Assembly (NCBI GenBank): GCA_964520505.1
Contig: CAZFQP010000003.1
Location: 16,738 to 80,737, forward strand
Source of the DNA: an uncultured Candidatus Saccharibacteria bacterium
Lineage (GTDB): Bacteria; Patescibacteriota; Doudnabacteria; UBA920
Direction of reading: 5' to 3'
Length of the DNA stretch: 64,000 nt
The position numbers and the translations under genes were made by a program. Under the pieces are notes generated by a model. That model ran no database searches. It worked only from the letters and a program-made list of their open reading frames with translations, and was not told the origin of the DNA. Shown here in pieces: positions 1-64,000 of this stretch; positions within the stretch are counted from its first letter, which is position 1, and every line of letters begins with the position of its first letter.

Positions 1-1157
1 TTTTGTAAAAAATTTACAGAAAAATCTCTCTACACCCTAGGGGGTTTAGGAATAATGAGGCTAAGAATGATCGCAGATACGCAGATTGCGCGGATATCGC
101 TGTTTGATGTAGATTGATTGAAAGTCATAGTAAAGGTATTTTATCAAAGTATAGGAGATTGTCAAATGTTTAAAGGGGTAGGGGACGGCCGGTATATGGG
201 CCGTCCCCGGTGTTGTGGTTTACCCGCGCGAGCCGGGCAAGGGCGGTGGGTTGTGGTAAACCGTCCGTGCCGGCGGCGCAATTCCTTGCGGGTTTGCCGC
301 CTCAAGCTGCCTGTTGCAGTAGGAACACCTGTGGTTCATTTGAACCCAGTGCTCAGGAGTACTGTTCCCGCAGTCATGATGTGGGCACTTTACCATTGTC
401 TCTGTCTGAGACGTTTTGGTTGTCATTCTGGACCTCCTTTTGTCCTGATGGTTTGTGCGGTTTTGGCCGCTCTTTAGAATCGCGCGTCACGGAAACTATT
501 GCATCGCCGTAACGAAAGATTACCGTTATTGGTTTTTTTGAACCTTCTTCCATTTCCGCCCTCCGAATCAGTCAGGATTTTTCCTGAATAAATCGCAAAG
601 TAAAAATTTAGGGATTTAAAAAAACCTCCCGGCTTGGGAGGTTAGGTATAACTTTTAGGTTAACGCTAACATATATTCCCAAACCGAACTAAGGACTTCT
701 TGGTAGTCTTAATCATAACCTTAGTAATTTGGGAGGCAATGTATTGCATTTGTGTTAATATAATTGATTTCTTAAAAATTGTCAAAATAAAATGTGGAAA
801 AGTTTTGGCCGCGCGGAAGTTTTGTTGTCCTTCCGCGCGGGTCACTAATCGCCATCATAATTGTGCCTCGGAGGTCGAGGCTCAGTTGGGACGTCCCGGC
901 AAAATAGGTGAACGGCCGTGGGCCTTTCTGTTGGTTCCTTGATCGGATTTCCCAAACAGTCGAATTTGAGCTCAAACCATGAGCTCTCATCGCATACGCT
1001 TAGGACTTCCAAAAAAATGCCGTTTAGGTAGAAGTGTACTCTAACCACCTCATCCTCCTTTTCTGGTCAGAATTTTCGTTAAGTCTATTGGTTTTTAGGC
1101 TTTTTGTCAATTGGCCAAGGATGTAGTAAAATAGTGGAGCAAGTAATCTAACTTAAA

Positions 1158-1625
1158 ATGGAAAAACCAAGAAACAACAATATTTCCTGGGATGAGTGCC
1201 TTATGCGCATGGCCAGGCTAATTGCCCAGCGCTCCAAAGACCCTTCTACCCAAGCAGGAGCGGTTATTGTAGACGAAAATAACGTTATTTACGGGTTGGG
1301 GTATAATGGGTTTCCCCGCGGGATAGATTCGGAAAGTCTGCCGTGGGATCGCGAAGGGGATTTTTTAAATACCAAGTATGCGTATGTTTGCCACGCGGAA
1401 GAAAATGCCGTATATAATGCCAACGGACCCGTAAAAAATTGTAAAATTTATTGCACCTTGTTTCCCTGCAACGAATGCGCCAAAACTTTAATCCAAAATG
1501 GGGTAAAAGAAGTTATTTTTGAAAGTGATAAATATCATAACGTCCCTGCCTTTGAAGCTTCTCGCAAGTTATTAGATTTAGCCGGTGTAAAATATCGGCA
1601 GTACGTTTCAGAAGAAACAAAATAA
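1158..1625 (+). CDS. dCMP deaminase (deoxycytidylate deaminase; cytidine/deoxycytidylate deaminase zinc-binding fold)
   Basis: Translation has the CHAEENA and PCNECAK zinc-ligand motifs typical of dCMP deaminases/ComEB; ~155 aa. Confidence 0.85.
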   Translation: MEKPRNNNISWDECLMRMARLIAQRSKDPSTQAGAVIVDENNVIYGLGYNGFPRGIDSESLPWDREGDFLNTKYAYVCHAEENAVYNANGPVKNCKIYCTLFPCNECAKTLIQNGVKEVIFESDKYHNVPAFEASRKLLDLAGVKYRQYVSEETK

Positions 1626-1635
1626 TTCATATATT

Positions 1636-2187
1636 ATGAATGCAAAAATAATTTTAGCGGTAGTTGGTTTGGCCGGTGCCGGCAAAACCGAAACTACGGA
1701 ATATTTAATAAAACAAACCGGTTGGTCAAAGGTTTATTTTGGCCAAGTAGTTATGGACGAGGTGGCCAAGCGGGGACTGGAAGTCAACGAGGCAAATGAA
1801 AGATTAGTGCGGGAAGAATTGCGCGCAACGCACGGAATGGCGGCTATGGCCATTTTAAGCATTCCTAAAATTAAAGAACTTTTTGCCACGGGGAGCGTGA
1901 TATTGGAAAGTATGTATTCCTGGGAAGAATATCTGGCTTTAAAAGAAGCTTTTGGCGAAAGTTTTAAAGTTCTGGCAATTTTTTCTTCTCCGCAAACCAG
2001 AACCGCTCGGATGATTAATCGCCCCACTAGGCCCCTGACCCCCGAGCTTTTACAATCCAGGGACTATTCACAAATCGAAAATCTGCACCAGGCCGGACCA
2101 ATTGCCAGAGCAGATTGGACTATTGTTAACGAAGGAAGCAAAGAAGAACTATACAATAATCTCGAGGAGATTATTGGGAATTTATAA
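1636..2187 (+). CDS. P-loop nucleoside/nucleotide kinase-like protein (paralog 1); possible (d)NMP kinase
   Basis: Walker A GLAGAGKT near N-terminus; ~180 aa; C-terminus (EELYNNLEEIIGNL) homologous to the ORF at 2739; lies inside the dTTP cluster. Confidence 0.5.
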   Translation: MNAKIILAVVGLAGAGKTETTEYLIKQTGWSKVYFGQVVMDEVAKRGLEVNEANERLVREELRATHGMAAMAILSIPKIKELFATGSVILESMYSWEEYLALKEAFGESFKVLAIFSSPQTRTARMINRPTRPLTPELLQSRDYSQIENLHQAGPIARADWTIVNEGSKEELYNNLEEIIGNL

Positions 2188-2273
2188 GATTTAAAAGAAT
2201 GACATGATTGACAAGAATGGTTGCGAAAATCTTGCTCAATCTTTTAATTCATTTAAATCATGTCAATAAATTT
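2188..2273 (+). promoter_or_regulatory. Conserved ~85-bp intergenic module copy 1: TTGACAAGAAT..inverted repeat..TTTAATTCATTTAAAT..TTGTCAATAAATT (putative promoter plus operator)
   Basis: ~85% identical to 3310-3406; contains -35-like TTGACA/TTGTCA hexamers and a degenerate 11-bp inverted repeat. Confidence 0.5.
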
Positions 2274-2714
2274 ATGCTTGTAAAAATTAAACGCCTGGAT
2301 CCATCTATAGAATTGCCAAAATACCACACCTCAGAGTCGGCTGGTTTTGATATTGCCTCAAATGTTGATGTTGTAGTAGACCCTGGTCAGGTCGCCAAAA
2401 TACCCACCGGATTGGTAATTGCCGCTCCCAGCGGCCATTTTTTGCTCATATCAGCCCGCAGCAGCCTAGCTCTTAAAAAGGGTCTGAATATGGCCAATGG
2501 GGTTGGTATAATAGACCCAGACTATGCCGGTCCGAACGACCAGATCCACATTATAGTTCACAATTTTACCAACCAGCCGGTGGAGGTGAAAAAAGGCGAA
2601 CGTTTGGCGCAGGGAATATTTTTGCCGGCAGAGCAAGCTGTTTGGGAAGAAGTCGACCAACTGAGAGAGAATGACAGGGGAGGAGTGGGATCTACCGGAG
2701 GGTATAAGGATTGA
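2274..2714 (+). CDS. dut: dUTP diphosphatase (dUTPase)
   Basis: All dUTPase motifs present: SAGFDI, GLVIAAPSG, ARSSLA, GIIDPDY, RGGVGSTG. The ORF-track start at 2208 runs into the conserved intergenic repeat; ATG at 2274 (MLVKIKRL) preferred. Confidence 0.9.
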   Translation: MLVKIKRLDPSIELPKYHTSESAGFDIASNVDVVVDPGQVAKIPTGLVIAAPSGHFLLISARSSLALKKGLNMANGVGIIDPDYAGPNDQIHIIVHNFTNQPVEVKKGERLAQGIFLPAEQAVWEEVDQLRENDRGGVGSTGGYKD

Positions 2715-2738
2715 CCAAAAATGACCAAAATTTAAAAA

Positions 2739-3326
2739 TTGACCAAAAATAATATGCAGGAAACAGAACACAAAAAAAATATTATTGGTTTGGTGGGTGA
2801 AAAGCTTGCCGGTAAGGACACCGCTGCCAATTATCTGGTGAAAAAATACGGCGCCGGACATTTTCGGTTTACCCATATTTTGGACGCGATATTGGAAGAT
2901 TTAGATATGCCCATTTCCAGAAAGAACGAAATTGATTTAGGCTTGTCATTGCGCAAAATTTTTGGCGCTCATGTTTTGGTGGATGCTCTGGGGCATCGCG
3001 TAAGTAAATCTTGGGAAAACTTAATTGTGGTCAATGGCATTCGTATGGACGAGTTGGATGTAGTAAAAGGTTGGGAAGCAAAAATTATTTATATTACCGC
3101 GCCGGTTGAGCTGCGTTTTGAGCGATACAATATGCGCCATGAAAAAGACGACGACGGAGTTATGGATATAAATGCTTTTAAAGTTCAAGAAACCGGCCCG
3201 ACCGAAGCCGCCATTCCCGAGCTCGGCAAACAGGCGGATTTTAGAATCGATAATGTCGGCAGTTTAGAGGAGTTGTATAAGAAAGTTGATGGAATCATTG
3301 AAAATTTAAAAGATTTAAAAGAATGA
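2739..3326 (+). CDS. P-loop nucleoside/nucleotide kinase-like protein (paralog 2)
   Basis: P-loop GEKLAGKDT; C-terminus SLEELYKKVDGIIENL homologous to paralog 1; same position relative to the repeated intergenic module. Confidence 0.5.
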   Translation: MTKNNMQETEHKKNIIGLVGEKLAGKDTAANYLVKKYGAGHFRFTHILDAILEDLDMPISRKNEIDLGLSLRKIFGAHVLVDALGHRVSKSWENLIVVNGIRMDELDVVKGWEAKIIYITAPVELRFERYNMRHEKDDDGVMDINAFKVQETGPTEAAIPELGKQADFRIDNVGSLEELYKKVDGIIENLKDLKE

Positions 3327-3406
3327 CATGATTGACAAGAATAGCTGCAGAAATTCTTGTCAATTGTTTAATTCATTTAAATGTTGTCAATAAATTTATT
3401 ATTTTT
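3310..3406 (+). promoter_or_regulatory. Conserved intergenic module copy 2 with perfect 11-bp inverted repeat TTGACAAGAAT-N10-ATTCTTGTCAA
   Basis: Direct comparison with 2188-2273; palindrome with 11-bp arms typical of a dimeric HTH repressor operator overlapping -35-like hexamers. Confidence 0.5.
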
Positions 3407-4153
3407 ATGAGTTTATTAAAATTTGGAAAATCCAAAAAGAATAAGAACGAACAACAACCGTCCAAAGGTCGTTTTATTGTTATTGATGGTACGGATGGTA
3501 GCGGTAAGGCCACGCAAACTAATTTGCTCGTGGAAGAGTTAAAGTTGGGAGGCTATGAAGTGGAAATGACAGATTTTCCTCAGTATGGGACAAAATCCGC
3601 AGGGCTGATTGAAGAATATTTAAACGGCAAATACGGACAGGTTGGTCCGGAGGCGGCGTCAATTTTTTACGCAATTGACAGGTTTGATGCTTCATTTAAA
3701 ATTCGCGAGTGGTTGGCTGCCGGAAAGATTGTTATTTCCAATCGTTACGTTACCGCCAACGCCGGACATCAAGGCGGAAAAATTGCCGATGATATGGATC
3801 GGTTAAAGTACTTTAAATGGCTGGATAATTTGGAATACAACATTTTTAACATCCCCAAACCGGATTTAAATATTATTTTGCATATGCCCGCGGAAATGGC
3901 GCAGGAGCTGGTGGATAAAAAATCCGCGGACGTCAGGGGTTATGCCAATGGTAAAAAAAGAGACTTGCATGAAGCCGATTTGAATCATTTGAAAAATGCC
4001 GAAAAAGTTTACTTGGAAATTGCCAAGCTTTTCCCTAACACCAAGCTGGTGGAATGCGTAACCAACGGTAAACTGCAGTCGCCCGCCGAAGTCCATAATA
4101 AAGTTTGGGAACTGGTTCGGAGAATAGCGTTAAAAGATATTAAACCAAAATAA
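3407..4153 (+). CDS. tmk: thymidylate kinase (dTMP kinase)
   Basis: FIVIDGTDGSGKATQ P-loop and DRY/lid region typical of Tmk; start moved to ATG 3407 (MSLLKFGK) because the upstream part of the track ORF is the intergenic repeat. Confidence 0.85.
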   Translation: MSLLKFGKSKKNKNEQQPSKGRFIVIDGTDGSGKATQTNLLVEELKLGGYEVEMTDFPQYGTKSAGLIEEYLNGKYGQVGPEAASIFYAIDRFDASFKIREWLAAGKIVISNRYVTANAGHQGGKIADDMDRLKYFKWLDNLEYNIFNIPKPDLNIILHMPAEMAQELVDKKSADVRGYANGKKRDLHEADLNHLKNAEKVYLEIAKLFPNTKLVECVTNGKLQSPAEVHNKVWELVRRIALKDIKPK

Positions 4154-4226
4154 TTGTTATTATAAAAGAGTAATTAATGACACATCAGCGCATTCCGCGC
4201 AGTCTGTGTGTCCGTGAGAAAATTTT

Positions 4227-5156
4227 ATGAAAGTATACCATGATCTTCTACAAAAATTATTGGATGACGGCGTACAAAAAGACGACCGCACCGGTGTAGG
4301 CACGCGCAGTGTTTTTGGCTATCAAATGCGGGTAGATTTAGCCAAAGGCTTTCCGCTGCTCACAACCAAAAAAGTAAACCTTAAAGCGGTAATTATCGAA
4401 CTATTATGGTTTTTAAAAGGGGAGACTAATATTCGTTTTTTGGTGCAAAATGACGTAAAAATTTGGAATGAGTGGGCTTACCAAATTTATTTGGAACAGG
4501 AGTATTTGTTGGAAAAGTATCCGCGCTATTCGCCGGAGTGGAAGGCTCATATGCTGGAGTTTGTGGAAAAAATTAAGGCTGACGATGAATTTGCTAAAAA
4601 GTACGGCGAACTGGGCCCTATTTACGGCAAGCAGTGGCGCCGCTGGGCAGGCCCGAATGGCGAGGAAATCGACCAGGTACAAAACATTATAGATTTAATT
4701 AATCAAGACCCGACTTCCCGTCGCATCATCATCAGCGGTTGGAACGTTGGCGAGATTCAGGAATTAATCCGCAATCATCACCACGCCCCGCCGCCTTGCC
4801 ACACTTTATTTCAGTTTATGGTCATTGACGGCAAGTTGTCTTGCCAGCTATATCAACGCAGCGCCGACGCGTTTTTAGGAGTACCGTTTAACATCGCTTC
4901 TTATGCTTTGTTTACTATGATGCTGGCGCAGGTTACGGGTTTGCAGCCCGGCGAGTTTATTCATACTTTCGGCGACTTGCATATTTATAATAATCATAAA
5001 GAGCAGGTTAAAGAGCAATTGTCGCGCGAACCCAGAGCTTTGCCGACTATGAAGCTAAACCCTGCGGTTAAAAATATTTTTGACTTTAAATACGAAGATT
5101 TTACTTTGGAAGGCTACAATCCTTACCCGCCAATTAAAGCGCCGATTGCCGTCTAA
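4227..5156 (+). CDS. thyA: thymidylate synthase (ThyA type, long form)
   Basis: dUMP-binding and catalytic region ([11 protein letters not shown] with Cys nucleophile); N-terminal [11 protein letters not shown]; 309 aa. Confidence 0.92.
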
Positions 5157-5162
5157 ATACTA

Positions 5163-5236
5163 AAACACTAAATTACTAAATCTGCGGTTTTCGTATTTTC
5201 GATTATTTCGTATTTAGTAGAAATTGTTACAAACAA
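5163..5236. repeat. Nested-palindrome intergenic element (TACTAAAT...TTTCGTATTTAGTAGAA family) immediately upstream of folA start
   Basis: Arms TACTAAATCTG / CGTATTTAGTA; same terminal motif TTTCGTATTTAGTAGAA recurs at 26262-26288. Confidence 0.55.
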
Positions 5237-5237
5237 T

Positions 5238-5714
5238 ATGATTGCAATAATTGCCGCCGTGGCGGAAAATAATGTTATAGGCGTAAAAAACGGCTTGCCC
5301 TGGAATTTGCCCGAAGACTTAAAACATTTTAAGCAAATTACTATGGGTAAAACCGTGCTAATGGGACGAAATACTTTTTTGTCCATTATGGAGATTTTAA
5401 AAAAGCCCTTTCCCGGCCGGGTAAATGTAGTAATCAGTAACAACCCCGAAGACAAAGTTCCGGAAGGAGTTTTGCTGTATCACGATTTGGAGAAAGCCTT
5501 GCAGGATCTTTCCGGCAAGGAAGTGTTTGTGGCCGGCGGCGCGATGATTTTTTCACAAATGATTAACCGCGTGGATAAATTATATATTACTCATATTCAT
5601 AAAGCCTACGACGGCGACGTAAAATTTCCGGAAATTAGCCCAGCAGTGTGGAATAAAACCAAAGAAGAACCGCACGAAGGCTTCACCTTTACTGAGTACG
5701 AAAGGGTAAAATAA
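5238..5714 (+). CDS. folA: dihydrofolate reductase
   Basis: MIAIIAAVAENNVIGVKNGLPWNLPEDLKHFKQITMGKTVLMGRNTF matches the DHFR N-terminal signature; 158 aa. Confidence 0.9.
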   Translation: MIAIIAAVAENNVIGVKNGLPWNLPEDLKHFKQITMGKTVLMGRNTFLSIMEILKKPFPGRVNVVISNNPEDKVPEGVLLYHDLEKALQDLSGKEVFVAGGAMIFSQMINRVDKLYITHIHKAYDGDVKFPEISPAVWNKTKEEPHEGFTFTEYERVK

Positions 5715-5736
5715 TTTGATACAAAATAAATAGCAG

Positions 5737-5764
5737 GAGACCGGGAGGTCTCCTGCAGAGCGAG
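5737..5764. terminator. Bidirectional hairpin GCAGGAGACCGGGAGGTCTCCTGC between folA and the convergent small gene
   Basis: Perfect 9-bp GC-rich stem; located between convergent gene ends. Confidence 0.6.
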
Positions 5765-5774
5765 CGGTAAGTGC

Positions 5775-6032
5775 TTACCGCTTTTTGAAGTGTTTGGCGA
5801 CCCCCATCACCAGTACGGTGATGGCAATCAGCACTATTCCGATTGCAAACGGTCGGAGTATCATAACTCCGAGTGTGTTGGCTGCACATGCTTCGGCTCC
5901 TTTGCAAGCGCCGGTTACATTTCGTACCAGCAAAAGTTCAATCGCCGCAGCCAGCAGTAATAATGGTCCTACAATTTTCATAAACCCCCCTGTGATTTGT
6001 TCATCAAGAGCTACATCCTTACTCTTGACCAT
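5775..6032 (-). CDS. small integral membrane protein (2 TM), hypothetical
   Basis: 85-aa ORF with two hydrophobic helices and a charged C-terminus; function unknown. Confidence 0.45.
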   Translation of the reverse strand: MVKSKDVALDEQITGGFMKIVGPLLLLAAAIELLLVRNVTGACKGAEACAANTLGVMILRPFAIGIVLIAITVLVMGVAKHFKKR

Positions 6033-6084
6033 ACATTTTTACAAAAAATGACAACAATGTCCATACTTGTAAAAAAGCGGGGTA

Positions 6085-6113
6085 TTGACATTTGGTAAAA
6101 TGTAGTGTATAAT
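6085..6113 (+). promoter_or_regulatory. Consensus sigma70-type promoter TTGACA-17-TATAAT
   Basis: Exact TTGACA at 6085-6090, 17-bp spacer, exact TATAAT at 6108-6113. Confidence 0.7.
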
Positions 6114-6133
6114 ATTCATTTTTTCAGAGTTTC

Positions 6134-6170
6134 AGAGGGGCACCCTCTGGAAGAGGGTGCCCCTCTTTTC
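6134..6170 (+). terminator. Leader hairpin (15-bp perfect stem AGAGGGGCACCCTCT/AGAGGGTGCCCCTCT, 3-nt loop) + TTTT, ~20 nt after the predicted TSS: attenuator or ~40-nt sRNA
   Basis: Seen directly; intrinsic-terminator geometry inside a 5' leader. Confidence 0.55.
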
Positions 6171-6228
6171 ATAGAGCTGATTTTCTGATAAAATAGGTTA
6201 GCTCTGGCTTTCTTTTCGCCGGGTTCTT

Positions 6229-6636
6229 ATGGTGAAGAGTAAGCCGTATTCTCTTAAACTTGGGCAACAGCTTAACTTGCACCTCAAACAGCAAGCCAAG
6301 CTGGACAGCCGGCATCTTTCCGAGCAAATTCTGTATTTGCTGGAAGTGATGATTGCTGTTGCCAAACAGTCAAAAAATTTCCGGGTCAAACCGGAAAAAC
6401 AAGAGAGAATTGCGCAGAACTTAGGCGCAAAGTGTGATCTTCCGGAATGGCTGGATCTTGAAACGTTCAGCCTGGCGGGAGATTACGGCCTTACCCAGCA
6501 ACAGCTCATTCGAGCTCTTCTATGGATGGGTCTGGAGTTGGCCGAACAGCTCTGCCCTAAGGGGCAGACACTCAGAAAGGAGGAATTTGCCGGACTGATT
6601 TTGGAGCGGATCCATCAGCCGGCGCTTATCCAGTAA
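6229..6636 (+). CDS. hypothetical protein, N-terminus resembles a ribbon-helix-helix (CopG/Arc-like) DNA-binding fold; GC-richer than neighbours
   Basis: N-terminal pattern KPYSLKLGQQLNLHLKQQAKLDSRHLSEQILYLLE (beta-strand then two helices); own promoter and own terminator. Confidence 0.35.
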   Translation: MVKSKPYSLKLGQQLNLHLKQQAKLDSRHLSEQILYLLEVMIAVAKQSKNFRVKPEKQERIAQNLGAKCDLPEWLDLETFSLAGDYGLTQQQLIRALLWMGLELAEQLCPKGQTLRKEEFAGLILERIHQPALIQ

Positions 6637-6656
6637 AATAAAATGGAAACATCAAG

Positions 6657-6709
6657 TGGGGGCGACAGACGGACTTTCGCGGTTTAGCTGTCGCCCCTTA
6701 AATTTTTTT
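6657..6709 (+). terminator. Rho-independent terminator GGGGGCGACAG...CTGTCGCCCC + T-run
   Basis: 11-bp GC stem followed by TTAAATTTTTTT. Confidence 0.65.
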
Positions 6710-6727
6710 AATGCTATAATTACAGTA

Positions 6728-7822
6728 ATGAATGAACTTATAAAACGGCTGGAGAATCTTAAAACCTCCATTCTAAATTTACAATCCAGTTTAAATTTGC
6801 CGCAAAAAGAGCAGCGGATTTTGGAATTGGAAGATAAAATGCAAGCAGCGGATTTTTGGGCCGATAACCAGACAGCACAAAAAATTTCCCAGGAGCATAA
6901 TCAATTAAAAAAGTTTTATGATTTTTGGGTTAGCCTGGGCAAACAAACCGAAGAGGTTTTGGAATTAGTTAAACACAATCAGGACGAGTCGGACGAAACA
7001 AAAAGTTATTTGGAAAAACAAGCGGACGATTTGGAAGAGGAGTATAAAAAACACAGGTTTGTGGCTCTGTTGTCTAAAAAGTATGACGACCATAACGCGA
7101 TTTTTTCTTTGCATTCCGGCGCCGGAGGAGTAGACGCGCAAGACTGGGCGGATATGCTGCTGAGAATGTTTTTGCGCTACGCGGAAAAGCAGGGTTTTAG
7201 CACGGAAATTTTGGAACTGTCCCGCGGTGAGCAAGGAGGTTTGAAAACTTGTGTGGTGGAAGTACGCGGGCCTTATGCTTATGGGCTGTTTAAAAGTGAA
7301 GCCGGCGTGCATCGCTTAGTTCGTTTGTCGCCGTTTAATCCTGCCCACACGCGCGAGACTTCTTTTGCCCTGCTGGAGCTGCTGCCGCTTTTGGAAGAGC
7401 AGGAAGAAATGAAAATTGACCCGAAAGATTTGAAAATTGAAGCCAATACTGCTTCCGGCCACGGCGGGCAATCGGTTAATACCACTTATTCCGCCATTCG
7501 CATTACGCATATCCCGTCAGGAATAAAGGTGAGCATTCAAAACGAGCGTTCCCAGCACCAGAACCGGGAAATAGCAATGAAGATTTTAACCGCCAAACTA
7601 AAAACTCTGGAAGAAGAAAGATTGCAAAAAGAAAAACAGGACATTCGCGGCGAATTTAAGTCCGCGGAGTGGGGGAATCAGATCCGCTCTTATGTCCTAC
7701 ATCCTTACAAAATGGTTAAAGACCACCGGACTGGAATGGAAACTTCCGATCCCGAGAGCGTGCTGAACGGAGAACTTAGTGAATTTGTGGAAAGTTATTT
7801 GGAACACTTCGCCTCAAAATAA
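6728..7822 (+). CDS. prfB: peptide chain release factor 2
   Basis: SPF tripeptide motif (RF2-specific) and GGQ motif; start set at MNELIKRL (ATG 6728); continuous frame, no programmed +1 frameshift site. Confidence 0.9.
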   Translation: MNELIKRLENLKTSILNLQSSLNLPQKEQRILELEDKMQAADFWADNQTAQKISQEHNQLKKFYDFWVSLGKQTEEVLELVKHNQDESDETKSYLEKQADDLEEEYKKHRFVALLSKKYDDHNAIFSLHSGAGGVDAQDWADMLLRMFLRYAEKQGFSTEILELSRGEQGGLKTCVVEVRGPYAYGLFKSEAGVHRLVRLSPFNPAHTRETSFALLELLPLLEEQEEMKIDPKDLKIEANTASGHGGQSVNTTYSAIRITHIPSGIKVSIQNERSQHQNREIAMKILTAKLKTLEEERLQKEKQDIRGEFKSAEWGNQIRSYVLHPYKMVKDHRTGMETSDPESVLNGELSEFVESYLEHFASK

Positions 7823-7837
7823 AAAATCTGGTATAAT

Positions 7838-7912
7838 GATTTTACGAAGTACGAATGAAGCGAACTTACGAAACTAGCACGTGTGCAAATTCGTAAGTTG
7901 TAAATATTCGTA
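7838..7912. repeat. Palindromic intergenic element, TTTTACGAAGTACGAAT...CGAACTTACGAA...ATTCGTAAGTT family (copy 1, partly degenerate), preceded by TATAAT
   Basis: Shares arms with copies at 25553-25638 and 26857-26943; sits immediately upstream of ftsE start. Confidence 0.6.
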
Positions 7913-7924
7913 TTGGTAAAGATT

Positions 7925-8602
7925 ATGATAAAATTTGACAACGTCATAAAAAAATACAGCCATCAACGGGCTTTAGACGGTATAAATTTACAGGTTCACC
8001 GCGGTGAGTTTGTGTCTTTGGTCGGTCTTTCCGGAGCGGGAAAATCTACCTTACTTAAGCTGATTATTGGAGAAGAACAGATTGACGGTGGTAGGATTTT
8101 TATTGATGATGTTGACATTTCATTGGTTAAAAAAAGTGACCTGCCGTATTTAAGACGTAAAATTGGCATGGTGTTTCAGGATATAAAACTATTACCGAGA
8201 CGAACTGCCTATGAAAATGTGGCTTTTGCTATGGAAGTTTGCGGTCATCGTCTGGAAAAAATTCAAAAGGAAGTGCCAAAAATTTTGGAATTGGTTGGTT
8301 TGTTGCACAAAAAAGACAGTTTCCCAAACGAAATGTCCGGCGGAGAAAAACAAAGAGTGGCTATTGCCCGGGCGCTGTCACATCGGCCGGTTTTACTGCT
8401 AGCCGATGAACCAACCGGCAACTTGGACGAAGTTAATGCCGGCGAGGTGATTGACTTGTTAATGAAAATTAACCAGCTTGGCACCACTGTTATTTTGGCG
8501 ACTCACGCCGCGGATTTGGTTAATAAAATAAAAAAACGGGTTATAACAATTGAAGGCGGAAAAATTACTATTGAACAGCAAAAAGGAAAATACAAGTTGT
8601 AA
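7925..8602 (+). CDS. ftsE: cell division ATP-binding protein FtsE
   Basis: Walker A GLSGAGKST, ABC signature LSGGEKQRVAIARAL, Walker B LLADEPTGNLD; followed by ftsX; ATG 7925 preferred over TTG 7913. Confidence 0.9.
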   Translation: MIKFDNVIKKYSHQRALDGINLQVHRGEFVSLVGLSGAGKSTLLKLIIGEEQIDGGRIFIDDVDISLVKKSDLPYLRRKIGMVFQDIKLLPRRTAYENVAFAMEVCGHRLEKIQKEVPKILELVGLLHKKDSFPNEMSGGEKQRVAIARALSHRPVLLLADEPTGNLDEVNAGEVIDLLMKINQLGTTVILATHAADLVNKIKKRVITIEGGKITIEQQKGKYKL

Positions 8603-8636
8603 GCACGAACACACGAACGACACTAAAGATACGAAA

Positions 8637-9008
8637 ATGGCGGAAATCTTTTATAAAGATGAAAGTTATAAAATAACCGGTGCGGTAATGAATGTTTTTA
8701 AAGCCTTGGGTTATGGCTATCAAGAAAAGTATTATTATCGGGCAATAAAAGAAGCCATTTTAAGTTTAGGTTTTAAGATAAAAGAACAAGTATTTACCCC
8801 TTTGTTGTATAATGGTAAATCTATCGGCAATTATTATTTAGACTTTTTGATTAATGATTCAATTGTATTGGAAATAAAAGTCAGCAACGAAATTTATCCA
8901 AGGCATATTAAACAAGTATTGGGTTATTTAACAGCCCATAATCTGAAATTGGGGATAATCGCCGCATTTACTAAGAATGGTGTAATTTTCAAAAGAGTAG
9001 TAAATTAA
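8637..9008 (+). CDS. GxxExxY family protein (PD-(D/E)xK nuclease-like)
   Basis: GYGYQEKYYYRAI (GxxExxY) motif and LEIKV core; start at MAEIFYKD; inserted between ftsE and ftsX and flanked by imperfect inverted GTGTTCGTG-type repeats (8603-8625 / 9019-9056). Confidence 0.7.
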   Translation: MAEIFYKDESYKITGAVMNVFKALGYGYQEKYYYRAIKEAILSLGFKIKEQVFTPLLYNGKSIGNYYLDFLINDSIVLEIKVSNEIYPRHIKQVLGYLTAHNLKLGIIAAFTKNGVIFKRVVN

Positions 9009-9061
9009 TAAGTACAAGTAGTGTGGTTCGTGGTATTTGTGCTTTCGTGCTATAAATAATT

Positions 9062-9979
9062 ATGTTTGACTCCGTATCATTTTTAAGAGCTATAAAAACC
9101 GGACTGACCAATTTTGTCAGGAATTTGTGGTTGTCTATGGCAGCTACTATGGTCATGACAATTACCTTGGTAATTTTGTCTACCCTGTTTTTATTATTCG
9201 TTCTGACAAATTATTCCATTAAAACTATTCAGAATACGGTGGATATTAGCGTATATTTTAAAATTGGTTTAGCTGAAGACCAAATTAATAACATTAAAAA
9301 CCAAATTACCCAAGACCAAAAAGTTAAAGAGGTGTCTTATGTTTCAGCAGCGCAGGCTTTTCAGGATTTTAAAAGCAAGCACGAAAACGATCCATTAATT
9401 ACCCAGTCGTTAAATGAATTGACGGAAAATCCTCTGCCGGCCACTCTTCACATAAAGGCTAATGAGCTGCAGGATTATCCGGCAATTGCTGAACGCTTGC
9501 AAACCGACCAATATGCCAATTTTATCGACAAAGTAAATTTTGAAGACAATCGGTTGGTAATTGAGCGGCTAAACAAAATTTTAAAATTTATTGTCACCTT
9601 TGGAGTTGTTTTGGTTGTTATTTTTGCTTTAATTGCCATCTTGGTGATTTATAACACCATTACTCTGACCATTTATAACCGCAAAGAGGAGGTTGAAATT
9701 ATGCGCCTGGTTGGGGCAACTAATTGGTATATTCGAGCGCCATTTTTAACGGAAAGTATTTTATACAGCATTTTGTCAACGGTAATTACCGGAATCTTTC
9801 TGTCGCCGGTTTTTGCCAAAGTTATTCCGGTGGTAACGCAGTATGTTAACCCGCAAGTCGGGCTGTACAGCGGAAGAATTTTGAATTATTATTGGCTTCT
9901 TTTGGCTTTATTTGGATTAGCCTTAATTTTGTCTTTGGGGTCAACCTTATTCGCGATTCGGAAATATTTGAAAATTTAG
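9062..9979 (+). CDS. ftsX: cell division permease FtsX
   Basis: N-terminal FLRAIKTGLTNFVRNLWLS, periplasmic domain then 3 C-terminal TM helices; genomic pairing with ftsE. Confidence 0.85.
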   Translation: MFDSVSFLRAIKTGLTNFVRNLWLSMAATMVMTITLVILSTLFLLFVLTNYSIKTIQNTVDISVYFKIGLAEDQINNIKNQITQDQKVKEVSYVSAAQAFQDFKSKHENDPLITQSLNELTENPLPATLHIKANELQDYPAIAERLQTDQYANFIDKVNFEDNRLVIERLNKILKFIVTFGVVLVVIFALIAILVIYNTITLTIYNRKEEVEIMRLVGATNWYIRAPFLTESILYSILSTVITGIFLSPVFAKVIPVVTQYVNPQVGLYSGRILNYYWLLLALFGLALILSLGSTLFAIRKYLKI

Positions 9980-10213
9980 GCAAACCCAATACTCTTGCGC
10001 GATTTTATATACCGTGTATACTAAGAAAGAGCCCTTATAAGCTTATAGCTTTGCGCCATAAGTTTATGGGAAAACAGGATAGGGGACTCTCTCCATATTA
10101 GGGGAGTTTTTTTATTTAAAACGCAGATAATACGCGGATATTAACGCTGAATTCACGCAGAAAGTGATGGCGTTTAATCCGTGTTGCTGTCTGCGATAAC
10201 CATCTATTTTAGT

Positions 10214-10660
10214 ATGAAGGTAATTTTCTTAAAAGACACGCCTGGGCAGGGGAAAAAAGGTGAAATTAAGGAAGTTAACGAAGGCTACGCCAAGAATTTT
10301 TTAATCCCCAAAGGCATAGCTCAAATTGCCACGGCGCAAGTTCAGGCCAAAGTAGCCAAAGAGGGGAAAGAGGCTGAGGCAAAGAAGCAGAAGGAGATTG
10401 AGAAATTAAGAAATTTAAAGGCAGATGTTGAAAAACGGGTTTTTGTGGTAAAAATTAAAGTCGGCGACAAAGGGCAAATTTTTTCCGGAGTCCACGAAAA
10501 AGACATCGCCCAGGCGGTCAGCCAAAAGCTCGATATCCCCATAGAGAAGAATCAAATAGAATTAGACAAACCCTTTAAGGATTTAGGTGAGCACAAAACT
10601 GTTTTACGTTTGGGGCACAACACCAAAGCCATCATTAAAATAATGGTGGAGGCGGTTTAA
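10214..10660 (+). CDS. rplI: 50S ribosomal protein L9
   Basis: [36 protein letters not shown] is the canonical L9 N-domain; 148 aa. Confidence 0.92.
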
Positions 10661-10681
10661 CTAGTAAATTTTTAATTTTAT

Positions 10682-10855
10682 ATGCCGCCACCTTCAACTT
10701 TTTGGGAAGATAATCCAAAATTAAGAAGTTTACTGCTAGTGTTAATCTGTGTGTTTTTACTTTCCGGCCTAGTCCTAGTGATTTTGAGCCAAATTCAACA
10801 GAATTACCGGAATAAAATTTATTTGGAAACAGAACAATCTTTACCAAAACATTAA
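10682..10855 (+). CDS. possible small membrane protein (57 aa, single TM)
   Basis: Short ORF MPPPSTFWEDNPKLRSLLLVLICVFLLSGLVLVILSQ... not in the >=60-aa track; weak. Confidence 0.3.
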   Translation: MPPPSTFWEDNPKLRSLLLVLICVFLLSGLVLVILSQIQQNYRNKIYLETEQSLPKH

Positions 10856-10876
10856 AAAATAATTAAATACAAACGA

Positions 10877-11206
10877 ATGAAAAATAAAATAATAGCAGTA
10901 GTTATCTTATTAGTGTTAATCGGTGGTGGAATATGGCTATGGTCAAGTCGTAAAGCAAAACAGTCCAATACTAACTTGCCGGCTAGCGGGGATTATTATA
11001 CCAATTTATCCAAGGCTTGCGCGCCGGAGCAAGGCGGGGGTTCTAGTTGCTGTGAGCAGTCAGTGGCTTTTATGAAGAAAAACGGATTTAAAAAAGCCGA
11101 AGGCGGTAACTGTGGCGCTAATATGGACAAGAATCAAATGCTCTGCGCAGGCAGCTATGAATGGTGCGAGCCAGGTACCGGCGATTCCCAGGAAAATAAG
11201 GATTAG
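10877..11206 (+). CDS. small membrane-anchored Cys-rich protein, hypothetical
   Basis: N-terminal TM/signal anchor, 7 Cys in the exported part. Confidence 0.5.
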   Translation: MKNKIIAVVILLVLIGGGIWLWSSRKAKQSNTNLPASGDYYTNLSKACAPEQGGGSSCCEQSVAFMKKNGFKKAEGGNCGANMDKNQMLCAGSYEWCEPGTGDSQENKD

Positions 11207-11243
11207 ATTTTTCAAAACGATTATTAAACCATTAATGTAATTT

Positions 11244-12932
11244 ATGCCCAATCGCGCAAAAAATAAAAAAACCAAAACAGTTAAAACCAAATTTATTTTT
11301 GTTTCCGGAGGGGTTATTTCCGGTATTGGCAAGGGGATCACCTCGGCCTCTATTGGCGCGATTTTAAGAGCCAAGGGTTATAGCGTGAGCCCGGTAAAGG
11401 TAGATATGTATTTAAACCAGGACGCCGGAACTATTCGCCCTCAAGAGCACGGCGAGGTGTGGGTGACAAAAGACGGCATAGAAACCGACCAGGACTTGGG
11501 ACACTACGAGCGCTTTATTGGCGAAAACATAATGCGCGCCAATTATATTACCACCGGACAGATTTATGCGGAAGTTTTGCGTAAAGAACGAGCCTTTGAG
11601 TATGGTGGCGAAGATGTGGAAGCTATTCCGCATGTCACCGACGAAATTATCCGCCGCTGGCACGTTGCCGGCAAGGGGTATGATTTTTGTTTAATTGAAT
11701 TGGGTGGTACCGTTGGTGAATATCAAAACGCCATATTTTTTGAGGCTACTCGTATTATGAAGCTGCGTGATCCCAAAACCGTTCTCCATATTCACGTGGC
11801 TTATTTGCCCATTCCGTCATATTTGGGAGAAATGAAATCTAAACCGGTTCAACAGTCAGTCCGGGTGCTAAACAGTATGGGGATAGAGCCGGATATTATA
11901 GTTGGCCGCAGTGAAGTGCCGCTGGATGACCGCCGCAAGGAACGCGTTGCCCTCTTTTGCAATGTGGGTAAAGATCACGTGTTGTCCAACCCCGATGTTT
12001 CCAGCATATATGAAGTGCCGGTAATTTTGGAGCAACAGCATGCCGGCGAATTGATTTTGAAAAAATTTGAAATTTCCACCAAAAAGTACGATATGCACCA
12101 GTGGAAAAACTTGGTTCACACAATTAAAACTGTAAAAAAAGAAGTTCATATTGCTGTTGTGGGAAAATATTTCGGCGTTGGCAAATTCCAATTGTCCGAC
12201 TCATATGTTTCAGTAATTGAATCCATTAAGCACGCAGCCTGGGGGGAAAAAGTTAAGCCGGTAATGCATTGGATAGACTCTGTTAAAGTGGAAAAACAGG
12301 GTGCAAAGGCAGTTTTGTCCGAATATGACGGGATTGTTGTCCCGGGAGGTTTTGGCAGCAGGGGAACCGAAGGTATGATTCAAACTATTCAATTTGCGCG
12401 AGAAAACAAAGTCCCGTATTTGGGTTTATGTTATGGTATGCAAATGGCAACAATAGAGTTTGCGCGTAATGTCGCTAAACTAAAAAATGCCAATACTACG
12501 GAAGTTGACGACAGCACCACGCATCCCGTCATACACATTATGCCTGACCAAGAAAAAAAGTTGTTGAATCGTGAATACGGAGCGACTATGCGCCTGGGCG
12601 GTTGGGATTGCGTAATTACCCGTGGCACGAAAACAGAAAAAGTTTATTTAGCGGCCGAGTTAATTAAAAAGACAGGACAGGCGAAAATAAATGAACGCCA
12701 TCGTCATCGCTATGAATTTAATAACGCTTACCGGGAGCAGTTGGAACAGGCCGGCTTGGTAATTTCCGGCACTACGCCTGACGGCAAGCTGGTAGAAATA
12801 ATCGAACTTAAAGACCATCCTTATTTTGTGGGAAGCCAGTTTCATCCGGAATTTCAATCCCGCCCATTTGGTCCTCACCCGTTATTTGCCGGCTTTATGA
12901 AAGCGGCGGTCAAATTACATACGAATGGATAA
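11244..12932 (+). CDS. pyrG: CTP synthase
   Basis: N-terminal VSGGVISGIGKG synthetase motif and C-terminal GLCYGMQ glutamine amidotransferase triad region. Confidence 0.95.
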   Translation: MPNRAKNKKTKTVKTKFIFVSGGVISGIGKGITSASIGAILRAKGYSVSPVKVDMYLNQDAGTIRPQEHGEVWVTKDGIETDQDLGHYERFIGENIMRANYITTGQIYAEVLRKERAFEYGGEDVEAIPHVTDEIIRRWHVAGKGYDFCLIELGGTVGEYQNAIFFEATRIMKLRDPKTVLHIHVAYLPIPSYLGEMKSKPVQQSVRVLNSMGIEPDIIVGRSEVPLDDRRKERVALFCNVGKDHVLSNPDVSSIYEVPVILEQQHAGELILKKFEISTKKYDMHQWKNLVHTIKTVKKEVHIAVVGKYFGVGKFQLSDSYVSVIESIKHAAWGEKVKPVMHWIDSVKVEKQGAKAVLSEYDGIVVPGGFGSRGTEGMIQTIQFARENKVPYLGLCYGMQMATIEFARNVAKLKNANTTEVDDSTTHPVIHIMPDQEKKLLNREYGATMRLGGWDCVITRGTKTEKVYLAAELIKKTGQAKINERHRHRYEFNNAYREQLEQAGLVISGTTPDGKLVEIIELKDHPYFVGSQFHPEFQSRPFGPHPLFAGFMKAAVKLHTNG

Positions 12933-13027
12933 TGTAATAGCCTTGAATCGAAGTCATCTATCAAATAGCCGGCGTTTACTAAATTAAATATTTTTTTATT
13001 AAATTTTAACAAATAATTTTTATAAAA

Positions 13028-13576
13028 ATGCCTAAACGTTTATACAAAATTGTTTATATTGCCGGTGTTTTGTTGATTGCGGCTGGCTGTAATCAAAACA
13101 CATCGGTAATTAATCCAGTTCAAAATACCCCCGCTATAAAACAAAAACCCATAGTCCAGCCGTCAATCGTAAACAGCCAAAGCAGCGAATCTCAGTCATT
13201 GGCAAAAGAATGCATTGATTCGCCAACGGTGACTGAAATTGGAAGGGATGTGTACCCCATAGCTGATAAATATAAACAACTACAATTTTTAGGTCAGCTT
13301 TTTACTGCTTCTGATTGTGGAACAGAAAGACTGAGCAAAATTTTTGGGGTAAAAAACGGCCAATATACTCAGGGCGCTACCATAACTTTAAATGCCCCGC
13401 CTTCCGTCCAATTTTTAGCCACCTTAAAAGTGGTGGGGTTTATTTGTTCCGAACAAAAAATAGAAAGCCAGTGCAGTCAATGGCAATTAGAAAAATCAGT
13501 GAATGTGAAGGACATCTTAAAATTAAAACCCTTCGCGGATAAGATTAAGCAGGACGACTGCTATATTTGCGGCTAA
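13028..13576 (+). CDS. hypothetical lipoprotein
   Basis: Signal peptide with lipobox LIAAGC. Confidence 0.5.
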   Translation: MPKRLYKIVYIAGVLLIAAGCNQNTSVINPVQNTPAIKQKPIVQPSIVNSQSSESQSLAKECIDSPTVTEIGRDVYPIADKYKQLQFLGQLFTASDCGTERLSKIFGVKNGQYTQGATITLNAPPSVQFLATLKVVGFICSEQKIESQCSQWQLEKSVNVKDILKLKPFADKIKQDDCYICG

Positions 13577-13636
13577 AAATATGGAGCAAGTTCACAACCA
13601 ACAACTACAATAATTGCTCGTGTAGCCACTTATTTT

Positions 13637-13873
13637 ATGGCGTTAATCAATGCTTTAGTAGCTGGCTACTTTTTGTTTGATACCATAACCAACAATCGAT
13701 TCCCTGGTACTGGTTATATCCGTTTGTTGTTTGGCTTGTGGTTTGCCTCAGTCTTGGTATTCAGTATATACAGTTTTACAAAACCAATTTGGGCGAAGTT
13801 CATTACCATGCTTGTGGTCATATTGTTGGAAGCAGGTTTCCTATTTTATTCACTGATGGGAGCTATTTATTAA
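13637..13873 (+). CDS. small membrane protein, hypothetical
   Basis: 78 aa, three hydrophobic segments. Confidence 0.4.
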   Translation: MALINALVAGYFLFDTITNNRFPGTGYIRLLFGLWFASVLVFSIYSFTKPIWAKFITMLVVILLEAGFLFYSLMGAIY

Positions 13874-13984
13874 ATCAAAATGGAAACCAAAAAATGCAAT
13901 AAAGACTGGTAACTTACGCTTTGAGTGGTGAACAGCCGAAAATATTATCAGTTACCAATTAGAAATGTTAGCAGTCCTAAAAAA

Positions 13985-14017
13985 CCCTCGCCGATACCGG
14001 CGAGGGTTTTTAAATAG
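13985..14017. terminator. Bidirectional terminator AAAACCCTCGCCGATACCGGCGAGGGTTTTT
   Basis: 11-bp stem flanked by A/T runs between convergent genes. Confidence 0.7.
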
Positions 14018-14022
14018 AGGAG

Positions 14023-14307
14023 TTACTTTTTGTGCGGTACTACGTTGACGATTCTGGTTTTCTTTAAGTTGCCGTGGAATTTTCTAACCTGCTTGTTTTG
14101 GAATTTAACCAAACCATCGGTTAGGGCATAGAGTGTGGAATCGCCGCCCATGCTAACGTTTTTTCCCGGGTGATATTTGGTGCCGTGCTGGCGAACCACA
14201 ACCTGACCTTTTTTAATAACTTGGGCGCCAAAAATTTTAACGCCTAATCTTTTGGATACTGAATCGCGGCCTAAACTGGTACTGCCGCCTGCTTTTTTAT
14301 GAGCCAT
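14023..14307 (-). CDS. rpmA: 50S ribosomal protein L27
   Basis: [27 protein letters not shown] canonical L27 N-terminus. Confidence 0.92.
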
Positions 14308-14472
14308 ATATGAAAATTAACAGATTAATTTTAAATTACAAAAATCAAATTCCAAATTTCAAATAAAATCCAAATAATCAAGTATCTAAATTTCCAAACA
14401 ATCACAGTGATTTTGAACCTTGTAATTTATTTGGTGTTTGGATTTTGGGATTTGATATTTTTTTGAAAAGGC

Positions 14473-15831
14473 TTAAGCCTTTTCAAAAATAACTATTTCC
14501 CTTGCTACTATTTGGTCTTTGCGGTCATAAATCGCAGTTTTGCGGTCTGTGAGCTTCAAAAACTTCATATTTTTCGCTAATTTCGAGGAAATAATATCCA
14601 CTAAATTATATCCCAAAGGTGCAATAAAGTCAAGACTGGGCAGCATTTCGTAAGCTTCGCGGGTCTTTTTGTAGGCCGGAATACACATAACTACTCGGCC
14701 TTTTGCAGGTAGGAATTTGGCAAATTCTGCCAGGCAAGCCTGGTAGAGTTCGGTTAATTCCTGAAAATTTTTGGTAATTTCTTTGTTTTCCGGGTATTTT
14801 CCGTAAATAGGTCCTAAGGTTGATTCCGTAACCACAGCGGCGATTTTTTGGCTCACGAGCAACTTTGCCACGTCTCTGGCGTCGGCTGCTTCCACATGGT
14901 ATTTTCCCGGTGATATTTTGTAGCGATTTCTAAACCACTCCAAGTTTTGTTCACTACCCTTAATAGCTTTTTTATTAATGTCGCTTCCGAGCATTTTATA
15001 GCCGAGTAAAATTCCTTCCTGAATGATTGTGCCAATGCCACAGAATGGATCTAAAATAGACTCTCCGGTTTTGGCCCCGGAAAGGTTTAGCATAATTTGT
15101 GCGACTTTGGGCGGAATCATTCCTTGTTTCTCGTCGCGAGCCGGCCGCTGGTAGTCGCGCCGGCCGTAGTCTTCAAAATCTTGCACGGCAATTGTTTTGG
15201 CGGTATATACGCCGTCTTTGCCGGCCAAAATGCAAATTTCAGCACCTTTTTGCAAAAGCAAATTTTTTGTTACCACCACGGAAGCCAGAGCGAGAGAGTT
15301 AAATTCCGGTAACACCAAACGCACGCTGGCGCCGGTTTCAGTTAATCCTTTTTTAATCATCATGCCAATGCGCTTTGGTTCGCTAAAAATATTATTGGTT
15401 CGCTCAAATTGACCAAAGTTATCCTTACCATTTTGAGGCCTGGAGTTTGCAGGAGGTCTTTGCAATAAAGACATATCTAAAATATAGATGCTAACGCCAA
15501 ATTGCACCTTACCTTTGTAATCTTTAAAAAACTGCTTTTTTAAAACGCCTGGCTTAAAGTAATGTTTGAGCGCGAAGTTAATGGAATCATTTTCCCTTTT
15601 TTTTATGGTATCTACGACTTCTAAAATTTTAACCACGCCTCCTAATTTTCTTTGCATTTTTTCCGCGTTCAGCGGCGCCTCGGTTTCTATTAGTAAAATT
15701 TCCGGGGAACTCTCCAAAATCTTTAACGGTTGGCCGGTTAAATTTAAAGCCGGATCCGGACGTTCTAAAATAGCAACTAGTTCGGCAATGGACAAGCTAT
15801 AAACCCTGCCTAATACAAATGCGTATTTCAT
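14473..15831 (-). CDS. putative RNA (guanine-N2) methyltransferase with N-terminal THUMP-like domain (Trm11/RlmL/UPF0020-like)
   Basis: SAM-binding motif DPFCGIGTI and a DNA/RNA amino-methyltransferase fold; N-terminus MKYAFVLGR..SLSIAEL typical of this family; palindromic terminator overlaps the stop codon. Confidence 0.55.
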   Translation of the reverse strand: MKYAFVLGRVYSLSIAELVAILERPDPALNLTGQPLKILESSPEILLIETEAPLNAEKMQRKLGGVVKILEVVDTIKKRENDSINFALKHYFKPGVLKKQFFKDYKGKVQFGVSIYILDMSLLQRPPANSRPQNGKDNFGQFERTNNIFSEPKRIGMMIKKGLTETGASVRLVLPEFNSLALASVVVTKNLLLQKGAEICILAGKDGVYTAKTIAVQDFEDYGRRDYQRPARDEKQGMIPPKVAQIMLNLSGAKTGESILDPFCGIGTIIQEGILLGYKMLGSDINKKAIKGSEQNLEWFRNRYKISPGKYHVEAADARDVAKLLVSQKIAAVVTESTLGPIYGKYPENKEITKNFQELTELYQACLAEFAKFLPAKGRVVMCIPAYKKTREAYEMLPSLDFIAPLGYNLVDIISSKLAKNMKFLKLTDRKTAIYDRKDQIVAREIVIFEKA

Positions 15832-15865
15832 TTTAGATTTAAGATTATGTTATAATTAATCTGCA

Positions 15866-16267
15866 ATGATTAGCTACGAACAAGCAAAAGTTTGGGTAAA
15901 AGAAAATAAGCAACAAATTGTGCTTGCCGTATGTTTCGTATTGGTGTTTATTGTTGGTTTCGGAAGCGGTAGATACGAGCGGGAATTCCGCAGGCAAAAA
16001 ATAAAACCACAAAATAATTATACCACAAATTCAACAAAAACCCCAATTATCCCGCCGGATAATAAACAGAGGACTGAGGGGGCGGTCTTGGGGGCTAAGA
16101 CAGCATCGAGCACAGGGGATTGTATAATAAAAGGAAACATTGCTTCCACAGGTAAAAAAATATTTCATGTGCCCACCGGAGCTTTTTATAAAACTGTTAA
16201 ACCCGAACAATGTTTTAAAACCGAAAGTGAAGCTTTGGCCGCCGGGTTTATTAAATCCTCCAGATAA
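15866..16267 (+). CDS. hypothetical membrane-anchored protein with C-terminal Cys-bracketed domain
   Basis: N-terminal TM anchor; C-terminus C..IKGNIASTGKKIFHVPTGAFYKTVKPEQCFKTESEALAAGFIKS. Confidence 0.45.
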   Translation: MISYEQAKVWVKENKQQIVLAVCFVLVFIVGFGSGRYEREFRRQKIKPQNNYTTNSTKTPIIPPDNKQRTEGAVLGAKTASSTGDCIIKGNIASTGKKIFHVPTGAFYKTVKPEQCFKTESEALAAGFIKSSR

Positions 16268-16304
16268 TTTGTTTAAAAGTCAGCTTTTATAAAAAGGTTG
16301 ACTT

Positions 16305-16339
16305 TTTTGTTTGTATATTGTATAGTATGAACACTTTGG
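16305..16339 (+). promoter_or_regulatory. Promoter TTGACT-17-TATAGT
   Basis: Near-consensus hexamers at correct spacing preceding the structured RNA. Confidence 0.55.
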
Positions 16340-16344
16340 GTTCC

Positions 16345-16900
16345 GATTCTGAGCTTCGGGACCTTGGGTCTTTATAGACAAAGTACATCAGCTTTGCCGG
16401 ATTAAGTTTCGGTTGCTCTCTTATGTCAATCGCGTTCCGTAAGAGAGTTGCTCTATAAAGACCCAAAAGTTTAGGTGGTATGCTGCCTAGAGTGGAGAGT
16501 TTAGTTAAATGCCAAGAGAGTGGTAGTGGGTGGCCTCGTATCCAACCGAGGTGACGGCAAATGACAAGACTTAAAGCTTTCAAGAGCGGCATGCTGCCGA
16601 GGCCTTAGCCTAGGGGCCAAATTCATTAGTGATAGGCGCTTTCCTTGCGTGAGGTGGTAGATTGCGCACTTTCGTCTCCCCGAAAGTCTTCGGTGAAGAA
16701 TTGTCTAACCGAAAAGGAGAGGTCGCGGCAGAAGGAGGAATAAGTGGTTGGGGTGGAAACCGGCGGAGTAATTTTTCTGCCCGCCCGCCAAATTTGGAGA
16801 AAGCATGTTTAGCTCCTCCAGGCCTTTGTTTAGGCATGCTTTCGGCAACCACCATTGCTCCTTCTGCCGCCGGGAAAATATTTTCCGGCGGCTATTCATT
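16345..16900 (+). ncRNA. ~550-nt GC-rich, hairpin-dense noncoding RNA / long leader of unknown class ending in a perfect palindromic terminator (GCCGCCGGGAAAATATTTTCCGGCGGC) immediately before the cysteine desulfurase start
   Basis: GC clearly above flanks; multiple long-range stems (e.g. GGGTCTTTATAGA...TCTATAAAGACCC); contains a T-box-like string GGGGTGGAAACCGGCGG; ORFs overlapping it on both strands translate to low-complexity nonsense. Confidence 0.4.
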
Positions 16901-16910
16901 TTCATTTAAT

Positions 16911-18155
16911 ATGTCTTTAACTCATCATAAAAAAAATATTTATCTGGATTACGCCGCGGCTACGCCTGTGGATTTAAGAGTGCAAAAAGTTATGCAGCCT
17001 TTTTTGTCGCAAGCTTTCGGCAATCCGTCGTCTTTACACCAAAAGGGGAAAGAAACCTCTCTGGCTATTGCCCGGGCGCGGCAAACGGTTGCCAAGCTTG
17101 TTGGCAGTAAACCGGAAGAAATTATTTTTACCGCCGGCGGCAGTGAAAGTGTTAGCTTGGCGATTTTTGGCGTAGCGCGCCATCATCAGCAAATAAAAAA
17201 AGATCAGCGGTTGCATTTAATTACTTCTGTTATTGAGCACCACTGCGTGCTAAATTCTTTTTCGGCCTTGGCAGGGGAGGGGCTGAAAACAAGTTATATC
17301 AATGTCGACAAAACCGGAGTGGTGGATATTAAGCAACTTAAGTCTAGCGTCAGACCTGAAACGATTTTAATTTCTATTATGTTGGCCAACAATGAAATTG
17401 GCACGGTTGAACCTGTGGCCGAAATAGGGAAGTGGCTGAAAGGGTTAAATATTCAGAGAGCAGCTCAAGGCCTGCCAAAGATTATTTTCCATACCGACGC
17501 TTGCCAGGCCGCCGGGTTTTTAAATTTGGATGTTAACAAGTTGGGTGTAGATTTAATGTCAGTTAATGGCGGAAAAATTTATGGCCCAAAACAAACCGGG
17601 TTTTTATATGTCAGGTCGGGGACTGAGCTCAAGCCAATAATCTATGGTGGCGGTCAGGAGAAGGGCCTAAGAGGCGGAACCGAGAATGCTGCCGGCGTGG
17701 TAGGTTTAGCCAAGGCTTTGGAGTTGGTGAGTCTTGAACGAAATAAGGAAAATGACAGGCTAACAAAACTGAGGGATTATTTGATAAGTCGAGTTCTTAA
17801 AGAGAATAAAGGAATACTTTTAAATGGTGTCGATAATATAAATTTAAAAGTAAATAAAGAAAGTTTGTTAAGATTGCCAAATAACGCCAACTTTACCATA
17901 AAAGGAGTTGAGGGTGAAGCTTTAATGTTATATCTGGATGCTTATGGCATTTTTGCTTCTACTTCCAGTGCCTGCAGTACCGGCAGTACCGAGGCTTCAC
18001 ATGTCTTATTGGCAATCGGCAGAAATGAACAGGAAGCGAGAAGTTCAATTCGGATGACCTTAGGCAAACAGACGACCAAGGACGATATAGACTACGTCTT
18101 AAGAGTCCTTAAAAAACTAATCAGCGAGCTTAGGAAGGTTAAACAGCTGTCTTAA
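16911..18155 (+). CDS. cysteine desulfurase (IscS/NifS family class V aminotransferase)
   Basis: PLP-lysine region SVNGGKIYGPK and active-site loop SSACSTGS; start moved to MSLTHHKKNIYLDYAAATPVD (ATG 16911); the track ORF 5' extension is noncoding RNA. Confidence 0.85.
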   Translation: MSLTHHKKNIYLDYAAATPVDLRVQKVMQPFLSQAFGNPSSLHQKGKETSLAIARARQTVAKLVGSKPEEIIFTAGGSESVSLAIFGVARHHQQIKKDQRLHLITSVIEHHCVLNSFSALAGEGLKTSYINVDKTGVVDIKQLKSSVRPETILISIMLANNEIGTVEPVAEIGKWLKGLNIQRAAQGLPKIIFHTDACQAAGFLNLDVNKLGVDLMSVNGGKIYGPKQTGFLYVRSGTELKPIIYGGGQEKGLRGGTENAAGVVGLAKALELVSLERNKENDRLTKLRDYLISRVLKENKGILLNGVDNINLKVNKESLLRLPNNANFTIKGVEGEALMLYLDAYGIFASTSSACSTGSTEASHVLLAIGRNEQEARSSIRMTLGKQTTKDDIDYVLRVLKKLISELRKVKQLS

Positions 18156-18176
18156 GGGTAAAAATTAGCGGATCCG

Positions 18177-18602
18177 GGGGAGAGCTACTTTTAAAATTTT
18201 ATTTAAAATAATCAACATAAAATAATATTTCAATTTGAATTAGAAAATATTACCGGATTAGAAATAAAAAAATATTTAAAAGATTAAAAGCCACAATTAA
18301 AAGTGGCTTTTAATTAACCCTAGGGAACTGTGGAAAACTAAATATCAACAATGTCGCACAATGTATCTTATGCGACAACGATAGTATTGAAAAGACCTTT
18401 TGCTTGTGCTTTTGTCTGTTTGAACCAGAGTTCTAATTATAATTTAAATTGATTAAAATATTTTATATTTACATTTATATTAAATATATATTTTACAATA
18501 CTCTGCTAAGGTTTGATTGTATGAATTTATTTTAAATAATATTTTCGATTGAAATAAAAAGTATATATGTCCTCAAACGCTAATTATGCAGTAGCTCTCC
18601 CC
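18177..18602. mobile_element. MITE-like nonautonomous element: ~426-bp AT-rich ORF-less segment bounded by perfect 13-bp terminal inverted repeats GGGGAGAGCTACT / AGTAGCTCTCCCC
   Basis: TIRs read directly; interior has several hairpins and no ORF. Confidence 0.5.
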
Positions 18603-18639
18603 TGCCGGCTTAAAACCAAGTAGAGGACTCATCTATACA

Positions 18640-18673
18640 AAAAAACCGCCTCAATGAGGCGGTTTTGAAAAAA
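18640..18673. terminator. Terminator AAAACCGCCTCAATGAGGCGGTTTT
   Basis: 8-bp stem with flanking A/T runs. Confidence 0.7.
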
Positions 18674-18682
18674 GTCGGACAA

Positions 18683-19675
18683 CTAAAAATTTACATGGAT
18701 ATTTCCACCTGTAGTTGTGGGAGCGACGCAGGCAGATTCATATTCATTTAGAAATGAGACAACAGATCCAGAATCTTTTGATGCCTGGTAAAATGCCTGG
18801 CGACAAGTATCGTTATATGGCAGTAGGTTAAAATCAACACAGGTGCCGTTTTGGTGGCATGCAGAGACGCTTGGACCATTGTTATTTTGAATTGCACTTG
18901 AAATTTTTAAACTACACCCATTTTTAGAACCCAGTTGATTGAATTTTGTGATAAATGTTTTTACTCTTCCCGAAGCTTGTGTTGATAGTAAACAAGTGCC
19001 GTTATTGCTCTCACATCCATGAGTTGAGGTATAATTTGAAACATCGACACAGTTATTATTTGAAATCAGACAGCCTACGGACGAAGACACCGAGAAAGTC
19101 TGTTTGCAGCTTGTTGATGTTGTTCCATCTCCGGTGTCGGTTGGAGTGCCGCCTGTGTCCGAAGGTGTGGTTGTAGAAATTTTTACACTGGGCGGCTGGA
19201 TGGATTTGAATTGTATAAGATCCGGGTTAATGGCTTTAAGCAGTAGGAAACCTGACATTAAGATTACCAGGCTGGCTATGGTGCTGGTTAAAATACTTTT
19301 GGCCTTGTCTACCGATTCCTGGTTACCCTCGGCTGACATGTAAACGTAACCGGCAATAACCACAAAGAACACGCCAATAACTCCGGCCAGAATAATGGCG
19401 AATTTGTAAAGTTGGTTAATACACTTATATAAGTCGCCACTGTTGTTATTTTTAAAGGCAGCGGAGTTTTGGTCTACACCAAGAGCCGCGTTATCCCGGC
19501 TGGAGGAATTAACCTCGCTAGGGGCACAGAGATATTCTCTAATCTGGCTGGAAATAGGATTTTTCCCGCCTTGGGAATAATCGTAAGACGTGGTTTGCGC
19601 GTAAGCCGGCAAGTAAGCCGTAAAAATTTGCAATAAAGCTAAAATAAAAAAGTATTTTTTAAATTGATTAGCCAT
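18683..19675 (-). CDS. secreted/membrane protein: signal peptide, TrbC/VirB2-like double-TM segment, Thr/Ser-rich linker, C-terminal Cys-rich domain
   Basis: Hydrophobicity pattern (SP, then two adjacent TM helices), TTTPSDTGGTPTDTGDGTT linker, >12 Cys in C-terminal 150 aa. Confidence 0.45.
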   Translation of the reverse strand: MANQFKKYFFILALLQIFTAYLPAYAQTTSYDYSQGGKNPISSQIREYLCAPSEVNSSSRDNAALGVDQNSAAFKNNNSGDLYKCINQLYKFAIILAGVIGVFFVVIAGYVYMSAEGNQESVDKAKSILTSTIASLVILMSGFLLLKAINPDLIQFKSIQPPSVKISTTTPSDTGGTPTDTGDGTTSTSCKQTFSVSSSVGCLISNNNCVDVSNYTSTHGCESNNGTCLLSTQASGRVKTFITKFNQLGSKNGCSLKISSAIQNNNGPSVSACHQNGTCVDFNLLPYNDTCRQAFYQASKDSGSVVSFLNEYESACVAPTTTGGNIHVNF

Positions 19676-19694
19676 ATTTTTTTAAATAATAATT

Positions 19695-21011
19695 TTAATT
19701 ATTGCCCAAAAAATCTTTGGGATTATAAGTATAGCCATAAGGCACTTTATAAGCGCCATAAATTTTGGTATAGGCTCCGGGGTTTACGCCAAAGCCCTCG
19801 GCGTCATAAACGCCAAAGTGAATGTGGTATCCCCTTTCCGGCCCGTATAATTTTTTAGTAGTATTTCCCGTGTTGCCTTCATAGCCGATAACGTCTCCTT
19901 GTTTGACTTGCTGGCCAGGAGAAACTTTAAAACTTCTAAAGTGTCCGTATAAAGTAATAATTTGACTGCTGCCGTTTTTGGTGGAAATATTATGTTTAAT
20001 CGCAACCCAATTGCCGTAAGAGGCATCGCTTTTATCGGTATAAATAACTTCGCCGTCGGCAGCGGCGTAAATTGCCTGGCCTGCAGGGGCGGCAATATCT
20101 ATGCCATTATGAAAATTATAACCTAGCGCGGTAAAGCCGGTATTACCATAACCTTGAGTTAAAATCCCGTCCATTGGCCAGGCCAAAACGCCTTTAGCCG
20201 CCGGGATGGATTTGTTACCTAGCTTGGCGCGGATTTTTGCGTCTAAGTCCTGAATTTCTTTTTGCAGGTTGGCTTCATCTTCTTTGCTGGAAGCCAGAAG
20301 TTTTTGGAAGTTTTTTTCCAAGCCCTTGGTCTGGCTAAGCAAAGCTTGTTTTTGCCCCCGGATGCCGGATAAAGAACTTTTAGTAATTTCCAATTGATTT
20401 TTTAGTTCTTCCAGTTTTTTAACCTGAATTTCCAAATCCCGTTTTTGTCCTTCCAACTTGGCTTTTAACTCTTTAATTTTTTGCACCAGCTGGTATATTT
20501 TACCCTGTAAATTTTGAGTGAATTGCACTTGATCCAAAAAGTCAGACAGGCTATTGCTTCCAACCGTGGTTTTTAAGGCGTATTGGTCATCATATTGGTT
20601 AAGCTCGACAATTAATTGCCCCAAAACTTTTTTATTATCTTCTATCTCTTTAATTTTTTGTTCAATTAAATCTTGGAGTTGTTTAATTTGGAGGTTGGAA
20701 TCTTCAATTTGCGTTTGCTTGCCCTGGATTTGCAGTTCAGTTGAGGCAATTTGTTTGTCGTAAATGAAAATTTCGTTTTTTAAACTGTTGGATTTAGCTT
20801 GGGTCGTGGAAATTTGCTGCTGGTAGCTTTTAATTTGTTGATTGATTTCCTGAAGTTTTTTTTCATTAGCGGTTTTGGCCGCGGCTAGTTCGTCGGCGGT
20901 TTGTTCGGCAAAAACCGCATTAAAACCGCTCAAGCAAAAAATTAAGGCAACAATAAGCCCGCTAGCAAATTTTCTTTTTATTTTGGTATCAGTTTGTAAA
21001 AACATTAACAT
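19695..21011 (-). CDS. M23 family peptidoglycan endopeptidase with N-terminal coiled coil (EnvC-like)
   Basis: Long heptad-rich N-terminal half; C-terminal HxxxD...H.H M23 motifs (GIDIAAPAGQAIYAAADGEV ... GYHIHFGVYD). Confidence 0.8.
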   Translation of the reverse strand: MLMFLQTDTKIKRKFASGLIVALIFCLSGFNAVFAEQTADELAAAKTANEKKLQEINQQIKSYQQQISTTQAKSNSLKNEIFIYDKQIASTELQIQGKQTQIEDSNLQIKQLQDLIEQKIKEIEDNKKVLGQLIVELNQYDDQYALKTTVGSNSLSDFLDQVQFTQNLQGKIYQLVQKIKELKAKLEGQKRDLEIQVKKLEELKNQLEITKSSLSGIRGQKQALLSQTKGLEKNFQKLLASSKEDEANLQKEIQDLDAKIRAKLGNKSIPAAKGVLAWPMDGILTQGYGNTGFTALGYNFHNGIDIAAPAGQAIYAAADGEVIYTDKSDASYGNWVAIKHNISTKNGSSQIITLYGHFRSFKVSPGQQVKQGDVIGYEGNTGNTTKKLYGPERGYHIHFGVYDAEGFGVNPGAYTKIYGAYKVPYGYTYNPKDFLGNN

Positions 21012-21044
21012 TATTATACCAAAAAAATAGGTAAAAAGCTAATT

Positions 21045-21078
21045 TGAAACAATCGCCGTTCTCCCTAAAGGAGAACGG
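21045..21078. terminator. Terminator AATCGCCGTTCTCCCTAAAGGAGAACGGCGATT
   Basis: 14-bp perfect stem downstream of gltX. Confidence 0.7.
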
Positions 21079-21100
21079 CGATTGTCGAGATTGAAAAAAA

Positions 21101-22636
21101 TTAAGCCAGAGAGTTTATGGCGTTTTCCAGTCTGGCAATAATTTCTTTTTTGCCGTGGCCTAAAAATAAAATAGCCGAAACCTCAAACGGGCCGGGGCTT
21201 TTTTCCTGGCCGGTAAGCGCCACGCGCAGCGGCCACAATACCGAACCATTGTCGTAATTTTTGGAGGAAATGAAATTTTTAATTTCAGTTTCCAAATCCG
21301 TCTTGGCAAATTTGTCATCCGGCAAAGCCGTAAAAAAATCTTTTAAATCTGTTAATTTGGTTTTAGCGTCGGCTGCGTCGGCTTTTTTCCAAACTAAAAT
21401 TTTTGGGTCATATTGCGGGGCAGTAAAATAGTAAGCCGTCCCCTCCCCTATTTGGGATAGCTTTTTTAAGCGTTCTTTTTCCAAGTCTAAAATTGCCAGT
21501 AAAAAATTTTCCGGAAAATTTTCGGGGTTTATACCGGCAGCGGTCCAGAATTTTTTGGCTTCCGCCAATAGTTTGTCGGTAGACATCTGGCGAATATACA
21601 AGCCGTTAATCCAGTCGAGCTTGTTAACATCAAAAATTGGCGCGGACTTGTTAATTTTTTTAAGGTCGAACTGGGCAATTAATTCTTCCAGAGAAAATAT
21701 TTCCTGTTCGGTTTTCGGATTCCAACCTAAAAAGGCTACAAAGTTAATTAATGCTTGCGGTAAATAACCTTTAGCCAAAAAATCTTCCACTGCCACATCG
21801 CCCTGGCGTTTAGAAAGTTTGGATTTGTCGGTGTTTAAAGCTAGAGGCAAATGTGCGAATAGAGGCGCGGTCCAGCCGAAGGCTTTGTAAAGTAAAATGT
21901 GCTTTGGAGTAGAAGGGATCCATTCTTCGCCTCGGATGACGTGAGAAATTTCCATAAAATGGTCGTCGACTACCACAGCTAAATGGTAAGTGGGAAAGCC
22001 GTCGGATTTAAGCAATACCTGATCGTCTAGAATTTTATTTTCGTAAACAATCCGGCCATAAATTAAATCTTCAATTACCGTCTGTCCTTCTTGTGGCATG
22101 GCAAAACGTACCACCGGCCTTTTTCCATTAGCTGCAAATTCGGTCTGCTGTTTGGCAGTTTCTTCAGCCGAAAGGTTGCGGCAATGGCGGTCATACATCG
22201 GCGGTTTTTTTAAAGCTGTTTGTTCTTTGCGCAAGTCATCTAACCGTTGTTCGCTGCAAAAGCAGTAATAGGCCTTATTTTCTTTAATAAGCTGGTCGAT
22301 GTGTTTATGATAAATATCTAATCTTTCCGATTGCAAGTAAGGGCCAAGCGCTCCCTTTTGTGTTGCCTTGCCATGTTTGTCCAGTACAAAACCTTCGTCA
22401 AATTCTATGCCCACAGTTTTCATTACTGTAAGTAAATTCTCCACCGCGCCTTCTACTTTGCGGTTTTGGTCGGTGTCTTCCACGCGCAGGACAATTTGCC
22501 CGTGGTTGTGGCGCGCGAATAAAAAGGCGAACAGCGCGGTGCGTAGGCTGCCAATGTGAACGAAGCCGGTTGGTGATGGTGCGAATCTGGTTCTAATAGT
22601 GTTCATGGTGTAAAAATTTTGGTCAATTCTGATCAA
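21101..22636 (-). CDS. gltX: glutamyl-tRNA synthetase
   Basis: HIGH motif (PSPTGFVHIGSLRTAL) and KLSKRQG (KMSKS); 511 aa. Confidence 0.92.
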   Translation of the reverse strand: MIRIDQNFYTMNTIRTRFAPSPTGFVHIGSLRTALFAFLFARHNHGQIVLRVEDTDQNRKVEGAVENLLTVMKTVGIEFDEGFVLDKHGKATQKGALGPYLQSERLDIYHKHIDQLIKENKAYYCFCSEQRLDDLRKEQTALKKPPMYDRHCRNLSAEETAKQQTEFAANGKRPVVRFAMPQEGQTVIEDLIYGRIVYENKILDDQVLLKSDGFPTYHLAVVVDDHFMEISHVIRGEEWIPSTPKHILLYKAFGWTAPLFAHLPLALNTDKSKLSKRQGDVAVEDFLAKGYLPQALINFVAFLGWNPKTEQEIFSLEELIAQFDLKKINKSAPIFDVNKLDWINGLYIRQMSTDKLLAEAKKFWTAAGINPENFPENFLLAILDLEKERLKKLSQIGEGTAYYFTAPQYDPKILVWKKADAADAKTKLTDLKDFFTALPDDKFAKTDLETEIKNFISSKNYDNGSVLWPLRVALTGQEKSPGPFEVSAILFLGHGKKEIIARLENAINSLA

Positions 22637-24027
22637 TTTTGGTCAATCTTGTCAATGTCTATTATACCTTTTTCCGCCATTTCTTTCAAATCCGCCATAG
22701 CCAGGCGTGCTAGATTTTTTCTTTCTGCGGCTAACTCTTTTTCTATCATATTTGCGGGAATAAAGCGGTGCGTTAATAGTTCTCTTTTGTCCGGAAAATC
22801 TATGTCGGCTTCATTGCCGAGAAATTTGAAATAAACCACATTCTGTTTTTGCCCCTTGTAAAGGAAATGTTTATTGACCCAAAACTTTCTGCCCGAGTCA
22901 TTCCAAAAATAAATATTTTGATGCGGCGAGGTGTATAAATATTCCACGGCGGTAATGCCGGTTTCTTCCATGAGCTCCCTGGCTGCAGCGTCAATCAAAT
23001 TTTCATTTTGATCAATTCCACCCTGGGGAAACTGCCAGTAGTTTTCATGGTCAAAAGCAAAGGCCTCGCCAATTAAATCCACACGAAAATCTTTGGGGTT
23101 GCGCTGGCAAATCATTACTTGGTTTTGGCGGTTGAGCAGAACAATTACCACATTTGGTCTTAGCCCATAGGTATCAAAAACTTTATAGTGCCAGAGGGCA
23201 GAAGCTAAACCCCAAGTGGCGTTAATTATGCGTTTTAAGCGGTTTTTTTGGGTAAACAACCGCCACAGCCACTCTAAGCCCATAGAACGCAAGAATTTGG
23301 GCGGAATTGGCCTTTTTCCGGCCAAATAATCAAAGCTGCCACCTAAGCCAATAAGCAGTTTACAGGGTAATTTTTCCTTTACCGAGGCTAGCCAAAGCTC
23401 TTGCTCTATGGCCTTTAGTCCTGCGAAAAGCAGGTCTGGCGAGGCGGTTTTTATGTCCTCGATAATTGTTGGATCAGCAATATTTTTGTTGGAATAACCG
23501 GCGATTTTTAGTTTGGGAAATTTGGCAGTTAATTTTTCGGCGGCAAGTTTTGGCGTGTCGCTCGCCCCGCCGAATAAATACACGGAGAGATTATTTTTTT
23601 CCGCCAGCGCGGCCAAGTCCCAAATTAAATCCGCGCCGACAATTTTTTCCGGCAAGGCGCGTTTGATCCATGAAGGATAAAAAATAATCGACGCCAGGCT
23701 GTAGGCAATTTGCCAGGCGCTTTGGAAAATTTTTAGCCAATAATTTTTTGCGCTAAGCGGAAGTTCCAAATATTTTTTCGCCCAGAAAATTCCGATGCCG
23801 TCGGCCAAAGAAAAATCCGCCTGGTTATAAATATCCATAAGTTTGCGGCTTTGCAAAGCATGAAAAAGAAATTCGGAATACGGGGTAATGACCCAGGTTT
23901 TTTGCCCGCGCAAAAGCCGCTCCTTGAGCTGGCCAAGAAAAGCGGTTTTGGTTATGGCATCTATTTGTAAACCCGCGACATTAACTTTAGACATATCTTC
24001 TGTATTATACCCGCTTTTTATTGACAT
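22633..24027 (-). CDS. fusion protein: WecB/TagA/CpsF-family glycosyltransferase domain + C-terminal NUDIX hydrolase domain
   Basis: N-terminal VNVAGLQIDAI...ADGIGIFWA and GLEWLWRL (WecG/TagA family); C-terminal Nudix box GGIDQNENLIDAAARELMEETGI; 4-bp overlap with gltX. Confidence 0.7.
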   Translation of the reverse strand: MSIKSGYNTEDMSKVNVAGLQIDAITKTAFLGQLKERLLRGQKTWVITPYSEFLFHALQSRKLMDIYNQADFSLADGIGIFWAKKYLELPLSAKNYWLKIFQSAWQIAYSLASIIFYPSWIKRALPEKIVGADLIWDLAALAEKNNLSVYLFGGASDTPKLAAEKLTAKFPKLKIAGYSNKNIADPTIIEDIKTASPDLLFAGLKAIEQELWLASVKEKLPCKLLIGLGGSFDYLAGKRPIPPKFLRSMGLEWLWRLFTQKNRLKRIINATWGLASALWHYKVFDTYGLRPNVVIVLLNRQNQVMICQRNPKDFRVDLIGEAFAFDHENYWQFPQGGIDQNENLIDAAARELMEETGITAVEYLYTSPHQNIYFWNDSGRKFWVNKHFLYKGQKQNVVYFKFLGNEADIDFPDKRELLTHRFIPANMIEKELAAERKNLARLAMADLKEMAEKGIIDIDKIDQN

Positions 24028-24089
24028 ATCAACCGTTTTAAGGTAGAATAAGTGGTTCGATATTAAAATTCAAAAGAGGAGGAATTGGA

Positions 24090-24593
24090 GTGAAAGACTT
24101 AACCCCAATTCAGCGATGCATTTTGGAGTTTTTGCTCCGGCGCCGCTCAGCTCAGGCTGAGGAGATTGCCGCGATGCTAAAGCTTGGGCTCGATGTTGTT
24201 AGGCACGAGATTCAAGCTCTGCGCAAAGACGGCTGGATTCAAGACAGAATTAGAGTCCAGGATGATCGCTTGCGCGGGCTTGGGTACAATCACAAGTTTC
24301 GTTTTAACTTGTTTTTGAACACGGCGGCTCAGGGCCGCAGCAAAGAATTTCCAAATGCCAAAGACCCGGAAAGTTTGGCTGTGGCTGTTGTCTCCAGGCT
24401 GAAGAACCATCCGGAGATGGGGCCGGAGATTCTGGTCGGGCGGCTCTATCTTACTTTGGGAGGGCGGCTCGACGCCAACTTTAGTATGAGGTGTAAAGAC
24501 GCCAAAACTAAGGATTTGGCAAAGGAGCTGCTGCAGAGCTTGCCGGGGGTGGAATCTGTGTCGGTTTACACAGAGCTTCTCATCGGCCTGTGA
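24090..24593 (+). CDS. Lrp/AsnC-family transcriptional regulator (GTG start), GC-rich gene
   Basis: N-terminal HTH LTPIQRCILEFLLRRRSAQAEEIAAMLKLGLDVVRHEIQALRKDGWIQ and C-terminal RAM-like domain; strong SD AAGAGGAGG 8 nt upstream; GC ~55% versus ~40% flanks. Confidence 0.6.
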   Translation: MKDLTPIQRCILEFLLRRRSAQAEEIAAMLKLGLDVVRHEIQALRKDGWIQDRIRVQDDRLRGLGYNHKFRFNLFLNTAAQGRSKEFPNAKDPESLAVAVVSRLKNHPEMGPEILVGRLYLTLGGRLDANFSMRCKDAKTKDLAKELLQSLPGVESVSVYTELLIGL

Positions 24594-24616
24594 TCATCGG
24601 GGAGAAATAAGCTTAA

Positions 24617-24655
24617 CCGGCGGCGGACACATTGTGTGTCTGCCGCCGGTATTAA
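24617..24655 (+). terminator. GC-rich hairpin ACCGGCGGCGGACACATTGTGTGTCTGCCGCCGGT
   Basis: 15-bp stem after the regulator gene. Confidence 0.6.
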
Positions 24656-24693
24656 TTTTCCAAAAATTCCAAAAATAAGCTATAATATACTAT

Positions 24694-25002
24694 ATGGAAG
24701 CACTGAAAAACATTGTTAAATCTACCGGAAAGAATATAAGGCCGAAGAAAAATGTGCATTTGCACTCCCCTGCCCATTTGCTGGCTGACGAGCTGTGCCA
24801 AAGGTTAAATGACAAAAAGCATTTTGCCTTTTATTTAAAAATGGCGGTTTTGTATAATCATGATTACCTGCGCGGTTTGGCCGGACAAATTTTGGAAAAT
24901 AAAAATGCCAAAACCCCCGGACGCTTATTTGCCTATTTAATTAAAAAAAATAATCTTGAGAAAAAATCTCCCCCAGCGGTTTCAGGCGGAGTATCTGTTT
25001 AA
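24694..25002 (+). CDS. hypothetical protein
   Basis: 102-aa ORF preceded by a TATAAT box; no recognisable motif. Confidence 0.35.
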   Translation: MEALKNIVKSTGKNIRPKKNVHLHSPAHLLADELCQRLNDKKHFAFYLKMAVLYNHDYLRGLAGQILENKNAKTPGRLFAYLIKKNNLEKKSPPAVSGGVSV

Positions 25003-25049
25003 AGAAATGATCGTGGCCGCATTTAAAATTTGTAATTTAGAATTGAATT

Positions 25050-25553
25050 ATGGTTTTGCCAATATTAACTTATCCGAATGAAATTTTAAGAAAACCGACC
25101 CAGCCGGTTAGTTTTCCCTTGTCCCCGGAAATAAAAAAGTTGACCAAGGATATGATAGACACCGTGCGCAATGCCGACGGGATTGGTTTGGCGGCGCCGC
25201 AGGTGGGTAAATCTGTTAAATTAATTGTTATTAATTTAGAAAAAAGCGGCATTCCGCTGATGGTTTTGTATAATGCTAAAGTAATTAGCCGCGGTTTTAA
25301 GAAAGTTGATATTGAAGAAGGCTGTTTGTCTATCCCAGGGATTTATGGCAATGTTCGCCGGCCAAAAAAGGTGACCGTAGAAGCTTATACAGCGGATGGA
25401 AAGAAAATAAAGTTTATAGATGACGGTTGGATTGCCCGAGTAGCTCAGCACGAAATTGACCATACAAATGGAATACTGATTATCGACCTGATTAAGAAGT
25501 ACACACAAGGAGAAGAGAAAGTAAAAGAGTGGAAGGAAAAGAAATTAATTTGA
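25050..25553 (+). CDS. def: peptide deformylase
   Basis: Three PDF motifs: GIGLAAPQVG, EGCLSIPG, HEIDHTNG. Confidence 0.92.
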   Translation: MVLPILTYPNEILRKPTQPVSFPLSPEIKKLTKDMIDTVRNADGIGLAAPQVGKSVKLIVINLEKSGIPLMVLYNAKVISRGFKKVDIEEGCLSIPGIYGNVRRPKKVTVEAYTADGKKIKFIDDGWIARVAQHEIDHTNGILIIDLIKKYTQGEEKVKEWKEKKLI

Positions 25554-25638
25554 TTTTACGAAGTACGAATACCTACGAACTTACGAAGTGAGCTCGGGTG
25601 GAAATTCGTAAGTTCGTAAAGGTTAGTACTTCGTAAAA
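25553..25638. repeat. Palindromic intergenic element copy 2 (TTTTACGAAGTACGAAT..CGAACTTACGAAG..ATTCGTAAGTTCGTAAAG..GTACTTCGTAAAAT), nested hairpins; ends 1 nt before the next start codon
   Basis: Outer arms TTTTACGAAGTAC / GTACTTCGTAAAA and inner arms CGAACTTACGAA / TTCGTAAGTTCG are exact reverse complements. Confidence 0.65.
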
Positions 25639-25639
25639 T

Positions 25640-26176
25640 ATGAAGTTTATTAAAGACCTGCTTTTTTTTGAAATTCAGACTACGGGGCAAAATGCCGACA
25701 AGGATTCTATTGTCCAATTGTCGGCGGTTTTGTTGGATAAGGATAATTTGCTGGAAAAAAATAATTTTAACAGCTATATTAAAGTTAGTTATTTAGATAG
25801 CGTGATTGCAGACCATGCGCGCCTACTGAACGTAGACCAAAATATGTTGCGTAAGAGCCCGAAGGTTTATGATTGTATTAAACAGTTTAATCACAAATTC
25901 GGCAACGATTTACTTTTGGCCAGTTATAGTTTTGACAATTTATTGTTCTTGAAAAACGCATTTAAAAAAGCTGTTGTCCCTTTTAATTATGATCCTCATA
26001 TTGTGCAGTTGTGGACTTTGGGATATATATATACTTTGAATTACGGCTTGAAAAAAATGCCAACGCTCAATACTTTTTTGGATTATTTTCGTTTAAAGTT
26101 AAAAAATCCGTTTGACTCAATGGAGCGAGCTCGCTTGGAAGCCGAGGTATTTAGAAAGATAATTAAAGAAGTATAG
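25640..26176 (+). CDS. DnaQ-like 3'-5' exonuclease paralog with degenerate catalytic motifs (likely inactive)
   Basis: Homologous to 26290 ORF (KDLLFFEIQTTG vs KDILLIDTEFTG; shared VQLSAVLLDK). Exo I D-x-E becomes E-x-Q; Exo III H...D replaced by F...R. Confidence 0.55.
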   Translation: MKFIKDLLFFEIQTTGQNADKDSIVQLSAVLLDKDNLLEKNNFNSYIKVSYLDSVIADHARLLNVDQNMLRKSPKVYDCIKQFNHKFGNDLLLASYSFDNLLFLKNAFKKAVVPFNYDPHIVQLWTLGYIYTLNYGLKKMPTLNTFLDYFRLKLKNPFDSMERARLEAEVFRKIIKEV

Positions 26177-26288
26177 GCTCTACTAAATACTAAAAAATAC
26201 AAAAAAGTACTAAATCAGAATTAATTACCGCTTTCGTCAGTACGGTTTAGTATCTTTAGTAGCATTTCGTATTTAGTAGAAGGAAATC
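26177..26288. repeat. Nested-palindrome element of the TACTAAATAC family (terminal 11-bp inverted repeats CTACTAAATAC / GTATTTAGTAG) between the two exonuclease paralogs
   Basis: Ends TTTCGTATTTAGTAGAAGG just upstream of the start codon, as at 5205-5236. Confidence 0.55.
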
Positions 26289-26289
26289 T

Positions 26290-26853
26290 ATGGATTTCAA
26301 CAAAGACATTTTATTGATTGACACTGAGTTTACTGGTTTTGATATTGATAAGCACGAAATTGTGCAGTTGGCCGCAGTGTTGCTGGATAAAAAAACCTTA
26401 AAGGAAAAAAAGTTTTTTTCTTCTTATATTAAGCCTCGGCGCTGGAAAACGCGCAATCGGGAATCGATGAAAGTGAATAACATTACTCTAGAAATGTTGC
26501 AAGGCGCGCCGGACTTAAAAGAGGTTTTAAAAAAATTTGACCGAACGTTTGGCCACAACGTCATTCAGGCTTTTTATGTCGGCTATAATGACAAACGTTT
26601 TTTACTGGAAAGCTATAGGCGCGCGGGACTAAAATGGCGGTTTGACTATCACTATTTTGAGCTTTGGGGTTTGTTTTATCCCTTTTTAGCCGTTAAAAAT
26701 AAACTTAAGACCATAAAAGATTTTGCCGGGTTTGGGATTGAATCGATGTTAAAAATTTTTAAAATTGAACAACCGGACAATTTGCATGATGCTTTAACTG
26801 ACTGCCGGGTGGAAGCGGAAATTTTAAGAAAAGTAATTAAACAAATAATTTAA
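26290..26853 (+). CDS. DEDDh-family 3'-5' exonuclease (DnaQ/oligoribonuclease-like), intact motifs
   Basis: Exo I IDTEFTG, Exo II YNDKRFL, Exo III HDALTDCRVEAE. Confidence 0.7.
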   Translation: MDFNKDILLIDTEFTGFDIDKHEIVQLAAVLLDKKTLKEKKFFSSYIKPRRWKTRNRESMKVNNITLEMLQGAPDLKEVLKKFDRTFGHNVIQAFYVGYNDKRFLLESYRRAGLKWRFDYHYFELWGLFYPFLAVKNKLKTIKDFAGFGIESMLKIFKIEQPDNLHDALTDCRVEAEILRKVIKQII

Positions 26854-26856
26854 CAG

Positions 26857-26943
26857 ACTTTACGAAGTACGAATTTATACTAACTTACGAAGAAAACTCG
26901 TAGGGGAATTCGTAAGTTCGTAAAGATTGGTACTTCGTAAAAT
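26857..26943. repeat. Palindromic intergenic element copy 3 (same family as 25553-25638), ends 2 nt before fmt start
   Basis: CTTTACGAAGTACGAAT...AACTTACGAAG...ATTCGTAAGTTCGTAAAG...GTACTTCGTAAAAT. Confidence 0.65.
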
Positions 26944-26945
26944 TT

Positions 26946-27872
26946 ATGAGGATTATTTTTTTTGGCACTGCTAACGTGGCCTTGCCCATTTTGGAAGAAT
27001 TAAGGTTGGAACATGACATTGTGGCCGTGGTTACCACGCCCGATGTTAAGGTTGGTCGCAAGCAAATTTTGCAGGAAAGTCCGGTGTCGGCTTTGGCTAA
27101 GGATTTAAATTTAACTACCTACAAACCAGAAAAGATAAAAAATAACCCTGAATTTTTAAAAATTTTGACCGATTTAGCCGCTGATATTTTTGTGGTGGTG
27201 GCTTACGGCAAAATTTTGCCTATGGAAGTTATTAACCTGCCGCCACATAAAACTGTTAATGTCCATTTTTCCCTGCTGCCAAAATATCGCGGTCCGTCCC
27301 CAATTCAGGCCGCCCTACTTGCCGGTGACACCCATACAGGCTCAAGTATTTTTGTGCTGGACGAAGGTGTGGATACAGGACCATTAATTGCCCAGGAAAT
27401 TTTAGCTGTTGAGCCGGACGACAACTTTTTTACTCTCTCAGATAAGTTGGCAAGGTTTTCTGCAAAATTAATTTTACCAACTTTGGAAGACTACACAGGA
27501 GGTAAAATTACTCCCCTACCCCAAGTAGAAGAAGGCATCAGTCAAACTAAAATTATTTCCAAAGTTGACGGTAAAGCCGATTGGAACCAGTCGGCTGCGG
27601 AAATTTATAACCGATTCCGGGCATTTTATATTTGGCCCGGACTATGGTCTACCTGGCAAGGTAAAACTTTAAAAATCACCGATTGTCGGCCGGTGGATTC
27701 CCAAGCACTAAAAGATGTTGCCGTCGGATCAATTTTGGATGGTGGAATTGTTGTGTGTGGTCAAAATACCGCCTTACAAATTAGTAGCCTGCAGCTTGAG
27801 GGAAAAACCGAAGTGGCAATTATGGATTTTTTGAACGGTTATAAAAATTTCGTGGGCAGCAGGCTCGAATAG
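26946..27872 (+). CDS. fmt: methionyl-tRNA formyltransferase
   Basis: N-terminal formyltransferase domain MRIIFFGT...VVTTPD, SLLPKYRGPSPIQ motif, C-terminal Fmt domain; def-fmt linkage. Confidence 0.9.
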   Translation: MRIIFFGTANVALPILEELRLEHDIVAVVTTPDVKVGRKQILQESPVSALAKDLNLTTYKPEKIKNNPEFLKILTDLAADIFVVVAYGKILPMEVINLPPHKTVNVHFSLLPKYRGPSPIQAALLAGDTHTGSSIFVLDEGVDTGPLIAQEILAVEPDDNFFTLSDKLARFSAKLILPTLEDYTGGKITPLPQVEEGISQTKIISKVDGKADWNQSAAEIYNRFRAFYIWPGLWSTWQGKTLKITDCRPVDSQALKDVAVGSILDGGIVVCGQNTALQISSLQLEGKTEVAIMDFLNGYKNFVGSRLE

Positions 27873-27889
27873 TTATAAGTACAAATTTA

Positions 27890-27932
27890 AAACTGGCCAA
27901 ACCGGGAGATTGTCCTAGTTTGGCCAGTTTTA
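27890..27932. terminator. Bidirectional terminator AACTGGCCAAAC...GTTTGGCCAGTTTT
   Basis: 12-bp stem between convergent fmt and mltG. Confidence 0.65.
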
Positions 27933-27946
27933 TTTTATTGAAAGCT

Positions 27947-28804
27947 TTACTTTAAATATTTTTGTTTATTTATTAAATGTTGTTCGTAAGTGCTGGCGTA
28001 GAATACTTGTCCGGTTTTTTGGTCGTGTAAAAAATAAAGGTAATCGGAATTCGTAGGATTCAGGGCGGCTAAAATAGAACTAAGTGACGGGTTGCAGATT
28101 GGTCCTGGAGGGAGCCCCGGGTATTTGTAAGTATTATAGGGTGAATTAATTTTCGTGTCAGCCTCGGACGGGCTAGGCGTATTTTTTTTCGTTACAAAAT
28201 TAACCGTGGCATCGCTTTGTAGCGGCATTTTTATATTTAATCGATTATAAAAAATTCCGGCTATGGTTTTTCTTTCCGCATCCAAATTTTGTTTTTGCTC
28301 CGAGCTTACGGCTTCTCTGCCCGTTTCTTTTTCAATTATAGAAGCCAAAGTTAAAATTTGATGCAAAGTCATTCCCCGGTTTTGTGCTTGGCTTAACATC
28401 TCACCGGTAATTTTTTTGGAAAAATTATCCAGAGATTTTTTTATTACTGTTTGAGCAGCTTCGTCCGGCGAGGGGGAATTTTTGGGAATAAAATAGGTGT
28501 CCGGGAAAATATAACCAAGCAAGCTGCTTCCACTTGGTTTGCTAGCTAAATCAGGATAGTCGGTTAAGGGGAAATTTTTTAAATTTTGAGTAAAAATGGC
28601 AGCAGAAACCACACCTTTTTTTTCCAAGTAAGCGCCAATCTCTTCATTAGTCCAACCCTCAACCAATGTAATGCTAATTTCCGGTGCTTTGGCCTGCTGG
28701 CGCACCAAAGCGGCCTGCTGACGGGCTTTTTTGGCGTAATAAAAGCCTCCGGCAGCTGTGGCCAGAACAATTAATACGCAGACAATAAGGAGTTTTTTAA
28801 TCAT
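27947..28804 (-). CDS. mltG: endolytic murein transglycosylase MltG (YceG family)
   Basis: N-terminal TM anchor and the YceG signature SPYNTYKYPGLPPGPICNP. Confidence 0.85.
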   Translation of the reverse strand: MIKKLLIVCVLIVLATAAGGFYYAKKARQQAALVRQQAKAPEISITLVEGWTNEEIGAYLEKKGVVSAAIFTQNLKNFPLTDYPDLASKPSGSSLLGYIFPDTYFIPKNSPSPDEAAQTVIKKSLDNFSKKITGEMLSQAQNRGMTLHQILTLASIIEKETGREAVSSEQKQNLDAERKTIAGIFYNRLNIKMPLQSDATVNFVTKKNTPSPSEADTKINSPYNTYKYPGLPPGPICNPSLSSILAALNPTNSDYLYFLHDQKTGQVFYASTYEQHLINKQKYLK

Positions 28805-28905
28805 TGAATTTCAGGGATTTTAGTAAAACCACCTAAGTTGATTAATAAAAAGCAACATTCAGGTGGTTTTACCCTTAACTAGTATACAATATTTTCTATC
28901 TGCAG

Positions 28906-29589
28906 TTAAGACTTGAGGCCGTTTTCTATTCCGTCTAAAACTTTTTTGGCGTGAGCTTGTCCGCCTAAGCCAAAGGCCAAGCCTCCGGCGATGGCTAACA
29001 TAGCAACTACAGCTCTGAATAAGTCTTGCAAAAATGCCGTGGCAATTTGCAGTTGCGACAGGGCTGCAATGACGCTAAAAATTACAATAGCCCATTTGGT
29101 TAAGCTTCCTAAAGTTTCGCCCTTGTGCAAGCCACTGGCTTTTACCGTGCTGTTGACAATGCCGGCAAAAAAATTCGCCGCCAAAATCCCTAGCAGTAAA
29201 ATGGCCATTGCCACGATTACTTGTCCGGCATAAGCCAAAACATCTTGGTATAAGAATGTGGAAACCGCTTGTAGGCCTAATATATCAGCGGCGGCAATAA
29301 AGCTGCCTAAGAAAAAGAACCATTTAACTAGCCAGCCGCCCAGCGCGGCCAGACTAAGTTTCTTTTCCACTTTTTCCGACAAACTCTGTAGGCCAAGTTG
29401 GTTGGCCAAATGATCAATTTTAATTAGCTCTAAAAGTTTGATAATAATCTTGCTTAAGAACATAGCCAAAAGCCAGCCGACAATTAATATAATTATGGCC
29501 GCCAGCAAATTTGGCAGCGAAGTTAACACTTTGCTATATAAATCTTGCAAAGCCTTAACTACAGTCATTTGATATGTTGGATAATCCAT
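28906..29589 (-). CDS. polytopic membrane protein with repeated conserved-TM-helix units (mechanosensitive-channel-like N-terminal region), hypothetical
   Basis: Three similar hydrophobic helices separated by amphipathic segments; no soluble domain. Confidence 0.4.
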   Translation of the reverse strand: MDYPTYQMTVVKALQDLYSKVLTSLPNLLAAIIILIVGWLLAMFLSKIIIKLLELIKIDHLANQLGLQSLSEKVEKKLSLAALGGWLVKWFFFLGSFIAAADILGLQAVSTFLYQDVLAYAGQVIVAMAILLLGILAANFFAGIVNSTVKASGLHKGETLGSLTKWAIVIFSVIAALSQLQIATAFLQDLFRAVVAMLAIAGGLAFGLGGQAHAKKVLDGIENGLKS

Positions 29590-29712
29590 TATTTTTTGTT
29601 TCCTTTTTTGATCTAGTCTGTTTAATTTTAATGAACTAAATCACTTTTATATATTTGAGTAATGTTGCTTAAGACCGACCCGCCTTTAAAAGCGACTTAA
29701 GCTTGATTTAAA

Positions 29713-30147
29713 TTATTCGCCGATAATTTGAATTTTAAGTTCCCTGCTTCGTCCGCCGTCGAACTCCACAAAAAATACGCTTTGTTTGGCGCCTATGGCC
29801 AAGTCCCCTTTTTCCACCGGTAAAGTTTCCGAAGCTCCTGACAAAAAAGCTTTTACGTGGGCGTGGCCGTTGCTGCGTTCATTGGGACTGATATTTTGTC
29901 TGACTTCAAACAGGTCGTGGCTGTAGCTCATGTCAATTGGGATCAGGCGATAAAGCGTCTTCATAATATCTTGAACCAGTAACGGCTCATTGTGGTTTAA
30001 TTTGACGCTAGCTGTGGTATGAGGGCAAAAAACTAAAGCAATGCCGTTTTTTATTTTTGATTCAATCACGGCCGTGCGAATGTATGTGGTAACATCTACC
30101 AATTCAAATTGTTTTTTTGTCTCAAGTGTAATTTTTTTAGAAAACAT
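29713..30147 (-). CDS. YjbQ/UPF0047 family protein (secondary thiamine-phosphate synthase-like)
   Basis: Conserved HTTASV, NGHAH and DGGRSRE motifs of UPF0047. Confidence 0.75.
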   Translation of the reverse strand: MFSKKITLETKKQFELVDVTTYIRTAVIESKIKNGIALVFCPHTTASVKLNHNEPLLVQDIMKTLYRLIPIDMSYSHDLFEVRQNISPNERSNGHAHVKAFLSGASETLPVEKGDLAIGAKQSVFFVEFDGGRSRELKIQIIGE

Positions 30148-30256
30148 TTTTTTATTTCAATAAGTTTACTAAGGCCCTCTTATTATACCATAATTTTGCC
30201 AAAAATAAAAAATACCCCGCCCTTTAATTTAAAAGGCGGGGTAAATTTATTGAGAA

Positions 30257-30529
30257 TTATAGGATAGCATCCTTGGCAGCTTTGGCTACGCGGAATTTTA
30301 GTACAGTTTTAGCAGGGATGGATATGCTTTCGCCGGTGGCTGGGTTGCGGCCCATTCTGGCATCGCGATGCTTCTTTTGCAGCTTGCCCATACCTGGAAT
30401 TACGAATTCGCCTTCTTTTTTGGTAACGGCGTAAGCCATTTCTACCATGGCATCCATAAATTCGCTAACTTCTTTGCGGGTTTTACCGAGCTTGTCGGCT
30501 AAGGCCTGCAGGATTTCTGACTTTGTCAT
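30257..30529 (-). CDS. hup: DNA-binding protein HU
   Basis: MTKSEI...GFGKF-like arm; RNPATGE and KAAKDA motifs; 90 aa. Confidence 0.92.
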   Translation of the reverse strand: MTKSEILQALADKLGKTRKEVSEFMDAMVEMAYAVTKKEGEFVIPGMGKLQKKHRDARMGRNPATGESISIPAKTVLKFRVAKAAKDAIL

Positions 30530-30804
30530 TGTTTTGTGTCTCCCTGCCCCTCTATTCCCTCGCCTTCCTAAAAAGGGAGGGTTTTGGGAGGGGGCTATTT
30601 ATTTAATATACGTTTAAATTTTAACCAAAAAACCCAATAAAATCAAGGATTTTTAAAATATGTCAAGACAATAACCCTTTAAAAACAATGTTGGCGGAGA
30701 AAAATTTGAAATTAGTCCTTATTTAAGCCAGATTTTATAATCATCAATGAATGGCTAAAATTTTGTTATTCTGTTTAACTAACAATATCCACAGGTCACA
30801 TTTA

Positions 30805-31851
30805 TTAAAGTATCAGCATTCCATCACCAAAAGAAAAAAAGCGAAAGCGTTTTTTTATGGCGGCTTGATACAATTTTAGCAGGGTTGGCCTCCCGGTAAT
30901 CGCTGAAACTAACATAAGCAAGCTGGATTTAGGCACGTGGAAATTAGTAATCAGGGAGTCAACAAATAAAAATTTATACCCGGGACGAATGAACATTGCA
31001 GTGGAGCCGGAAAGTTTTTTTAAGCCATGAGTGGACGCGGCCGACTCTAAGGTGCGAACTACCGTGGTTCCTACTGCAATAATCGGACGCCTTTGGGCTT
31101 TGGCTTGGTTTAAGAATTTGGCTGTGGTCTTGTCTATGTCATAAGTCTCGGTATGCAGCTTACCGGAGGTTAACTGCTCCTCTTTGAGCGGGGCAAAAGT
31201 TCCTAAATTGACATTAAGCGTAACAAATTTTACGTCTATCCCCTGCTTTTTTAAATTATTGATCAACGTTTTGGTAAAATGCAGACTGGCGGTGGGAGCG
31301 GCCACGGAAAGTCCGGCTCTGGCGAATACGGTTTGATATTGTTCCCGCTTTTGTTTTTCTGACAGAGGTGAATGTTTAATGTATGGCGGCAGCGGCGTGT
31401 AGCCAAATTTATTTAAGACAGTTTTTATTTGGGCAATGGGGAAGTTTGGTTTGAGAAAATAAAATTGGTCAGTTTTTTTGACAACCAAAAATTGCTTCTC
31501 GCTTGGTTTGCGGCCAAAAACCAAGTGAGTAGTGGAATTTATCGGCAAAGACCGATTGCTTAAAACCTTAACAAACTGACGGTCGTGGCTAATATATAAA
31601 ATTTCGGCTTTGCCCCCGGTGGCTTTTTGCACTTTGAGTCTGGCCGGGACAACCTTAGTTTGGTTAAAAACCAAGATGGCATTTTTGGGCAGATATTTTG
31701 ATATGTTTTTAAAAATATCAAATGTGCTGGTTTTGGTTTTCCGGTTATATACTAAAAGCCGCGCCGAGTCTCTTGGGCGGGCGGGCTTTTGGGCTATTAA
31801 CTCCTCGGGCAAATAATAATTGTAAGGTTTTAAAATAGTTTCAAGCGACAT
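30805..31851 (-). CDS. queA: S-adenosylmethionine:tRNA ribosyltransferase-isomerase
   Basis: N-terminal YNYYLPEELIAQKPARPRDSARLLV and central HFT...GTFAPL motifs. Confidence 0.9.
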   Translation of the reverse strand: MSLETILKPYNYYLPEELIAQKPARPRDSARLLVYNRKTKTSTFDIFKNISKYLPKNAILVFNQTKVVPARLKVQKATGGKAEILYISHDRQFVKVLSNRSLPINSTTHLVFGRKPSEKQFLVVKKTDQFYFLKPNFPIAQIKTVLNKFGYTPLPPYIKHSPLSEKQKREQYQTVFARAGLSVAAPTASLHFTKTLINNLKKQGIDVKFVTLNVNLGTFAPLKEEQLTSGKLHTETYDIDKTTAKFLNQAKAQRRPIIAVGTTVVRTLESAASTHGLKKLSGSTAMFIRPGYKFLFVDSLITNFHVPKSSLLMLVSAITGRPTLLKLYQAAIKKRFRFFSFGDGMLIL

Positions 31852-32764
31852 TTAGTTTGTTGTATTTTAAAGATTTCCAGAAGAAGAAGCCGACTACCAC
31901 AAAAGTGGTGAGCGGCGAAACGTAAGAAGGAATATGAAAACCGAAAGCATCTACCAGCATGATGCCGCCTAAAAATAAAATGGAATACATCGCGCCGTTT
32001 TTGATAAACAGGTATTTTTTAATCCGGTCAATATTTTTTACGGTAAATTCTCTTACTACAAACGCGCCGAGTGAGTTGCCAAGCAAAATTAACGGAACCG
32101 ATAAAGTAAAGGCAAACGCGCCAAGCACGCCGTCGATGCTGAATGTGGTATCGATTACTTCCAAATACAAAATTTTGCTAATGTCGGAAAGTCCGCTGCC
32201 GGAAAGTAGTTCGGTTTCTTTTTTGGCCGCGTTTTCTTTAAACCCATGGGTAATAAAGAAAGCGGTGGAGCCGACCACGGCGGCAAAGCCTAAAAACGGA
32301 TTAATCTTTAAAGCCTGCCAGACAATTACAGAAAGTAGAATCGAAACCACGGCATAAAACCACACGCCCTGAGAGTGGAAGAATTTTTCGCCTTTAAGTC
32401 CGTAGTTTTTTGGTTCCAAAAATAACCAGTGGAAGAATAAGAAAACTAAAAATACACCGCCGGCCATTAGCAGCAGAGGCGCGGATTGTTCAACTGCGGC
32501 CATTACCCGGGGGTCTGAGGAAAAAGCTGCGGTTACTGCCTGCCAGGGGCCTAAGCCCGGGGTTGCCAGCCAAACAATCAGCCAAGGCAGGAGTCCGCGG
32601 ACAATAAATACGGCAAACAGCATTCCCCACAACAAAAACCACCGCCTGGCCTTTTGGCCCATAGTGGAAAGAACTTCGGCATTAATAATGGCATTGTCGA
32701 TTGAGGAGATGGTTTCAAACAGACACAGCCCAAGAACAATTAAGATGATTGAAAAAAAGTCCAC
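31841..32764 (-). CDS. TerC/DUF475-family integral membrane protein
   Basis: Polytopic; conserved ETISSIDNAI segment characteristic of TerC-like proteins. Confidence 0.55.
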   Translation of the reverse strand: MDFFSIILIVLGLCLFETISSIDNAIINAEVLSTMGQKARRWFLLWGMLFAVFIVRGLLPWLIVWLATPGLGPWQAVTAAFSSDPRVMAAVEQSAPLLLMAGGVFLVFLFFHWLFLEPKNYGLKGEKFFHSQGVWFYAVVSILLSVIVWQALKINPFLGFAAVVGSTAFFITHGFKENAAKKETELLSGSGLSDISKILYLEVIDTTFSIDGVLGAFAFTLSVPLILLGNSLGAFVVREFTVKNIDRIKKYLFIKNGAMYSILFLGGIMLVDAFGFHIPSYVSPLTTFVVVGFFFWKSLKYNKLNVA

Positions 32765-32814
32765 GAGAGTAATTTAAAGATTTAAGAATTAAATGATTTA
32801 AGAATTGGTTAGAA

Positions 32815-33942
32815 TTAGAAATATTTTTTTCCTTTTAATTCTTCCGGGAGGTAATCATCCGCGTCATATTTTTCATAATTCTGCCCATAGCCCAAATCTT
32901 TCATTAGTTTAGTGGATGCGTTGCGAATTTTCAAGGGTATAGGCAGGTTGCCTAAAGCCTTAACGTCTTCCTGGGCGGCGCGCAGGGCGTTGTAGGCGCT
33001 GCGGTCTTTTTTGCAGTTGGCTAAATAGGCTACCCCGTGCGCTAAGTTTATGGCGCATTCCGGGTAGCCAATGGTTTCGCAAGCGTGGAAAACTTCATTA
33101 GCTACTACCAGCGCGGTGGGCTGAGCCAGGCCAACATCTTCGCTGGCAAAAATAACCATCCTTCTTGCAATAAATTTGGGATCCTCCCCTGCTTCCACCA
33201 TTCGCGCCAAATAGTAAATGGCGGCATTGGCCTGGCCGGCGCGCATAGATTTAATAAACGCGGAAATTATATTATAGTGCTCTTCGCCTTTTTTATCGTA
33301 GCGCAGGAATTTTGACTGAAGAGTGTTTTTTAAATTTTCAATGGTTAGTTTGTCGTAAAGGCTTAGACAGTTGTCTATTATAGTTAAGGCTTGTCTGGCA
33401 TCGCCATTGGCAACGGAAATTAGCCAACTTTTTGCTTCTTTGCTAATTTTAACTTTGGATTGTGAAATAATTTTATCTACTTCGTCTTCCTTGAGTTCGT
33501 TTAACACAAACACTCGACAGCGGGAAAGCAGAGCCGGGATAATTTCAAAAGATGGATTTTCCGTGGTAGCGCCAATTAAAGTTAATTTGCCCGATTCGAC
33601 ATGGGGCAGTAAAAAATCTTGTTGAGCTTTGTTAAAGCGGTGGATCTCGTCCAAAAATAAAATTTTGGGTTGTCCCATCATGGTTGGTTTTTCTACAATT
33701 TGCCGAATGTCATCTTTGCCCGCGGAAACTGCGGAAAGTTCGTGATATTCAGCGTTGACTGCCTTTGCATAAATTCTGGCTAATGTGGTCTTCCCTACCC
33801 CGGGCGGACCCCACAAGACAAAACTAAACAGATGGCGATTTTCTATTGCCTGCCTTAAGGGTTTATTTGGCCCCACTAAATGTTGCTGTCCGACGTAATC
33901 AGTCAAGCCCGTGGGTCTAATTTTATTTGCCAGAGGTTCCAT
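32815..33942 (-). CDS. rarA: replication-associated recombination protein A (AAA+ ATPase)
   Basis: Walker [12 protein letters not shown], Walker [17 protein letters not shown], sensor/arginine finger region; MgsA/RarA C-terminal domain. Confidence 0.88.
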
Positions 33943-34050
33943 TAACTAAGTATAAAGTATTTGCCGGCAAGTATAAAGCGGTTGACCTTGCGGCCTTTTG
34001 AGCGTAAAATATTGCTTAAGCAGATTTTTCGGCTTGGATGAACAATATCA

Positions 34051-34257
34051 TTGAGGCCGTGGTGTAAAAAAATGTATGGAGGATTTATGGTAGAGGAACA
34101 ACCTGTCACCGATATTATGCAGGCCGCCGCGGACGAAGTGTCGATCGCCTTCGCTAACGGTAGTTTGAGTCAAGAAGTCGCCGACGGATTCTCTAAGGCA
34201 TTTCAGCGGCAGTTCGAGCAGACCGCCAAAGCGGCCCAGCCGCCGGCAGAGGCGTAA
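34051..34257 (+). CDS. small GC-rich hypothetical protein (probably starts at MVEEQP, ATG 34087)
   Basis: ~56-68 aa acidic protein; GC ~55%; followed by hairpin terminator CCCCCGGAGGTTCGCTTCTGGGGG. Confidence 0.35.
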   Translation: MRPWCKKMYGGFMVEEQPVTDIMQAAADEVSIAFANGSLSQEVADGFSKAFQRQFEQTAKAAQPPAEA

Positions 34258-34308
34258 AGTTAGATCGTATTTTCAAAAACCCCCGGAGGTTCGCTTCTGG
34301 GGGTTCGA

Positions 34309-35097
34309 TTATTTTAAGTTTAAGTAATATCTTCTTTGTTTTTCCGGCAGGCGTTCAATGCTGTAGCGCAAGGCGGTACGTGGCATTTTTTTAGCATTGG
34401 CGTCCAAAAAGGCAGTTAAATATTTTTCCCCACAACGCTTGCCCATTTCCCGCAGCATCCACCCGGTGGCTTTATGTATGAGGTCGTGTTTATCGGTTAA
34501 TAAACTTTTTGCTATAGCAATAGCGTCTTTTGTTTCCCCATTTTTTAAAAAAGTAAAAGTCGCGAGTATGGCAATGCGCCTCTCCCACAAGTTTTTGGAT
34601 TTGGCGAGTTTGTTTAGTGTTTTGTTTTTTACCCTCACCCCTGCCCCTCTCCCGTCAAGGGAGAGGGAATAAAGATAAGACCCAACTATATTCGGTGCGG
34701 ATAAATCTACCAAGTCCCAGTTGTTTATGTACTTAGTATGCCCTAAATAAAATTGATAGACATCTTTTGGTGTTATTTTCAAATGAGATCCTTCTCCGCC
34801 CGCCGGCGAATCAGGATGACGCTTTATAAGATTAGAATATTTTTTTACTAATATAAGCAAGGCGATAAGTCGTTCTTCGTGGATTTTAGATTTGATTAAT
34901 TTATCCAAATCGGCCAGGGATAACTTATCCCAGTATTTGTTTTCCAAGACGCGTTGCTGCGGCACCATAAGTCCTAAAAAAATATCCCCTGCCCCATACT
35001 GGCCGGGCGCAGTTTTAAAAAACCGCTGCAAAATTTTTGCTTTAGCGGGGCTGGCTAACTTTTTGATATCTGATTTTAGGAGGTTTAAGTTTGACAT
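34309..35097 (-). CDS. DNA alkylation repair enzyme (AlkC/AlkD-like HEAT-repeat glycosylase family)
   Basis: Family signature region WDLVDLSAPNIVGSYL...ATGWMLREMGKR; carries an in-frame GC-rich hairpin/G4-type insertion (SLSLDGRGAGVRV). Confidence 0.75.
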   Translation of the reverse strand: MSNLNLLKSDIKKLASPAKAKILQRFFKTAPGQYGAGDIFLGLMVPQQRVLENKYWDKLSLADLDKLIKSKIHEERLIALLILVKKYSNLIKRHPDSPAGGEGSHLKITPKDVYQFYLGHTKYINNWDLVDLSAPNIVGSYLYSLSLDGRGAGVRVKNKTLNKLAKSKNLWERRIAILATFTFLKNGETKDAIAIAKSLLTDKHDLIHKATGWMLREMGKRCGEKYLTAFLDANAKKMPRTALRYSIERLPEKQRRYYLNLK

Positions 35098-35157
35098 AGG
35101 TTAATTATAACAAAAAATCCCTGCCTTGAATAAACTCAAGGCAGGGCTTTTGTTTGC

Positions 35158-35778
35158 TTAAAACCCTAAAACTTCATTTACTAAGATTACAGTTATTCTT
35201 TCCGGAGTCACTTCTCTTTGAATTTTTAATACTTTGCTGTCGTAGGTATTAAAGCTTTCAGGCAAGCCATAGGCTTTGCGGGCACGAGCGCTTTCCAGCG
35301 GGAAAATGTGCTCGTGAATTCTGTCTAAGCCGGTTTGCTCGTCTTTTACTATTTTTTGTGTTCCGGCTACAAAAATTACTTTGTCCGCTCCATAAACGTA
35401 AGCCGGCAACTGGCTTCCGGTGTTGGAGGCGATAATTAATTTGCCGTCTTCGGTAATGGCATGGACGCTGCCGGTTGCATATTCCGGAGCTGCGCCCAAA
35501 CGCTTCATTTCGCGGGAGTTGGATTTATCGGCTGACATTTCGTTTAGTTTTGCCCTGGCGGAATTGTAATTGCCGGACTCGTTTAGTTCTTTGGCCAGGC
35601 CAATAGTTTCCAAAGTTATGGAGGTCATGGTTAGAACTTCGGCTTGCTGCGGAATTAACTCCAGAGCCATTTTTTTAGCCTCTTCCCCGTTTTCCGCGAG
35701 CAGAACTTTAAATCCGTTTTTTTCTAAAGCGGTTTTGGTCGCCGCAACCGTTTCTCTATTCGCTACTTGATTAAACAT
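35158..35778 (-). CDS. LUD-domain (DUF162, LutC-like) protein
   Basis: LUD-domain-like architecture; weak. Confidence 0.5.
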   Translation of the reverse strand: MFNQVANRETVAATKTALEKNGFKVLLAENGEEAKKMALELIPQQAEVLTMTSITLETIGLAKELNESGNYNSARAKLNEMSADKSNSREMKRLGAAPEYATGSVHAITEDGKLIIASNTGSQLPAYVYGADKVIFVAGTQKIVKDEQTGLDRIHEHIFPLESARARKAYGLPESFNTYDSKVLKIQREVTPERITVILVNEVLGF

Positions 35779-35898
35779 TGGCTTTCTGATATATTAATTA
35801 TACTAAGTATATAATATATACCTTTATTATGTTTGACAAGTAGGTACTAAAATCATTTATACTATATATTAGGAAACTATAAATTAAACTCTTTATAT

Positions 35899-36228
35899 AT
35901 GAATGCAGAACCAAAGAATTGTGACAGCGTCCAAGTGACCTTAAAAGTATTAGGCGGCAAATGGAAGCCGATTATTCTTTATTTATTAAGCGGCGGGACT
36001 TTTCGCTTTGGCCAATTAAAGCGCAATGTTACCGGCATTACCCAAAAAATGCTTACTCAGGAATTGCGGGAAATGGAAAATGACCGGCTGGTGTCGCGCA
36101 AGGTCTATGCCGAAGTGCCGCCAAAGGTTGAATATTCCATTACCGCTTACGGCAGAACTTTAGAACCGATATTAAAGCAAATGTCTGTTTGGGGTAAAGC
36201 CCATAAAGGGAAAGTCGCGCTAAAATAA
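35899..36228 (+). CDS. HxlR-family transcriptional regulator
   Basis: Winged-helix HxlR signature CDSVQVTLKVLGGKWKPIILYLL...FGQLKR...ITQKMLTQELREMENDRLV. Confidence 0.8.
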   Translation: MNAEPKNCDSVQVTLKVLGGKWKPIILYLLSGGTFRFGQLKRNVTGITQKMLTQELREMENDRLVSRKVYAEVPPKVEYSITAYGRTLEPILKQMSVWGKAHKGKVALK

Positions 36229-36299
36229 TATATTAGAAAATTAAAATCCCCGTCTGTTTTCGCAGGCGGGGATTTTTTTACCGTTTATTAATTAATTGC

Positions 36300-36791
36300 T
36301 TATTCAACCCCTTCGGGGGTTGCTGTGTGTGGGCCCGGAGCTAAATCGCCAACACTTTTGCCGATGCAGTATACAAGTGCGTAAGAAGTTCCGTCATCGG
36401 CAGAAGAATACCAATAATCATTTCCCCCTGAACCTGAAGTGTTACCGCAGTCGCCGTCTGCTGGTTTTGGGGCTGACGGTATAAACGGAACATAGCCCGG
36501 CACAAATGGTTCCGGTCCTCCATCCATAGCGGTTGGGTCATTTAAAGCTGTGCCGCTGCCGGCGGTGGTAATCGAGCCTGTTCCTGTGGGATAAATTCCG
36601 TGGGCAATATGATACTGTTCCATGGCAGTGACAATCTGTCTGACATCCGCTGCTCTTTTGGTGTCGCGCGCTTTTGCTCTGGCAGACTGTAATGCCAATG
36701 TCACCACCCCGGCCAAGAGGCCGATAATAGCTATAACTACTAATAACTCAAGTAAAGTAAAACCCGATTGATTGTTTATTTTTGATTTCAC
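36300..36791 (-). CDS. type IV pilin / pseudopilin (prepilin N-terminal cleavage-methylation domain)
   Basis: GFTLLELLVVIAIIGLLAGV class III signal peptide. Confidence 0.85.
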   Translation of the reverse strand: MKSKINNQSGFTLLELLVVIAIIGLLAGVVTLALQSARAKARDTKRAADVRQIVTAMEQYHIAHGIYPTGTGSITTAGSGTALNDPTAMDGGPEPFVPGYVPFIPSAPKPADGDCGNTSGSGGNDYWYSSADDGTSYALVYCIGKSVGDLAPGPHTATPEGVE

Positions 36792-36829
36792 AGCGTGGTA
36801 AATTATTTAATATATTATAGCATATATTT

Positions 36830-38602
36830 TTATAGCTTATCACCAGAGTTATTAAATCCGCCGGCCTGAATTTCCCAGAGTTTTTGATAGGTTCCCTGTT
36901 TGGCCTTGAGCAGTTCTTCGTGTTTGCCTTGTTCGGTAATTTGTCCGTTCTCCAGCACGACAATTCTGTCCATTTGCATAATGGTCGATAACCTATGAGC
37001 GATAACTATTACCGTTTTATTTTTCATTAAGTTTTTTAAGGCATCTTTAATCAGCATTTCGCTTTCGCTGTCTAAGGAAGATGTGGCTTCGTCCAAAACC
37101 AAAATCGGAGCGTTCTTAAGAATTGCTCTGGCAATAGCTACGCGCTGGCGTTGTCCGCCGGAAAGCTTGATTCCCCTCTCCCCGACCAGGGTGTTGTATT
37201 TGTCTGGAAAACTTTCTATAAATTCATGAGCGTTGGCTAATTGCGCGGCATTAAGCACTTCGACGTCGGTTGCTTCGGGTTTTGCGTAGCGGATATTTTC
37301 GGCTAGACTGCGGTGAAATAGAATCGGTTCTTGCGGCACCAGGGAAATATTTACTCTCAAGGAATCTTGAGTTACCAAGGAAATATTTTGTCCGTCGATG
37401 TTAATTGTCCCGGAATCGATGTCTAAAAATCTTAGTAACAATTTGACGATGGTGGATTTACCTCCGCCGGACGGGCCGATTAAAGCTATTTTTTCTTTTG
37501 GCGCAATGGTTAAATTAAAATTGCTTAGGACTTCCACCCCTTTATGATACTGGAAAGTGGTGTTGTTAAATTCAATTAAGCCGCTTTTAACTTTTAATAT
37601 TTTTGCTTCGGGCGCGTCTTTTATTTCGTGCGGAGTGTTTAATATTTCCGTCATTTCGTTGGCATCGGCTAAGGCCTCGTAAGTGGAGCGCATGTTTTTG
37701 CCCGTGTTCCAGAGTTTGTCAAAAATTCGAAACAGGTAAGCTTGAATTAAAATAACATCACCAACCAGCAAGTGGCCTTGAGACCATTGGTTAATGGCCC
37801 AGTAGATGCCAAAAAATTCTAATCCTATGGAAAGGAAGCTTTGCCACAAATCTCCCCAGGTACCTAAATCCCAGCTTTTTTTGCGCAAAGAAAATTGGCG
37901 GTCAGTGACATATGTAAATCGATCATTTTCTCGGCTATAACCGGTAAATAATTTAATATTAATGTTGTTGGTAATGCTGTCGGCTAATTGGGCGGTGGTT
38001 TGTGTGTCGGCGGCCGCGCGTTTTATGTCGTACGGCAGTTTATAGCGGGAGTAAAAAAACGAAAACATTAAATAAACAACACACCAGGCAATTACCACAA
38101 TTCCGAAAGTATAATATTGCCAGGTTAAGACCGAAACCACCAAGGCGGTATCTATTAAAGAACGGCCCAAGTCGTAATAAATTTGGTCGGCAATTACCTC
38201 AAATGATTTTTCATAACGTTTAACCTTGGTGACTAAGCTGCCCACAAAACTGTTATTAAAAAAACTGTAAGAGTGTTTTTGCAGGTACTGATAGCAAGTG
38301 TTGGTTAGATCTGCCATTACTCGAGGCTGAAAGTAGTTGTTAATAAAATTATGGACTCGCCATAAAACAATTCTTAGCAGGTTTAGCGCCAGAATAATTA
38401 CAATCAATTTTGTAGCCTGGCTAACAACCTGTCCGCCTTTTGGCGCGGCCAGGAGATTAAAAAGGTCACGGTAAACCAGCGGAATGTAAATTTGCATTCC
38501 TTCTACGAATAAAATTCCGAGCACAATTAAAATCACCTGCCATTTGTAGCGCCAGGCGTGTTGCCAAAAAATCAGTAAGGTTTTTTTGCTCCAGCTTTGC
38601 AT
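36830..38602 (-). CDS. ABC exporter, fused permease/ATPase (MsbA/multidrug-type)
   Basis: 6-TM domain then Walker A GPSGGGKST, signature LSGGQRQRVAIARAIL, Walker B ILVLDEATSSLD; start moved to MQSWSKK (38602); the upstream in-frame extension is GC-rich leader. Confidence 0.85.
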   Translation of the reverse strand: MQSWSKKTLLIFWQHAWRYKWQVILIVLGILFVEGMQIYIPLVYRDLFNLLAAPKGGQVVSQATKLIVIILALNLLRIVLWRVHNFINNYFQPRVMADLTNTCYQYLQKHSYSFFNNSFVGSLVTKVKRYEKSFEVIADQIYYDLGRSLIDTALVVSVLTWQYYTFGIVVIAWCVVYLMFSFFYSRYKLPYDIKRAAADTQTTAQLADSITNNINIKLFTGYSRENDRFTYVTDRQFSLRKKSWDLGTWGDLWQSFLSIGLEFFGIYWAINQWSQGHLLVGDVILIQAYLFRIFDKLWNTGKNMRSTYEALADANEMTEILNTPHEIKDAPEAKILKVKSGLIEFNNTTFQYHKGVEVLSNFNLTIAPKEKIALIGPSGGGKSTIVKLLLRFLDIDSGTINIDGQNISLVTQDSLRVNISLVPQEPILFHRSLAENIRYAKPEATDVEVLNAAQLANAHEFIESFPDKYNTLVGERGIKLSGGQRQRVAIARAILKNAPILVLDEATSSLDSESEMLIKDALKNLMKNKTVIVIAHRLSTIMQMDRIVVLENGQITEQGKHEELLKAKQGTYQKLWEIQAGGFNNSGDKL

Positions 38603-38912
38603 AAAAATCCCAAAATTAAGGGATTTTATTATAACATAGTAATTACTGTCTTGACAGTGGTTATAATTCGGAATAAAATATTTGCACCATGCCACAGGAA
38701 AAAGAGGGACCAGTTCTCCGTAAAAAATCCGGGGAAACACCACCGACCCCAGTGATGGGGCCAAAACCGGAATCGACAGAGCCAACACAGGAACCAAAGC
38801 TCCGCCACTCGGTTCCGGGTAGTCTGGAATAACAGCGTCCGCCGCGCCTTTGGGTTAGTTCTTTCCTTAGGGACAGAAACCTAATCCAGAGTGCGCGGCG
38901 GTTTTAATTTGT

Positions 38913-39284
38913 TTAGAAGCGAAAAATAATCGTGAAAATAACTGCGGCGAGACCGACGGCTGAAGAGTTAAATATCGCTAAGGCGGGAAAAGAGTTTTCG
39001 GTGTTGCGCCGCATTTGATAGAACAAAATTCCTTCTACAATCGCAACACTAAGCACATAAAAAGCAATTTTTCCGCAAAAGGCAAGGATGGATGTTTGGT
39101 TAAGGCTTAGCCAGGTTAAGGCTGAGCCGCTTAACAGCTGAAACCCAAAGTTATAGCCAATAGCTTTGGCGTAAGAAGTGTATCTGCCCCCCTGTTTTTT
39201 ATAAATGGCAAACAAAGAAGCGGCCATAAGCCCAAAAACGCTTAAAGCGCCAAGAATGTGGAGAAATAAAATTGTTTTAAACAT
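38913..39284 (-). CDS. hypothetical membrane protein (4 TM)
   Basis: Hydrophobicity only. Confidence 0.4.
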   Translation of the reverse strand: MFKTILFLHILGALSVFGLMAASLFAIYKKQGGRYTSYAKAIGYNFGFQLLSGSALTWLSLNQTSILAFCGKIAFYVLSVAIVEGILFYQMRRNTENSFPALAIFNSSAVGLAAVIFTIIFRF

Positions 39285-39347
39285 ATGCTAAGTCCTTCCA
39301 GAGTTAAAGTTAGTTAATGGTTTTAAATTATAGCAGAAAATTTTTAA

Positions 39348-40319
39348 CTAATGAATAGCCAATTCTACCAGTGCCGTAGTTTGCACAACCAAAAAAGCTA
39401 AATATACATAGAGCAAAATAAAGCCTTCTTTTTTAGAAATGGTGTTTTTTGAACCGGCGAAAAAATAAAACAAAATTAAACCCGCCCCCATTAAAAAACA
39501 AGTAGCTAAAAATTCATTTGGTTCAACCGTAAACTTGCCGTTATATAATGCCAGTAGCCCAAAAATCGGAGTATTGGCAACGGCCGAGCCAAGGTAGTCG
39601 CCAAAGGCAATGTCCGTGTGCTTTTTCAAAATAGAGCGCACGGCAATCACCAGCTCCGGAACGTTGGTTCCAATGGACAGCGCTACCAGCCCGATTAACG
39701 AACTTGGTACGCCCAAAATTTGTGAGAAGAATATTCCCTCGTTAACCAAAATGTGTCCGGCGCCAAAAATTAGTGCAGCGCCAAAAATAATTTTTAGCGA
39801 GTCTGTGGTGTTAGTGTGTTTTTTGTGGACAAGGTTTTCGTCAACCAGTTCAATAGTTTTAATAGCCGAAGTTTTGTGGCGGATGGAATAAATTAAAATC
39901 GTATAAAACATTAAAATAATTACGCCCTCGGTTCTGGTAACTGTACCGTCGAGAACAAATAGAGCCGGCAGCATTATTATGCCTAAAGCCAAGGCCAGAT
40001 TGTTGCGCGAAATGGTATGCCTTAGAGAAATGCCGTTGCCTGCTATGGCCAGCAGCGGCACAATGAGCATTAAAATTACCAATGAAGCGCCTATAAGATT
40101 GCCGGCGGAAATTTGCGGTTGATGTTCCAGGCTGGAATTTACAGCAACGGAAATTTCGCTAATTGAAGTTAAAAATCCCAAAACAAAAAAAGCCACAGTA
40201 AAACCTGTTTGGTTAAAGCGCTTGGCCACGCGGTCAACGGAATCTATAAGCAATCCGGAAAAAAACCAGATAACCGCCGAAGAAAACAAAAAAAGAAATA
40301 AATGATTTAAAATCGCCAT
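39348..40319 (-). CDS. CaCA-family cation:Ca2+ antiporter (YrbG-like Na+/Ca2+ exchanger)
   Basis: Two alpha-repeats with GNLIGAS and GTNVPELV signatures. Confidence 0.8.
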   Translation of the reverse strand: MAILNHLFLFLFSSAVIWFFSGLLIDSVDRVAKRFNQTGFTVAFFVLGFLTSISEISVAVNSSLEHQPQISAGNLIGASLVILMLIVPLLAIAGNGISLRHTISRNNLALALGIIMLPALFVLDGTVTRTEGVIILMFYTILIYSIRHKTSAIKTIELVDENLVHKKHTNTTDSLKIIFGAALIFGAGHILVNEGIFFSQILGVPSSLIGLVALSIGTNVPELVIAVRSILKKHTDIAFGDYLGSAVANTPIFGLLALYNGKFTVEPNEFLATCFLMGAGLILFYFFAGSKNTISKKEGFILLYVYLAFLVVQTTALVELAIH

Positions 40320-40396
40320 TTTATTTTGGTTTTAAGATAACTGTCTTTTAAGAAGTATATCAGATGCAATTCAAAATACTCAACTCAAACCAAAAT

Positions 40397-40427
40397 ATAT
40401 TCTGGTATTCTGCAGAATATCAGAATG
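40397..40427. promoter_or_regulatory. 31-bp element ATATTCTGGTATTCTGCAGAATATCAGAATG containing a 26-bp near-perfect palindrome; candidate ArsR-family operator upstream of the antiporter gene
   Basis: Direct repeat of 40706-40736 (one mismatch); central ATTCTGCAGAAT is a perfect palindrome. Confidence 0.55.
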
Positions 40428-40689
40428 ATTTAGTGAAGGCAAAAAACTTTTTTCCGTAGGGCGAGAGGGAATGTAAAACCTCCCTGTCTCGATATTTTTT
40501 GTTGAGCAGTCCGGCTTGAACCAGTTTTCTGGTATGTTCAGAAATAGTTTTAATATTGCATTTTAACTGGGTTGAAATTTGATTCAGTGTAATTCCTGAG
40601 GATTTTTCGACCAAAAATAAAATCTCAATGCGCCGATGGTTGGCGGCTCCTTTAAAGTATCTCTCTAGTTGTTTGCAAGTCTTTTGCAC
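40420..40689 (-). CDS. ArsR/SmtB-family transcriptional regulator
   Basis: HTH region ANHRRIEILFLV...ITLNQISTQLKCNIKTISEHTRKLVQAGLL. Confidence 0.8.
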   Translation of the reverse strand: MQKTCKQLERYFKGAANHRRIEILFLVEKSSGITLNQISTQLKCNIKTISEHTRKLVQAGLLNKKYRDREVLHSLSPYGKKFFAFTKSF

Positions 40690-40705
40690 AAAATTCCCAT
40701 TATTA

Positions 40706-40736
40706 TATTCTGGTATTCTGCAGAATGTCAGAATGT
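40706..40736. promoter_or_regulatory. Second copy of the 31-bp palindromic operator-like element, upstream of the arsR-family gene (autoregulation site candidate)
   Basis: See 40397-40427. Confidence 0.55.
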
Positions 40737-40744
40737 TTTTAGGG

Positions 40745-42007
40745 TTAAATTTTCATTTCGTCAAAGGCCCAGGAAATTATTTCCAGCATTTGCGGATAGT
40801 TGGCCGCTCCCCTGTCTTGCGTGTAAAAATACAAAGTGTTGCCGACCAGTTCAATGTTTAGCTCAAACGGCAAATTGTAGATTTTTTCCATAAAATTCGG
40901 TGTGAGCAGCTCAAGAGAATTTATTTGGTCGCGCTCATCCGCCCAAAGCGAGAATTTATTATTAAAGTCCGCGCTTTCCAAAGACATTTTTTTAAGTCCC
41001 CATACCGGCAGCTGGAAAAACTTTTTCTTTTTTATAAGAATGTCATAGTATGTTTTTGGCAAGATGGCCTGGGCTATAACATAATTTTCCGGATTTTTGC
41101 TTTGGGTGTTTGGAATGTAAGTGTAAAATTCCACAATTTTACCCCTAAAGTAGCCAATGACGTGGTTGTTGATGTCGCTGCGGCCAAAGTTGGTTTGTTT
41201 AAATAGCACGCCCTTGTCGGGCATCATTAGCCAGCCAAAATCAGCGTCGTAATAAAAGTTATTTTGTTTGGCAAACTCAACTATATCCCCTTCTGTCATT
41301 GCGGCGTCTTCGGTTTCTTGGGTAATAAAATCCAAAATCCATTTTTTATCCGGTTTTTGCACTAAATGCCAGTATTCGGTAAAGCTGCTGTTGTCGGTAT
41401 AAAGCGGTTTGTTATTTTCCGTGTCCATTAAGACATCGTGAGCCGAGGCGGAAATTTGCAAAGTAAGTTTTTGCGTAGTTTCTCCGGGCTGTTCTTCCCC
41501 AACTACAAACATTTCGTAAACTGTCACATCGCTCATCGGGTTGGCGCGTTTTTCATTTTGCAACACAGACAATTCCAAAACCATGCGTTTGTAGTATTCG
41601 GGCGTAACCAGCTGCTCCATTGTTTTTAAATCAAACTCGCCCCAGGCTTTCTGGAAACTTTTAAAAAGATTTTCCACTTCCAACCGCAGCTGCGGCCAGT
41701 TTAAGTTGTTGCCGGAAATTATCTCCGCCTGCTTTTTCGCCATCATCTCTTTTCGTTTTTTGTTGGCAAAATATGCAATTACAGAGCCGACCACAAAAAT
41801 ACTCAAGGGGAAAAGCAGGAACCAAGGATCAAATTTACCACCCCCGCCGGATGAGTGGGAAGAATAAGAACCTCCGCTAAAACCACCGCCTCCCCCACCG
41901 CCTCCCCCACCGCCAGAACCACCACCCCCACCCCGCGCCAAAGCATACTGGGTAAAACTAATAAAACTAACAAGCAGTAAGGCAAAAACAAATTTTATTT
42001 TTTTCAT
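40745..42007 (-). CDS. membrane protein with signal peptide, poly-Gly/Ser stretch, TM helix and large C-terminal domain (possibly Tim44-like/NTF2-like), hypothetical
   Basis: GGGGGSGGGGGGGGGGGFSGGSYSSHSSGGGG run followed by a TM helix; start moved to MKKIKFVFALLL (42007). Confidence 0.4.
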   Translation of the reverse strand: MKKIKFVFALLLVSFISFTQYALARGGGGGSGGGGGGGGGGGFSGGSYSSHSSGGGGKFDPWFLLFPLSIFVVGSVIAYFANKKRKEMMAKKQAEIISGNNLNWPQLRLEVENLFKSFQKAWGEFDLKTMEQLVTPEYYKRMVLELSVLQNEKRANPMSDVTVYEMFVVGEEQPGETTQKLTLQISASAHDVLMDTENNKPLYTDNSSFTEYWHLVQKPDKKWILDFITQETEDAAMTEGDIVEFAKQNNFYYDADFGWLMMPDKGVLFKQTNFGRSDINNHVIGYFRGKIVEFYTYIPNTQSKNPENYVIAQAILPKTYYDILIKKKKFFQLPVWGLKKMSLESADFNNKFSLWADERDQINSLELLTPNFMEKIYNLPFELNIELVGNTLYFYTQDRGAANYPQMLEIISWAFDEMKI

Positions 42008-42201
42008 ATATCTACTTAGTTTATATTTGAAGTATATCAAAAAACATCCTAAGAATATAGGATGTTTTTTGAGCATATGCAAATAGATTAAAATTATCGA
42101 TAAAGGTGATTAATATTTACCCATTCAAAATTTATCAAATCGTTGACAAACTTTGAATGGGTGGGCAGAGTCGAATTTAACCCTGCCCGCCGTTGTTGTG
42201 T

Positions 42202-42705
42202 CTAGATGTCCAGGCTCGTGAGGCCTGATGGTTCCTGATCCCGGGTGGTTTCGGTTTTTTGCTTTACCACCGAAAACCAAACCCAGAGAATCAGTCCCAG
42301 CACAGCGCCCAATACGGAACCTTCGAAGGTGTTCACTATTCCATCCGGAGGCTGTCGGACAAGCCGTCGGAACTCGAAAATCTTGCTCTGATCCGACAAG
42401 CCCGGTTGGTTGAAGACCTCGGCCGCCTTCTTTTGGTTCCTGAACCAGAGGCCTATGTCTTTTTCCGGCGTGTTAGGCAGGAAATACACGGTGACGCCAC
42501 GGGTATACCCGCCCCTTTCCAAAAACTTGAGTGCTGCCTCGAAGCTTTCCGAGGCTTCTTTGGGATCGCCTGATCCCAAAGCCCTGCTGGTTGGGATGGT
42601 GTATCCCTCCCAGAAGTTGTAGGCCGGTATGGCGAACCAAAGAGCTAGGAGGGCACCCAACAGAACAGGTGCCAGAAGGGTTGATACCATTTTAATTCGC
42701 TTCAT
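42202..42705 (-). CDS. GC-rich hypothetical membrane protein (N- and C-terminal TM helices)
   Basis: GC ~52-55%; no recognisable motif. Confidence 0.4.
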   Translation of the reverse strand: MKRIKMVSTLLAPVLLGALLALWFAIPAYNFWEGYTIPTSRALGSGDPKEASESFEAALKFLERGGYTRGVTVYFLPNTPEKDIGLWFRNQKKAAEVFNQPGLSDQSKIFEFRRLVRQPPDGIVNTFEGSVLGAVLGLILWVWFSVVKQKTETTRDQEPSGLTSLDI

Positions 42706-42836
42706 TTAAATTTTTCCTCCACTTTTTCATGTGAGTCGAACATAATAAAATACCACATTTAGTGGTATTTTGTCAATCGCTTAGAACCTTTAAAATATTT
42801 TGGTTTATTAGTTTTTATGCTGGTGTAAAAAATTGG

Positions 42837-42880
42837 CAACATAAAAACCGCAGCTAATAGCTACGGTTTTTATGGCAGGG
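42837..42880. repeat. Left imperfect direct repeat (att-like) of the tRNA-Trp 3'-flank: AACATAAAAACC-[hairpin]-GGTTTTTATGGCAGGG
   Basis: Matches 44303-44348 with compensatory changes in the hairpin stem; includes a copy of the TGGCAGGG tRNA 3'-end complement. Confidence 0.55.
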
Positions 42881-42967
42881 AATAGTAAAGGATGTTAGAA
42901 CTATAATACAGCAATCCCAAAAGTATTTTTACATACCAACAATGATTTAAACAAAAATCCGATTTCT

Positions 42968-43552
42968 TTAAACTACTGGGCTATTTGTCATTTTAGGCTT
43001 TGCTTTATCAAGTACTTCCTCTATCTCCCTTTCGGATTCTGAAGTATTAAAATAATCTTCGCTGTAAGGATTCTGATTTGTTGCCATAACATCTCTAAAA
43101 AGAGCAACTAATTCTTGATGAAGTTCATCAAGTTTTTTTATCAAAAATTTGTTTACAATTCCTTGTTTTCGGCTAAAAGGGTAATTATTAGTTTCATTAG
43201 CGGTATCGGCATGACCAACTATTTGGTCACGAATCGTTTTTAAACCTGATTTTTCTAATAGCTCTGTAATTTCAGTTAACTTTTCACCTCTAGTATTTAC
43301 AAAATCTTTTCTATTCCAAAAGCTTATAACCCTTGGGTCTTTATCCAAAAGGGTGGCTGTAATAAGCAAACTGTCATGAAAACACACATTACAAATGGAC
43401 TTATAAAAAGCATCAATATTAGTTGATGTATCAAAATGTTTAAATCCATTTTTTTCTGGGTAGTCAGTAATACTTTTGCAATACGAAAGGTCGTATTTGG
43501 CTACAACTAACAAATCTGCAAGTTGATGATTATTGATTTGTGGTATATTCAT
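42968..43552 (-). CDS. hypothetical protein with Rx5H (HEPN-like) motif, third gene of AT-rich islet operon
   Basis: GC ~32%; motif KTIRDQIVGHADT fits the HEPN Rx4-6H signature; 23-bp overlap with upstream gene. Confidence 0.4.
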   Translation of the reverse strand: MNIPQINNHQLADLLVVAKYDLSYCKSITDYPEKNGFKHFDTSTNIDAFYKSICNVCFHDSLLITATLLDKDPRVISFWNRKDFVNTRGEKLTEITELLEKSGLKTIRDQIVGHADTANETNNYPFSRKQGIVNKFLIKKLDELHQELVALFRDVMATNQNPYSEDYFNTSESEREIEEVLDKAKPKMTNSPVV

Positions 43553-43949
43553 ATTTTTTGTTACACTCTTTCACATATTGATTCATTTCAGCCATATCGG
43601 ATAATGGCAGTATAGACATATTCTCTGTCATAAAAACTTTGAGTTTTTCAGGTATCTCGCCCTGTGTAGTCTTTTTAAAAATATCGTTAATTAGTTGTGC
43701 TTCTTGGTCATCGACGAAATGGCTTATATATGAATATGCTGTAACTAAATCATTATAATCTTTTTCTTTAAAATGCTTTATCTTTATAAGTTCATCAATA
43801 TAAACAATAAAAGCTTGTCTAATTTTGATTTTTGAGCAGGGCAATAATGATTCGCTTCTTGCAATACCGTCAACTCCTTTTCCTAGTGCTGCACCAAAGG
43901 CATTTATTATTTTTTCAGCTTCTTTTCCAGTCATAATATTATTCGACAA
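43530..43949 (-). CDS. hypothetical protein (139 aa), second gene of AT-rich islet operon
   Basis: No recognisable motif; translationally coupled to 42968 gene. Confidence 0.4.
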   Translation of the reverse strand: MSNNIMTGKEAEKIINAFGAALGKGVDGIARSESLLPCSKIKIRQAFIVYIDELIKIKHFKEKDYNDLVTAYSYISHFVDDQEAQLINDIFKKTTQGEIPEKLKVFMTENMSILPLSDMAEMNQYVKECNKKYEYTTNQ

Positions 43950-43954
43950 TTATT

Positions 43955-44221
43955 TTAGAAAATGAACCACCAAACAATTAAGCTAATACAAATTACCTGC
44001 CCAATCAGCGCATAAAATCCTATCAATGAAAAAAGAAATTTTAAAATTATACTTATATTTCTAGAGCTTCCTAATCTATCCGAGAAAACCCAACCGCGAG
44101 TAAATAAATCAATAAATCCTGCTACTAAAATTGTTATTGGAATCCACAGATAAAGTTGATTAAATATTAAGCCAACAATTAAGACAATAGCAGAAATGAT
44201 GATTGAAAGGTTGATTTTCAT
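43955..44221 (-). CDS. small 3-TM membrane protein (88 aa), first gene of AT-rich islet operon
   Basis: Three hydrophobic helices; 5-bp gap to next gene. Confidence 0.45.
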   Translation of the reverse strand: MKINLSIIISAIVLIVGLIFNQLYLWIPITILVAGFIDLFTRGWVFSDRLGSSRNISIILKFLFSLIGFYALIGQVICISLIVWWFIF

Positions 44222-44302
44222 TGTAATTTTATGCCTATTTTAGACTAAAATTATTATACCCCCGTTTACCCCACCCCGCAACTTTCACTTTTTCAATTCC
44301 GT

Positions 44303-44348
44303 AACATAAAAAACCATAACATCAGTTATGGTTTTTTATGGCAGGGGC
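44303..44348. repeat. Right direct repeat: terminator hairpin CCATAACATCAGTTATGG + T-run downstream of tRNA-Trp, overlapping the tRNA 3' end
   Basis: See 42837-42880. Confidence 0.55.
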
Positions 44349-44413
44349 GGTAGGAATCGAACCCACGCAAGCGGTTTTGGAGACCGCTGTACTACCATTA
44401 TACGACGCCCCCA
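44341..44413 (-). tRNA. tRNA-Trp (anticodon CCA)
   Basis: Cloverleaf: acceptor GGGGGCG/CGCCCCT, D-arm with TAATGGTAG, anticodon loop CTCCAAA, T-arm GTGGGTTCGATTCCTAC; CCA not fully encoded. Confidence 0.85.
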
Positions 44414-44439
44414 GGTAACCGCCTGTGGCGGTTAGATGT

Positions 44440-44595
44440 TATTTAGTTTCTTTATGCAAAGTTTTCTTTTTGCAGAATTTGCAGAACTTCTGAAGCTCTA
44501 AGCGCTTCTGGGTGTTCTTTTTATTCTTCTTGGTTTGGTAATTCAAGTTATGGCAAACTGTGCATTCCATATTAATCAAGTGGTCTTGAGACATA
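44440..44595 (-). CDS. rpmG: 50S ribosomal protein L33
   Basis: 51-aa [54 protein letters not shown] with the L33 C4 zinc-ribbon pattern; below the 60-aa track cutoff; tRNA-Trp/rpmG adjacency is common. Confidence 0.8.
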
Positions 44596-44701
44596 AGAAA
44601 TTTAGAATTTAAGAATTAAGATATAAGATTTATTGATTCAATGGCGTTTGAATCAACATTAGCATTGTACTTGATCCAATTACAATGCATTCCATTTTAA
44701 T

Positions 44702-44803
44702 GGAGCCGGCTGTCCCGACCTGTCGGGACCACCTACGGTTTATCCCCCGTCGCTAAAGCTATGGAGGGACTTATGCAAAACCGTTGCTCCCTGCCTGCCG
44801 GCA
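44702..44803 (-). pseudogene. Degenerate tRNA-Thr-like duplicate (acceptor and anticodon stems retained, D-arm shortened, T-loop replaced, ~33-nt insertion in anticodon loop)
   Basis: Aligns to the adjacent tRNA-Thr(TGT): shared TGGAGCCGGCTGTC...CCACCTACGGTTTA...AACCGTTGCTC; preceded by the same CCGTCCGCCTNAGGCGGATCATCCGG hairpin. Confidence 0.45.
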
Positions 44804-44853
44804 GGCAGGTACCGGATGATCCGCCTGAGGCGGACGGCCTATATAATTTTAAT

Positions 44854-44929
44854 GGAGCCGGCTGTCGGACTTGAACCGACCACCTACGGTTTACAAAACC
44901 GTTGCTCTACCGGATGAGCTAAGCCGGCG
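44854..44929 (-). tRNA. tRNA-Thr (anticodon TGT)
   Basis: GCCGGCTTAGCTCATCCGGTAGAGCAACGGTTTTGTAAACCGTAGGTGGTCGGTTCAAGTCCGACAGCCGGCTCCA; CCA encoded. Confidence 0.88.
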
Positions 44930-45144
44930 GGTTAACGCTGTGCCGGATGATCCGCCTAAGGCGGACGGCATAGGCTCTTAAATTATATAGGCTCCGGTAA
45001 TTGCTTAATAAAAAGCAAACTCAATATATTTTGACATAAAATTTAAAAAATGTCCAGCAGTTAAATTTTGCCTTCAGGGCAGGTTTCGAGGCCAAATTTT
45101 ATGCTATAATATATCGGTATAAATTAATTATTTTAAGGAAACAA

Positions 45145-46395
45145 ATGTCTAAAGTAAAAGATATGAAGTTAGCCAAACAGGGGCACATTAATATTGCTCT
45201 GGCTGAACGCGAAATGCCGGTATTGCGTAAAATTACCGAAGAATTCAAAAAGAACAAGCCGTTTAAAAATATGACTGTTGCAATGTGCTTGCACGTCACC
45301 AAGGAAACCGCAGTGCTGGCCAAGGCTGTGGCCGCCGGCGGCGCGGAAGTGGTTTTGTGCTGCAGTAATCCCCTTTCCACTCAGGACGACGTAGCCGCCG
45401 CCTTAGTGGAAGATGGCATAAATGTTTTTGCCTGGAAAGGAATTTCCAATAAAGATTATTACCAGTGTTTAAATAAAACTTTGGATTTTAAACCGCACAT
45501 TACCATAGACGACGGCGCGGATTTAATATCTTTAATCCACAGCGAAAGAAAAGAATTATTAAAAACCGTGCTAGCCGGACAGGAAGAAACCACCACCGGT
45601 GTTATTCGCCTTAAAGCTATGGCCAATGACGGCGCGCTTAAGTATCCGATTGTTGCCGTTAACGATACCCCAACCAAGCATATGTTCGACAACTACTATG
45701 GCACCGGCCAGAGCACTATGGACGGATTGCTCCGCGCAACCAATGTTTTGCTTTCCGGTAAAATTGTTGTTGTTGCCGGTTATGGCTATTGCGGCAGCGG
45801 TATGGCTTTGCGCGCTAAGGGTTTAGGCGCAAGAGTTGTGGTAACAGAAGTTGATCCTCTTCCTGCCTTAAAAGCTGCCATGGATGGTTTTGAAGTTATG
45901 AAAATGGCTGATGCTGTTAAAATTGGCGATGTCTTTTTAACAGCTACCGGCGACAAGGACGTAATTACCGCCGCTCATATGAAATTAATGAAAGACGGAA
46001 GCATAATGGGCAACAGCGGGCACTTTAATGTGGAAATCAATTTGAAAGATTTGCAAAAATTAGCCAAAAGCCACCGTACCGTGCGCGACCAGGTAGAAGA
46101 ATATACTTTACCGAATGGCCGCAGAGTTTTCTTAATTGCCGAAGGCCGCCTGATGAATTTAGCTGCTGCCGAAGGCCATCCGTCTGCGGTTATGGATATG
46201 TCTTTTGCCGACCAGGCCTTAACCTGCTTGTGGCTGTCCAAGAATTATAAAAATATGCGCGCTCAAGTTTACGATGTACCAAAAGAAATTGACGAACGTG
46301 TTTCCAAATTAAAATTAGAATCCTTGGGAGTAAAAATAGATACCTTAACTCCCGTACAAAAGAAATACTTGGCCAGCTGGCAAGAAGGAACCTAG
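45145..46395 (+). CDS. ahcY: adenosylhomocysteinase (S-adenosyl-L-homocysteine hydrolase)
   Basis: NAD-binding GYGYCGSG and conserved substrate-domain motifs; 416 aa short form; extended -10 promoter TGCTATAAT upstream. Confidence 0.92.
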   Translation: MSKVKDMKLAKQGHINIALAEREMPVLRKITEEFKKNKPFKNMTVAMCLHVTKETAVLAKAVAAGGAEVVLCCSNPLSTQDDVAAALVEDGINVFAWKGISNKDYYQCLNKTLDFKPHITIDDGADLISLIHSERKELLKTVLAGQEETTTGVIRLKAMANDGALKYPIVAVNDTPTKHMFDNYYGTGQSTMDGLLRATNVLLSGKIVVVAGYGYCGSGMALRAKGLGARVVVTEVDPLPALKAAMDGFEVMKMADAVKIGDVFLTATGDKDVITAAHMKLMKDGSIMGNSGHFNVEINLKDLQKLAKSHRTVRDQVEEYTLPNGRRVFLIAEGRLMNLAAAEGHPSAVMDMSFADQALTCLWLSKNYKNMRAQVYDVPKEIDERVSKLKLESLGVKIDTLTPVQKKYLASWQEGT

Positions 46396-46465
46396 GAATA
46401 TAAGATTTAGGATATAAGATATAAGAATTTAATGCAAACAGGATCCCAATTTCAAATACAACGCA

Positions 46466-46903
46466 ATGGCTTATAAAGCTTTATTAATTAATTGTATGGA
46501 TCCCCGCTTAGACGGGGAAAATGAAATAGAAATTGCCGCCGCCGCAGGTTTAAAGTCTTGCGAGTACGAAATGCTAAATTATGCCGGCCCTTCCTTATGG
46601 ATGACTGAGCCTCACGAACCCGAGCACGCGAAAAATTTTTGGTGGACTTTAGAACATGTTTCCCTAAATGTCCATAAAATTTCTAAAGTGGTAGTTATTG
46701 GCCATTCTTCTTGCGGAGGATTTGCTTTAAAAGGAGCGCCTCAGGAGCCCGCGGAAGAAAAGAATGCTATTGTAAAATCTTTACAGGATGCCCGTTCGGC
46801 AATTTTGGCAAGGCATCCTGAACTGGAAGTTGTACTGCTTTTTGTGGAAATTAAACCCAGCCCCCCGGAAACTTTACCGAAAATTGAAATTGAAAAAATT
46901 TAA
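46466..46903 (+). CDS. beta-carbonic-anhydrase-like protein (short)
   Basis: Zinc-ligand motifs CMDPR and GHSSCGG in the spacing of beta-CAs; only 145 aa. Confidence 0.4.
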   Translation: MAYKALLINCMDPRLDGENEIEIAAAAGLKSCEYEMLNYAGPSLWMTEPHEPEHAKNFWWTLEHVSLNVHKISKVVVIGHSSCGGFALKGAPQEPAEEKNAIVKSLQDARSAILARHPELEVVLLFVEIKPSPPETLPKIEIEKI

Positions 46904-46928
46904 AAATAATCCCGGTACTAATCCGGGA

Positions 46929-47696
46929 TTATTTTTTTAACCTGATTGCGTTTTTAGCTTTAAATTTCCCTACGCTACTCCTTTTTAAGTTAAATAGCAA
47001 GCCTCCGCAGTTAAGCTGTTTTCCTAGCTGCTGCGCGATTGAGCGAATGTAAGTGCCGCTGGCGCAGGATATCACAACATCAACAACCAAAAATTTAGCA
47101 ACCATAGCCTTTAGTTTTTTATTCCAAAGTTTTAAAATTTCTTTTTGCCGAAAGTCGCCGCTGACTTTAGAAATTTTTTCTTGTGCCGATTTTAAAACTT
47201 TATCAGCAGATATTTTTTTACAAGTACTTAGAGTGATTTTTGTAATATTCATTTCCCTGCTGTTGATATTATCCAAACCCAACTCCCCTGCTCGGGCATA
47301 CATAAAACTTGGACGTCCATTAATTGGTACCGAAGAATAAGGTGGAATGGGTAATACCGTCCTGCCAACTAGTTTCTTAATTTCTTTCTTAATTTCGTGA
47401 ATTTCCGGCAATCTATAATCAACTTTTGTAATTTTTCCCATCAAATCAAACGTATCCGTTGCCGCGCCAAAAAGAATTTGTGCCCTGTATGTTTTATTAA
47501 ACTTTAAAAATTTATCCTTCTCTTTCAACTTTTTTCCGGATAGTAAAATCAGCACGCCCTCGGCCAGAGGGTCAAGCCGCCCGGCGTAAGTCATTTTATA
47601 CTCCTTTGGCAATCCAGCCTGTTTTTTAAATTTTTCCAAAGCCTGCAGGGGCGTAAGCCCAAGGGGTTTATAGATATTGAAAATATTTTTTAGCAT
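46929..47696 (-). CDS. truB: tRNA pseudouridine(55) synthase
   Basis: Catalytic motif YAGRLDPLAEGVL and TruB N-terminal fold; 255 aa. Confidence 0.88.
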   Translation of the reverse strand: MLKNIFNIYKPLGLTPLQALEKFKKQAGLPKEYKMTYAGRLDPLAEGVLILLSGKKLKEKDKFLKFNKTYRAQILFGAATDTFDLMGKITKVDYRLPEIHEIKKEIKKLVGRTVLPIPPYSSVPINGRPSFMYARAGELGLDNINSREMNITKITLSTCKKISADKVLKSAQEKISKVSGDFRQKEILKLWNKKLKAMVAKFLVVDVVISCASGTYIRSIAQQLGKQLNCGGLLFNLKRSSVGKFKAKNAIRLKK

Positions 47697-47751
47697 AATT
47701 TAAGTATATCCCAGCTATACGTTTTTGCATAAAAATAAATAGTGCTACAAT

Positions 47752-48243
47752 ATGGTTATGCGAACCAATCAAATTTTTTGCGAACTACTCAAAGATGCCA
47801 GGGAATTTTATCAGAAAGTCGGGCAAGTGTATTGCCCAGCGCTTAAGGCTGATGTGATTTTTAATTCGGATGGATTCCATCATTTGCGGTATAATAGTTC
47901 GCGTGTTAACCGCACCAAACCGGAACAAAGAAACAAACTTGCTCATATTCCACAAGCCGTAGATATTTTAAAGCTTACAACTACAGTACAGGAATATAGG
48001 GAAACAATGGAACCGCTGGGTACGCCTGACAGTAAGGGCTTCAGGCCCATGATTCGGGTCGGCTATTTTGGTTTTTGGTCGGTAATGAATTTAAAAACTA
48101 AAATCCGGGTTAAGTGCATAGTTAAGTATGTTGAGAATAGTAAAAAATATAGCTTCTGGAGTGTTATGCCTTATTGGACAGAAAAAATTGTGAATGGCCA
48201 AACTGTAAGATATGTTGCCAGTAGAAATATTGCAGATGAATAA
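47752..48243 (+). CDS. hypothetical protein
   Basis: 163-aa basic protein; no recognisable motif. Confidence 0.4.
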   Translation: MVMRTNQIFCELLKDAREFYQKVGQVYCPALKADVIFNSDGFHHLRYNSSRVNRTKPEQRNKLAHIPQAVDILKLTTTVQEYRETMEPLGTPDSKGFRPMIRVGYFGFWSVMNLKTKIRVKCIVKYVENSKKYSFWSVMPYWTEKIVNGQTVRYVASRNIADE

Positions 48244-48397
48244 AAAATACGCCTCATTGGGAGGTGTATTTTTTAGTGTGCTTGGCTTCAGCTTAACTAT
48301 AAGTTTAGCTGAACGGGGCCGAAGCCCACAAGCACATTTAGAGTTTATATAATATTTTAATTATTGTCAATATTCGCCCCCCAAGCCCTTATTGACC

Positions 48398-48427
48398 AAA
48401 TGGCCAAAAAAATGATAAAATAGTTAA
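48398..48427 (+). promoter_or_regulatory. Promoter TTGACC-17-GATAAAAT for the tRNA-Tyr gene
   Basis: Hexamers 6-7 nt upstream of the tRNA 5' end. Confidence 0.5.
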
Positions 48428-48433
48428 GCGTTT

Positions 48434-48728
48434 GGGCAGGTAGCGAAGCGGTCAAACGCGACTGACTGTGAAAGATTGCAGCTCTTAAAAGAAATTTTAA
48501 GATGTCCTCTCTGGGATAACGGTGAAAGCTAAATCAAATCAAACTGACAAGCTAATACCGTGGGAACCCTGATAATTTATCGGGGAGCGCCGTAGAGACT
48601 AGATACCAGAGTACCTAAAATCTTAAACGATTATGGTAAAGATATAGTCCACCCCTTTTGGAAACATTTGGATAAGTGAAATCAGTTGGCTTATGCCTTC
48701 ATAGGTTCGAATCCTATCCTGCCCACCA
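48434..48728 (+). tRNA. tRNA-Tyr (anticodon GTA) interrupted by a ~209-nt group I intron in the anticodon loop (exon 1 48434-48469, intron 48470-48678, exon 2 48679-48728)
   Basis: Exons reconstruct a class-II tRNA closely matching bacterial tRNA-Tyr (D-loop AGCGGTCAAA, long variable arm, T-arm AUAGGUUCGAAUCCUAU, CCA encoded). Exon 1 ends in U pairing with intron IGS GCAG (U-G), intron ends in G, and the intron contains GTAGAGACTAGA matching the P7/J8-7 core of bacterial tRNA group I introns (e.g. Azoarcus tRNA-Ile intron). Confidence 0.7.
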
Positions 48729-48763
48729 TAAAAAAACTTTCAGAAATCTGAAAGTTTTTTTAT
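48729..48763 (+). terminator. Terminator AAAAAAACTTTCAGAAATCTGAAAGTTTTTTT
   Basis: Perfect 9-bp stem between A- and T-runs. Confidence 0.75.
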
Positions 48764-48963
48764 TAGCGACGTAGAGCGAATCCGTCCCGATTTTATCGGG
48801 ACGAGTGAGCCGAGGAGCTAATATAGGTTAAATACCTCGTAGCTTTGCTACGAAATGCAGTTAACTCCTTGGTGTTAATACCTCGGAGTTCTACTCCGAG
48901 GAACCTTTATTTGTGACAAAAAATAACGACATGACATCAAAGAGATATTGTGAGTCTTGATTT

Positions 48964-48995
48964 AAAACACCGCACAAATTTGTGCGGTGTTTTAA
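48964..48995. terminator. Bidirectional terminator AAAACACCGCACAAATTTGTGCGGTGTTTT
   Basis: 10-bp stem; downstream of the minus-strand tRNA-Thr(GGT). Confidence 0.7.
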
Positions 48996-48997
48996 TC

Positions 48998-49073
48998 TGG
49001 AGCCCACTATCAGATTCGAACTGATCACCTGCTCCTTACCATGGAGCTGCTCTGCCAAATGAGCTAAGTGGGC
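48998..49073 (-). tRNA. tRNA-Thr (anticodon GGT)
   Basis: GCCCACTTAGCTCATTTGGCAGAGCAGCTCCATGGTAAGGAGCAGGTGATCAGTTCGAATCTGATAGTGGGCTCCA; CCA encoded. Confidence 0.88.
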
Positions 49074-49173
49074 ATATTGTAGAATAGTATAGAATATCTG
49101 AATTATTTTTTCAAGAGACTTTTAGGCCATTCGTCCGTCGAATGCGGAGAAATGGCCTAAAACAAAAATTGAT

Positions 49174-50028
49174 TTATGAAATTGTAAGTTTTTCCAGTTT
49201 GGCTATAACAGTCGGATTTTCCGGGTCAATTGCTTTGGCTGACATTAGAGCCGCCTTGGCTTTTTCTTTGTCGCCTGCTTTTAAGCTGGCCTGGCTCAAA
49301 CTAATAAAATACTTAATATTTTTATTCTCCAGGCTAATGGCATGTTCAAAGCTGGTAATTGCTTCCGTCCATTGACCGGCTGCTTCCAAACTTAAGCCCA
49401 GATTATAATAACGGTTTGGTTGAGTAGAATCAAGGGCAATGGATTTTCTGTAATGCTCAGCCGCTTTGGAGTATTGTTTGTTGCGAAATAGACAGTAAGC
49501 CAAACGGGCGTGAAAGTCGGGGTTGGCAGGCTCATGATTTGCTAAATACTGGAAAATATCGGCTGCATCAACAAAGTTTTCCCGCTCCATATAAAATTTT
49601 CCCAAGGCATCGTAATTGGTGAGATTTTTTGGCTGCAGCTTTATCATGTCCAGATAGTAGCGTTCATCTTTGACTTCGTGAGTGGTAATTGGTTGGACAA
49701 TTGGCTTTTTTTCCGGCGGCTGCGTGCGGCTGAATAGTTGTTTAATTCGGTAACCGGCGGCTGCGTGCGGCTTTAAATCCTTAGCTTCCAACATAAAATT
49801 CCAAGTTTTTTTAATCCATAATTTTATAGTTACTCGAATTTTAGAAAAAGCTTCGGCCGGCAACCCCTTGGCCAACAATTTTTCGCTGGCATTAGGCTCT
49901 TTTTCTTCTATCTCATGCAAAACCGCCGCTTGGGGCAGGTGCCTGAGAATAATTAGCAGAATGCCCAAGACCGAAAAAATAAATATGATGTTGGGGATAA
50001 TTTGATAGGACAAGGGAGTGAATGCCAA
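49174..50028 (-). CDS. TPR-repeat protein with N-terminal TM anchor
   Basis: TPR-like Y/A/L periodicity (YYNLGLSLEAAGQWTEAITSFEHAISL); contains a 19-bp direct repeat CCGGCGGCTGCGTGCGGCT x2. Confidence 0.6.
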   Translation of the reverse strand: MAFTPLSYQIIPNIIFIFSVLGILLIILRHLPQAAVLHEIEEKEPNASEKLLAKGLPAEAFSKIRVTIKLWIKKTWNFMLEAKDLKPHAAAGYRIKQLFSRTQPPEKKPIVQPITTHEVKDERYYLDMIKLQPKNLTNYDALGKFYMERENFVDAADIFQYLANHEPANPDFHARLAYCLFRNKQYSKAAEHYRKSIALDSTQPNRYYNLGLSLEAAGQWTEAITSFEHAISLENKNIKYFISLSQASLKAGDKEKAKAALMSAKAIDPENPTVIAKLEKLTIS

Positions 50029-50109
50029 ATATCAAATTCTAAATTTTAAATTCAGAATCAGTATTCGGTAATTAAATGTCAGCTTAATTTATTGTAGCAA
50101 ACATTTTCA

Positions 50110-50691
50110 CTAATTGCCTAATACAAAACGAGCAAAGCGCTTAATTACAATGTTCTCCCCCATTTTGCCGACAGCTTGTCCGATTAAATCTTTAACTTTT
50201 GTATCCGGATTCTTTACAAACGGCTGTTCCATTAAGCAGGCTTCTTCGTAGTATTTGGCGATTTTACCTTCCAGAATTTTGTTTACCACGTCTTCCGGCT
50301 TGCCTTTTACCTGTTCTTTGTAAATTTCTTTTTCTTTTTCCACAACCTCTACCGGAACGTCGGCAATATTTACATAAAGCGGATTAGCGGCGGCAATGTG
50401 CAGGGCTAGCTCTTTGGCAAGATTTTTAAAATCGTCAGTGCGAGAAACAAAGTCCGTTTCGCAGTTGACTTCAATTAAAACGCCAACGCGGCTACCGGGG
50501 TGGATATAAGTTTCAATTAATCCTTCGTTGGCAACGCGGTCGGCTTTTTTTCCAACTTTTAGCGCGCCTTTTTTACGAAGTAATTCAATAGCCTTGTCTT
50601 TGTCGTTTCCTGTTTCTGTTAAGGCCTGTTTAATTTCCAGGATGCCGGCTCCGGTAATTTCTCGGAGTTCTTTTAGTACGTCGTTTGACAT
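50110..50691 (-). CDS. tsf: translation elongation factor Ts (short form)
   Basis: N-terminal UBA-like LKELREITGAGILEIKQAL and dimerisation core. Confidence 0.9.
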   Translation of the reverse strand: MSNDVLKELREITGAGILEIKQALTETGNDKDKAIELLRKKGALKVGKKADRVANEGLIETYIHPGSRVGVLIEVNCETDFVSRTDDFKNLAKELALHIAAANPLYVNIADVPVEVVEKEKEIYKEQVKGKPEDVVNKILEGKIAKYYEEACLMEQPFVKNPDTKVKDLIGQAVGKMGENIVIKRFARFVLGN

Positions 50692-50798
50692 AAATTTTTC
50701 AATTTAGATATTATTTAGATTTTTGTAATGAATTTCTAAAATTTCTTTATTTCCTAATTTCGTTCGGATAGAAATTGAGAAACTTTGAAATTGAGAAA

Positions 50799-51521
50799 TT
50801 ATTTAGTTATTGTGGCGTCTTTGTTTACCACAGCCTGAGTTTGTTTTCCTTCATTAATAGCTTGGGCGACGGAAGCGCAAATAAGCTCAATGGCTTTGGT
50901 GGCGTCGTCGTTGCAAGGGATCATATAGTCTATGCCGCTCGGGTCACAGTTTGTGTCCACCAGGCCAATGATTTTTACTTTGCTTTTTTGAGCTTCTTTC
51001 ACGGCAATGGCATCGTGCTTAACGTCGGTGACAAAAATTGCATCCGGCAATTTTTTCATATTTTGGATTCCTTCAAACAACTTTTTTAACTTTTCGATTT
51101 CGCGTTCTACCATTAAGCGTTCTTTCTTAGTATAGTGGCTTGCTAATTCGCCGGTCTGCTTCATACTTTCCAATTTTTCCATTTTGCGGATAGTGCGCTG
51201 GATGGTCTTGGTGTTGGTAAAGGTTCCGCCTAGCCAGCGGACGTTAACATACGGCATACCGCAGGAGATGGCGGCATCTTTTACTATGTTTTTACTTTGG
51301 CGTTTAGTTGCCACAAACAAAATTGTGCCACCGCGGCTGGACAGCTCGCCGGCGAACTTGGCCGCTCGGGCTAAGCTTTTTTGCGTTTTTTCCAAATCCA
51401 AAATGTGGATGTTGTTGCGAACCGTGAAAATATACGGTTTCATTTTTGGGTTCCACCGTGAGGTGGTGTGGCCAAAATGCGCCCCGCTTTTGAGCAGGTC
51501 TAAAAGACTCACTTCTTTCAT
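50799..51521 (-). CDS. rpsB: 30S ribosomal protein S2
   Basis: LLKSGAHFGHTTSRWNPKMKPYIF canonical S2 N-terminus; rpsB-tsf operon. Confidence 0.93.
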   Translation of the reverse strand: MKEVSLLDLLKSGAHFGHTTSRWNPKMKPYIFTVRNNIHILDLEKTQKSLARAAKFAGELSSRGGTILFVATKRQSKNIVKDAAISCGMPYVNVRWLGGTFTNTKTIQRTIRKMEKLESMKQTGELASHYTKKERLMVEREIEKLKKLFEGIQNMKKLPDAIFVTDVKHDAIAVKEAQKSKVKIIGLVDTNCDPSGIDYMIPCNDDATKAIELICASVAQAINEGKQTQAVVNKDATITK

Positions 51522-51791
51522 AAATCCTTTCTTGTTCGGCGTTTAAAATAACCGAACCTTCTATTTCGCTTATCCCTATAATTAAGCCCGCGGGCCTATA
51601 GGGCAGAAAGTGGCGCGAAATATGCTTATAAATTAGTAGCGATATTATAACAGGCCTTGACAATTTTGGCAAGGATTGATAGAATATCTGAAGTCGCTTA
51701 AGTTTCTTAATTTCCTCTAAATTTCACAATATCAGTGGAAATTAGCAGAAATTACGGAATTAAGTAATAATGAAATTAACCTTAAATAATC

Positions 51792-52055
51792 ATGAAACCG
51801 AACATTCATCCTCAATTTAACACTCAGGTCACTGTTAGCTGTGCCTGCGGCAATACTTTTGTCACCGGTTCAACTGCCAAAGAAATTTATACAGAAATTT
51901 GCAGCGCTTGCCACCCTTTTTATACCGGCAAGCAGAAATTAATCGACACCCAGGGACGCGTGGATAAGTTTAAAAAGCGCAATGCCACCGCGGTGCAGAT
52001 TAAGTCTACTGTTAAGGAAAAGAAACCGAGAAAAGCCCGCAGTCCGAAGAAATAA
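51792..52055 (+). CDS. rpmE: 50S ribosomal protein L31 (with C-terminal basic extension)
   Basis: MKPNIHPQF...C.C zinc-ribbon CxxC...CxxC pattern. Confidence 0.85.
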
Positions 52056-52179
52056 CCCAAATCAACTTTTTTATAAAGCCATCCTGACGTTTTGTTTGGG
52101 GTGGTTTTATGTTAGAATTAATTATCCACTAACGCACAAAACACACTAAAGGCACAAAATCTAAATTTCGTGTTGATTT

Positions 52180-53280
52180 GTGAAGTTAGTGAGTTCGTGG
52201 ACAAAATTTATGGAACCAGGTTTTCAAAAAATATTAGACGAGTATAACAAAATCACCGAAGATATGTCTGCCGGTGGCAGTGTTGATATTGCCAAACTGG
52301 GCCGCAGGCACGCGGAGCTGTCCCCTGTTGCGGAGAAAATAAAGAATTATGAATTAAGAATTAAGGAACTGGAAGAAAATAAAAATTTACTGACCGATGC
52401 GGATCCGGAAATTAAGTCTATGGCTTTGGACGAATCAAAACGTTTGGAGGTGGAAATAATTAATCTAAAATCTGAAATAGAAGAAGCCTTGCTGCCTAAA
52501 GATGCCAATGACGACAAAGATGTGATTGTGGAAATCCGCGCCGGAGCCGGCGGTGACGAGTCCACCTTGTTTGCTTCGGAAATGTTCCGCGCCTTGGGCA
52601 AGTTTGCCGAAGAATTGGGATTTAAGACAAATATTGTTTCTTCTTCCCGCAGTGAGGCCGGCGGTTTTAAGGAAGTCGTTTTTGAAATCCACGGCCGAGC
52701 CAGCGCGGCTAAGCATCCATATCAGGTTTTTAAATATGAAAGCGGCGTGCACAGAGTTCAGCGCGTGCCGGAAACAGAAAAAAGCGGACGTGTCCACACC
52801 TCCACCATTACCGTGGCAGTGTTGCCAATTTTAGAAGAAAAAGATTATGCCATTGCCGACAAGGATTTAAAAATGGAAGCCACAACTTCTTCCGGACATG
52901 GCGGGCAATCGGTTAATACCACTTATTCAGCTATTCGCATTGTCCACATCCCAACCGGCATTACCGCGCAGTGTCAGGACGAGCGCAGCTTTGCCCAAAA
53001 TAAAGAAAAAGCCTTAGAAGTTATTCGCGCCCGCGTTGCCGCGCATTATGAAGAAATAGAAAATAAAAAAGTGCGCGATTTAACTAAAAGCCAAATCGGC
53101 ACCGGCGACCGTTCCGAAAAAATTCGCACCTACAACTTCCCGCAAGACCGCGTTACCGACCATCGTATTAACCAGAACTTCAACCAAATTAACTTGATTA
53201 TGGAAGGCAAGTTTGCCCCCATAACCGAAGCCTTGCAGCGCGCGGACTTAGAAGCAAAAAAAGAAGCGCTGAAACATTGA
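52180..53280 (+). CDS. prfA: peptide chain release factor 1
   Basis: PET (PxT) tripeptide motif, GGQSVNTT; followed by prmC. Confidence 0.9.
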   Translation: MKLVSSWTKFMEPGFQKILDEYNKITEDMSAGGSVDIAKLGRRHAELSPVAEKIKNYELRIKELEENKNLLTDADPEIKSMALDESKRLEVEIINLKSEIEEALLPKDANDDKDVIVEIRAGAGGDESTLFASEMFRALGKFAEELGFKTNIVSSSRSEAGGFKEVVFEIHGRASAAKHPYQVFKYESGVHRVQRVPETEKSGRVHTSTITVAVLPILEEKDYAIADKDLKMEATTSSGHGGQSVNTTYSAIRIVHIPTGITAQCQDERSFAQNKEKALEVIRARVAAHYEEIENKKVRDLTKSQIGTGDRSEKIRTYNFPQDRVTDHRINQNFNQINLIMEGKFAPITEALQRADLEAKKEALKH

Positions 53281-53376
53281 AAGATTTAAGGATTTGATGA
53301 TTGAAAGATTTGGAACCTAACAAAATCGAAAGGGCGGCACGCGAGGCGGCCGCCCTTGTTGCTTGTTTGTTGATGG

Positions 53377-53625
53377 TTACCCCGTCAGGGCAAGTTGGTA
53401 GCCCTTCAGGAAGGCAATCACTTGCTCGGTTCCCTGAGCTAGGTTAAACCCGGATTCTCGCTGAATCACGGCAACGCCATCTGGTCTTGGTGCCTTCATG
53501 CAGATTGATACGCCGTCATTGAGTGTGAGTGCCAGGCGAAAAATCTCTTTGTTTTTCTGAGCATCAGTGCTGGCAAAAACTACCAAAATTGGTTTCATAT
53601 GTCCCCTCTTTTTTGATTCAAACAT
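53377..53625 (-). CDS. small DsrE/DsrF-like (YchN-fold) protein, hypothetical
   Basis: MKPILVVFASTDAQKNKEIFRLALTL resembles the N-terminus of DsrE/TusD-like proteins; short, GC-richer. Confidence 0.3.
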   Translation of the reverse strand: MFESKKRGHMKPILVVFASTDAQKNKEIFRLALTLNDGVSICMKAPRPDGVAVIQRESGFNLAQGTEQVIAFLKGYQLALTG

Positions 53626-53651
53626 TATATATTATCACGCAAAAATAATAT

Positions 53652-54572
53652 TTGCAAATACAGTTTATGATAAAAGTTCTCAAAATTTCAGATATTATTA
53701 AAAAGAATTCTAATATCGAAATAGATATCCTTTTAGCTTTTGTGTTAAAAAAGCCTAAGGAATTTTTGTTTATGAATGGGGAAAATAGATTAACACGGAT
53801 TCAGGCGGACAAATTAACACGGATGGTGCGACGCAGGGAAAAGGGCGAACCTGTGGCTTATATTTTGGGTTATAAAGATTTTTATGGCTTGCGGTTTAAA
53901 GTAAATAAAAATGTGCTTATCCCCCGTCCGGAAACGGAAGGGATGGTTGAGACTGTCATTGCGAGTGTCGTAAAGATCTTTATGACATCCGAAGTAATCC
54001 CAATGGGCAAGAGATTGCCACGCCCCTCGCAAAGCCTCGGGGCTCGCAATGACAACTTAACAATTTTGGACATTGGAACGGGTAGCGGCTGCATAGCCAT
54101 AACTTTAGCCAAACAATTTAAAATTTCAAATTTCAAATTTCAAATTACTGCATCGGACATTTCCGCAAAAGCTTTGGCGGTGGCCAAGCAAAATGCCAAA
54201 GCCCATCACGTTAAAATAATTTTTGTTAAGTCTGATTTGCTTAAAAATATAAAAGTCACCCCGGATATAATTATTGCGAATTTGCCGTATGGGTGGAATC
54301 AGTGGAAAAACAATACATCTGCAGCCACGATTGGTTTAAAGTTTGAACCGAAAGAAGCATTGTTTACAAAAGAAAACGGGCTTTATGAAATTCATCGTTT
54401 ACTAAAACAAATTGCTCTACTCCCCTCTTTGCCGAAATATGTTTATTTGGAATTCGACCCCCGCCAAAAGACTGGGCTGTCTAAGCTTGTAAAAAAATAC
54501 CTCCCGAAGGGAGATATAAAATTTTACAAAGACTTTAACAACCTGTGGCGCTTTGCGGAAATAACTATTTAA
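53652..54572 (+). CDS. prmC: release factor glutamine methyltransferase PrmC/HemK (variant NLPY catalytic motif)
   Basis: N-terminal HemK domain (GEPVAYILGYKDFYGLRFKVNKNVLIPRPETE), SAM motif ILDIGTGSGCIAI, catalytic NLPY instead of canonical NPPY. Confidence 0.8.
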   Translation: MQIQFMIKVLKISDIIKKNSNIEIDILLAFVLKKPKEFLFMNGENRLTRIQADKLTRMVRRREKGEPVAYILGYKDFYGLRFKVNKNVLIPRPETEGMVETVIASVVKIFMTSEVIPMGKRLPRPSQSLGARNDNLTILDIGTGSGCIAITLAKQFKISNFKFQITASDISAKALAVAKQNAKAHHVKIIFVKSDLLKNIKVTPDIIIANLPYGWNQWKNNTSAATIGLKFEPKEALFTKENGLYEIHRLLKQIALLPSLPKYVYLEFDPRQKTGLSKLVKKYLPKGDIKFYKDFNNLWRFAEITI

Positions 54573-54612
54573 AATACCACTCTATTACTACAGTGTAATA
54601 GAGTGGTATTTT
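54573..54612. terminator. Bidirectional terminator AATACCACTCTATTACTACAGTGTAATAGAGTGGTATTTTTT
   Basis: 15-bp stem. Confidence 0.7.
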
Positions 54613-55500
54613 TTATTCTGTTATTAACCGTTTAAATTTTTCAAAATCTTGGCGGCCGTGGACGCGGATGCGCGGAATTTCCATTAGGTTTTCCAAATTA
54701 ACCCGGTTGCCTTCGTGAACCGTAACCCCTAAGTCAAAGCCGCATGCTTTGGCTTGTTTAATATAATTGGCAGTATAGTGGCCGTAGGGATATATTAAAA
54801 TATTTGTGTTAAAACCCAGGTGGTCGCTTATATCTTTTTTCGATTCGCACAAATTCTTGTATATAAACTCATTGGAAAATTTAGGATTTTTGCCATCAAA
54901 ATGGTCTTGGGTGTGGGAAACTATCTCGTTGCCAGCGTCATAAGCCTTGGCAATTTCATTCCACGAAGCGTAAAAATTGTCGCCGTTTTGAGTACCGGGA
55001 AATTGAGTAATAATCGCAAAGCTTCCGCTAAATCCGTTTTGCTTTAGAATTGGCGCAGCGTATAAAAAGACATTTTCATAGCCGTCATCAAAAGTAAAAA
55101 TAACTGGATTTTTTGGCATAGTAAATTTACCGGCGGCAAAATCCCGCAAGTCAGACAGGTGGATGCTGGTATAGCCGTTATCTTTAAGCCACTTAACCTG
55201 GGTGGTAAATTCTTCTACGGACACGGTTAAATCACGCCTTAGATCTGTAGGTTTTTCAGGTAAGGGACCTATGTGGTGATACATTAATATGGGCAATTTT
55301 ATGCTGCGACCAACCGGCGCCTTTGGCAGGGCCTCGGTGTCTTTATTGGTAATTAGCCGGGCATAAGCGGTGTCCCCTGTTTTATCGCTCTCAATTTTTT
55401 TTAAGGTTTGCCAGTTGTTATAAAATCGAAAAACCATCGCGGACAATAAAATCACGACAACAGTAACGGCGAGAGAAAAGTTTTTATTCTTTTTAGTCAT
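54613..55500 (-). CDS. polysaccharide deacetylase (NodB-homology, PgdA/CDA1 family), membrane-anchored
   Basis: TFDDGY motif 1 and histidine motifs of NodB domain; N-terminal TM. Confidence 0.8.
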   Translation of the reverse strand: MTKKNKNFSLAVTVVVILLSAMVFRFYNNWQTLKKIESDKTGDTAYARLITNKDTEALPKAPVGRSIKLPILMYHHIGPLPEKPTDLRRDLTVSVEEFTTQVKWLKDNGYTSIHLSDLRDFAAGKFTMPKNPVIFTFDDGYENVFLYAAPILKQNGFSGSFAIITQFPGTQNGDNFYASWNEIAKAYDAGNEIVSHTQDHFDGKNPKFSNEFIYKNLCESKKDISDHLGFNTNILIYPYGHYTANYIKQAKACGFDLGVTVHEGNRVNLENLMEIPRIRVHGRQDFEKFKRLITE

Positions 55501-55567
55501 AGCATAAATTGATTATATCAAAGAAAAACCCTTCCGCCTAAATGGCGGAAGGGTTTTAAAAACAAAA

Positions 55568-56260
55568 TTATTTTTTTTCTTCGGCTTTTGCTTCAGTTTT
55601 GCCCGGCTTGGCATCTGTAGCGGCGGCAGCCGGTTTGTCTTCGGCGGCGCCTTCAACTTTGCTAACATCTTCCACAACCGGAGCGGCTAATTCAGCCTCA
55701 ACGTCGCGAGGAGGCTGAACTTTAACAATCAGCTCTTCGGCCGGAGTAATAATTTTTACTTTAGCCGTAGCCGGTAAATCTTTAATGTGGATTGTATTTT
55801 GTAAAGTTTTTAAGACAGACAAATCAACAGTAATGCTGTGTGGCAAGTCTGCCGGCAAACATTCTACTTCTACTTCGTTTAAAACCTTGACCAAAACACC
55901 GCCAAGAGTTTTTACCGCAGGCGCTTCGCCAATAAATTCCAAAGCTACAGCGGCTTTGAGTTTTTCGGTTAAGCTGACTTCGTAGAAATCTACGTGTGTC
56001 GGGGCGGTGGTTAAATAATGATGTTGAACATCATGAATTAGCACCGGGTGAGTTTTGCCGTCTTCGGTTTGAAGTTCAACAATGGTGCTTTCACCGGCTT
56101 TCTTTAAAATTTTATCAAACTCTCTGGCATCAACTGTTAGGCTAACATTCTGCACTTTGTGTCCGTAAAGCACGGCCGGCAGTTTGCCAATTCTTCTTAA
56201 TTTTTCCGGCTTAGTGGTTTTTAAGTCACGAATCGCCGCTTTTAACTGAAGCTTGTCCAT
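55568..56260 (-). CDS. rplY: 50S ribosomal protein L25 / general stress protein Ctc (long form)
   Basis: N-terminal L25 domain (RRIGKLPAVLYGH) plus Ctc-type C-terminal Ala/Lys/Glu-rich extension; start set at MDKLQL. Confidence 0.85.
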   Translation of the reverse strand: MDKLQLKAAIRDLKTTKPEKLRRIGKLPAVLYGHKVQNVSLTVDAREFDKILKKAGESTIVELQTEDGKTHPVLIHDVQHHYLTTAPTHVDFYEVSLTEKLKAAVALEFIGEAPAVKTLGGVLVKVLNEVEVECLPADLPHSITVDLSVLKTLQNTIHIKDLPATAKVKIITPAEELIVKVQPPRDVEAELAAPVVEDVSKVEGAAEDKPAAAATDAKPGKTEAKAEEKK

Positions 56261-56454
56261 ATTGTTCCTTGTTGATTTCCCCATCTCCTTCGTCCGCCGA
56301 AGGCGGATCGGGATACTCAGAAATCTTAATGTTCAAACATTATAACAAAAACCCTAGTTTTTGGCAAGAGAAGAATTTTCACTAATGCCTTTAATTACCA
56401 ACAAAAAAAGACCTATTGATAATTAATAGGTCTTTGTATATTTATAAAAAGGGC

Positions 56455-56847
56455 TTATTTTTTTGCTACCAGTTCGGAAATAAAGTCGCCTTTAAAGGTT
56501 TTTAGGGCTTGGTGCAGGCCGATAATTTCGTTAACGTGAATCGGTCCGAGTTTTTTAAATTTGTTGCTGTCTTTGCCGGTTAGGTCGGTAACCATTCCAA
56601 CGGAAAAAACTTCCGGGCCGCGAATCTCGACGTTAAACATAACCGAACTTTTGCATTTGGCGCAATCGGAATGTATAAGTATGCGGGCTTCCGCGCCAAA
56701 TTCATTTTGTTCGCTGTCTATTACCTGGGTTTTTTCCAAATTATATTTGGCACCGCAAATCGGGCATTTCAAAAACACGCCCAGCCATTCAATAATCTTT
56801 TTAAAGTCATAATTTTTTCCGCCCTGAGGCGATTGTGGAATTTTCAT
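56455..56847 (-). CDS. hypothetical zinc-ribbon protein
   Basis: CPICG...CAKC four-Cys pattern; otherwise unknown. Confidence 0.4.
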   Translation of the reverse strand: MKIPQSPQGGKNYDFKKIIEWLGVFLKCPICGAKYNLEKTQVIDSEQNEFGAEARILIHSDCAKCKSSVMFNVEIRGPEVFSVGMVTDLTGKDSNKFKKLGPIHVNEIIGLHQALKTFKGDFISELVAKK

Positions 56848-56872
56848 GTAATACTATTTTATCAGATGTAGC

Positions 56873-57973
56873 TTAAAACCGCAAAGCCTTGGATTGGATG
56901 GCAATATTTTGCACAATCCCTAAAGCCATTAAGCTGACAATGAGTGAGCTGCCCCCGGCGCTAACAAACGGCAAAGGTATGCCGGTTACCGGTAGCAGGC
57001 CAATGTTCATACCAACATTAATAACCACGTGGAAAAGGATTAAAAACATTACCCCGCCGGCAATATACATACCTAGGTCGTCCTTGGCTTGGCTCATAAT
57101 TTTTTGAATGCGGAAAAATAAAAAGAAATACAAGCCAAGCAGGCTAAAGGAGCCTAAAAAGCCGATCTCTTCGCCGCTGGCTGCAAAAATAAAGTCGGTC
57201 TGCCGTTCAGGTAAAAATTTATGCTGACTTTGCACGCCCTTGCCCAAGCCCCGTCCGGTAAGCTGACCGCTGCCGACGGCAATGGTCGCCTGCTTAACAT
57301 TGTAGCCGCGGCCCCTTGGGTCAAGTTCGGGGTTAATAAAAACTAAAATACGGTCTTTTTGAAAATCTTTTAAGAAAAATTTCCAGCTGATGCCGGAAGC
57401 CAAAACAAAAATTAAAAATAGCGCGGCCAAATATTTTTTCTTTATCGGACTTAAAATAATTATTCCCAGCCACATACTTAAAATAATTATAGCCGAACCT
57501 AAGTCCGGTTCCAGTATTACCAAACCGGCCGGCACTGCGGCATAAGCCAAAGACCAGAGCATGGTACTAAAAGAGTTAATCTCCCCTCTTTTTAAATAAA
57601 TTAATCTTGCCAGGCCTAAAATAACCACCAATTTTACAAATTCCGCCGGTTGAAACCTAAAAAACCCCAAGTCTATCCAGCGTTTTCCGCCGCGGATAAT
57701 TGAGCCGAAAATTTCCAAATAAAGTAGCAAAAAAATGAACACTACATAAACTACGCGGTTGGTTTTTGCCAGCGTGTGGTAGTCAAAAAAGCTTAAAAAT
57801 AAAAAAGCTCCCAGTCCGGCGGCGAAGAAAAACAATTGCCGATAGAAAATAGATTTGCTTTCTTCCGAAAGGCTGGTGCTGTATAAGATGGCTAAACCCG
57901 CTAGTCCTAGCAGTAAAGTCGCTGCGAACAGTGGGATATCAAAATATTTAAAACGGTTGAAAAATCTGAACAT
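56873..57973 (-). CDS. SEDS-family peptidoglycan glycosyltransferase (RodA/FtsW)
   Basis: 10-TM protein with conserved SEDS loop GSGQLTGRGLGKG...QTDFIFAASGEEIGFLGS. Confidence 0.88.
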   Translation of the reverse strand: MFRFFNRFKYFDIPLFAATLLLGLAGLAILYSTSLSEESKSIFYRQLFFFAAGLGAFLFLSFFDYHTLAKTNRVVYVVFIFLLLYLEIFGSIIRGGKRWIDLGFFRFQPAEFVKLVVILGLARLIYLKRGEINSFSTMLWSLAYAAVPAGLVILEPDLGSAIIILSMWLGIIILSPIKKKYLAALFLIFVLASGISWKFFLKDFQKDRILVFINPELDPRGRGYNVKQATIAVGSGQLTGRGLGKGVQSQHKFLPERQTDFIFAASGEEIGFLGSFSLLGLYFFLFFRIQKIMSQAKDDLGMYIAGGVMFLILFHVVINVGMNIGLLPVTGIPLPFVSAGGSSLIVSLMALGIVQNIAIQSKALRF

Positions 57974-58018
57974 GAAAGGTCTTTTAATTCTGGAGTGGGT
58001 AGATGTGGGTTTTTGTAG

Positions 58019-58885
58019 TTACTTTGGACGGCCAAGATCCGACGAGCTGCCCGTGGGCTGGTTTATGACGGTAATGTTGTTTGGATCCAAAGTGTTTGTG
58101 TCGGTTAAAATTTCTACATGATTTAAGCTGGAAGCAGCAACCCCCGGCCAGAGTTGTTTATAAGCGCGGCGTTCAAAAGGTTTTAAGGTAAACTCGTCTC
58201 GCTGGCTTATACCGATAATTTTATTTTCGCCATCGTAAAGTAAAAAGGTTAAGCGAACTTTTCCCAACTGATACGGGCTTTGGTTGGTAAATTCCCCTTC
58301 CACCACAAAAGCTGAAGGATTTGTTTGCTGATAAGTTTGCGGAACAGTGGTTGGTAATTTGACTTGGGGAATTTGTAGGCGTTTTTGCCAGACGATTTTG
58401 TCGTCAATTTGCAGGTCGGTGTAAGCCACCGGCTGGTTGGCGGTAAAACGCGGAACTGTTAAATACTTGGTTTGGTTGGGAAGGATATAAAAAGTATCGT
58501 CGGGAGAGGTAAACACTGCTTCTTTGGCTGAGTTATAAAAAACAAACCGATATGAAATGTTGCTGGCCGAAAGGTCTAAATTTTGATTGCTAATTTTAGC
58601 TGTGGCGGCATAAATATTTTCTCCCATAGTACTTACGCTGACTTTGGAGGCAACTAAGGGTTTAGGGTCGGTAAAACTGGGTTTGGCCATTACCGCTCCG
58701 GCCGCGTATTTTTTGGCCCAGATTTTTTGTGAGATGTTTTTGGTGACGAAATAGGTAGGAATAATAGCCAGAGCCGAAATAATAAAAAACCATTTGAAAA
58801 AAGGCGGCAGGGTGCTTAAAACAATTTGGGTATTAAGCTCGGCTTCTTCCAAACCAATTTCCACTCGTTCTTTAAAAAAGGACAT
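58019..58885 (-). CDS. hypothetical membrane-anchored protein
   Basis: N-terminal TM then ~250-aa beta-rich extracytoplasmic region; no motif. Confidence 0.45.
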   Translation of the reverse strand: MSFFKERVEIGLEEAELNTQIVLSTLPPFFKWFFIISALAIIPTYFVTKNISQKIWAKKYAAGAVMAKPSFTDPKPLVASKVSVSTMGENIYAATAKISNQNLDLSASNISYRFVFYNSAKEAVFTSPDDTFYILPNQTKYLTVPRFTANQPVAYTDLQIDDKIVWQKRLQIPQVKLPTTVPQTYQQTNPSAFVVEGEFTNQSPYQLGKVRLTFLLYDGENKIIGISQRDEFTLKPFERRAYKQLWPGVAASSLNHVEILTDTNTLDPNNITVINQPTGSSSDLGRPK

Positions 58886-59036
58886 ATTTTTTGTTTTTTA
58901 AGTAAATCTATTATAGCAAAACTTGGCGATTTTTGGTAATATAAAGGATGTGAATCATTAATCCTTTATCAATTTATCCTTTACCAAACTGCAAACACAA
59001 CAAGTTAAGGATAAAAGATTAAAGTTCAAGGATATA

Positions 59037-62000
59037 ATGCGTTTTACGCATTTACATTGCCATAGCCACTATTCTCTACTGGACGGATTGTCTAAAATCG
59101 ACCCGTTAGTTGAGCGTGTCAAAGAGCTGGGAATGGATTCCTTGGCTCTTACCGACCATGGCGTAATGTATGGTGCGGTGGAATTTTATAATAAGTGCAA
59201 GGATTTAAAAATAAAACCGATTATCGGACTGGAAGCTTATATTGCCCCACGCGGGATGGAAGACAAAGATGGCCGCAGCGATGCCGATTACTTTCATTTA
59301 ACCCTGCTCGCGCAAAATGAAATCGGTTACAAAAATTTAATCCAGCTTACTACGGCCGGGCACTTACAGGGATTTTATTATAAGCCGCGGGTGGATTTGG
59401 AATTTTTAGCCGGGCATGCCGAAGGGTTAATATGTTTGTCCGGTTGTATGCGCGGTGAAATTGCCCGCGCGGTTATGAATAAATCGGAGCAGGAAGCTCA
59501 AAATGTTTTGGAAAAGTATCTGACAATTTTTTCCTCCAGCCGACTATTTATTGAGATTCAACGCAATAGCCGGAACTCGGATCCCAAAGAAGAAGAGTTA
59601 AACAATAAACTCATTGCCCTGGCGAAAAAAAATAGTTTACCTCTGGTTGCCACGGCCGACTGCCACTATATATATCCCGAAGATGTTGAGGCGCAGGATG
59701 TGATGGTTTGTATTGGCACCGGCCGCACGGTTGGCGATACCGACCGTTTGGATATGCGCGCATACGATTTGTCTTTAAAGTCCCCGGAGAAAATGGAAGA
59801 GTTGTTTTACGACTTGCCGGAAGCCTTGGCTAACACCCAAAAAATTGCCGAGATGTGCGAGCTGGAAATAAAAACCGATCAACGTTATTTTCCGCAAGTG
59901 GAAATTCCGGAAGGCCTGACCACGGAAGAATATATAAAAAAAATCACTTATGAAAAAGCTTTGCCGCTTTATGGCCAAGGCGGCCCCGACGGCGAAAAAA
60001 TTATTTCCGAAGAGATTAAGCAACGAATAGATTACGAATTAAATATTATTTGCAAAAAGGGTTTTGATACTTATTTTTTAATGGTGGCCGACGTCGTGGA
60101 AGGCGCACACAGTATTGGGGCAATTACCAACACCAGAGGTTCTGCGGCCGGCAGCATAGTCGGACGGATTTTGGGAATTACTAATGTCGACCCGCTTTAT
60201 TACGAATTGCCCTTTGAGCGTTTTTTAACAATGCATCGCCCTACCCCGCCGGATATCGATTTAGACATTGCCGACAATCGCCGGGACGAAGCGATTGAAT
60301 ATATAACCAGAAAATACGGTAAGGAAAAAGTCGCGCAAATTATAACTTTTGGAACAATGATGGCGCGCGCCGCGGTGCGTGATGTCGGCCGAGCTTTGGG
60401 CGTGGCTTATTCCAAATGCGACCAGATTGCCAAAATGATCCCTTTGGGCAAGCAAGGTTTTCATATGACTTTAGACAAAGCTATTGAAATGAATGCCGAG
60501 CTAAAGGAAATTGTGCAGCACGATCCGGAAACCAACAGAATTTTAACCATAGCCAAAAAACTTGAAGGCTGCGCCCGCCACGCTTCCGTGCACGCGGCCG
60601 GCATTGTTATTACCCCGACCGACTTGACCGATTACACCCCTTTGCAAAAAGAACCGGACGGCGAAAGAATTATTACCCAGTATGATATGTATTCGCTGGA
60701 CGTTAACGCGTCGTCTCACGCTATTGGTGTGGTTAAGTTGGATTTGCTTGGGATTCGCAACTTATCTATTTTGGAAGACGCGGTGAACATTGTGCAAAAG
60801 CGGCACAATATTGCCATTGATATTTACAATCTCCCCCACCCTGACCCTAAGACTTTTAAGTTGTTGTCCGAAGGTTTAACCTTTGGCGTGTTTCAGCTTG
60901 GGTCTTCCGGTATGACCAGGCACTTAAAAGAACTTCAGCCGTCCAGTATTTTTGACATTATGGCTATGATAGCTTTGTACCGCCCGGGCCCGATGCAATT
61001 TATAGAAGATTATATTAAGCGCAAGCACAATCCGTCATTAATTAGTTATTTTGATCCGGCGTTTGAAAAAATCCTGCGGCGCACATATGGGATTTTGGTT
61101 TATCAGGATGATTTGCTGACCATCGCTCACGACTTAGCCGGGTATTCCTGGGAAGAAGTAGACAAGTTCCGCAAAGCGGTCGGTAAAAAAATTCCGGAAG
61201 AAATGGCCAAACAGAAAATTAAATTTATTCAGGGCTGTCAGGAAACTTCCAAATGGAGCCACCAGAAAGCGGAAAGCGTTTGGGCGTGGATAGAACCGTT
61301 TGCCGCTTATGGATTTAACAAGGCGCACTCGGCTTCCTATTCCGTTGTCTCTTATCAGACCGCCTATATGAAAGCTAACTACCCGGTGGAATTTATGGCC
61401 GCGCTTATGACCGCGGAATCCGGCGATGAAGATAAAATTTATGAAGCGGTGGAAGACTGCAAGGCTTTGGGAATAGAAGTGCTGCCGCCGGATGTGAACG
61501 AATCGCTGGGTGATTTTACTGTGGTCAATGAAAAAACTATCCGTTTTGGATTTAATGCCATAAAAAATTTGGGCAGCGACGTGATTGCCAAAATAATTGA
61601 AGCTCGGGAAACCGCATCGACAGATCCAAATTTTGGTTCGGAAACTCCTTCTGGTGATTTCCGGTCCTTGGAAGATTTTTTAACCCGCGCCTATACAAAA
61701 AATTTCAACAAGCGATCCTGGGAAGCCTTGGTTAAGGCCGGCGCTTTGGACAAGTTTGGCGAGCGCGGCCAGCTGCTGGCTAACACCGAAGAGGTTTTGC
61801 TGTTTGTACGCGAATCATTCCGTGACGAAAATAGTAAACAGAGTTCCCTATTTGGCAGCGGTTTGAAGGTCGGCCGGCTTACCCTAAAGCCCGCCCCCGT
61901 TTCCACTAAAGAAGAACGTTTGCTGTGGGAAAAAGAGCACTTGGGTATGTATGTATCGGCGCATCCTTTAGATGTCCATCGTAAAGTTTTGGGGAATATG

Positions 62001-62546
62001 AGAAGCGTAAAAAGTTTAAGCCTGGACGAGCTTGGCGCGAATGTGGTGATGGGCGGAATTATTTCCCGGCTTAAGCGTACTATGACAAAGAAAAATGACC
62101 CGATGGCCTTTTTTACTTTGTCCGACATTACCGGAAGCGTGGAAGTGTTGGTGTTTCCTAAAGTGATGGAAAAAGCTTTGCCGTTTTTGGCGGACGATAA
62201 AATTGTCCAGGTTTCAGGCAGGCTTTCCGACAAAGATGAAGAATTTAAACTAATTGCCGACAGTATTACTGAACTGCCAAACGACGAGCTGTATGGTATG
62301 GCATTAACCGAAATGGAAAAAAACAAGCAGGTGGTGCTGCATATGGCCAGTTTGGCCGGAGCACCCGCTCTAAATAAAATTAAAAGCGTTTTGGAAAAGC
62401 ATCCGGGAAATGTTCAAGTCTTTTTGTCGGTTGGCACGGGAGCTAACGCCAAAAAAATAAAAACTCAAACGCAAGTGGGAATGAGCAATGAACTGATGGC
62501 CGAATTACACAGCATTGGCGAGATTGTGATGATAGATGTTAACTAA
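59037..62546 (+). CDS. dnaE: DNA polymerase III alpha subunit (DnaE type)
   Basis: N-terminal PHP domain HLHCHSHYSLLDG, palm/fingers catalytic core and OB-fold C-terminus; 1169 aa, no intein. Confidence 0.95.
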   Translation: MRFTHLHCHSHYSLLDGLSKIDPLVERVKELGMDSLALTDHGVMYGAVEFYNKCKDLKIKPIIGLEAYIAPRGMEDKDGRSDADYFHLTLLAQNEIGYKNLIQLTTAGHLQGFYYKPRVDLEFLAGHAEGLICLSGCMRGEIARAVMNKSEQEAQNVLEKYLTIFSSSRLFIEIQRNSRNSDPKEEELNNKLIALAKKNSLPLVATADCHYIYPEDVEAQDVMVCIGTGRTVGDTDRLDMRAYDLSLKSPEKMEELFYDLPEALANTQKIAEMCELEIKTDQRYFPQVEIPEGLTTEEYIKKITYEKALPLYGQGGPDGEKIISEEIKQRIDYELNIICKKGFDTYFLMVADVVEGAHSIGAITNTRGSAAGSIVGRILGITNVDPLYYELPFERFLTMHRPTPPDIDLDIADNRRDEAIEYITRKYGKEKVAQIITFGTMMARAAVRDVGRALGVAYSKCDQIAKMIPLGKQGFHMTLDKAIEMNAELKEIVQHDPETNRILTIAKKLEGCARHASVHAAGIVITPTDLTDYTPLQKEPDGERIITQYDMYSLDVNASSHAIGVVKLDLLGIRNLSILEDAVNIVQKRHNIAIDIYNLPHPDPKTFKLLSEGLTFGVFQLGSSGMTRHLKELQPSSIFDIMAMIALYRPGPMQFIEDYIKRKHNPSLISYFDPAFEKILRRTYGILVYQDDLLTIAHDLAGYSWEEVDKFRKAVGKKIPEEMAKQKIKFIQGCQETSKWSHQKAESVWAWIEPFAAYGFNKAHSASYSVVSYQTAYMKANYPVEFMAALMTAESGDEDKIYEAVEDCKALGIEVLPPDVNESLGDFTVVNEKTIRFGFNAIKNLGSDVIAKIIEARETASTDPNFGSETPSGDFRSLEDFLTRAYTKNFNKRSWEALVKAGALDKFGERGQLLANTEEVLLFVRESFRDENSKQSSLFGSGLKVGRLTLKPAPVSTKEERLLWEKEHLGMYVSAHPLDVHRKVLGNMRSVKSLSLDELGANVVMGGIISRLKRTMTKKNDPMAFFTLSDITGSVEVLVFPKVMEKALPFLADDKIVQVSGRLSDKDEEFKLIADSITELPNDELYGMALTEMEKNKQVVLHMASLAGAPALNKIKSVLEKHPGNVQVFLSVGTGANAKKIKTQTQVGMSNELMAELHSIGEIVMIDVN

Positions 62547-62656
62547 CCGCGGATACGCGGATAAAATTCAGATAACACAGATTAACGTCCCGTGGTATTT
62601 TGCTGGGTCAAATGCATCCGAGGATAAAGAACCGGTAGTGTTTAGTTTTTAAAGTC

Positions 62657-62760
62657 TTGTTCATAAAACTCACAAATGTGAGAGTTATGAACAAGAAAGT
62701 TTTGTAGAAATGATTGCGCCGCGGTCTGAGTTTGAACTCAGACCGCGGCGTTGTTTTAGT
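62657..62760 (+). terminator. Two tandem hairpins after dnaE: nested palindrome CTTGTTCATAAAACTCACAAATGTGAGAGTTATGAACAAG and a strong terminator CGCCGCGGTCTGAGTTTGAACTCAGACCGCGGCG + T-run
   Basis: Perfect 11-bp and 14-bp stems. Confidence 0.75.
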
Positions 62761-62872
62761 TTCCTGACCTGCCCCACTTGCGGCCTTTGCGGCCGTTAGC
62801 GATGGAGCATATTGCGACTGCCAGCCCTCCTAGGAGGGAAAGAGCAATCATTAGGATGGTTGTCTTGTTCAT
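62756..62872 (-). CDS. possible 38-aa hydrophobic peptide (MNKTTILMIALSLLGGLAVAICSIANGRKGRKWGRSGN)
   Basis: Short ORF directly downstream of the 76-aa membrane protein gene on the minus strand; GC-rich; below track cutoff. Confidence 0.3.
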   Translation of the reverse strand: MNKTTILMIALSLLGGLAVAICSIANGRKGRKWGRSGN

Positions 62873-62895
62873 CACACCCCCAGGAGGTATACGCG

Positions 62896-63126
62896 CTACA
62901 GGCCGAAAGTGCTACCCAGGGGCAGCTCCTTCTTTTCCTTGTTCTCGGCGCGGCTCTCTACGATATGAGTTATCAGGAGCGTGATGCCGCCAACGGCAGC
63001 CGTTACACCCATAGGAACCAGCCAGTCGGACAGATGCAGGTTCATCAAATCCTGGAAGGCGATGATGCAAAGGCCGAGAAGGCCGACAACAATCATCATC
63101 CAGCCAATAATCTTCCAAATAATCAT
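62896..63126 (-). CDS. small 2-TM membrane protein (76 aa), GC-rich gene with SD AAGGAG
   Basis: Hydrophobic helices; overlapping plus-strand track ORFs translate to Arg/Pro-rich nonsense. Confidence 0.45.
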   Translation of the reverse strand: MIIWKIIGWMMIVVGLLGLCIIAFQDLMNLHLSDWLVPMGVTAAVGGITLLITHIVESRAENKEKKELPLGSTFGL

Positions 63127-63235
63127 AACAGAACTCCTTACGTGGGATTTCGGACTTTGCAGGAAAGCGAAAAGACATTCGCCCTCCTTAATCTATCGCG
63201 ATTAAAATAGCACTGGGGCGCTAATTTGTCAAAGG

Positions 63236-63290
63236 TAAAAAAATGCCAGCGCAAGGCCCCTCCGAGGAAGGGTCTTGCACTGGCAAGGAG
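63236..63290 (-). terminator. Minus-strand Rho-independent terminator GCCAGTGCAAG...CTTGCGCTGGC + 7 Ts, followed by promoter TTGACA-17-TATTTT for the small-membrane-protein genes
   Basis: Read on the minus strand; 11-bp stem then U-run. Confidence 0.55.
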
Positions 63291-63783
63291 TAGCGTGACC
63301 AACACTACTTGAAATGTCCCCCTTAAAATAACTAGTAATTATACTCCTTTTTTAGATGATTGTCAACCGTCGGTAAATAATTAACTCATAAATAAGCCAA
63401 AATAATTGTGGAAAAGTGGTATTGCCAAAGGATTAGGCTTGTATTATAATTTATTTAGTTCTTCAAGCGCTGAACTGGCATACCAAGTCAGGGAGCTTGA
63501 AACAATTGAATCAATAAATCTAAAACTGGTTCTAGAGACTGTTTTTAGATTAAAAGTCCGGTCTTTTGGTAAAAGGCCGGAAAACTGGGACGGAAACGTC
63601 TTGGAAAAAACCAAGGCCCCGGGATTTACTTATTATTTTTTATAATAAGTGGATCTCGGGGTTTTGTTATTAGCAATCCGAATTTACGAATGCATCCGAA
63701 TTCTCCGAATGTCAGAATTAGGGTCATTCGGATAAAATTCGTTGTATTCGGATTAAGAATTTAATATTAATAGAGCAACACTA

Positions 63784-64000
63784 TGAATGAGATTGATAAA
63801 CTACATAACATCCGCCATTCTTTGGCGCACTTGCTGGCTTCGGCTGTTTTGGAAATGTTTCCTAAAGCTCAGTTAGGCGTGGGGCCGGTAATTGAAAACG
63901 GATTCTTTTATGATTTCCTGCTCCCCCGCCCCCTGACGCCGGAAGATTTGTCCAAGCTGGAAAAAAGAATGCGCACGCTGGCGCAATCTAAATTACCGTT
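63784..64000 (+). CDS. thrS: threonyl-tRNA synthetase (5' partial, runs off window), begins with the editing/second additional domain without a TGS domain
   Basis: [36 protein letters not shown] matches the ThrRS N2 domain HxxxH region. Confidence 0.7.

Follow-up and report, generated by a model that had tools for sequence, protein, structure and literature searches.

The dTTP-synthesis cluster of a Candidatus Doudnabacteria genome raises the question of why two weakly similar kinase genes are each followed by nearly the same stretch of DNA. The initial annotation had answered that a P-loop kinase gene and an attached repressor operator were duplicated as one segment, bringing dut and tmk under the same, possibly nucleotide-responsive, control. 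The duplicated module is real. Within the window, by which we mean the whole 64-kb stretch of DNA that was analysed (64,000 nucleotides), a direct repeat links 2110-2275 to 3234-3399; the non-coding module core (2188-2273 and 3312-3397) is identical at 78 of 87 positions (90%), and the full unit (2163-2275 and 3287-3399) at 99 of 115 (86%). As had been claimed, the module is far better conserved than the proteins, with 90% identity in the core as against 23% of residues in the kinases, and its conservation also exceeds that of neutral sites. A profile of the family matched the window at two places only: copy 1 at 2176-2275 (+ strand; nhmmer 2178-2275, E = 5e-24), an imperfect palindrome filling the spacer between the first kinase gene (kin1) and dut, and copy 2 at 3300-3399 (+ strand; nhmmer 3304-3398, E = 1e-22), an imperfect palindrome at the junction of the second kinase gene (kin2) and tmk.

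The genes around the modules, all on the + strand, run in the order dcd-kin1-dut-kin2-tmk-thyA-folA. A promoter-like site, TTGTCA-17-TAAAAT, lies 5' of dcd at 1104-1132 (+ strand), with 10 of 12 consensus matches; both hexamers are kept in the closest species-representative genome (L003; TTGTCA...TAGAAT), and the site is the probable promoter of the whole cluster. It is followed by dcd, encoding dCMP deaminase (1158-1625; Pfam PF00383, E = 2.5e-23), kin1 (1636-2187), the dUTPase gene dut (2274-2714; PF00692, E = 2.8e-26), kin2 (2754-3326), the thymidylate kinase gene tmk (3407-4153; PF02223, E = 5.8e-21), thyA (4227-5156) and folA (5238-5714). Two GC-rich hairpins at 5733-5785 (+ strand), the second followed by a T run and the first kept in L003, probably mark the operon end. 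We infer that the cluster is a single operon, bounded by the promoter at 1104 and the terminator hairpins (about 5733-5785); the modules would therefore be transcribed within a polycistronic mRNA. Two further spacers carry elements of other kinds. The thyA-folA spacer (5157-5237) holds a different AT-rich word hairpin, and the dut-kin2 spacer (2711-2753, + strand) holds three direct TGACCAAAA words that fall outside the module family; the latter is identical at 39 of 39 positions in the 94%-identical relative L043, differs in sequence in the 90% relative L044, and is a separate constrained spacer element.

Each module is an imperfect palindrome of about 90 nucleotides composed of 9-nucleotide words, TGACAAGAT and ATCTTGTCA. 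There are about four words to an arm. Left-arm words are TGACAAGAT-like and right-arm words ATCTTGTCA-like, except that the middle two of the right arm have degenerated to TTTAATTCATTTAAAT; the outermost words are inverted copies of each other (ATTGACA.GAT and ATC.TGTCAAT). In copy 2 the arms (3304-3347 and 3348-3391) are 44 nucleotides each and 77% complementary. At the centre of copy 2 lies the perfect inverted repeat TTGACAAGAAT-N10-ATTCTTGTCAA (3332-3363, with arms at 3332-3342 and 3353-3363), and copy 1 has a degenerate counterpart at 2208-2239, TTGACAAGAAT ... ATCTTGCTCAA, the second element at 2229-2239. The exact 11-mer of the repeat occurs three times in the 64-kb window, always within the modules. 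The right block reads TTTAATTCATTTAAAT-CA-TGTCAAT in copy 1 (2243-2267, + strand; TTTAATTCATTTAAAT at 2243-2258) and TTTAATTCATTTAAAT-GT-TGTCAAT in copy 2 (3367-3391, + strand; TTTAATTCATTTAAAT at 3367-3382), and in both copies TGTCAATAAATT comes after TTTAATTCATTTAAAT. The initial annotation was thus right about the inverted repeat of copy 2 and about the two motifs that follow it; the repeat is present, but the whole unit, and not the central repeat alone, forms one long imperfect palindrome. The module takes up the entire intercistronic spacer, the left arm reaching across the stop codon of the preceding gene and the right arm stopping a few bases 5' of the downstream ATG. Stop codons can be read in all three frames at its left end. 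It is mostly noncoding, as had been described, with one exception: the left arm of copy 2 covers the 3' end of kin2 (3312-3326), its final five codons plus stop (KDLKE*), so that this copy is partly coding.

The two kinases do not share the history of the modules. They align at 23% identity (BLASTP, E = 3e-5), with their C-termini aligned as first noted, and the kinase bodies agree at 164 of 393 nucleotides (42%) and at 35 of 131 residues. Among 14 genomes, kin1 and kin2 are 17-30% identical as paralogues versus 51-91% between orthologues, kin1 orthologues being found in 16 loci. By this comparison kin1 and kin2 are ancient paralogues, older than the split of all 14 genomes, at odds with a segmental duplication of kinase plus module. 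A comparison with the proposed kinase families placed both proteins in the UPF0200 / PRK08356 / T4-dNMP-kinase-like group. The kin1 product, with a tail that ends in EELYNNLEEIIGNL and stop, is of the UPF0200/AAA_17 type (3H0K/3LW7, E about 3e-9), and the kin2 product appears to be of the T4 dNMP-kinase / PRK08356 type: its profile found 1DEK at E = 6e-6 and UPF0200 protein SSO1041 at E = 4e-11, and its match to PF21448 (T4-type dNMP kinase; 29.4 bits, cut-off 27.1) spans residues 10-48 only, against a model of 232 positions. An exact look-up returned no record of the kin2 protein, the nearest proteins being P0001 (94%) and P0002 (90%). Independently of the repeat, both kinases are reasonable candidates for the missing dNMP kinases.

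The modules themselves come and go between close relatives. At the kin2-tmk junction only the window genome and L043 carry the module; L003 lacks it, with a spacer of 2 nucleotides, and L044 has an unrelated hairpin between the same flanks. Among the 39 orthologous loci, 19 have a kin2-tmk spacer of at most 30 nucleotides, and others hold unrelated AT-rich or GC-rich palindromes there. The kin1-dut module is shared with L044 and is decayed in L008, which has lost the left arm and kept the right block. The kin1-dut copy is the older and the kin2-tmk copy the younger; either the latter was copied locally into its slot (1124 bp away, same orientation), or L044 has replaced an older copy at that place. 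At most the last few kinase codons were copied together with the spacer. The left breakpoint of the copied segment falls somewhere in the last 5-13 codons, the native tails of both kinase paralogues already reading II..L(K). The KDLKE tail and stop were donated by the module to kin2 in the window genome and to kin1 in L044.

Copies of the family are also found well away from nucleotide metabolism. Scanning metagenomes for the right block added four loci with unrelated surroundings, L046 and L048 among them, and the right block was not found in viral contigs. Copies lie 5' of a glycerate-kinase-like gene and in the infC-rpmI and rplA-response regulator intervals, a distribution that does not fit the nucleotide regulon suggested for the inverted repeat; pyrG, in the same window, has no copy. 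Both orientations occur. Three family members run antisense to the genes beside them; among the antisense copies are that of L048 and, from an earlier genome scan, one at dut-kin2 in L014. Unrelated contexts, either orientation, and presence or absence at orthologous sites are the marks of a dispersed palindromic intergenic repeat, and all were found here. These results identify the modules as copies of a dispersed repeat family of Candidatus Doudnabacteria that is AT-rich and imperfectly palindromic; by our reading they are neither a remnant of a kinase gene duplication nor a nucleotide-specific operator.

The repressor operator proposed in the initial annotation deserves separate consideration. 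A dimeric or multimeric protein would bind the TGACAA/TTGTCA words, and the duplication would give dut and tmk common, possibly nucleotide-responsive, control. The dyad symmetry and repeated words suit such a site, as do the constraint on the outer blocks, which is far above neutral, and the persistence of the right block without the hairpin in L008; an operator-like palindrome family elsewhere in the window adjoins an ArsR-type gene, showing that this genome does use regulation of that kind. However, the proposed operator, the inverted repeat, is the least conserved part of the module. It is missing from most orthologous loci, an outcome that the initial annotation had itself named as refuting, and it is perfect in copy 2 only, and imperfect in copy 1, L043 and L044, and the differences of L043 from copy 2 cluster in and just beside it. 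The modules also lie inside an operon, neither with a + strand promoter, and no regulator gene adjoins them; the family flanks functionally unrelated genes in both orientations and is missing at pyrG, the number of words per arm ranges from 3 to 5 across the family, and relatives carry other word families in the same slots, which would call for many cognate factors in small genomes. We therefore regard an operator as rather unlikely.

Overlap with a promoter was likewise not borne out. A consensus scan found no sigma-70-type promoter on the + strand in either module, hand inspection of the modules gave no consistent -10, and the probable promoter of the cluster is the site at 1104-1132. It could still be argued that the module is a portable internal promoter, in which the -35-like TTGTCA of the right arm and a weak -10 give dut and tmk transcripts of their own: the conserved dcd promoter uses TTGTCA as its -35, the last word often lies exactly 6 nucleotides before the ATG, and most copies are in sense orientation. 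Apart from the negative scan, the best -10 (AATNNT, 17 nucleotides after the first TTGTCA) matches at 3 of 6 positions, the -35-like word is variable (TTGCTC, TTGCCC, TTGTTC), and three family members are antisense to the flanking genes, making this explanation very unlikely. Neither module contains an intrinsic terminator, although canonical ones are present in other parts of the window. Taken as a class, AT-rich hairpins showed no T-run polarity; the GC-rich class showed none either, hence this result is uninformative. Searches against Rfam returned only 3 tRNAs in the window at gathering score, and nothing up to E = 1 in 2100-3500. We also considered an N-terminal coding extension of dut and tmk, given that the frame of the TTG-started ORFs (2208.., 3332..) is open in several copies. 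This was rejected because of 1-nucleotide upstream indels in L043 and L044, variation at codon positions 1-2, and the three antisense copies.

Conservation within the family is uneven. Module A/T positions are 95-96% conserved, compared with 62-64% at four-fold A/T sites (Fisher p = 3e-7 to 4e-6). Across the family the right block hardly varies, even where the rplA proteins of the genomes share only 73-78% identity with their counterparts from other Doudnabacteria loci. These data show that the outer blocks are under sequence constraint and the central inverted repeat is not. They bear on a further explanation, that the module is a palindrome without host function, selfish or of purely mutational origin, which spreads by copy-paste (through some transposase, by gene conversion or by template switching at hairpins) and whose conserved look reflects young or homogenised copies. 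Consistent with this are the presence/absence polymorphism and wholesale same-slot replacement between close relatives, the nested GC-rich insertion in the L046 copy, the three-frame stops at the left end, with the upstream ORF simply entering the element, the decayed hairpin quality of older copies, and the tendency of copies of one palindrome family to cluster within 0.3-1.3 kb. Same-slot orthologous modules, on the other hand, are 93-95% identical where flanking four-fold sites are 62-73%, and a near-invariant right block should have decayed under neutrality, unless selection acts at the level of the element. This explanation is unlikely, but it keeps an appreciable chance. Neither a transposase nor a target-site duplication nor a defined terminal repeat was identified for the module, the empty and filled slots being too diverged to define a target-site duplication.

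Both window copies are predicted to form the same three-segment hairpin in RNA, with folding energies of -21 kcal/mol for copy 1 (z = -3.2) and -24.4 kcal/mol for copy 2 (z = -4.1). The z-scores for L049, L048 and L047 were -5.7, -3.8 and -3.3, and the folds of the L043 and L044 orthologues did not surpass those of shuffled sequences (z = -1.5 and -1.4). These weak folds, together with retention of the right block but not the left arm in L008, point to a sequence-specific rather than a purely structural constraint. RNAalifold on 7 copies found essentially no covariation: 16 of 17 consensus pairs had no change on both sides (covariation term +0.65); one pair was double-changed and the rest were invariant or broken, in a set of seven sequences most of which are closely related. 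Differences between orthologous copies were not compensatory. Counts of G-T and A-C mismatches (38 versus 31, p = 0.47), compared to tell action in RNA from action in DNA, gave no strand asymmetry, a test that is underpowered because the GC-rich control class was also symmetric.

With modest confidence, we favour the reading that the modules are an ERIC/REP/RPE-like palindromic repeat, locally copied within one operon and probably forming an intercistronic RNA hairpin, with a putative function. In the mRNA, the module would fold into an imperfect hairpin of about 40 bp that loops out the spacer, moving the stop of one gene close to the start of the next. Its effect would most likely be post-transcriptional, with the hairpin acting as a double-stranded processing or stability site and/or keeping the cistrons coupled; nucleotide-responsive repression seems less likely than such an effect. 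The probable origin of the second copy is ectopic gene conversion or template switching, for which the similar kinase 3' ends on one side and the A+T-rich start region on the other may have served as anchors. A conserved factor probably recognises the right block.

Several known systems offer points of comparison. ERIC (IRU) elements of enterobacteria were reportedly described by Hulton et al. in 1991 as imperfect palindromes of about 127 bp in transcribed intergenic regions. The module family resembles them as an imperfect palindrome of about 100 bp in spacers inside or beside operons, in both orientations, with a sequence highly conserved between species at differing occupied sites, no coding capacity and a function still debated. 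It differs in being very A+T-rich and built of tandem 9-nucleotide words, and in filling the whole spacer and, in the window genome, overlapping the upstream stop codon; sequence similarity is not expected. Rickettsia palindromic elements (RPE) can be read through by an upstream ORF, as the module is in supplying the KDLKE tail, although no internal in-frame insertions of the module were seen in genes. The Correia elements of Neisseria lie in co-transcribed spacers and form long hairpins that are RNase III substrates; the module likewise lies in spacers of predicted co-transcription, but it lacks defined terminal inverted repeats with a TA duplication and, in contrast to RPE and Correia elements, gives no indication of promoter activity. 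The RNase III processing hairpins between cistrons of phage T7 operons are single-copy, position-conserved and experimentally proven. They share with the modules a long imperfect stem-loop that fills the spacer between cistrons of one transcript, whereas the modules turn over between close relatives and their hairpin is predicted from sequence. NrdR boxes, the palindromic repressor operators of a nucleotide-metabolism regulon, have in common with the module dyad symmetry and repeated sites near nucleotide-metabolism genes; the module is unlike an NrdR box, is neither at a promoter nor restricted to nucleotide genes, and has a palindrome core that is not conserved. REP, BIME and REPIN sequences with their RAYT transposases are dispersed extragenic palindromes, with several families per genome (PMC3337134, PMC3733652), and are recognised by a GTAG or CGTC head on a REP unit of 20-40 bp (PMC3733652). 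The module shares the dispersal and the plurality of families, as well as inverted doublets forming long hairpins, and mRNA stabilisation is among the roles proposed for them. However, the module ends carry neither tetranucleotide, the 35 window ORFs scanned include no RAYT (IS200-like Y1 transposase) gene, each arm is a word array in place of one 20-40-bp REP, and the 64 kb hold two copies.

We also weighed whether the module, with its words of 9 nucleotides on both strands, is part of an RNA-guided system, either a stand-alone TIGR-Tas-like stem-loop guide unit or a target array for one. TIGR-Tas systems are present in Patescibacteria, including catalytically dead repressor forms; their spacers are 9 nucleotides, each guide has two spacers that read opposite strands of the DNA, and their targets are contiguous 18-bp sites and not palindromic arrays (10.64898/2026.09.09.750476, PMC12045711). 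The module, by contrast, is a palindromic array, without box C or box D motifs around unpaired spacers, and its would-be spacers pair with each other in the predicted fold; a Nop-domain gene is absent among the 35 window ORFs scanned and beside every family member. With no box C/D motifs, and no tas gene in the ORFs scanned or beside the family members, this reading was rejected as extremely improbable.

The dut and tmk modules belong to a wider class of spacer hairpins. AT-rich hairpins with at least 18 Watson-Crick pairs were found in 43 of 242 spacers (~18%) in these genomes, compared with 4-6 in shuffles; they begin a median of 3.5 nucleotides inside the upstream ORF and finish about 9 nucleotides before the next. 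Another part of the window repeats the layout of the module cluster: def-[TACGAA hairpin]-exo-[other hairpin]-exo-[TACGAA hairpin]-fmt. It is conceivable, if speculative and on balance improbable, that in Doudnabacteria, and perhaps in many Patescibacteria, operons are punctuated by diverse, fast-turnover, sequence-constrained word hairpins that fill spacers, each family being recognised in trans by a conserved protein or guide RNA and all jointly forming a modular layer of post-transcriptional or roadblock-type control; the dut and tmk modules would then be one family, placing two dTTP-synthesis steps under a shared signal. These organisms have very few classical transcription factors.

No palindromic or MITE/REP-type repeats of such kind were found described for Patescibacteria in the literature, and the class is possibly new in this group. 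For regulon prediction in candidate-phyla genomes the locus carries a caution: a well-conserved palindrome repeated 5' of two related genes can be a locally copied dispersed repeat and not an operator. It also presents two ancient UPF0200 / dNMP-kinase-like paralogues embedded in a dcd-dut-tmk-thyA-folA operon, and indicates that genes 1-20 nucleotides apart in relatives, and probably translationally coupled, can carry insertions of about 90 nucleotides if these are self-complementary. If the constraint on the outer blocks reflects host function, hairpins of this class could cheaply tune expression within operons in regulator-poor genomes.

The genes dcd (1158-1625), kin1 (1636-2187), dut (2274-2714), kin2 (2754-3326), tmk (3407-4153), thyA (4227-5156) and folA (5238-5714) all lie on the + strand of the window, which was assigned to Candidatus Doudnabacteria (Patescibacteria) from kin2 homologues and 42 orthologous loci. 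A promoter-like site at 1104-1132 (TTGTCA-17-TAAAAT), both hexamers of which are kept in the closest species-representative genome (L003), and two GC-rich hairpins 3' of folA, the second followed by a T run, suggest that the cluster is read as one operon. Just 5' of thyA, at ~4176-4215, a GC-containing hairpin (GACACATCAGCGCATTCCGCGCAGTCTGTGTGTC) without an Rfam match is conserved in L003 with apparently paired changes; it possibly serves as a thyA leader. In an 83% relative (L045), an HD-domain gene (3416-4069) is inserted between dcd and kin1 of the same cluster; it may encode a nucleotidase or dNTPase of the pathway.

Within-window comparison aligned 2110-2275 with 3234-3399 as a direct repeat, confirming the duplicated, conserved spacer module seen in the initial annotation (copy 1 at kin1-dut, 2176-2275; copy 2 at kin2-tmk, 3300-3399). 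Its non-coding core is 90% identical between copies (78/87), versus 42% (nucleotide) and 23% (protein) for the bodies of the two kinases. The perfect inverted repeat reported for copy 2 is present at 3332-3363 (TTGACAAGAAT-N10-ATTCTTGTCAA), and its exact 11-mer is restricted to the modules. The entire module is a single long imperfect palindrome, with arms at 3304-3347 and 3348-3391 (77% complementarity) made of tandem 9-mers. The right arm reads ATCTTGTCA, ATCTTTTAA, TTCATTTAA and ATCTTGTCA, and the left arm carries the complementary words. In copy 2 this arm spans the kin2 stop codon and the last five codons of the gene. The same three-segment hairpin is predicted for copies 1 and 2 (-21 and -24.4 kcal/mol; z = -3.2 and -4.1 respectively). 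These are the only two family members in the window, and pyrG, another nucleotide-metabolism gene there, has no copy. A consensus scan found no sigma-70 promoter on the + strand of either copy, contrary to the promoter proposed initially. Neither copy contains an intrinsic terminator, no Rfam family was matched, and neither the box C/D motifs of a TIGR-Tas unit nor, among 35 window ORFs scanned, its Nop-domain gene was found. The frame into the downstream genes is open in several copies, but a coding extension of these genes was rejected on 1-nt indels, variation at codon positions 1-2 and the antisense copies.

Kinase and module had been proposed to have duplicated together, but their ages differ. 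kin1 has matches to AAA_17/AAA_18 and, at E about 3e-9, to SSO1041, a UPF0200 protein of known structure. The kin2 profile matches SSO1041 (4e-11) and T4 gp1 (6e-6); kin2 also matches NCBIfam PRK08356, and exceeds Pfam's gathering cut-off for the T4 dNMP kinase family, though the match is limited to residues 10-48. These family and structure matches place both proteins, by sequence, among the UPF0200/dNMP-kinase-like proteins, two of the families with which the initial annotation had suggested comparing them. Among the 14 genomes with both genes, orthologues are 51-91% identical versus 17-30% for paralogues, which indicates that the kinase duplication is older than all 14; kin2-tmk adjacency reaches many Patescibacteria without kin1. 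The C-terminal helix common to kin1 and kin2 (..EELY....II..L) is part of each paralogue even where a genome lacks the module, and needs no recent event as explanation.

The module, on the other hand, appears from orthologous spacers to be young at kin2-tmk and optional at every slot. At kin2-tmk, 19 of 39 loci have a spacer of no more than 30 nt (2 nt in L003); the others hold an AT-rich hairpin (six), a GC-rich palindrome (eight) or other sequence. As for very close relatives, L043 (kin2 94% identical) has the module at kin2-tmk; L044 (90%) has it at kin1-dut, where the kin1 frame continues into it and closes with GNLKDLKE*, and carries an unrelated CTAATT/AATTAG hairpin between the same flanks at kin2-tmk. 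At kin1-dut, locus L008 keeps the right half of the module alone, and L003 has a different hairpin of TACGAA words (~2930-2990 in L003); in locus L014 a module-family member lies antisense between dut and kin2. Diagnostic positions unite copy 1 with the module of L044, and copy 2 with that of L043, which dates the divergence of the two copies to before the split of these genomes. Either the kin2-tmk copy has been replaced in L044, or it originated only once the L044 lineage had separated. On its left side the copied segment starts somewhere in the last 5-13 kinase codons, and can be placed no more finely. A GC-richer palindromic element of ~110 nt (GCGTCATCCTGAGG...GAAGGATCTC...GAGATCCTTC...CCTCAGGATGACGC) occupies kin1-dut in one locus (L013) and kin2-tmk in two others (L007, L023), its slot within the same cluster differing between genomes. 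The dut-kin2 spacer (2711-2753) contains three direct TGACCAAAA words without a hairpin partner, in whose place L044 has another set of words; the spacer is overlapped by a weak promoter-like match (TTGACC-17-AAAAAT) and is 39/39 identical in L043, versus 64% at four-fold sites.

Module 2 shares 93-94% of its positions with the L043 counterpart (95-96% at A/T positions; p about 1e-6), compared with 64% at four-fold sites (62% where the window has A or T). Against L044, module 1 is 93% identical (95% at A/T positions), compared with 73% at four-fold sites and 64% at A/T four-fold sites. Differences are concentrated in the central inverted repeat and loop and in the bases next to them, while the outer blocks are nearly unchanged; therefore the inverted repeat, initially regarded as the key element, evolves approximately neutrally, and it is the flanking blocks that are constrained. 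Module changes between the window and L043 or L044 are not compensatory, the predicted folds of the L043 and L044 modules do not surpass those of shuffled sequences (z about -1.4 to -1.5), the L008 remnant has no hairpin, and RNAalifold found no covariation in the module alignment. Constraint on the right block, the conserved part of the right arm, is on this evidence strong and not explained by pairing, which keeps two alternatives alive: the block is a protein-binding site, or it is maintained by selection at the level of the element itself.

A metagenome scan with the invariant right block (TTTAATTCATTTAAATNNTGTCAAT) as query yielded four loci. Copies lie directly 5' of a glycerate-kinase-like gene (L047), between infC and rpmI, antisense to both (L048), and between rplA and a receiver-domain gene (L049). 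In the fourth (L046, 3402-3584), the right arm is split by a ~90-nt GC-rich palindrome with GTC on either side, a nested insertion of one palindromic repeat inside another. Alignment of seven copies showed a nearly invariant right arm and a left arm variable in both word number (3 to 5) and word sequence. No copy of the right block was found in viral contigs.

Of 242 spacers from the window and the loci compared with it, 43 contain AT-rich hairpins of 18 or more Watson-Crick pairs, versus 4-6 in shuffles; for 38 of the 43, the genes on either side run in the same direction. The median start of these hairpins lies 3.5 nt within the preceding ORF, and they stop ~9 nt short of the following one; when folded, such a hairpin would shorten the effective spacer to roughly the 1-20 nt of insert-free relatives. 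Canonical GC-rich terminators are located at convergent gene ends, which sets the AT-rich hairpins apart as a class of their own. Word families differ (TACGAA, ACTAAA, ATATCC, CTAATT and others), the same slot holding other words in other genomes, and same-family copies in the window tend to be 0.3-1.3 kb apart. At 25050-27872, def, two paralogous RNase_T-like exonuclease genes and fmt are separated in turn by TACGAA (25554-25639), ACTAAA (26177-26289) and TACGAA (26854-26945) hairpins, the TACGAA hairpins folding at -37 to -41 kcal/mol (z about -7); this is the same pattern, one family twice per operon, as that of the kin1-dut and kin2-tmk modules. A further TACGAA-word hairpin lies between prfB and ftsE (7823-7912), which, with that at kin1-dut in L003, indicates that this family too is dispersed and common to more than one genome. 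The thyA-folA spacer (5157-5237), unrelated in sequence to that of L003, contains a hairpin of ACTAAA/TTTAGT words; the 3' end of this hairpin (TTTCGTATTTAGTAGAA) is found again between the exonuclease genes, at 26177-26289.

Elsewhere in the window, a 36-nt palindrome family (ATTCTG..CAGAAT) occurs at 40396-40431, 40704-40739 and 49073-49108. Two copies flank a small ArsR/MarR-type winged-helix gene (40420-40689, - strand), precede a Na/Ca-exchanger gene and look like a classical autoregulated operator pair; the third adjoins a tRNA gene. The genes ftsE (7913-8602) and ftsX (9062-9979), usually neighbours, have a PD-(D/E)XK nuclease-family ORF (8550-9008) between them. A GC-rich stretch at ~170-600, with overlapping ORFs on both strands and A+T-rich surroundings, does not align to L003, though both flanks do.

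Literature searches found no description of such palindromic repeats in Patescibacteria. The initial observation is confirmed and its interpretation partly supported: the duplicated module and its inverted repeat stand, while the joint duplication with a kinase, the promoter and the central role of the inverted repeat do not. On the best reading, the module is a palindromic intergenic repeat of a dispersed family, working like ERIC, REP, RPE or Correia elements, that a local copying event placed in a second spacer of the same operon. It would be part of the polycistronic transcript, where its probable role is that of an intercistronic hairpin.

Follow-up and report, generated by a model that had tools for sequence, protein, structure and literature searches.

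The elements of ~85 nt that lie between genes in the stretch of DNA analyzed here (64,000 nucleotides in total, hereafter the window) are probably, if only at slightly better than even confidence, gene-less MITE-like members of a lineage-specific palindromic family that is specialized for operon junctions and whose full-length members carry a nuclease gene. The elements are restricted to a single Candidatus Doudnabacteria-like group among the ultra-small (CPR) bacteria. A word of 6-8 nt, which is TACGAA in family A, is repeated about four times to make up each arm of an element. Full-length members have the same arms around a small promoterless PD-(D/E)XK gene (GxxExxY, PF13366), and one such member is at 8603-9061 in the window. 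According to the mechanism that we propose, the GxxExxY nuclease would recognize the arms and would mobilize or exchange the elements at the DNA level, possibly by cutting an extruded hairpin or cruciform at its base.

The same mechanism would account for the survival of copies in operon junctions, because the predicted fold of the transcript is a self-contained stem of -37 to -41 kcal/mol, at the base of which the upstream stop and the downstream start would meet. Such proximity of stop and start would preserve translational coupling in a Shine-Dalgarno-poor lineage, and the strong conservation of elements within a species may reflect selection on the folded state, whether harmless or co-opted.

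Palindromic elements in the window

A sequence-only reading of this DNA had proposed at least three copies of a TACGAA-word element of ~85 bp, and elements were present at all three stated sites (A1, A2, and A3; Table 1). Its more general suggestion, that the window holds dispersed REP/MITE-like nested palindromes of several families, was borne out and proved to apply much more broadly than first noted. The 16-mer TTTACGAAGTACGAAT is found exactly on the + strand at 7841, 25555, and 26859, with a reverse-complement arm that is discernible at 25622 and 26926 and weakly so at 7889. When up to three mismatches are allowed, the window yields 8 matches to this 16-mer against 0.69 expected, and 0 of 100 shuffles reach 8. 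In A2, a 4x4 internal loop separates an outer stem of 17 bp from an inner stem of 14 bp, and the words are spaced at 7, 11, and 8 nt with no helical phasing. Predicted RNA folds have free energies of -40.7 kcal/mol for A2 (z -7.8), -37.1 kcal/mol for A3 (z -7.0), and -28 kcal/mol for A1 (z -4.4), the right outer arm of which is degenerate.

Table 1. Positions of the hairpin elements and associated features in the window (z, fold z-score)
Feature	Position	Strand	Context
TTGACAAG / CATGTCAA-word hairpin	2188..2273	+	fills stop (2185-2187) to ATG (2274) gap; z -2.9
second TTGACAAG-word hairpin	3300..3400	+	z -3.1; next ATG 3408
B1, ACTAAAT/TTTCGTA hybrid-word element	5157..5222 (5157-5237 as folded)	+	between thyA and folA; left terminus truncated here
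extended -10-like box TGGTATAAT	7829..7837	+	directly 5' of A1, outside the repeat; consensus match only
A1, TACGAA-word hairpin	7838..7912	+	between release-factor gene (stop 7820-7822) and ftsE (ATG 7926)
left arm, GCACGAA / CACGAA / TACGAA words	8603..8636	+	full-length element inserted between ftsE and ftsX
GxxExxY / PF13366 PDDEXK_3 nuclease gene, 123 aa	8637..9008	+	in the element's 'loop'; Pfam E = 1.9e-26
right arm, TTCGTG words	9009..9050	+	11 nt ahead of ftsX ATG (9062)
CAAAT / ATTTG-word inverted repeat	14308..14472	-	co-directional gap; weak fold (z -1.5), membership tentative
A2, complete TACGAA-word hairpin	25553..25639	+	fills def / exo1 gap
B2, family-B hairpin	26179..26283 (26177-26289 as folded)	+	between exo1 and exo2; z -4.4
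A3, complete TACGAA-word hairpin	26857..26943	+	fills exo2 / fmt gap
AATTTC / GAAATT-word hairpin	50692..50798	-	between rpsB and tsf; z -3.2
C, CCGAAT/ATTCGG-word hairpin	63675..63760	+	thrS leader; z -3.0

By Pfam, the genes around the window elements are RF / ftsE, thyA / folA, and def / exo1 / exo2 / fmt. An orthologous copy of A1 was identified in L013, and orthologues of A2 were identified in L057, L059, and L021. At the exo2 / fmt junction, where the window has A3, CAYZEI01 carries a CCGAAT hairpin instead, and CAYVNU01 reads TAAATG with no element at all. A conserved TGGTATAAT lies immediately 5' of A1 alone, and this box is kept in L013 and in strains L086/L087. The sequence-only reading had every element end within a few nt of an ATG, which holds for A2 (ATG directly next) and A3 (2 nt) but not for the others, which are 10-22 nt away. 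Each element begins equally near the upstream stop, such that the whole intercistronic gap is filled, a feature that the earlier reading had missed.

Many word families have a common layout of ~4 words per arm, among them the ACTAAAT and CCGAAT families. The second family that had been reported ahead of folA and of the second exonuclease gene is real at both sites, although the copy at folA (B1) lacks a significant fold, being no better than shuffles (z -0.5). In the window strain, B1 has lost ~10 nt of its left end, where other strains read GTT TAG TCTCTACTAAATAC.... The CCGAAT/ATTCGG version reported ahead of thrS is likewise present and folds (Table 1), and its family also occurs at L057:3927-4024 and L016:5030-5129. 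The 12-mer that the thrS element had been said to have in common with the ArsR region, GAATGTCAGAAT, does occur at both 40723 and 63707, but it was chosen post hoc. A look-up of the ORF at 62812-63210 found no matching record. Members of the TTGACAAG / CATGTCAA family were also identified in the JARLHZ01 and PFAK01 loci, and at the hairpin at 3300..3400 the upstream ORF terminates at a TGA within the left arm.

Inverted arms around GxxExxY nuclease genes

PF13366/GxxExxY is a widespread PD-(D/E)XK family that has been listed as 'unknown' (PMC3424549). The product of the gene within the full-length element in the window scores 93 bits against PF13366 (cut-off 22), and its relatives score 94-95 bits against TIGR04256. 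Residues D69, E79, and K81 are invariant among 36 sequences, and E30 is an invariant residue as well. The AF2 model of the protein (pLDDT 96) has a PD-(D/E)XK fold that superposes best on the Hjc-type resolvase 2eo0, with an rmsd of about 3 A over about 100 columns. Foldseek E-values of 0.05-0.09 denote a likeness at the superfamily level, with Cas4 and lambda-exonuclease-like proteins as the top matches by E-value, and a sequence search of the PDB returned no match.

When the gene is taken out in silico, the arms of the 8603-9061 element pair at -31.3 kcal/mol (z -5.6), and these arms were also found in L176. In the first data set, all GxxExxY genes (5/5) are enclosed by arms whose families are represented by gene-less copies as well (family A in L011, L038, and L064; family B in L020; CACGAA in the window). 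The metagenomic data set of 80 loci comprises relatives of proteins first found inside hairpins and is not unbiased across PF13366; within it, the flanks of 77 independent homologues (43-55% identical) have an inverted-repeat score of 16.9 against 7.3 when shuffled, and inverted arms at z >= 4 surround 52 of the 77. TAC[GTA]AA words number 2.5 and 2.1 per 90-nt flank of these genes compared with 0.08 in control windows, and co-directional neighbors are about 43-44 nt off on either side. Collectively, these observations show that GxxExxY genes are generally bounded by inverted arms of these words. Between matching arms, no transposase gene was identified in 530 kb of loci, and GxxExxY was the sole gene found there. 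For many word families, TTGACAA, GATATT, and TAGGAAT among them, no accompanying GxxExxY gene was seen. The gene could be mere cargo landing in hairpin loops.

We tentatively extend the proposed mechanism to a more general one, to which we give rather less than even credence, in which GxxExxY proteins would be the nucleases of an unrecognized class of mobile element. Such an element would carry its nuclease as a promoterless cistron within inverted TACGAA-like arrays and insert between stop and start codons, and gene-less forms would fill most of the tight junctions of a CPR clade, including those of the entire S10/spc operon. Since stop and start would be at the stem base, where ribosomes would reinitiate, insertion would be nearly neutral and the element would come under selection once fixed. 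If correct, this would assign a testable role to PF13366/GxxExxY and would describe a pair of autonomous and non-autonomous mobile elements with an unusual niche, the operon stop-start junction. Full-text searches of the literature turned up neither the repeats themselves nor their association with GxxExxY.

Placement and divergence among relatives

A pattern scan of GTDB representatives, among which the window's own genome is not included, identified family A at 72 loci in about 11 Doudnabacteria-like MAGs. Copies number at least 5-26 per genome in these about 11 Candidatus Doudnabacteria-like genomes, and no matches to family A were found in viral contigs. Non-redundant full copies (n = 71) were analyzed further, and their placement, as the sequence-only reading had supposed, is non-random: 51 of the 71 have a same-strand stop <=30 nt upstream together with an ATG <=30 nt downstream, and the two orientations relative to the genes are represented by 41 vs 9 copies. 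The remaining copies are mostly at short ORFs or locus edges. The whole stop-to-ATG gap of co-directional genes is filled by about 85% of family A copies, with the TTACGAAG...CGTAA core at a median distance of 3 nt from the stop and 6 nt from the ATG. For 42 of the 51 copies, the residual gap measures <=20 nt, although just about 16% of all co-directional gaps are <20 nt. The stop codons upstream of family A (TAA 63%, TAG 29%, TGA 8%) are used in the same proportions as genome-wide, and the notion of an element-supplied stop codon was rejected on this basis.

In the S10/spc ribosomal-protein operon of JARLHZ01, spacers of 55-110 nt are present at 13/13 junctions examined, and 10 of these 13 fold with z < -3. 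Junctions in more distant relatives (L16 78-81% identical) comprise TAA, 1-10 nt, and ATG, which indicates that the filled junction is the derived state; L093 and L094 exhibit patchy occupancy and decayed copies. The elements have invaded junctions that are tight (1-10 nt) in more distant relatives. This CPR clade tolerates or uses stable hairpins of about 90 nt between nearly all cistrons of the ribosomal-protein operon, at positions that span a few nt in other bacteria, and this bears on the translation of internal cistrons in Shine-Dalgarno-poor lineages. It also accounts for recurrent trouble in CPR assembly and annotation, in the form of wrongly assigned start codons and of ORFs extending into repeats.

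Comparison of strains that are about 96% identical reveals that whole elements are exchanged as units. At the exo1 / exo2 junction, three 96% strains and CAYZEI01 have family A and the window has family B (B2); B2 has replaced a family-A copy at this site. At the ftsE / ftsX junction, L086 has an 88-nt GCAGATG hairpin without a GxxExxY gene, and the window has the 459-nt GxxExxY element. Here, the flanks are 97-99% identical, with one breakpoint at stop +4 nt and the other at ATG -5 nt. The equivalent strain comparison at rpsB / tsf is uninformative, since the contig is 99.7% identical.

Elements that are retained differ little between strains: 4/102 positions in A1 relative to the 96% strains, 0/86 in A2 and 1/92 in A3 relative to strain L073, and 0/81 in B1 among three haplotypes. 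Within the species, the resulting 5 differences in 361 sites compare with 165/2262 at third codon positions and 38/447 in other intergenic DNA (Fisher p about 2e-6), a divergence that is about 6-fold lower than in either. No differences between strains were detected in the loops and bulges of retained A2, A3, and B1. Between species, the identity of the variable part is 0.52 for orthologous and 0.43 for non-orthologous pairs, suggesting little conservation of loops. Strong conservation of entire elements over the short term, extending even to the loops, is unexpected for purely selfish DNA, and the elements could owe their persistence primarily to a host function.

Alternative origins and known systems

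Alternatively, the elements could be primarily host cis-acting RNA elements, acting as RNase III-type processing sites or 3' stabilizers in the manner of phage T7 intercistronic sites or of REP in malE-malF, or as termination-reinitiation devices, with mobility that is secondary or only apparent. We consider this unlikely, although it would fit the filling of stop-to-ATG gaps in essential, highly expressed operons, the architecture in which a 4x4 internal loop separates a lower stem of 17 bp from an upper stem of 14 bp, the bias in orientation, and the low divergence of retained copies with unchanged loops and bulges. It would also fit the rarity of Shine-Dalgarno motifs (about 15% of genes) and the presence of RNase III and RNase Y genes in the clade. 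However, signatures of selection on an RNA strand were not detected. RNAalifold applied to 62 copies paired the repeated words in the wrong register, and the structure was instead supplied by hand; covariation in family A was then not above that of shuffles, though 93% of cells were paired. Nor was there a strand-specific excess of G·U pairs (24, vs 25 A·C mismatches), and the antisense strand folds at least as stably as the sense strand. The arms are conserved as sequence and not via compensatory change, and across species this sequence is kept far beyond structural need. A cis-acting RNA role is further at odds with relatives that manage with junctions of 1-10 nt, with decayed copies that do not fold (B1; L093), with hybrid copies whose arms are mismatched in every word, and with the same arms bounding a nuclease gene about 400 nt apart. 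Searches against Rfam 15 identified only 3 tRNAs in the window at the gathering score, with no match to an element, and just sub-threshold miRNA-precursor look-alikes in E-value mode. The earlier suggestion that the elements are not selfish insertions is unsupported, given the invasion of tight junctions, the swapping of whole units, and the arms that are common to elements with nuclease genes.

Conventional MITEs, that is, internal-deletion derivatives of DDE-type IS that persist as neutral junk wherever tolerated, are an improbable source of the elements. The elements are small, end in long inverted repeats, and number in the tens per genome, all of which is in keeping with such an origin, as are the nested insertions by other MITEs and the finding that nearest-neighbor copies are in the same genome in 31 cases vs 13 expected. 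Yet target-site duplications were found neither at the ends of the 71 copies nor in filled relative to empty orthologous junctions, and no insertion footprint was found at the elements. The absence of a transposase between matching arms, the extreme preference for a residual spacer of <=20 nt, and the strong constraint within the species also argue against neutral IS derivatives.

We regard it as very improbable that the elements are DNA-level arrays of binding sites for a regulator or nucleoid protein that controls transcription across operon junctions. The words are kept as sequence on both strands, their layout resembles tandem operators (ArsR-type gene, 40396/40704), and a 12-mer is held in common with the palindrome at 40723. 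However, dozens of words with one layout in a ~1 Mb genome, spacing without helical phasing, elements inside operons that lack promoters, and a tolerated swap of word family at one junction are difficult to reconcile with regulation of this kind. Intrinsic terminators or promoter modules are the least credible candidates despite the stable hairpins and the TGGTATAAT ahead of A1, since the AT-rich stems have a T-run before and an A-run after in both orientations, the wrong polarity for a terminator, and GC-rich terminators with T-runs and TTGACA/TGnTATAAT promoters are in other window gaps. The idea that the elements carry promoters was not upheld: none of the TTGACA/TGnTATAAT type present elsewhere in the window was identified inside them, and -10-like boxes are not enriched upstream of copies (30% vs 23% at control stops).

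As probable members of a junction-specialized mobile family, the elements can be compared with several known systems. TIGR-Tas arrays, which comprise alternating edge and loop repeats of 8-12 nt with 9-nt spacers, repeated 5-15 times beside a Nop-domain Tas gene (PMC12045711), were considered and rejected; the elements are single hairpins without 9-nt spacers at housekeeping junctions. They resemble MITEs in being small, multi-copy, and bounded by terminal inverted repeats, but the target-site duplication of IS-derived MITEs was not found. The Correia repeat-enclosed elements of Neisseria are flanked by a duplicated TA target and are able to generate promoters and IHF sites, and their transcripts form hairpins that are bound or cleaved by RNase III, altering the expression of neighbors (PMC2649163, PMC2229807, PMC10969869). 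Like Correia elements and other MITEs, the elements described here are short, bounded by inverted repeats, near gene ends, and co-transcribed with neighbors; their terminal sequence differs from the 26-nt terminal repeats of Correia elements, no TA duplication, promoter, or IHF-type core was found, and they occupy a far narrower niche, the tight stop-start junction.

Integron attC sites are likewise imperfect nested palindromes (57-141 nt) between co-directional promoterless ORFs, their structure is kept while sequence varies, and whole units are exchanged at precise boundaries; the carriage of a promoterless ORF, here GxxExxY, recalls integron cassettes. However, the search for RYYYAAC/GTTRRRY core sites and for asymmetric extrahelical bases found neither. 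The sequence of the right arm is AAGTTCGTAAA / GGTTAGTAC, and GTTRRRY is absent at the 3' boundary. No integrase was seen, and the neighbors belong to core housekeeping operons (def, fmt, ftsE, thyA/folA, and ribosomal-protein genes) rather than to cassette arrays. The intercistronic RNase III sites of phage T7 and REP mRNA stabilizers likewise have an internal loop that divides a lower from an upper stem, and they too lie between the cistrons of a polycistronic mRNA. The likeness to these is one of functional analogy only, given that the elements, unlike T7 sites, are multi-copy and mobile and lack an RNA-strand signature. The GxxExxY model resembles PD-(D/E)XK homing endonucleases and the Holliday-junction resolvases Hjc and RecU in fold and in size, although its likeness to Hjc/RecU is at the superfamily level only.

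The REPIN/REP system and its RAYT enzyme offer a further comparison. A REPIN consists of two inverted REPs, each a short imperfect palindrome with a 5' GTAG (PMC3116915; PMC3337134). The arms described here differ in being runs of direct TACGAA words that are not self-complementary, with termini that read A-N-TTTACGAAG and have no 5' GTAG, and the copies differ from REPINs in being exactly between stop and start codons in one favored orientation. RAYT is a Y1/HUH transposase, whereas the associated gene here encodes a PD-(D/E)XK GxxExxY protein of 120-135 aa, and a regex for the HUH...Y motif matched nothing in the 530 kb of loci or the window. Nevertheless, both kinds of element are 70-110 nt in length, hairpin-forming, non-autonomous, extragenic, and present in tens of copies or more per genome, and both are held within one lineage over long times. 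As with REPINs and RAYT, the low-copy gene of the presumed mobilizing enzyme is itself bounded by the repeat.

Hairpin elements between co-directional genes

The palindromic repeats at stop-start junctions form a lineage-specific, specialized family. The repeat sequences described in the sequence-only reading were recovered as stated: TTTACGAAGTACGAAT has three exact matches on the plus strand of the window, with a reverse-complement arm downstream of each. With up to three mismatches, this 16-mer had eight matches in the window compared to 0.69 expected. Folding of the corresponding RNAs (A1, A2, and A3, upstream of ftsE, exo1, and fmt) yielded energies of -28, -41, and -37 kcal/mol (z = -4.4, -7.8, and -7.0, respectively). 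Each element takes up the whole gap between co-directional genes, from a position at or beside the upstream stop codon to just before the ATG; the flanking genes, by Pfam, are a release factor and ftsE, thyA and folA, and the series def, exo1, exo2, and fmt. Arms are built from a short word repeated approximately four times, which is TACGAA in family A, ACTAAAT in family B, and CCGAAT in family C. Among the remaining gaps in the window, some have canonical GC-rich terminators and TTGACA/TGnTATAAT promoters and several more have arrays of their own words.

Screening of a species-representative genome collection with a gapped left-arm pattern of family A returned 72 stretches, all within approximately 11 MAGs labeled Candidatus Doudnabacteria, Minisyncoccia, or (TPA) Saccharibacteria; viral contigs yielded no matches. 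The window's own genome lies outside this collection, where its nearest relative is CAYZEI01 (74-79% nucleotide identity). In total, 71 complete, non-redundant copies were extracted (at least 26 from JARLHZ01 and 10 each from CAIWKW01 and CAYZEI01). Their consensus comprises a left half of A-N-TTTACGAAGTACGAA, a 4-nt bulge (mostly C-R-R-G), and TACGAACTTACGAA; a loop that is often GTTTGTNC; and a right half of TTCGTAAGTTCGTA, a 4-nt bulge (mostly AAAT or AAGA), and TTCGTACTTCGTAAA-N-T. For 51 of the 71 copies, a long ORF ends no more than 30 nt before the copy and an ATG-initiated ORF on the same strand begins no more than 30 nt after it; most of the others are at locus edges or ahead of short ribosomal-protein ORFs. 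The core lies a median of 3 nt from the stop and 6 nt from the ATG. No more than 20 nt of spacer remains in 42 of the 51 junction copies, whereas only ~16% of co-directional gaps in the same DNA are <20 nt. Orientation relative to transcription, assigned from the two asymmetric bulges, is strongly biased (41 versus 9; p = 6e-6).

The architecture is general and extends beyond a single family. An inverted word layout, defined as a 5-mer occurring two or more times in the 5' portion of a gap with two or more copies of its reverse complement in the 3' portion, was identified in 97 of 237 non-redundant co-directional gaps of 50-220 nt (shuffled sequences give 2), and approximately half of the 97 use words other than TACGAA. 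Orthologous junctions across species have similar-sized hairpins with differing words (TACGAA, TACTAA, CCGAAT, TAGCGA, CACGGAT, CTAATTA, and AAGTAAC); among those compared, one is filled purely by a tandem array and just two were found empty. In the S10/spc ribosomal-protein operon of JARLHZ01 (Pfam), spacers of 55-110 nt are present at 13/13 junctions examined; 10 of these have a folding z below -3. Family A contributes five, and two further families contribute two each.

Several individual loci were also recorded (see table). One stop-to-ATG gap consists of six perfect tandem copies of CTATAAGAC without an inverted partner, and the orthologous JARLHZ01 junction has a family-A hairpin. A TAGGAAT-word hairpin in JARLHZ01 has the loop of most family-A copies in that genome (GTTTGTCC), despite all of its arm words being different. 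One ORF in the window extends approximately eight codons into a TTGACAAG-word hairpin and terminates at a TGA in its left arm, and automatic longest-ORF calls push neighboring genes into repeats via TTG starts. Two ATTCTG/CAGAAT palindromes (94% identical) lie on either side of a small gene and have GAATGTCAGAAT in common with the thrS-leader hairpin; CAGAAT-word hairpins also occupy three ribosomal-protein junctions in CAYVNU01 (L053). Elsewhere in the window, a tRNA-like gene (GGGCAGG...CCTGCCCACCA) is probably split by a group I intron. It was uncalled by ARAGORN and by a gathering-threshold Rfam scan; the RF00028 match scored 47.4 bits (E = 4e-11), just below the gathering score of 50.

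Coordinates of features in the window and in comparison contigs
Feature	Location	Strand
Overrun of an ORF (end at 3326) into a hairpin arm	window 3296-3326	
TTG starts of longest-ORF calls	window 2208, 3332, 7913	
GxxExxY gene (tblastn), between GCACGAA/CACGAA and TTCGTG/TTCGTGC arms	window 8637-9008	
Two exonuclease paralogues	window 25640-26853	
Site of 229-nt MITE	window 25640-25644	
229-nt MITE	L073:1384-1612; L075:859-1087	
~95-nt MITE (PLYC01)	L025, L029, L031, L037, L046, L070	
ATTCTG/CAGAAT palindrome, first	window 40396-40431	
Small gene between palindromes	window 40420-40689	minus
ATTCTG/CAGAAT palindrome, second	window 40704-40739	
tRNA-like gene	window 48440-48740	plus
RF00028 match	window 48459-48671	
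thrS-leader hairpin	window 63707	
Tandem CTATAAGAC array	L010:4223-4291	
TAGGAAT-word hairpin	L002:255-342	

Origin and exchange of element-filled junctions

Element-filled junctions are a derived state, and copies have been traded between strains as whole units. In the S10/spc operon of three relatives (L16 78-81% identical), junctions are all ordinary, with TAA, 1-10 nt, and ATG. Occupancy of the same operon is patchy in CAZEKH01 and a CG10 Doudnabacteria MAG, which have decayed copies and a TACGGA-word variant with the same two-plus-two word layout. The element is placed directly after the stop codon, and a short ancestral spacer (gat, atat) is kept before the ATG.

Strain-level contigs were chosen by identical Exo2, FolA, or FtsE proteins; two (L074 and L077) come from the same strain as the window, and identity is ~96% for the rest. 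At the exo1-exo2 junction, three samples have a family-A element (orthologous to the CAYZEI01 copy) versus family B in the window; the replaced segment begins at base 3 of the stop codon and runs to AATCT-ATG. In strain L086 the ftsE-ftsX junction is filled by a GCAGATG-word hairpin of 88 nt, versus a 459-nt insert in the window, with flanks that are 97-99% identical. The thyA-folA element (B1) has lost 10 nt at its left end in the window strain.

These sites are also targeted by other mobile DNA (MITEs). In two ~96% identical strains (L073 and L075), a classical 229-nt MITE with terminal inverted repeats CCCAGTAATACAACCTCCCAT / ATGGGAGGTTGATATACTGGG immediately follows A2 and is inserted at the exo1 start codon, with an apparent duplication of the flanking TGAA; the Exo1 start then appears to be GTG. 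A second MITE of ~95 nt, with termini CCTGCCCGCCAAAG ... CTTTGGCGGGCAGG, is found in PLYC01 at the same GTAC of the family-A outer arm in at least six independent copies, and thus targets the family-A hairpin specifically. The two exonuclease paralogues between def and fmt are DEDD/RNase T-type. In strains where the three surrounding hairpins are all family A, the related loops (AGCTCGGGTG, AGCTCGCGTG, and AACTCGTAGG) suggest that an 'exonuclease + hairpin' unit was duplicated in tandem.

Elements carrying a nuclease gene

The arms are common to elements that carry a PD-(D/E)XK gene. In three species, 'split' family-A arms enclose ~470 bp downstream of ftsZ, and the ORF inside encodes a GxxExxY protein (TIGR04256). 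Two further homologues were identified by tblastn: one in JARLHZ01 with family-B arms on both sides and one in the window, which together with its arms constitutes the ftsE-ftsX insert absent from L086. The same arms also enclose a 76% identical orthologue at that junction. Every one of these proteins matches PF13366 (PDDEXK_3), and D69, E79, K81, and the glutamate of the GxxExxY motif do not vary across 36 homologues. The AlphaFold model (pLDDT 96) has a PD-(D/E)XK fold, with structural neighbors that include Cas4 and lambda-exonuclease-like proteins, splicing endonucleases, and Hjc/RecU resolvases; a sequence search returned no relative with a solved structure. A superfamily survey lists PF13366 as 'function unknown' (PMC3424549), and our literature search found no paper on the association of GxxExxY with these arms.

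As an independent test, we compiled 80 metagenomic loci whose encoded homologues share 43-55% identity with the protein from the window; flanks were long enough for analysis in 77. When the 90-nt upstream flank was aligned to the reverse-complemented 90-nt downstream flank, the best score was 16.9, compared to 7.3 for shuffles and 9.3 for a direct-repeat control, and 52 of the 77 loci had z >= 4. TAC[GTA]AA words averaged 2.5 and 2.1 per flank versus 0.08 in control windows. In 55-59 of the 77 loci, neighbors are co-directional with a stop or ATG ~43-44 nt from the nuclease gene. These arms and neighbors thus define a full-length unit of [stop] - arm - promoterless nuclease ORF - arm - [ATG], and the elements of the sequence-only reading correspond to such arms minus the gene.

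Constraint, level of action, and known systems

Retained copies are strongly constrained within the species. Between the window and ~96% identical strains, 5 of 361 element sites differ (A1, 4/102; A2, 0/86; A3, 1/92; B1, 0/81), versus 165/2262 third codon positions (Fisher p = 1.5e-6) and 38/447 sites in other intergenic DNA (p = 2.5e-6). Between species, loop and bulge similarity is barely higher at orthologous than at non-orthologous sites (0.52 versus 0.43), and arms are near-identical everywhere. This constraint favors the main rival explanation, namely that the elements are primarily host intercistronic RNA elements. However, any RNA-strand signal is absent. A hand-specified two-helix structure paired 93% of cells, with no excess covariation over shuffles; G·U-type and A·C-type mismatches were equal (24 versus 25); and sense-strand folding was no better than antisense in family A and other families alike. 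Collectively, these results show that arms are conserved as sequence, with a palindrome that is symmetric at the DNA level. The tight junctions in relatives and the existence of decayed and hybrid copies also argue against a primarily host RNA element. These sequence comparisons do not support a role at the RNA level, although the elements may have one.

Rfam contained no family matching the elements, and clade genomes encode RNase III and RNase Y. The proposal of the sequence-only reading that the elements carry promoters was not borne out, as -10-like boxes were not enriched upstream of them; stop-codon usage upstream was ordinary. SD-like motifs (GGAG, GAGG, AGGA, or AAGG at -22 to -4) precede only ~14-15% of called genes in the window and loci, suggesting that the clade is little dependent on SD-led initiation.

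We propose that the GxxExxY nuclease would recognize the arms and drive mobility or exchange, and that copies at junctions may be retained because folding of the transcript would bring stop and start codons close together again. The mobile-element and host-RNA views are compatible, since co-option of a mobile element could reconcile them. Membership in integron attC, Correia, or TIGR elements failed on defining features. The closest known system to these nuclease-associated elements is REPIN-RAYT, from which they differ in unit structure, enzyme family, and niche.

Follow-up and report, generated by a model that had tools for sequence, protein, structure and literature searches.

The stretch between an arfC-like gene and the iscS gene in the window (the whole 64-kb stretch of DNA analysed here) is supported as specifying a large structured non-coding RNA and not a protein. 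With a probability of roughly 60%, this RNA represents an independent, multi-domain sRNA of an undescribed family, in which a box mimicking a ribosome-binding site (RBS) is sequestered by a helix, P1, and which in the window has an additional role as the leader of iscS. The family is defined by its fixed slot between the arfC-like gene and iscS, a promoter and a terminator of its own, the invariant box and the sequestration of this box by P1. As far as sampled, it is previously undescribed and restricted to Doudnabacteria-like Patescibacteria, and no literature on an RNA of such a kind from Doudnabacteria or other Candidate Phyla Radiation (CPR) bacteria was found.

The features of the transcription unit and the predicted domains of the RNA are given in Table 1. 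Transcription would start at about 16333, both ends of the transcript being placed by consensus matches. The TTGACT-17-TATAGT promoter recognised in an earlier, sequence-only reading of this DNA is confirmed; it carries a TG just 5' of the -10 box, and its -35 box lies on the 3' arm of the terminator hairpin of the arfC-like gene. Promoters of the form TTGAC(T/A)-N17-TG-TATAAT or similar precede the homologous RNAs in 11 further loci, and the promoter of one of these relatives (L161) is almost identical to that of the window, yet the RNA bodies of the two no longer align. The palindrome described earlier at the 3' end is indeed a terminator, with arms GCCGCCGGGAAA/TTTTCCGGCGGC at 16866-16892 followed by TATTCATTTT, but the spacing originally given does not hold, the hairpin ending 18 nt and the T-rich tract about 8 nt before the iscS ATG. 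The RNA region had also been described as far more GC-rich than its flanks; it is enriched, but moderately so (0.47-0.525 against about 0.36-0.44).

Table 1. Features of the RNA locus and its neighbours in the window (positions are those of the window)
Feature	Positions	Strand	Basis or remark
arfC-like gene (membrane-protein gene), upstream neighbour	15866-16267		
Terminator hairpin of the arfC-like gene	16275-16306	+	Terminator-like site, inverted repeat I4
Sigma-70-type promoter	16298-16326	+	10 of 12 consensus positions match
RNA proper, about 570 nt	16333-16902	+	Ends inferred from promoter and terminator
5' hairpin, 8 bp	16339-16363	+	MFE helix list
Three-way-junction domain, closed by a perfect 15-bp helix	16364-16466	+	Inverted repeat I2, MFE
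Long irregular hairpin domain	16474-16598	+	Direct repeat D2, MFE
Small hairpin GGCCUUAGCCUAGGGGCC	16601-16618	+	Sequence kept in L001 (nhmmer alignment), MFE
Helix-A domain, UUUCCUU/AAGGAGA closing three hairpins	16640-16720	+	MFE
P1 5' strand GCGGCAGAAGGAG	16725-16737	+	Inverted repeat I1, covariation
SD-like box AAGGAGGA and A/U-rich spacer (AAGGAGGAAUAA)	16732-16743	+	
P1 interior: junction of P3, a CCA..UGG mini-hairpin and P4, closed by P2 (GUGGUUG/CAACCAC)	16744-16852	+	
P1 3' strand CUCCUUCUGCCGC, pyrimidine-rich, anti-SD-like	16858-16870	+	
Intrinsic terminator: 12-bp stem, 3-nt loop, interrupted U-tract UAUUCAUUUU	16866-16902	+	
iscS/nifS-type cysteine desulfurase gene	16911-18155	+	PF00266 homologues, best named ones from Candidatus Doudnabacteria

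Searches with Rfam 15, a comparison proposed together with the sequence-only reading, matched no family: nothing was found at the gathering threshold in the whole window or at E<=10 in 16200-17000, and seven homologous loci gave only noise, with no match at E<=5. The T-box (RF00230), riboswitches, RNase P RNA, tmRNA, SRP RNA, 6S RNA, OLE, GOLLD, ROOL, raiA and HEARO are thus all without a match in Rfam, and ARAGORN predicted no tRNA or tmRNA in the region, in agreement with the earlier judgement that the RNA could not be placed as RNase P RNA, tmRNA or SRP RNA. A protein-coding reading, against which the non-coding interpretation had originally been set, is contradicted by the absence of a Pfam match for any ORF of the region and of any conserved peptide in the three sense frames of 11 homologues (all-against-all comparison of stop-to-stop peptides, all E>0.009). 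The ORF at 16662-18155 covers the 3' part of the RNA only as an 83-codon extension 5' of the real ATG at 16911, in line with the read-through described from the outset. As regards annotation, the database copy of the window iscS carries a 25-residue N-terminal extension (439 aa as compared to 414) and many of the listed iscS homologues are similarly over-long, the stop-free and GC-rich 3' part of the RNA being misleading to gene callers.

The MFE of the window RNA is -234.4 kcal/mol against -184.7 +/- 7.4 kcal/mol for shuffled sequences (z -6.7, + strand), and folding is better on this strand than on the antisense (-) strand, for which z is -4.5. An independent re-run of the folding gave z -7.8, with values overall ranging from -6.7 to -9 against shuffled controls. 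Sense-strand z values of -3.2 to -7.8 were obtained for all the 13 members of the family described below, each with an absolute MFE lower on the sense than on the antisense strand. The long-range complementary segments to which attention had been drawn earlier are borne out, the inverted repeat TTGGGTCTTTATAGA/TCTATAAAGACCCAA (16364-16378 / 16452-16466) being 100% complementary and enclosing GCTCTCTTATG/CGTAAGAGAGT. The three-way-junction domain that it closes also includes an 11-bp hairpin, GCUCUCUUAUG/CGUAAGAGAGU, and is lineage-specific and not alignable to the homologues. The GGYATGCTGCC blocks noted previously are present, at 16477 and 16588, but the two do not constitute a repeated motif; paired with each other, they form the basal 13-bp helix of the long hairpin domain (16474-16486 / 16586-16598). 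An array of tandem repeats or of a TIGR/CRISPR-like kind was also considered and rejected, as the direct repeats occur in two copies only and correspond to helix strands. In the helix-A domain, the block TAGGCNCTTTCC is conserved in the nhmmer alignment with the related locus L001, for which a matching layout is predicted; the P1 interior of L001 is likewise predicted to share the topology of the window RNA, with different sequences. The last 5 nt of the P1 3' strand in the window double as the start of the terminator stem.

In related Patescibacteria, thirteen versions of the RNA were found in the gap that separates the arfC-like gene from iscS, while seven of the 20 syntenic loci, belonging to close relatives, carry no trace of it. 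The RNAs range in length from about 270 to 640 nt and their sequences are almost unalignable: in an all-against-all blastn of the 13 RNAs the window and L001 formed the sole matching pair, and an nhmmer search of 173 loci, with the window RNA as query, retrieved L001 only, and of this only the 3' half. Alignment of the window and L001 with MAFFT and RNAalifold misaligned the box region and the result was discarded. Homology of the 13 RNAs is accordingly based on position, the short box and the helix rather than on an alignment. The conservation and covariation among relatives anticipated for a genuine RNA were found in the box (13/13) and in P1, but do not extend to the RNA bodies, which are unalignable beyond L001. 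The iscS proteins of the box-bearing lineages are 49-67% identical to that of the window. No combination of box, P1 and U-run was detected outside the slot in the window and 169 loci (both strands, about 1.3 Mb), the 64-kb window containing a single such module. A scan of metagenome contigs with the iscS protein gave distant loci only (at most 51% identity along the bulk of the protein, with one partial match at 64%), and the RNA is absent from all of them.

The only sequence common to the 13 members is the box (A/G)A(A/G)GGAGGA, a perfect mimic of the Shine-Dalgarno (SD) sequence. In a k-mer census of 11 members AGGAGGA was present in all and AAGGAGGA in 10; AGGAGGA also occurs in the other two (L171 and L172), and its chance occurrence is estimated by us at about 0.04 per RNA. 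The box lies on the 5' strand of P1 and is predicted to be paired in every member (P(unpaired) 0-0.29), and thus would not be freely available for 30S binding. In the 12 members whose 5' end is complete, it lies 41 to 490 nt from that end. In 12 of the 13 the partner strand is situated 36-63 nt from the 3' end of the RNA, and in as many P1 adjoins the terminator with its 3' strand or overlaps it; in L161 the box-bearing helix is internal and a separate helix lacking the box abuts the terminator. Across 11 homologues, 94.8% of the P1 cells are paired as against 73.8% in shuffles, in a count for which registers were picked for maximal pairing, so that control (b) is biased; eight of the 14 pairs have changed on both sides (33 cells), which was matched by none of 500 shuffles. 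This result covers P1 alone, as the remaining helices permit no alignment, and the P1 helices of L171 and L172, which need a one-base bulge, were judged by eye. The G residues of the box are kept even where the opposite base is U, which suggests selection on the purine sequence itself, beyond pairing alone.

A canonical start codon is found 4-9 nt 3' of the box in only five of the 13 members, against a chance expectation that we estimate at about 25%. The 17-mer around the box also occurs as genuine RBSs in 16 viral contigs, and this search yielded ordinary phage RBSs only. A recurrent GTTTAGG 7-mer (6 of 11 members) was dropped as its position relative to P1 is not fixed. A CsrB-like sponge of GGA motifs was rejected too, since by our count GGA occurs about 7-8 times in the window RNA, where about 10 would be expected, and is therefore not enriched.

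The relation of the RNA to iscS differs among the lineages. The RNA of locus L002 is encoded on the strand opposite to iscS, with an extended -10 promoter and a terminator of its own, and in 10 of the 12 co-oriented loci a TATAAT for iscS is located 6-22 nt 5' of the ATG, past the RNA terminator, often so placed that the mRNA would be leaderless. The inversion and the separate iscS promoters argue for an independent gene rather than a T-box or riboswitch leader, and of the two possibilities entertained in the sequence-only reading it is hence the independent large non-coding RNA that is favoured. The T-box-like string GGGGTGGAAACCGGCGG noted there does exist, at 16750-16766, but it is conserved in no homologue; L001, L161, L163, L005 and others lack it at the corresponding place. 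A T-box was rejected as neither a Stem I nor a specifier was identified and RF00230 gave no match, and a metabolite riboswitch as the P1 interior varies from 63 to 350 nt across the family and is unalignable, with no conserved pocket or aptamer core, the SD-like box alone being invariant; the suggested T-box or riboswitch leader is thus not sustained. An iscS promoter after the terminator is missing only in the window and L006 among the co-oriented loci, and a promoter scan of 16892-16911 in the window detected no promoter-like site before the iscS ATG. For the window RNA, the fold with complete P1 comes to -91.5 to -93.0 kcal/mol, about 4-5 kcal/mol below that with the complete terminator (-87.7 kcal/mol). 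Given the lack of an iscS promoter, the interrupted U-tract and the closeness in energy of the two folds, read-through into iscS is likely in the window genome, where the RNA probably also serves as the iscS leader.

A different and unlikely explanation is that the RNA attenuates iscS transcription in cis, or is the iscS leader, with P1 as the anti-terminator, and that capture of the box strand by 30S, a protein or a short translated leader would release the P1 3' strand to complete the terminator and thereby set read-through into the desulfurase gene. The position of the RNA, co-oriented and directly 5' of iscS in 12 of the 13 loci, agrees with such a role, as do the two loci without an iscS promoter past the terminator and the proximity in energy of the two window conformations. 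P1 and the terminator also share at least 4 nt in the window, L001, L005, L169, L171 and L172, about half of the members, which is the appearance expected of a cis-acting attenuator. However, the overlap is just 0-3 nt in six members, L002 is inverted with signals of its own, most co-oriented loci provide iscS with a promoter downstream of the terminator, no ligand pocket is conserved within the variable P1 interior and no riboswitch or T-box match exists in Rfam. At the level of sequence, the promoter and terminator of its own, the covariation of P1 and an orientation independent of iscS characterise the RNA as an independent sRNA.

The remaining explanations were assigned low probabilities. 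Type I toxin mRNAs (of the hok, tisB and aapA1 type) are compact, highly structured and patchily distributed, with the SD masked by long-range pairing. The masked SD, the structured transcript and the patchy presence of the RNA resemble them, and an mRNA for a tiny, fast-evolving peptide, either type I toxin-like or a leader peptide, with its RBS masked by a long-range helix, could account for the box and its A/U-rich spacer, which together make up a strong RBS. A GTG 5 nt past the box in the window opens a 22-codon ORF (16744-16812), and GTG or TTG at 4-7 nt is also found in L161, L012, L172 and L006. This is nonetheless rather improbable, as a canonical start at usable spacing occurs in only five of the 13 members, against the chance expectation given above, the 'ORFs' span 4 to 34 codons, the peptides show no similarity among the 11 members compared, no match in Pfam and no consistent hydrophobicity, and a conserved hydrophobic small ORF as in type I toxin mRNAs is lacking. 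No more probable is the absence of any dedicated function, the region being a decaying gene, a GC-rich spacer or a mobile-element remnant with P1-like terminal inverted repeats; the patchy occurrence (13 loci with and seven without the RNA), the one inversion and the extreme variability in length and sequence would be compatible with it. Against this stand the invariance of the box in 13 lineages in spite of the divergence of their iscS proteins, the conserved promoters and terminators and the strong folding z-scores of all members. The single copy in the window and the lack of others outside the slot across some 1.3 Mb of related loci, together with the covariation of the distal half of P1, where transposase-bound repeats would have been conserved, also led to the rejection of a MITE-like element. 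Finally, a highly divergent RNase P RNA, tmRNA, SRP RNA, 6S RNA, OLE, GOLLD, ROOL, raiA or HEARO would fit in size and GC-richness, and some strings, GAAAGUC (16696-16702) among them, look by chance like RNase P CR-I; such an identity is scarcely credible, as the Rfam and ARAGORN searches were negative and a universal RNA would align between relatives and not vanish from seven of 20 syntenic loci.

For the independent sRNA favoured here, the likeliest function would be the regulated exposure of the box, as the working part of the RNA, to a CCUCC partner. Opening of P1 would free the box to pair with a CCUCC sequence, most plausibly the 3' tail of the 16S rRNA, and would thus let the RNA bind 30S subunits without translation. 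Such putative binding could shield the RNA from decay in the manner of STAB-SD; alternatively, the RNA may titrate or sense free 30S in a host whose genes mostly lack an SD. An SD is indeed scarce in this genome: of the 41 gene starts listed, most are without one and several have a TATAAT just 5' of the ATG. The iscS gene may have lost its own promoter in the window and L006, and in the window P1 and the terminator may compete for 5 nt, the balance between them setting iscS read-through. That this orphan-RBS RNA is a helix-controlled decoy, sensor or parking site for free 30S, acting through the 16S anti-SD and coupled in some lineages to iscS read-through, is a speculative proposal to which we attach a low probability. 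If true, a structured RNA would offer a perfect SD box in an ultra-small bacterium that uses mostly leaderless or SD-less mRNAs.

The STAB-SD sequence is GAAAGGAGG. The present RNA resembles STAB-SD and hbs mRNA in having a strong SD that is untied to a conserved start codon, and a role through pairing with the 16S anti-SD is plausible. SD-like sequences of this type in Bacillus bind ribosomes without or beyond translation and block RNase J1 (PMC5737220, PMC4113751), and hbs mRNA further shows 5'/3'-UTR pairing near the terminator (PMC5737220), akin to the position of P1. STAB-SD is, however, single-stranded and near the mRNA 5' end, whereas the box is paired and 40-490 nt away from the 5' end, no ORF is associated with it and ribosome binding is putative; by both position and predicted accessibility, it lacks the accessible 5'-proximal placement of a STAB-SD. 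Helices in which an SD is sequestered by an anti-SD strand, as in riboswitch platforms, RNA thermometers and icaR, likewise oppose a purine SD to a pyrimidine strand and tolerate G.U pairs, and the icaR 5'-UTR and 3'-UTR of S. aureus engage, like P1, in long-range pairing that involves the 3' end region (PMC3868564). In these the masked SD serves a downstream ORF, whereas here a conserved ORF is lacking and P1 encloses variable non-coding sequence.

The rpsU gene of the Flavobacteriia has an orphan strong SD in the presence of SD-blind ribosomes, and this SD senses ribosomes without bS21 (PMC9976891, PMC13000453). The two systems share a conserved strong SD in a lineage that rarely uses SDs, which would imply that the state of the anti-SD is read in a special, regulatory way; the SD belongs to a protein gene there and to a non-coding RNA here. 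OLE, GOLLD and ROOL are similarly RNAs of several hundred nt, multi-domain, GC-enriched and intergenic, with an unknown biochemical function (PMC9723947, 10.1101/2024.12.08.627333). They keep extensive sequence and structure, whereas the present family keeps an 8-nt box and one helix only. With T-box riboswitches the RNA has in common its long leader-like form, the competition between a helix and a terminator, the sulfur/amino-acid-related gene downstream and one T-box-like string; it differs in the points already raised of RF00230, the non-conserved string, the inversion in one relative and the iscS promoter that intervenes in most loci.

For the bacteria of the Candidate Phyla Radiation, hardly any non-coding RNAs have been described apart from rRNA, tRNA, RNase P RNA and tmRNA. 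The retention of several hundred nt under a strong promoter by minimal genomes implies a real balance of cost and benefit. The finding thus raises the questions of whether SD/anti-SD pairing is used beyond start-site selection in SD-poor bacteria rich in leaderless mRNAs, and of whether an RNA family may persist on an 8-nt box and one helix with almost no other sequence conservation.

The sequence elements named in the sequence-only reading (a GC-rich structured RNA with its own promoter and terminator) were all found in the window. The predicted RNA (window 16333-16902, + strand, ~570 nt) lies between an arfC-like gene and iscS. GC content of the region is 0.47-0.525, the flanks having about 0.36-0.44, and its GC skew is positive. 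Its promoter was the sole promoter-like site detected by the promoter scan on the + strand of 15800-17100, and the -35 box lies within the 3' arm of the hairpin ending the arfC-like gene. Minimum free energy (MFE) on the + strand is -234.4 kcal/mol, dinucleotide shuffles giving -184.7 +/- 7.4 (z -6.7), while the - strand reaches only -183.7 kcal/mol (z -4.5).

Features of the RNA unit and of its neighbours (window positions)
Feature	Position	Strand	Remarks
arfC-like gene	15866-16267	+	own hairpin at its end, 16275-16306
Promoter TTGACT-17-TATAGT	16298-16326	+	10/12 consensus positions match; strong
5' hairpin		+	predicted; first part of MFE fold
Three-way junction	16364-16378 / 16452-16466	+	MFE fold; perfect 15-bp closing helix
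Long irregular hairpin		+	MFE fold; base formed by two paired GGYATGCTGCC blocks
Small hairpin	16601-16618	+	MFE fold
Helix-A domain	16640-16720	+	MFE fold
3' module closed by P1	16725-16737 / 16858-16870	+	MFE fold
Terminator hairpin, 12 bp, GC-rich	16866-16892	+	~570 nt beyond promoter; followed by TATTCATTTT
iscS-type cysteine desulfurase gene	ATG at 16911	+	best named relatives are Candidatus Doudnabacteria

No in-frame stop interrupts the region, and for this reason alone the ORF tool places the iscS start at 16662. Gene callers over-call iscS into this stop-free 3' part of the RNA (16662-16910); the database protein P0001 has 439 aa as against 414 aa counted from the ATG, and many of its listed homologues are likewise over-long (429-465 aa).

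The Rfam check proposed earlier placed the RNA in no known family: at the gathering threshold Rfam 15 returned three tRNAs and nothing else in the whole window, at E<=10 it gave only noise in 16200-17000, and at E<=5 no consistent family emerged from seven homologous loci. ARAGORN reported neither tRNA nor tmRNA in 16200-17000, and literature searches in the library consulted retrieved no paper describing the RNA. The protein-coding alternative, checked through homologues, found no support, as Pfam holds no family for the three ORFs inside the RNA region (nor for the upstream arfC-like protein) and no conserved peptide was seen among the 11 members compared.

Other RNA-like features were observed in the window. 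At 48433-48733 (+) lies a tRNA-like gene (acceptor GGGCAGG...CCUGCCCACCA, long variable arm, T-arm GGUUCGAAUCC) interrupted by a ~213-nt group I intron (RF00028 at 48459-48671, 47.4 bits against a gathering score of 50, E 3.9e-11), which was missed by ARAGORN and by the Rfam gathering-threshold run; joining the exons by eye gives the anticodon loop CU/UGAAA, making it a candidate tRNA-Ser(UGA). Three intergenic stretches (5715-6228, 18156-18682 and 62547-62811) fold far more stably than their shuffles, on the + and the - strand alike (z -7 to -10), contain several perfect GC-rich hairpins, including a 17-bp stem at about 62716-62751 past a 1169-aa gene, and are probably bidirectional terminators.

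Related iscS loci were gathered from genome contigs, metagenome contigs and exact-protein look-ups. The gene order rpmA(-) / RNA methyltransferase(-) / arfC-like(+) / gap / iscS(+) is kept across the relatives, the gap being GC-enriched and 270-770 nt long in 13 loci (window, L001, L002, L003, L005, L006, L012, L161, L163, L166, L169, L171, L172) and only 57-240 nt in L004, L013, L165, L167, L168, L170 and L173. Although sequence likeness to the window RNA is limited to the 3' half of L001 (nhmmer E 7e-9; blastn all-against-all), one design is common to all 13 long gaps. It comprises a TTGAC(T/A)-N17-TG-TATAAT-like promoter, often overlapping the arfC stop codon or terminator; an invariant (A/G)A(A/G)GGAGGA box mimicking a Shine-Dalgarno (SD) sequence, followed by 5-6 A/U-rich nucleotides (AGGAGGA is present in 11/11 members of the k-mer census and additionally in L171 and L172); a long helix, P1, bearing the box on its 5' strand; and a pyrimidine-rich P1 3' strand, which in 12/13 members ends 36-63 nt before the RNA 3' end, directly upstream of an intrinsic terminator. 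The module of box, P1 and U-run is confined to this slot in a scan of the window and 169 loci (both strands, ~1.3 Mb). Sense-strand folding is significantly better than shuffles in all 13 RNAs (z -3.2 to -7.8), each with an absolute MFE lower than that of the antisense strand. These predictions delineate a discrete promoter-to-terminator unit of strong structure and patchy presence. The P1 interior is shortest in L006 (63 nt) and longest in L002 (350 nt) and has no common architecture, except that the window and L001 are predicted to have the same P2 / P3 / mini-hairpin / P4 layout of inner helices, with different helix sequences.

Some loci show further structured elements. The closest relative by iscS (L161, 67% identity) has two P1-like helices at 2380-2495, an internal one bearing the box as AAGGAGGA and a terminal one (GGCGGGAAGAAG/CUUCUUUCCGCC) without the box and adjoining the terminator, which suggests duplication of the P1 module. 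Another Patescibacterium, L024, carries upstream of iscS (3763-3997) four near-perfect short-loop GC hairpins, mostly with GUAA tetraloops in C-GUAA-G context, an element distinct from the window RNA. The structured gap upstream of iscS in L011 (3653-4000; GC 0.49 versus 0.37 in flanks) has two AGGAGG strings and lacks the P1/terminator module.

The covariation among relatives that the sequence-only reading had called for was found for P1. When the two P1 strands of 11 members are aligned without gaps, a GAAA linker standing in for each interior, standard pairs occupy 94.8% of the cells as against 73.8 +/- 2.3% in shuffles, comparison with slid partners being inflated because the 3' register of each member was picked for maximal pairing. 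Changes on both sides occur in 8 of the 14 pairs (33 cells), a level reached by 0/500 shuffles, and the predicted P1 is supported by this covariation; P1 of L171 and L172, judged by eye apart from this count, also pairs, each with a one-base bulge. The distal seven pairs differ in almost every lineage (GCGGCAG, GGCGGUG, AAUGAG, GGCAAGAG, GCGGUUGAG, CGGUGGG), whereas the proximal AAGGAGG is unchanging and its partner varies (CCUCC, CUUUC, UUUUC, UCUCC), giving G.U pairs in the per-pair table. The box Gs are retained opposite U though G-to-A would pair better, which argues that the purine sequence is itself under selection. Pairing of the box is predicted in all members (probability of being unpaired 0-0.29, whole-RNA mean 0.30-0.37); alignment and folding together place the box, invariant and SD-like, inside a covarying helix that sequesters it beside the terminator.

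A 17-mer shared by the window and L161, GCAGAAGGAGGAATAAG, also occurs in 16 viral contigs, where it represents genuine ribosome-binding sites, since ATG or GTG follows within a few nucleotides in most copies. Among members of the RNA family, only 5/13 have a canonical start codon 4-9 nt past the box (~25% estimated by chance), and the 'ORFs' so opened have 4 to 34 codons. Judged from this context, the box is a ribosome-binding site to which no gene belongs. AGGAGG is about as frequent in the window as expected from base composition. Most window genes lack an SD, and in several of them (TG)nTATAAT closely precedes the ATG (0-10 nt away in the examples 15866, 19695-21011(-), 34309-35097(-) and 54613-55500(-)), which suggests leaderless mRNAs for these genes. 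ORF 24090-24593 is a clear exception: AGGAGGA at 24077 precedes its GTG by six nt.

Two options had been left by the sequence-only reading, a T-box or riboswitch leader of iscS and an independent large ncRNA. In L002 the whole unit (extended -10 promoter, box, P1 and terminator) lies on the strand opposite iscS, and the box-bearing strand folds better (-199.8 versus -181.3 kcal/mol). Of the 12 co-oriented loci, 10 carry a TATAAT box (frequently as TGnTATAAT) between the RNA terminator and the iscS ATG, at 6-22 nt from the latter, and similar iscS promoters are present at loci without the RNA. The RNA promoters of the window and L161 are almost identical while the RNA bodies are no longer alignable, indicating selection on expression. 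The inversion, the separate iscS promoters and the conserved RNA promoter therefore exclude a T-box or metabolite riboswitch and mark the family as an RNA gene in its own right, not a leader dedicated to iscS; as read from the loci, the RNA has no conserved ORF and is independent of iscS in most lineages.

The window and L006 are a special case among the members. In the window the promoter scan detected nothing promoter-like from the terminator up to the iscS ATG, the best candidate by eye being a weak TTGCTC-18-TATTTT within the RNA, and no other member has so poor a U-tract. GCCGC is common to P1 and the terminator; the fold has -91.5 kcal/mol with complete P1 forced, -93.0 unconstrained and -87.7 with the full terminator forced, and in the first two the terminator is cut to 7-8 bp, off the U-tract. 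Given the lack of an own promoter, the poor U-tract and this competition, transcription of iscS in this genome probably starts at the RNA promoter and reads through the terminator, and the P1/terminator balance could tune the read-through. Since P1 and terminator overlap by at least 4 nt in about half of the members, the competition may predate the loss of the iscS promoter.

The box may be the functional read-out of the RNA: opening of P1 would let it pair with a CCUCC sequence, the obvious candidate being the 16S rRNA 3' tail. Precedents are SD-like stabilisers, and ribosome binding that blocks RNase J1, in Bacillus (PMC4113751, PMC5737220) and lineage-specific orphan SDs sensing the anti-SD state of ribosomes in the SD-poor Flavobacteriia (PMC9976891). 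The more specific model, in which the RNA would bind 30S through the box, is considered unlikely. The components are of known kinds, namely an sRNA gene, SD/anti-SD masking and helix-versus-terminator competition; we know of no described counterpart of an ORF-less RNA whose sole conserved element is a masked perfect ribosome-binding site in an SD-poor CPR bacterium. The reading favoured here, with a probability of roughly 0.6, is that of a family of structured, independent sRNAs bearing an orphan SD box, its member in the window doubling as the iscS leader.
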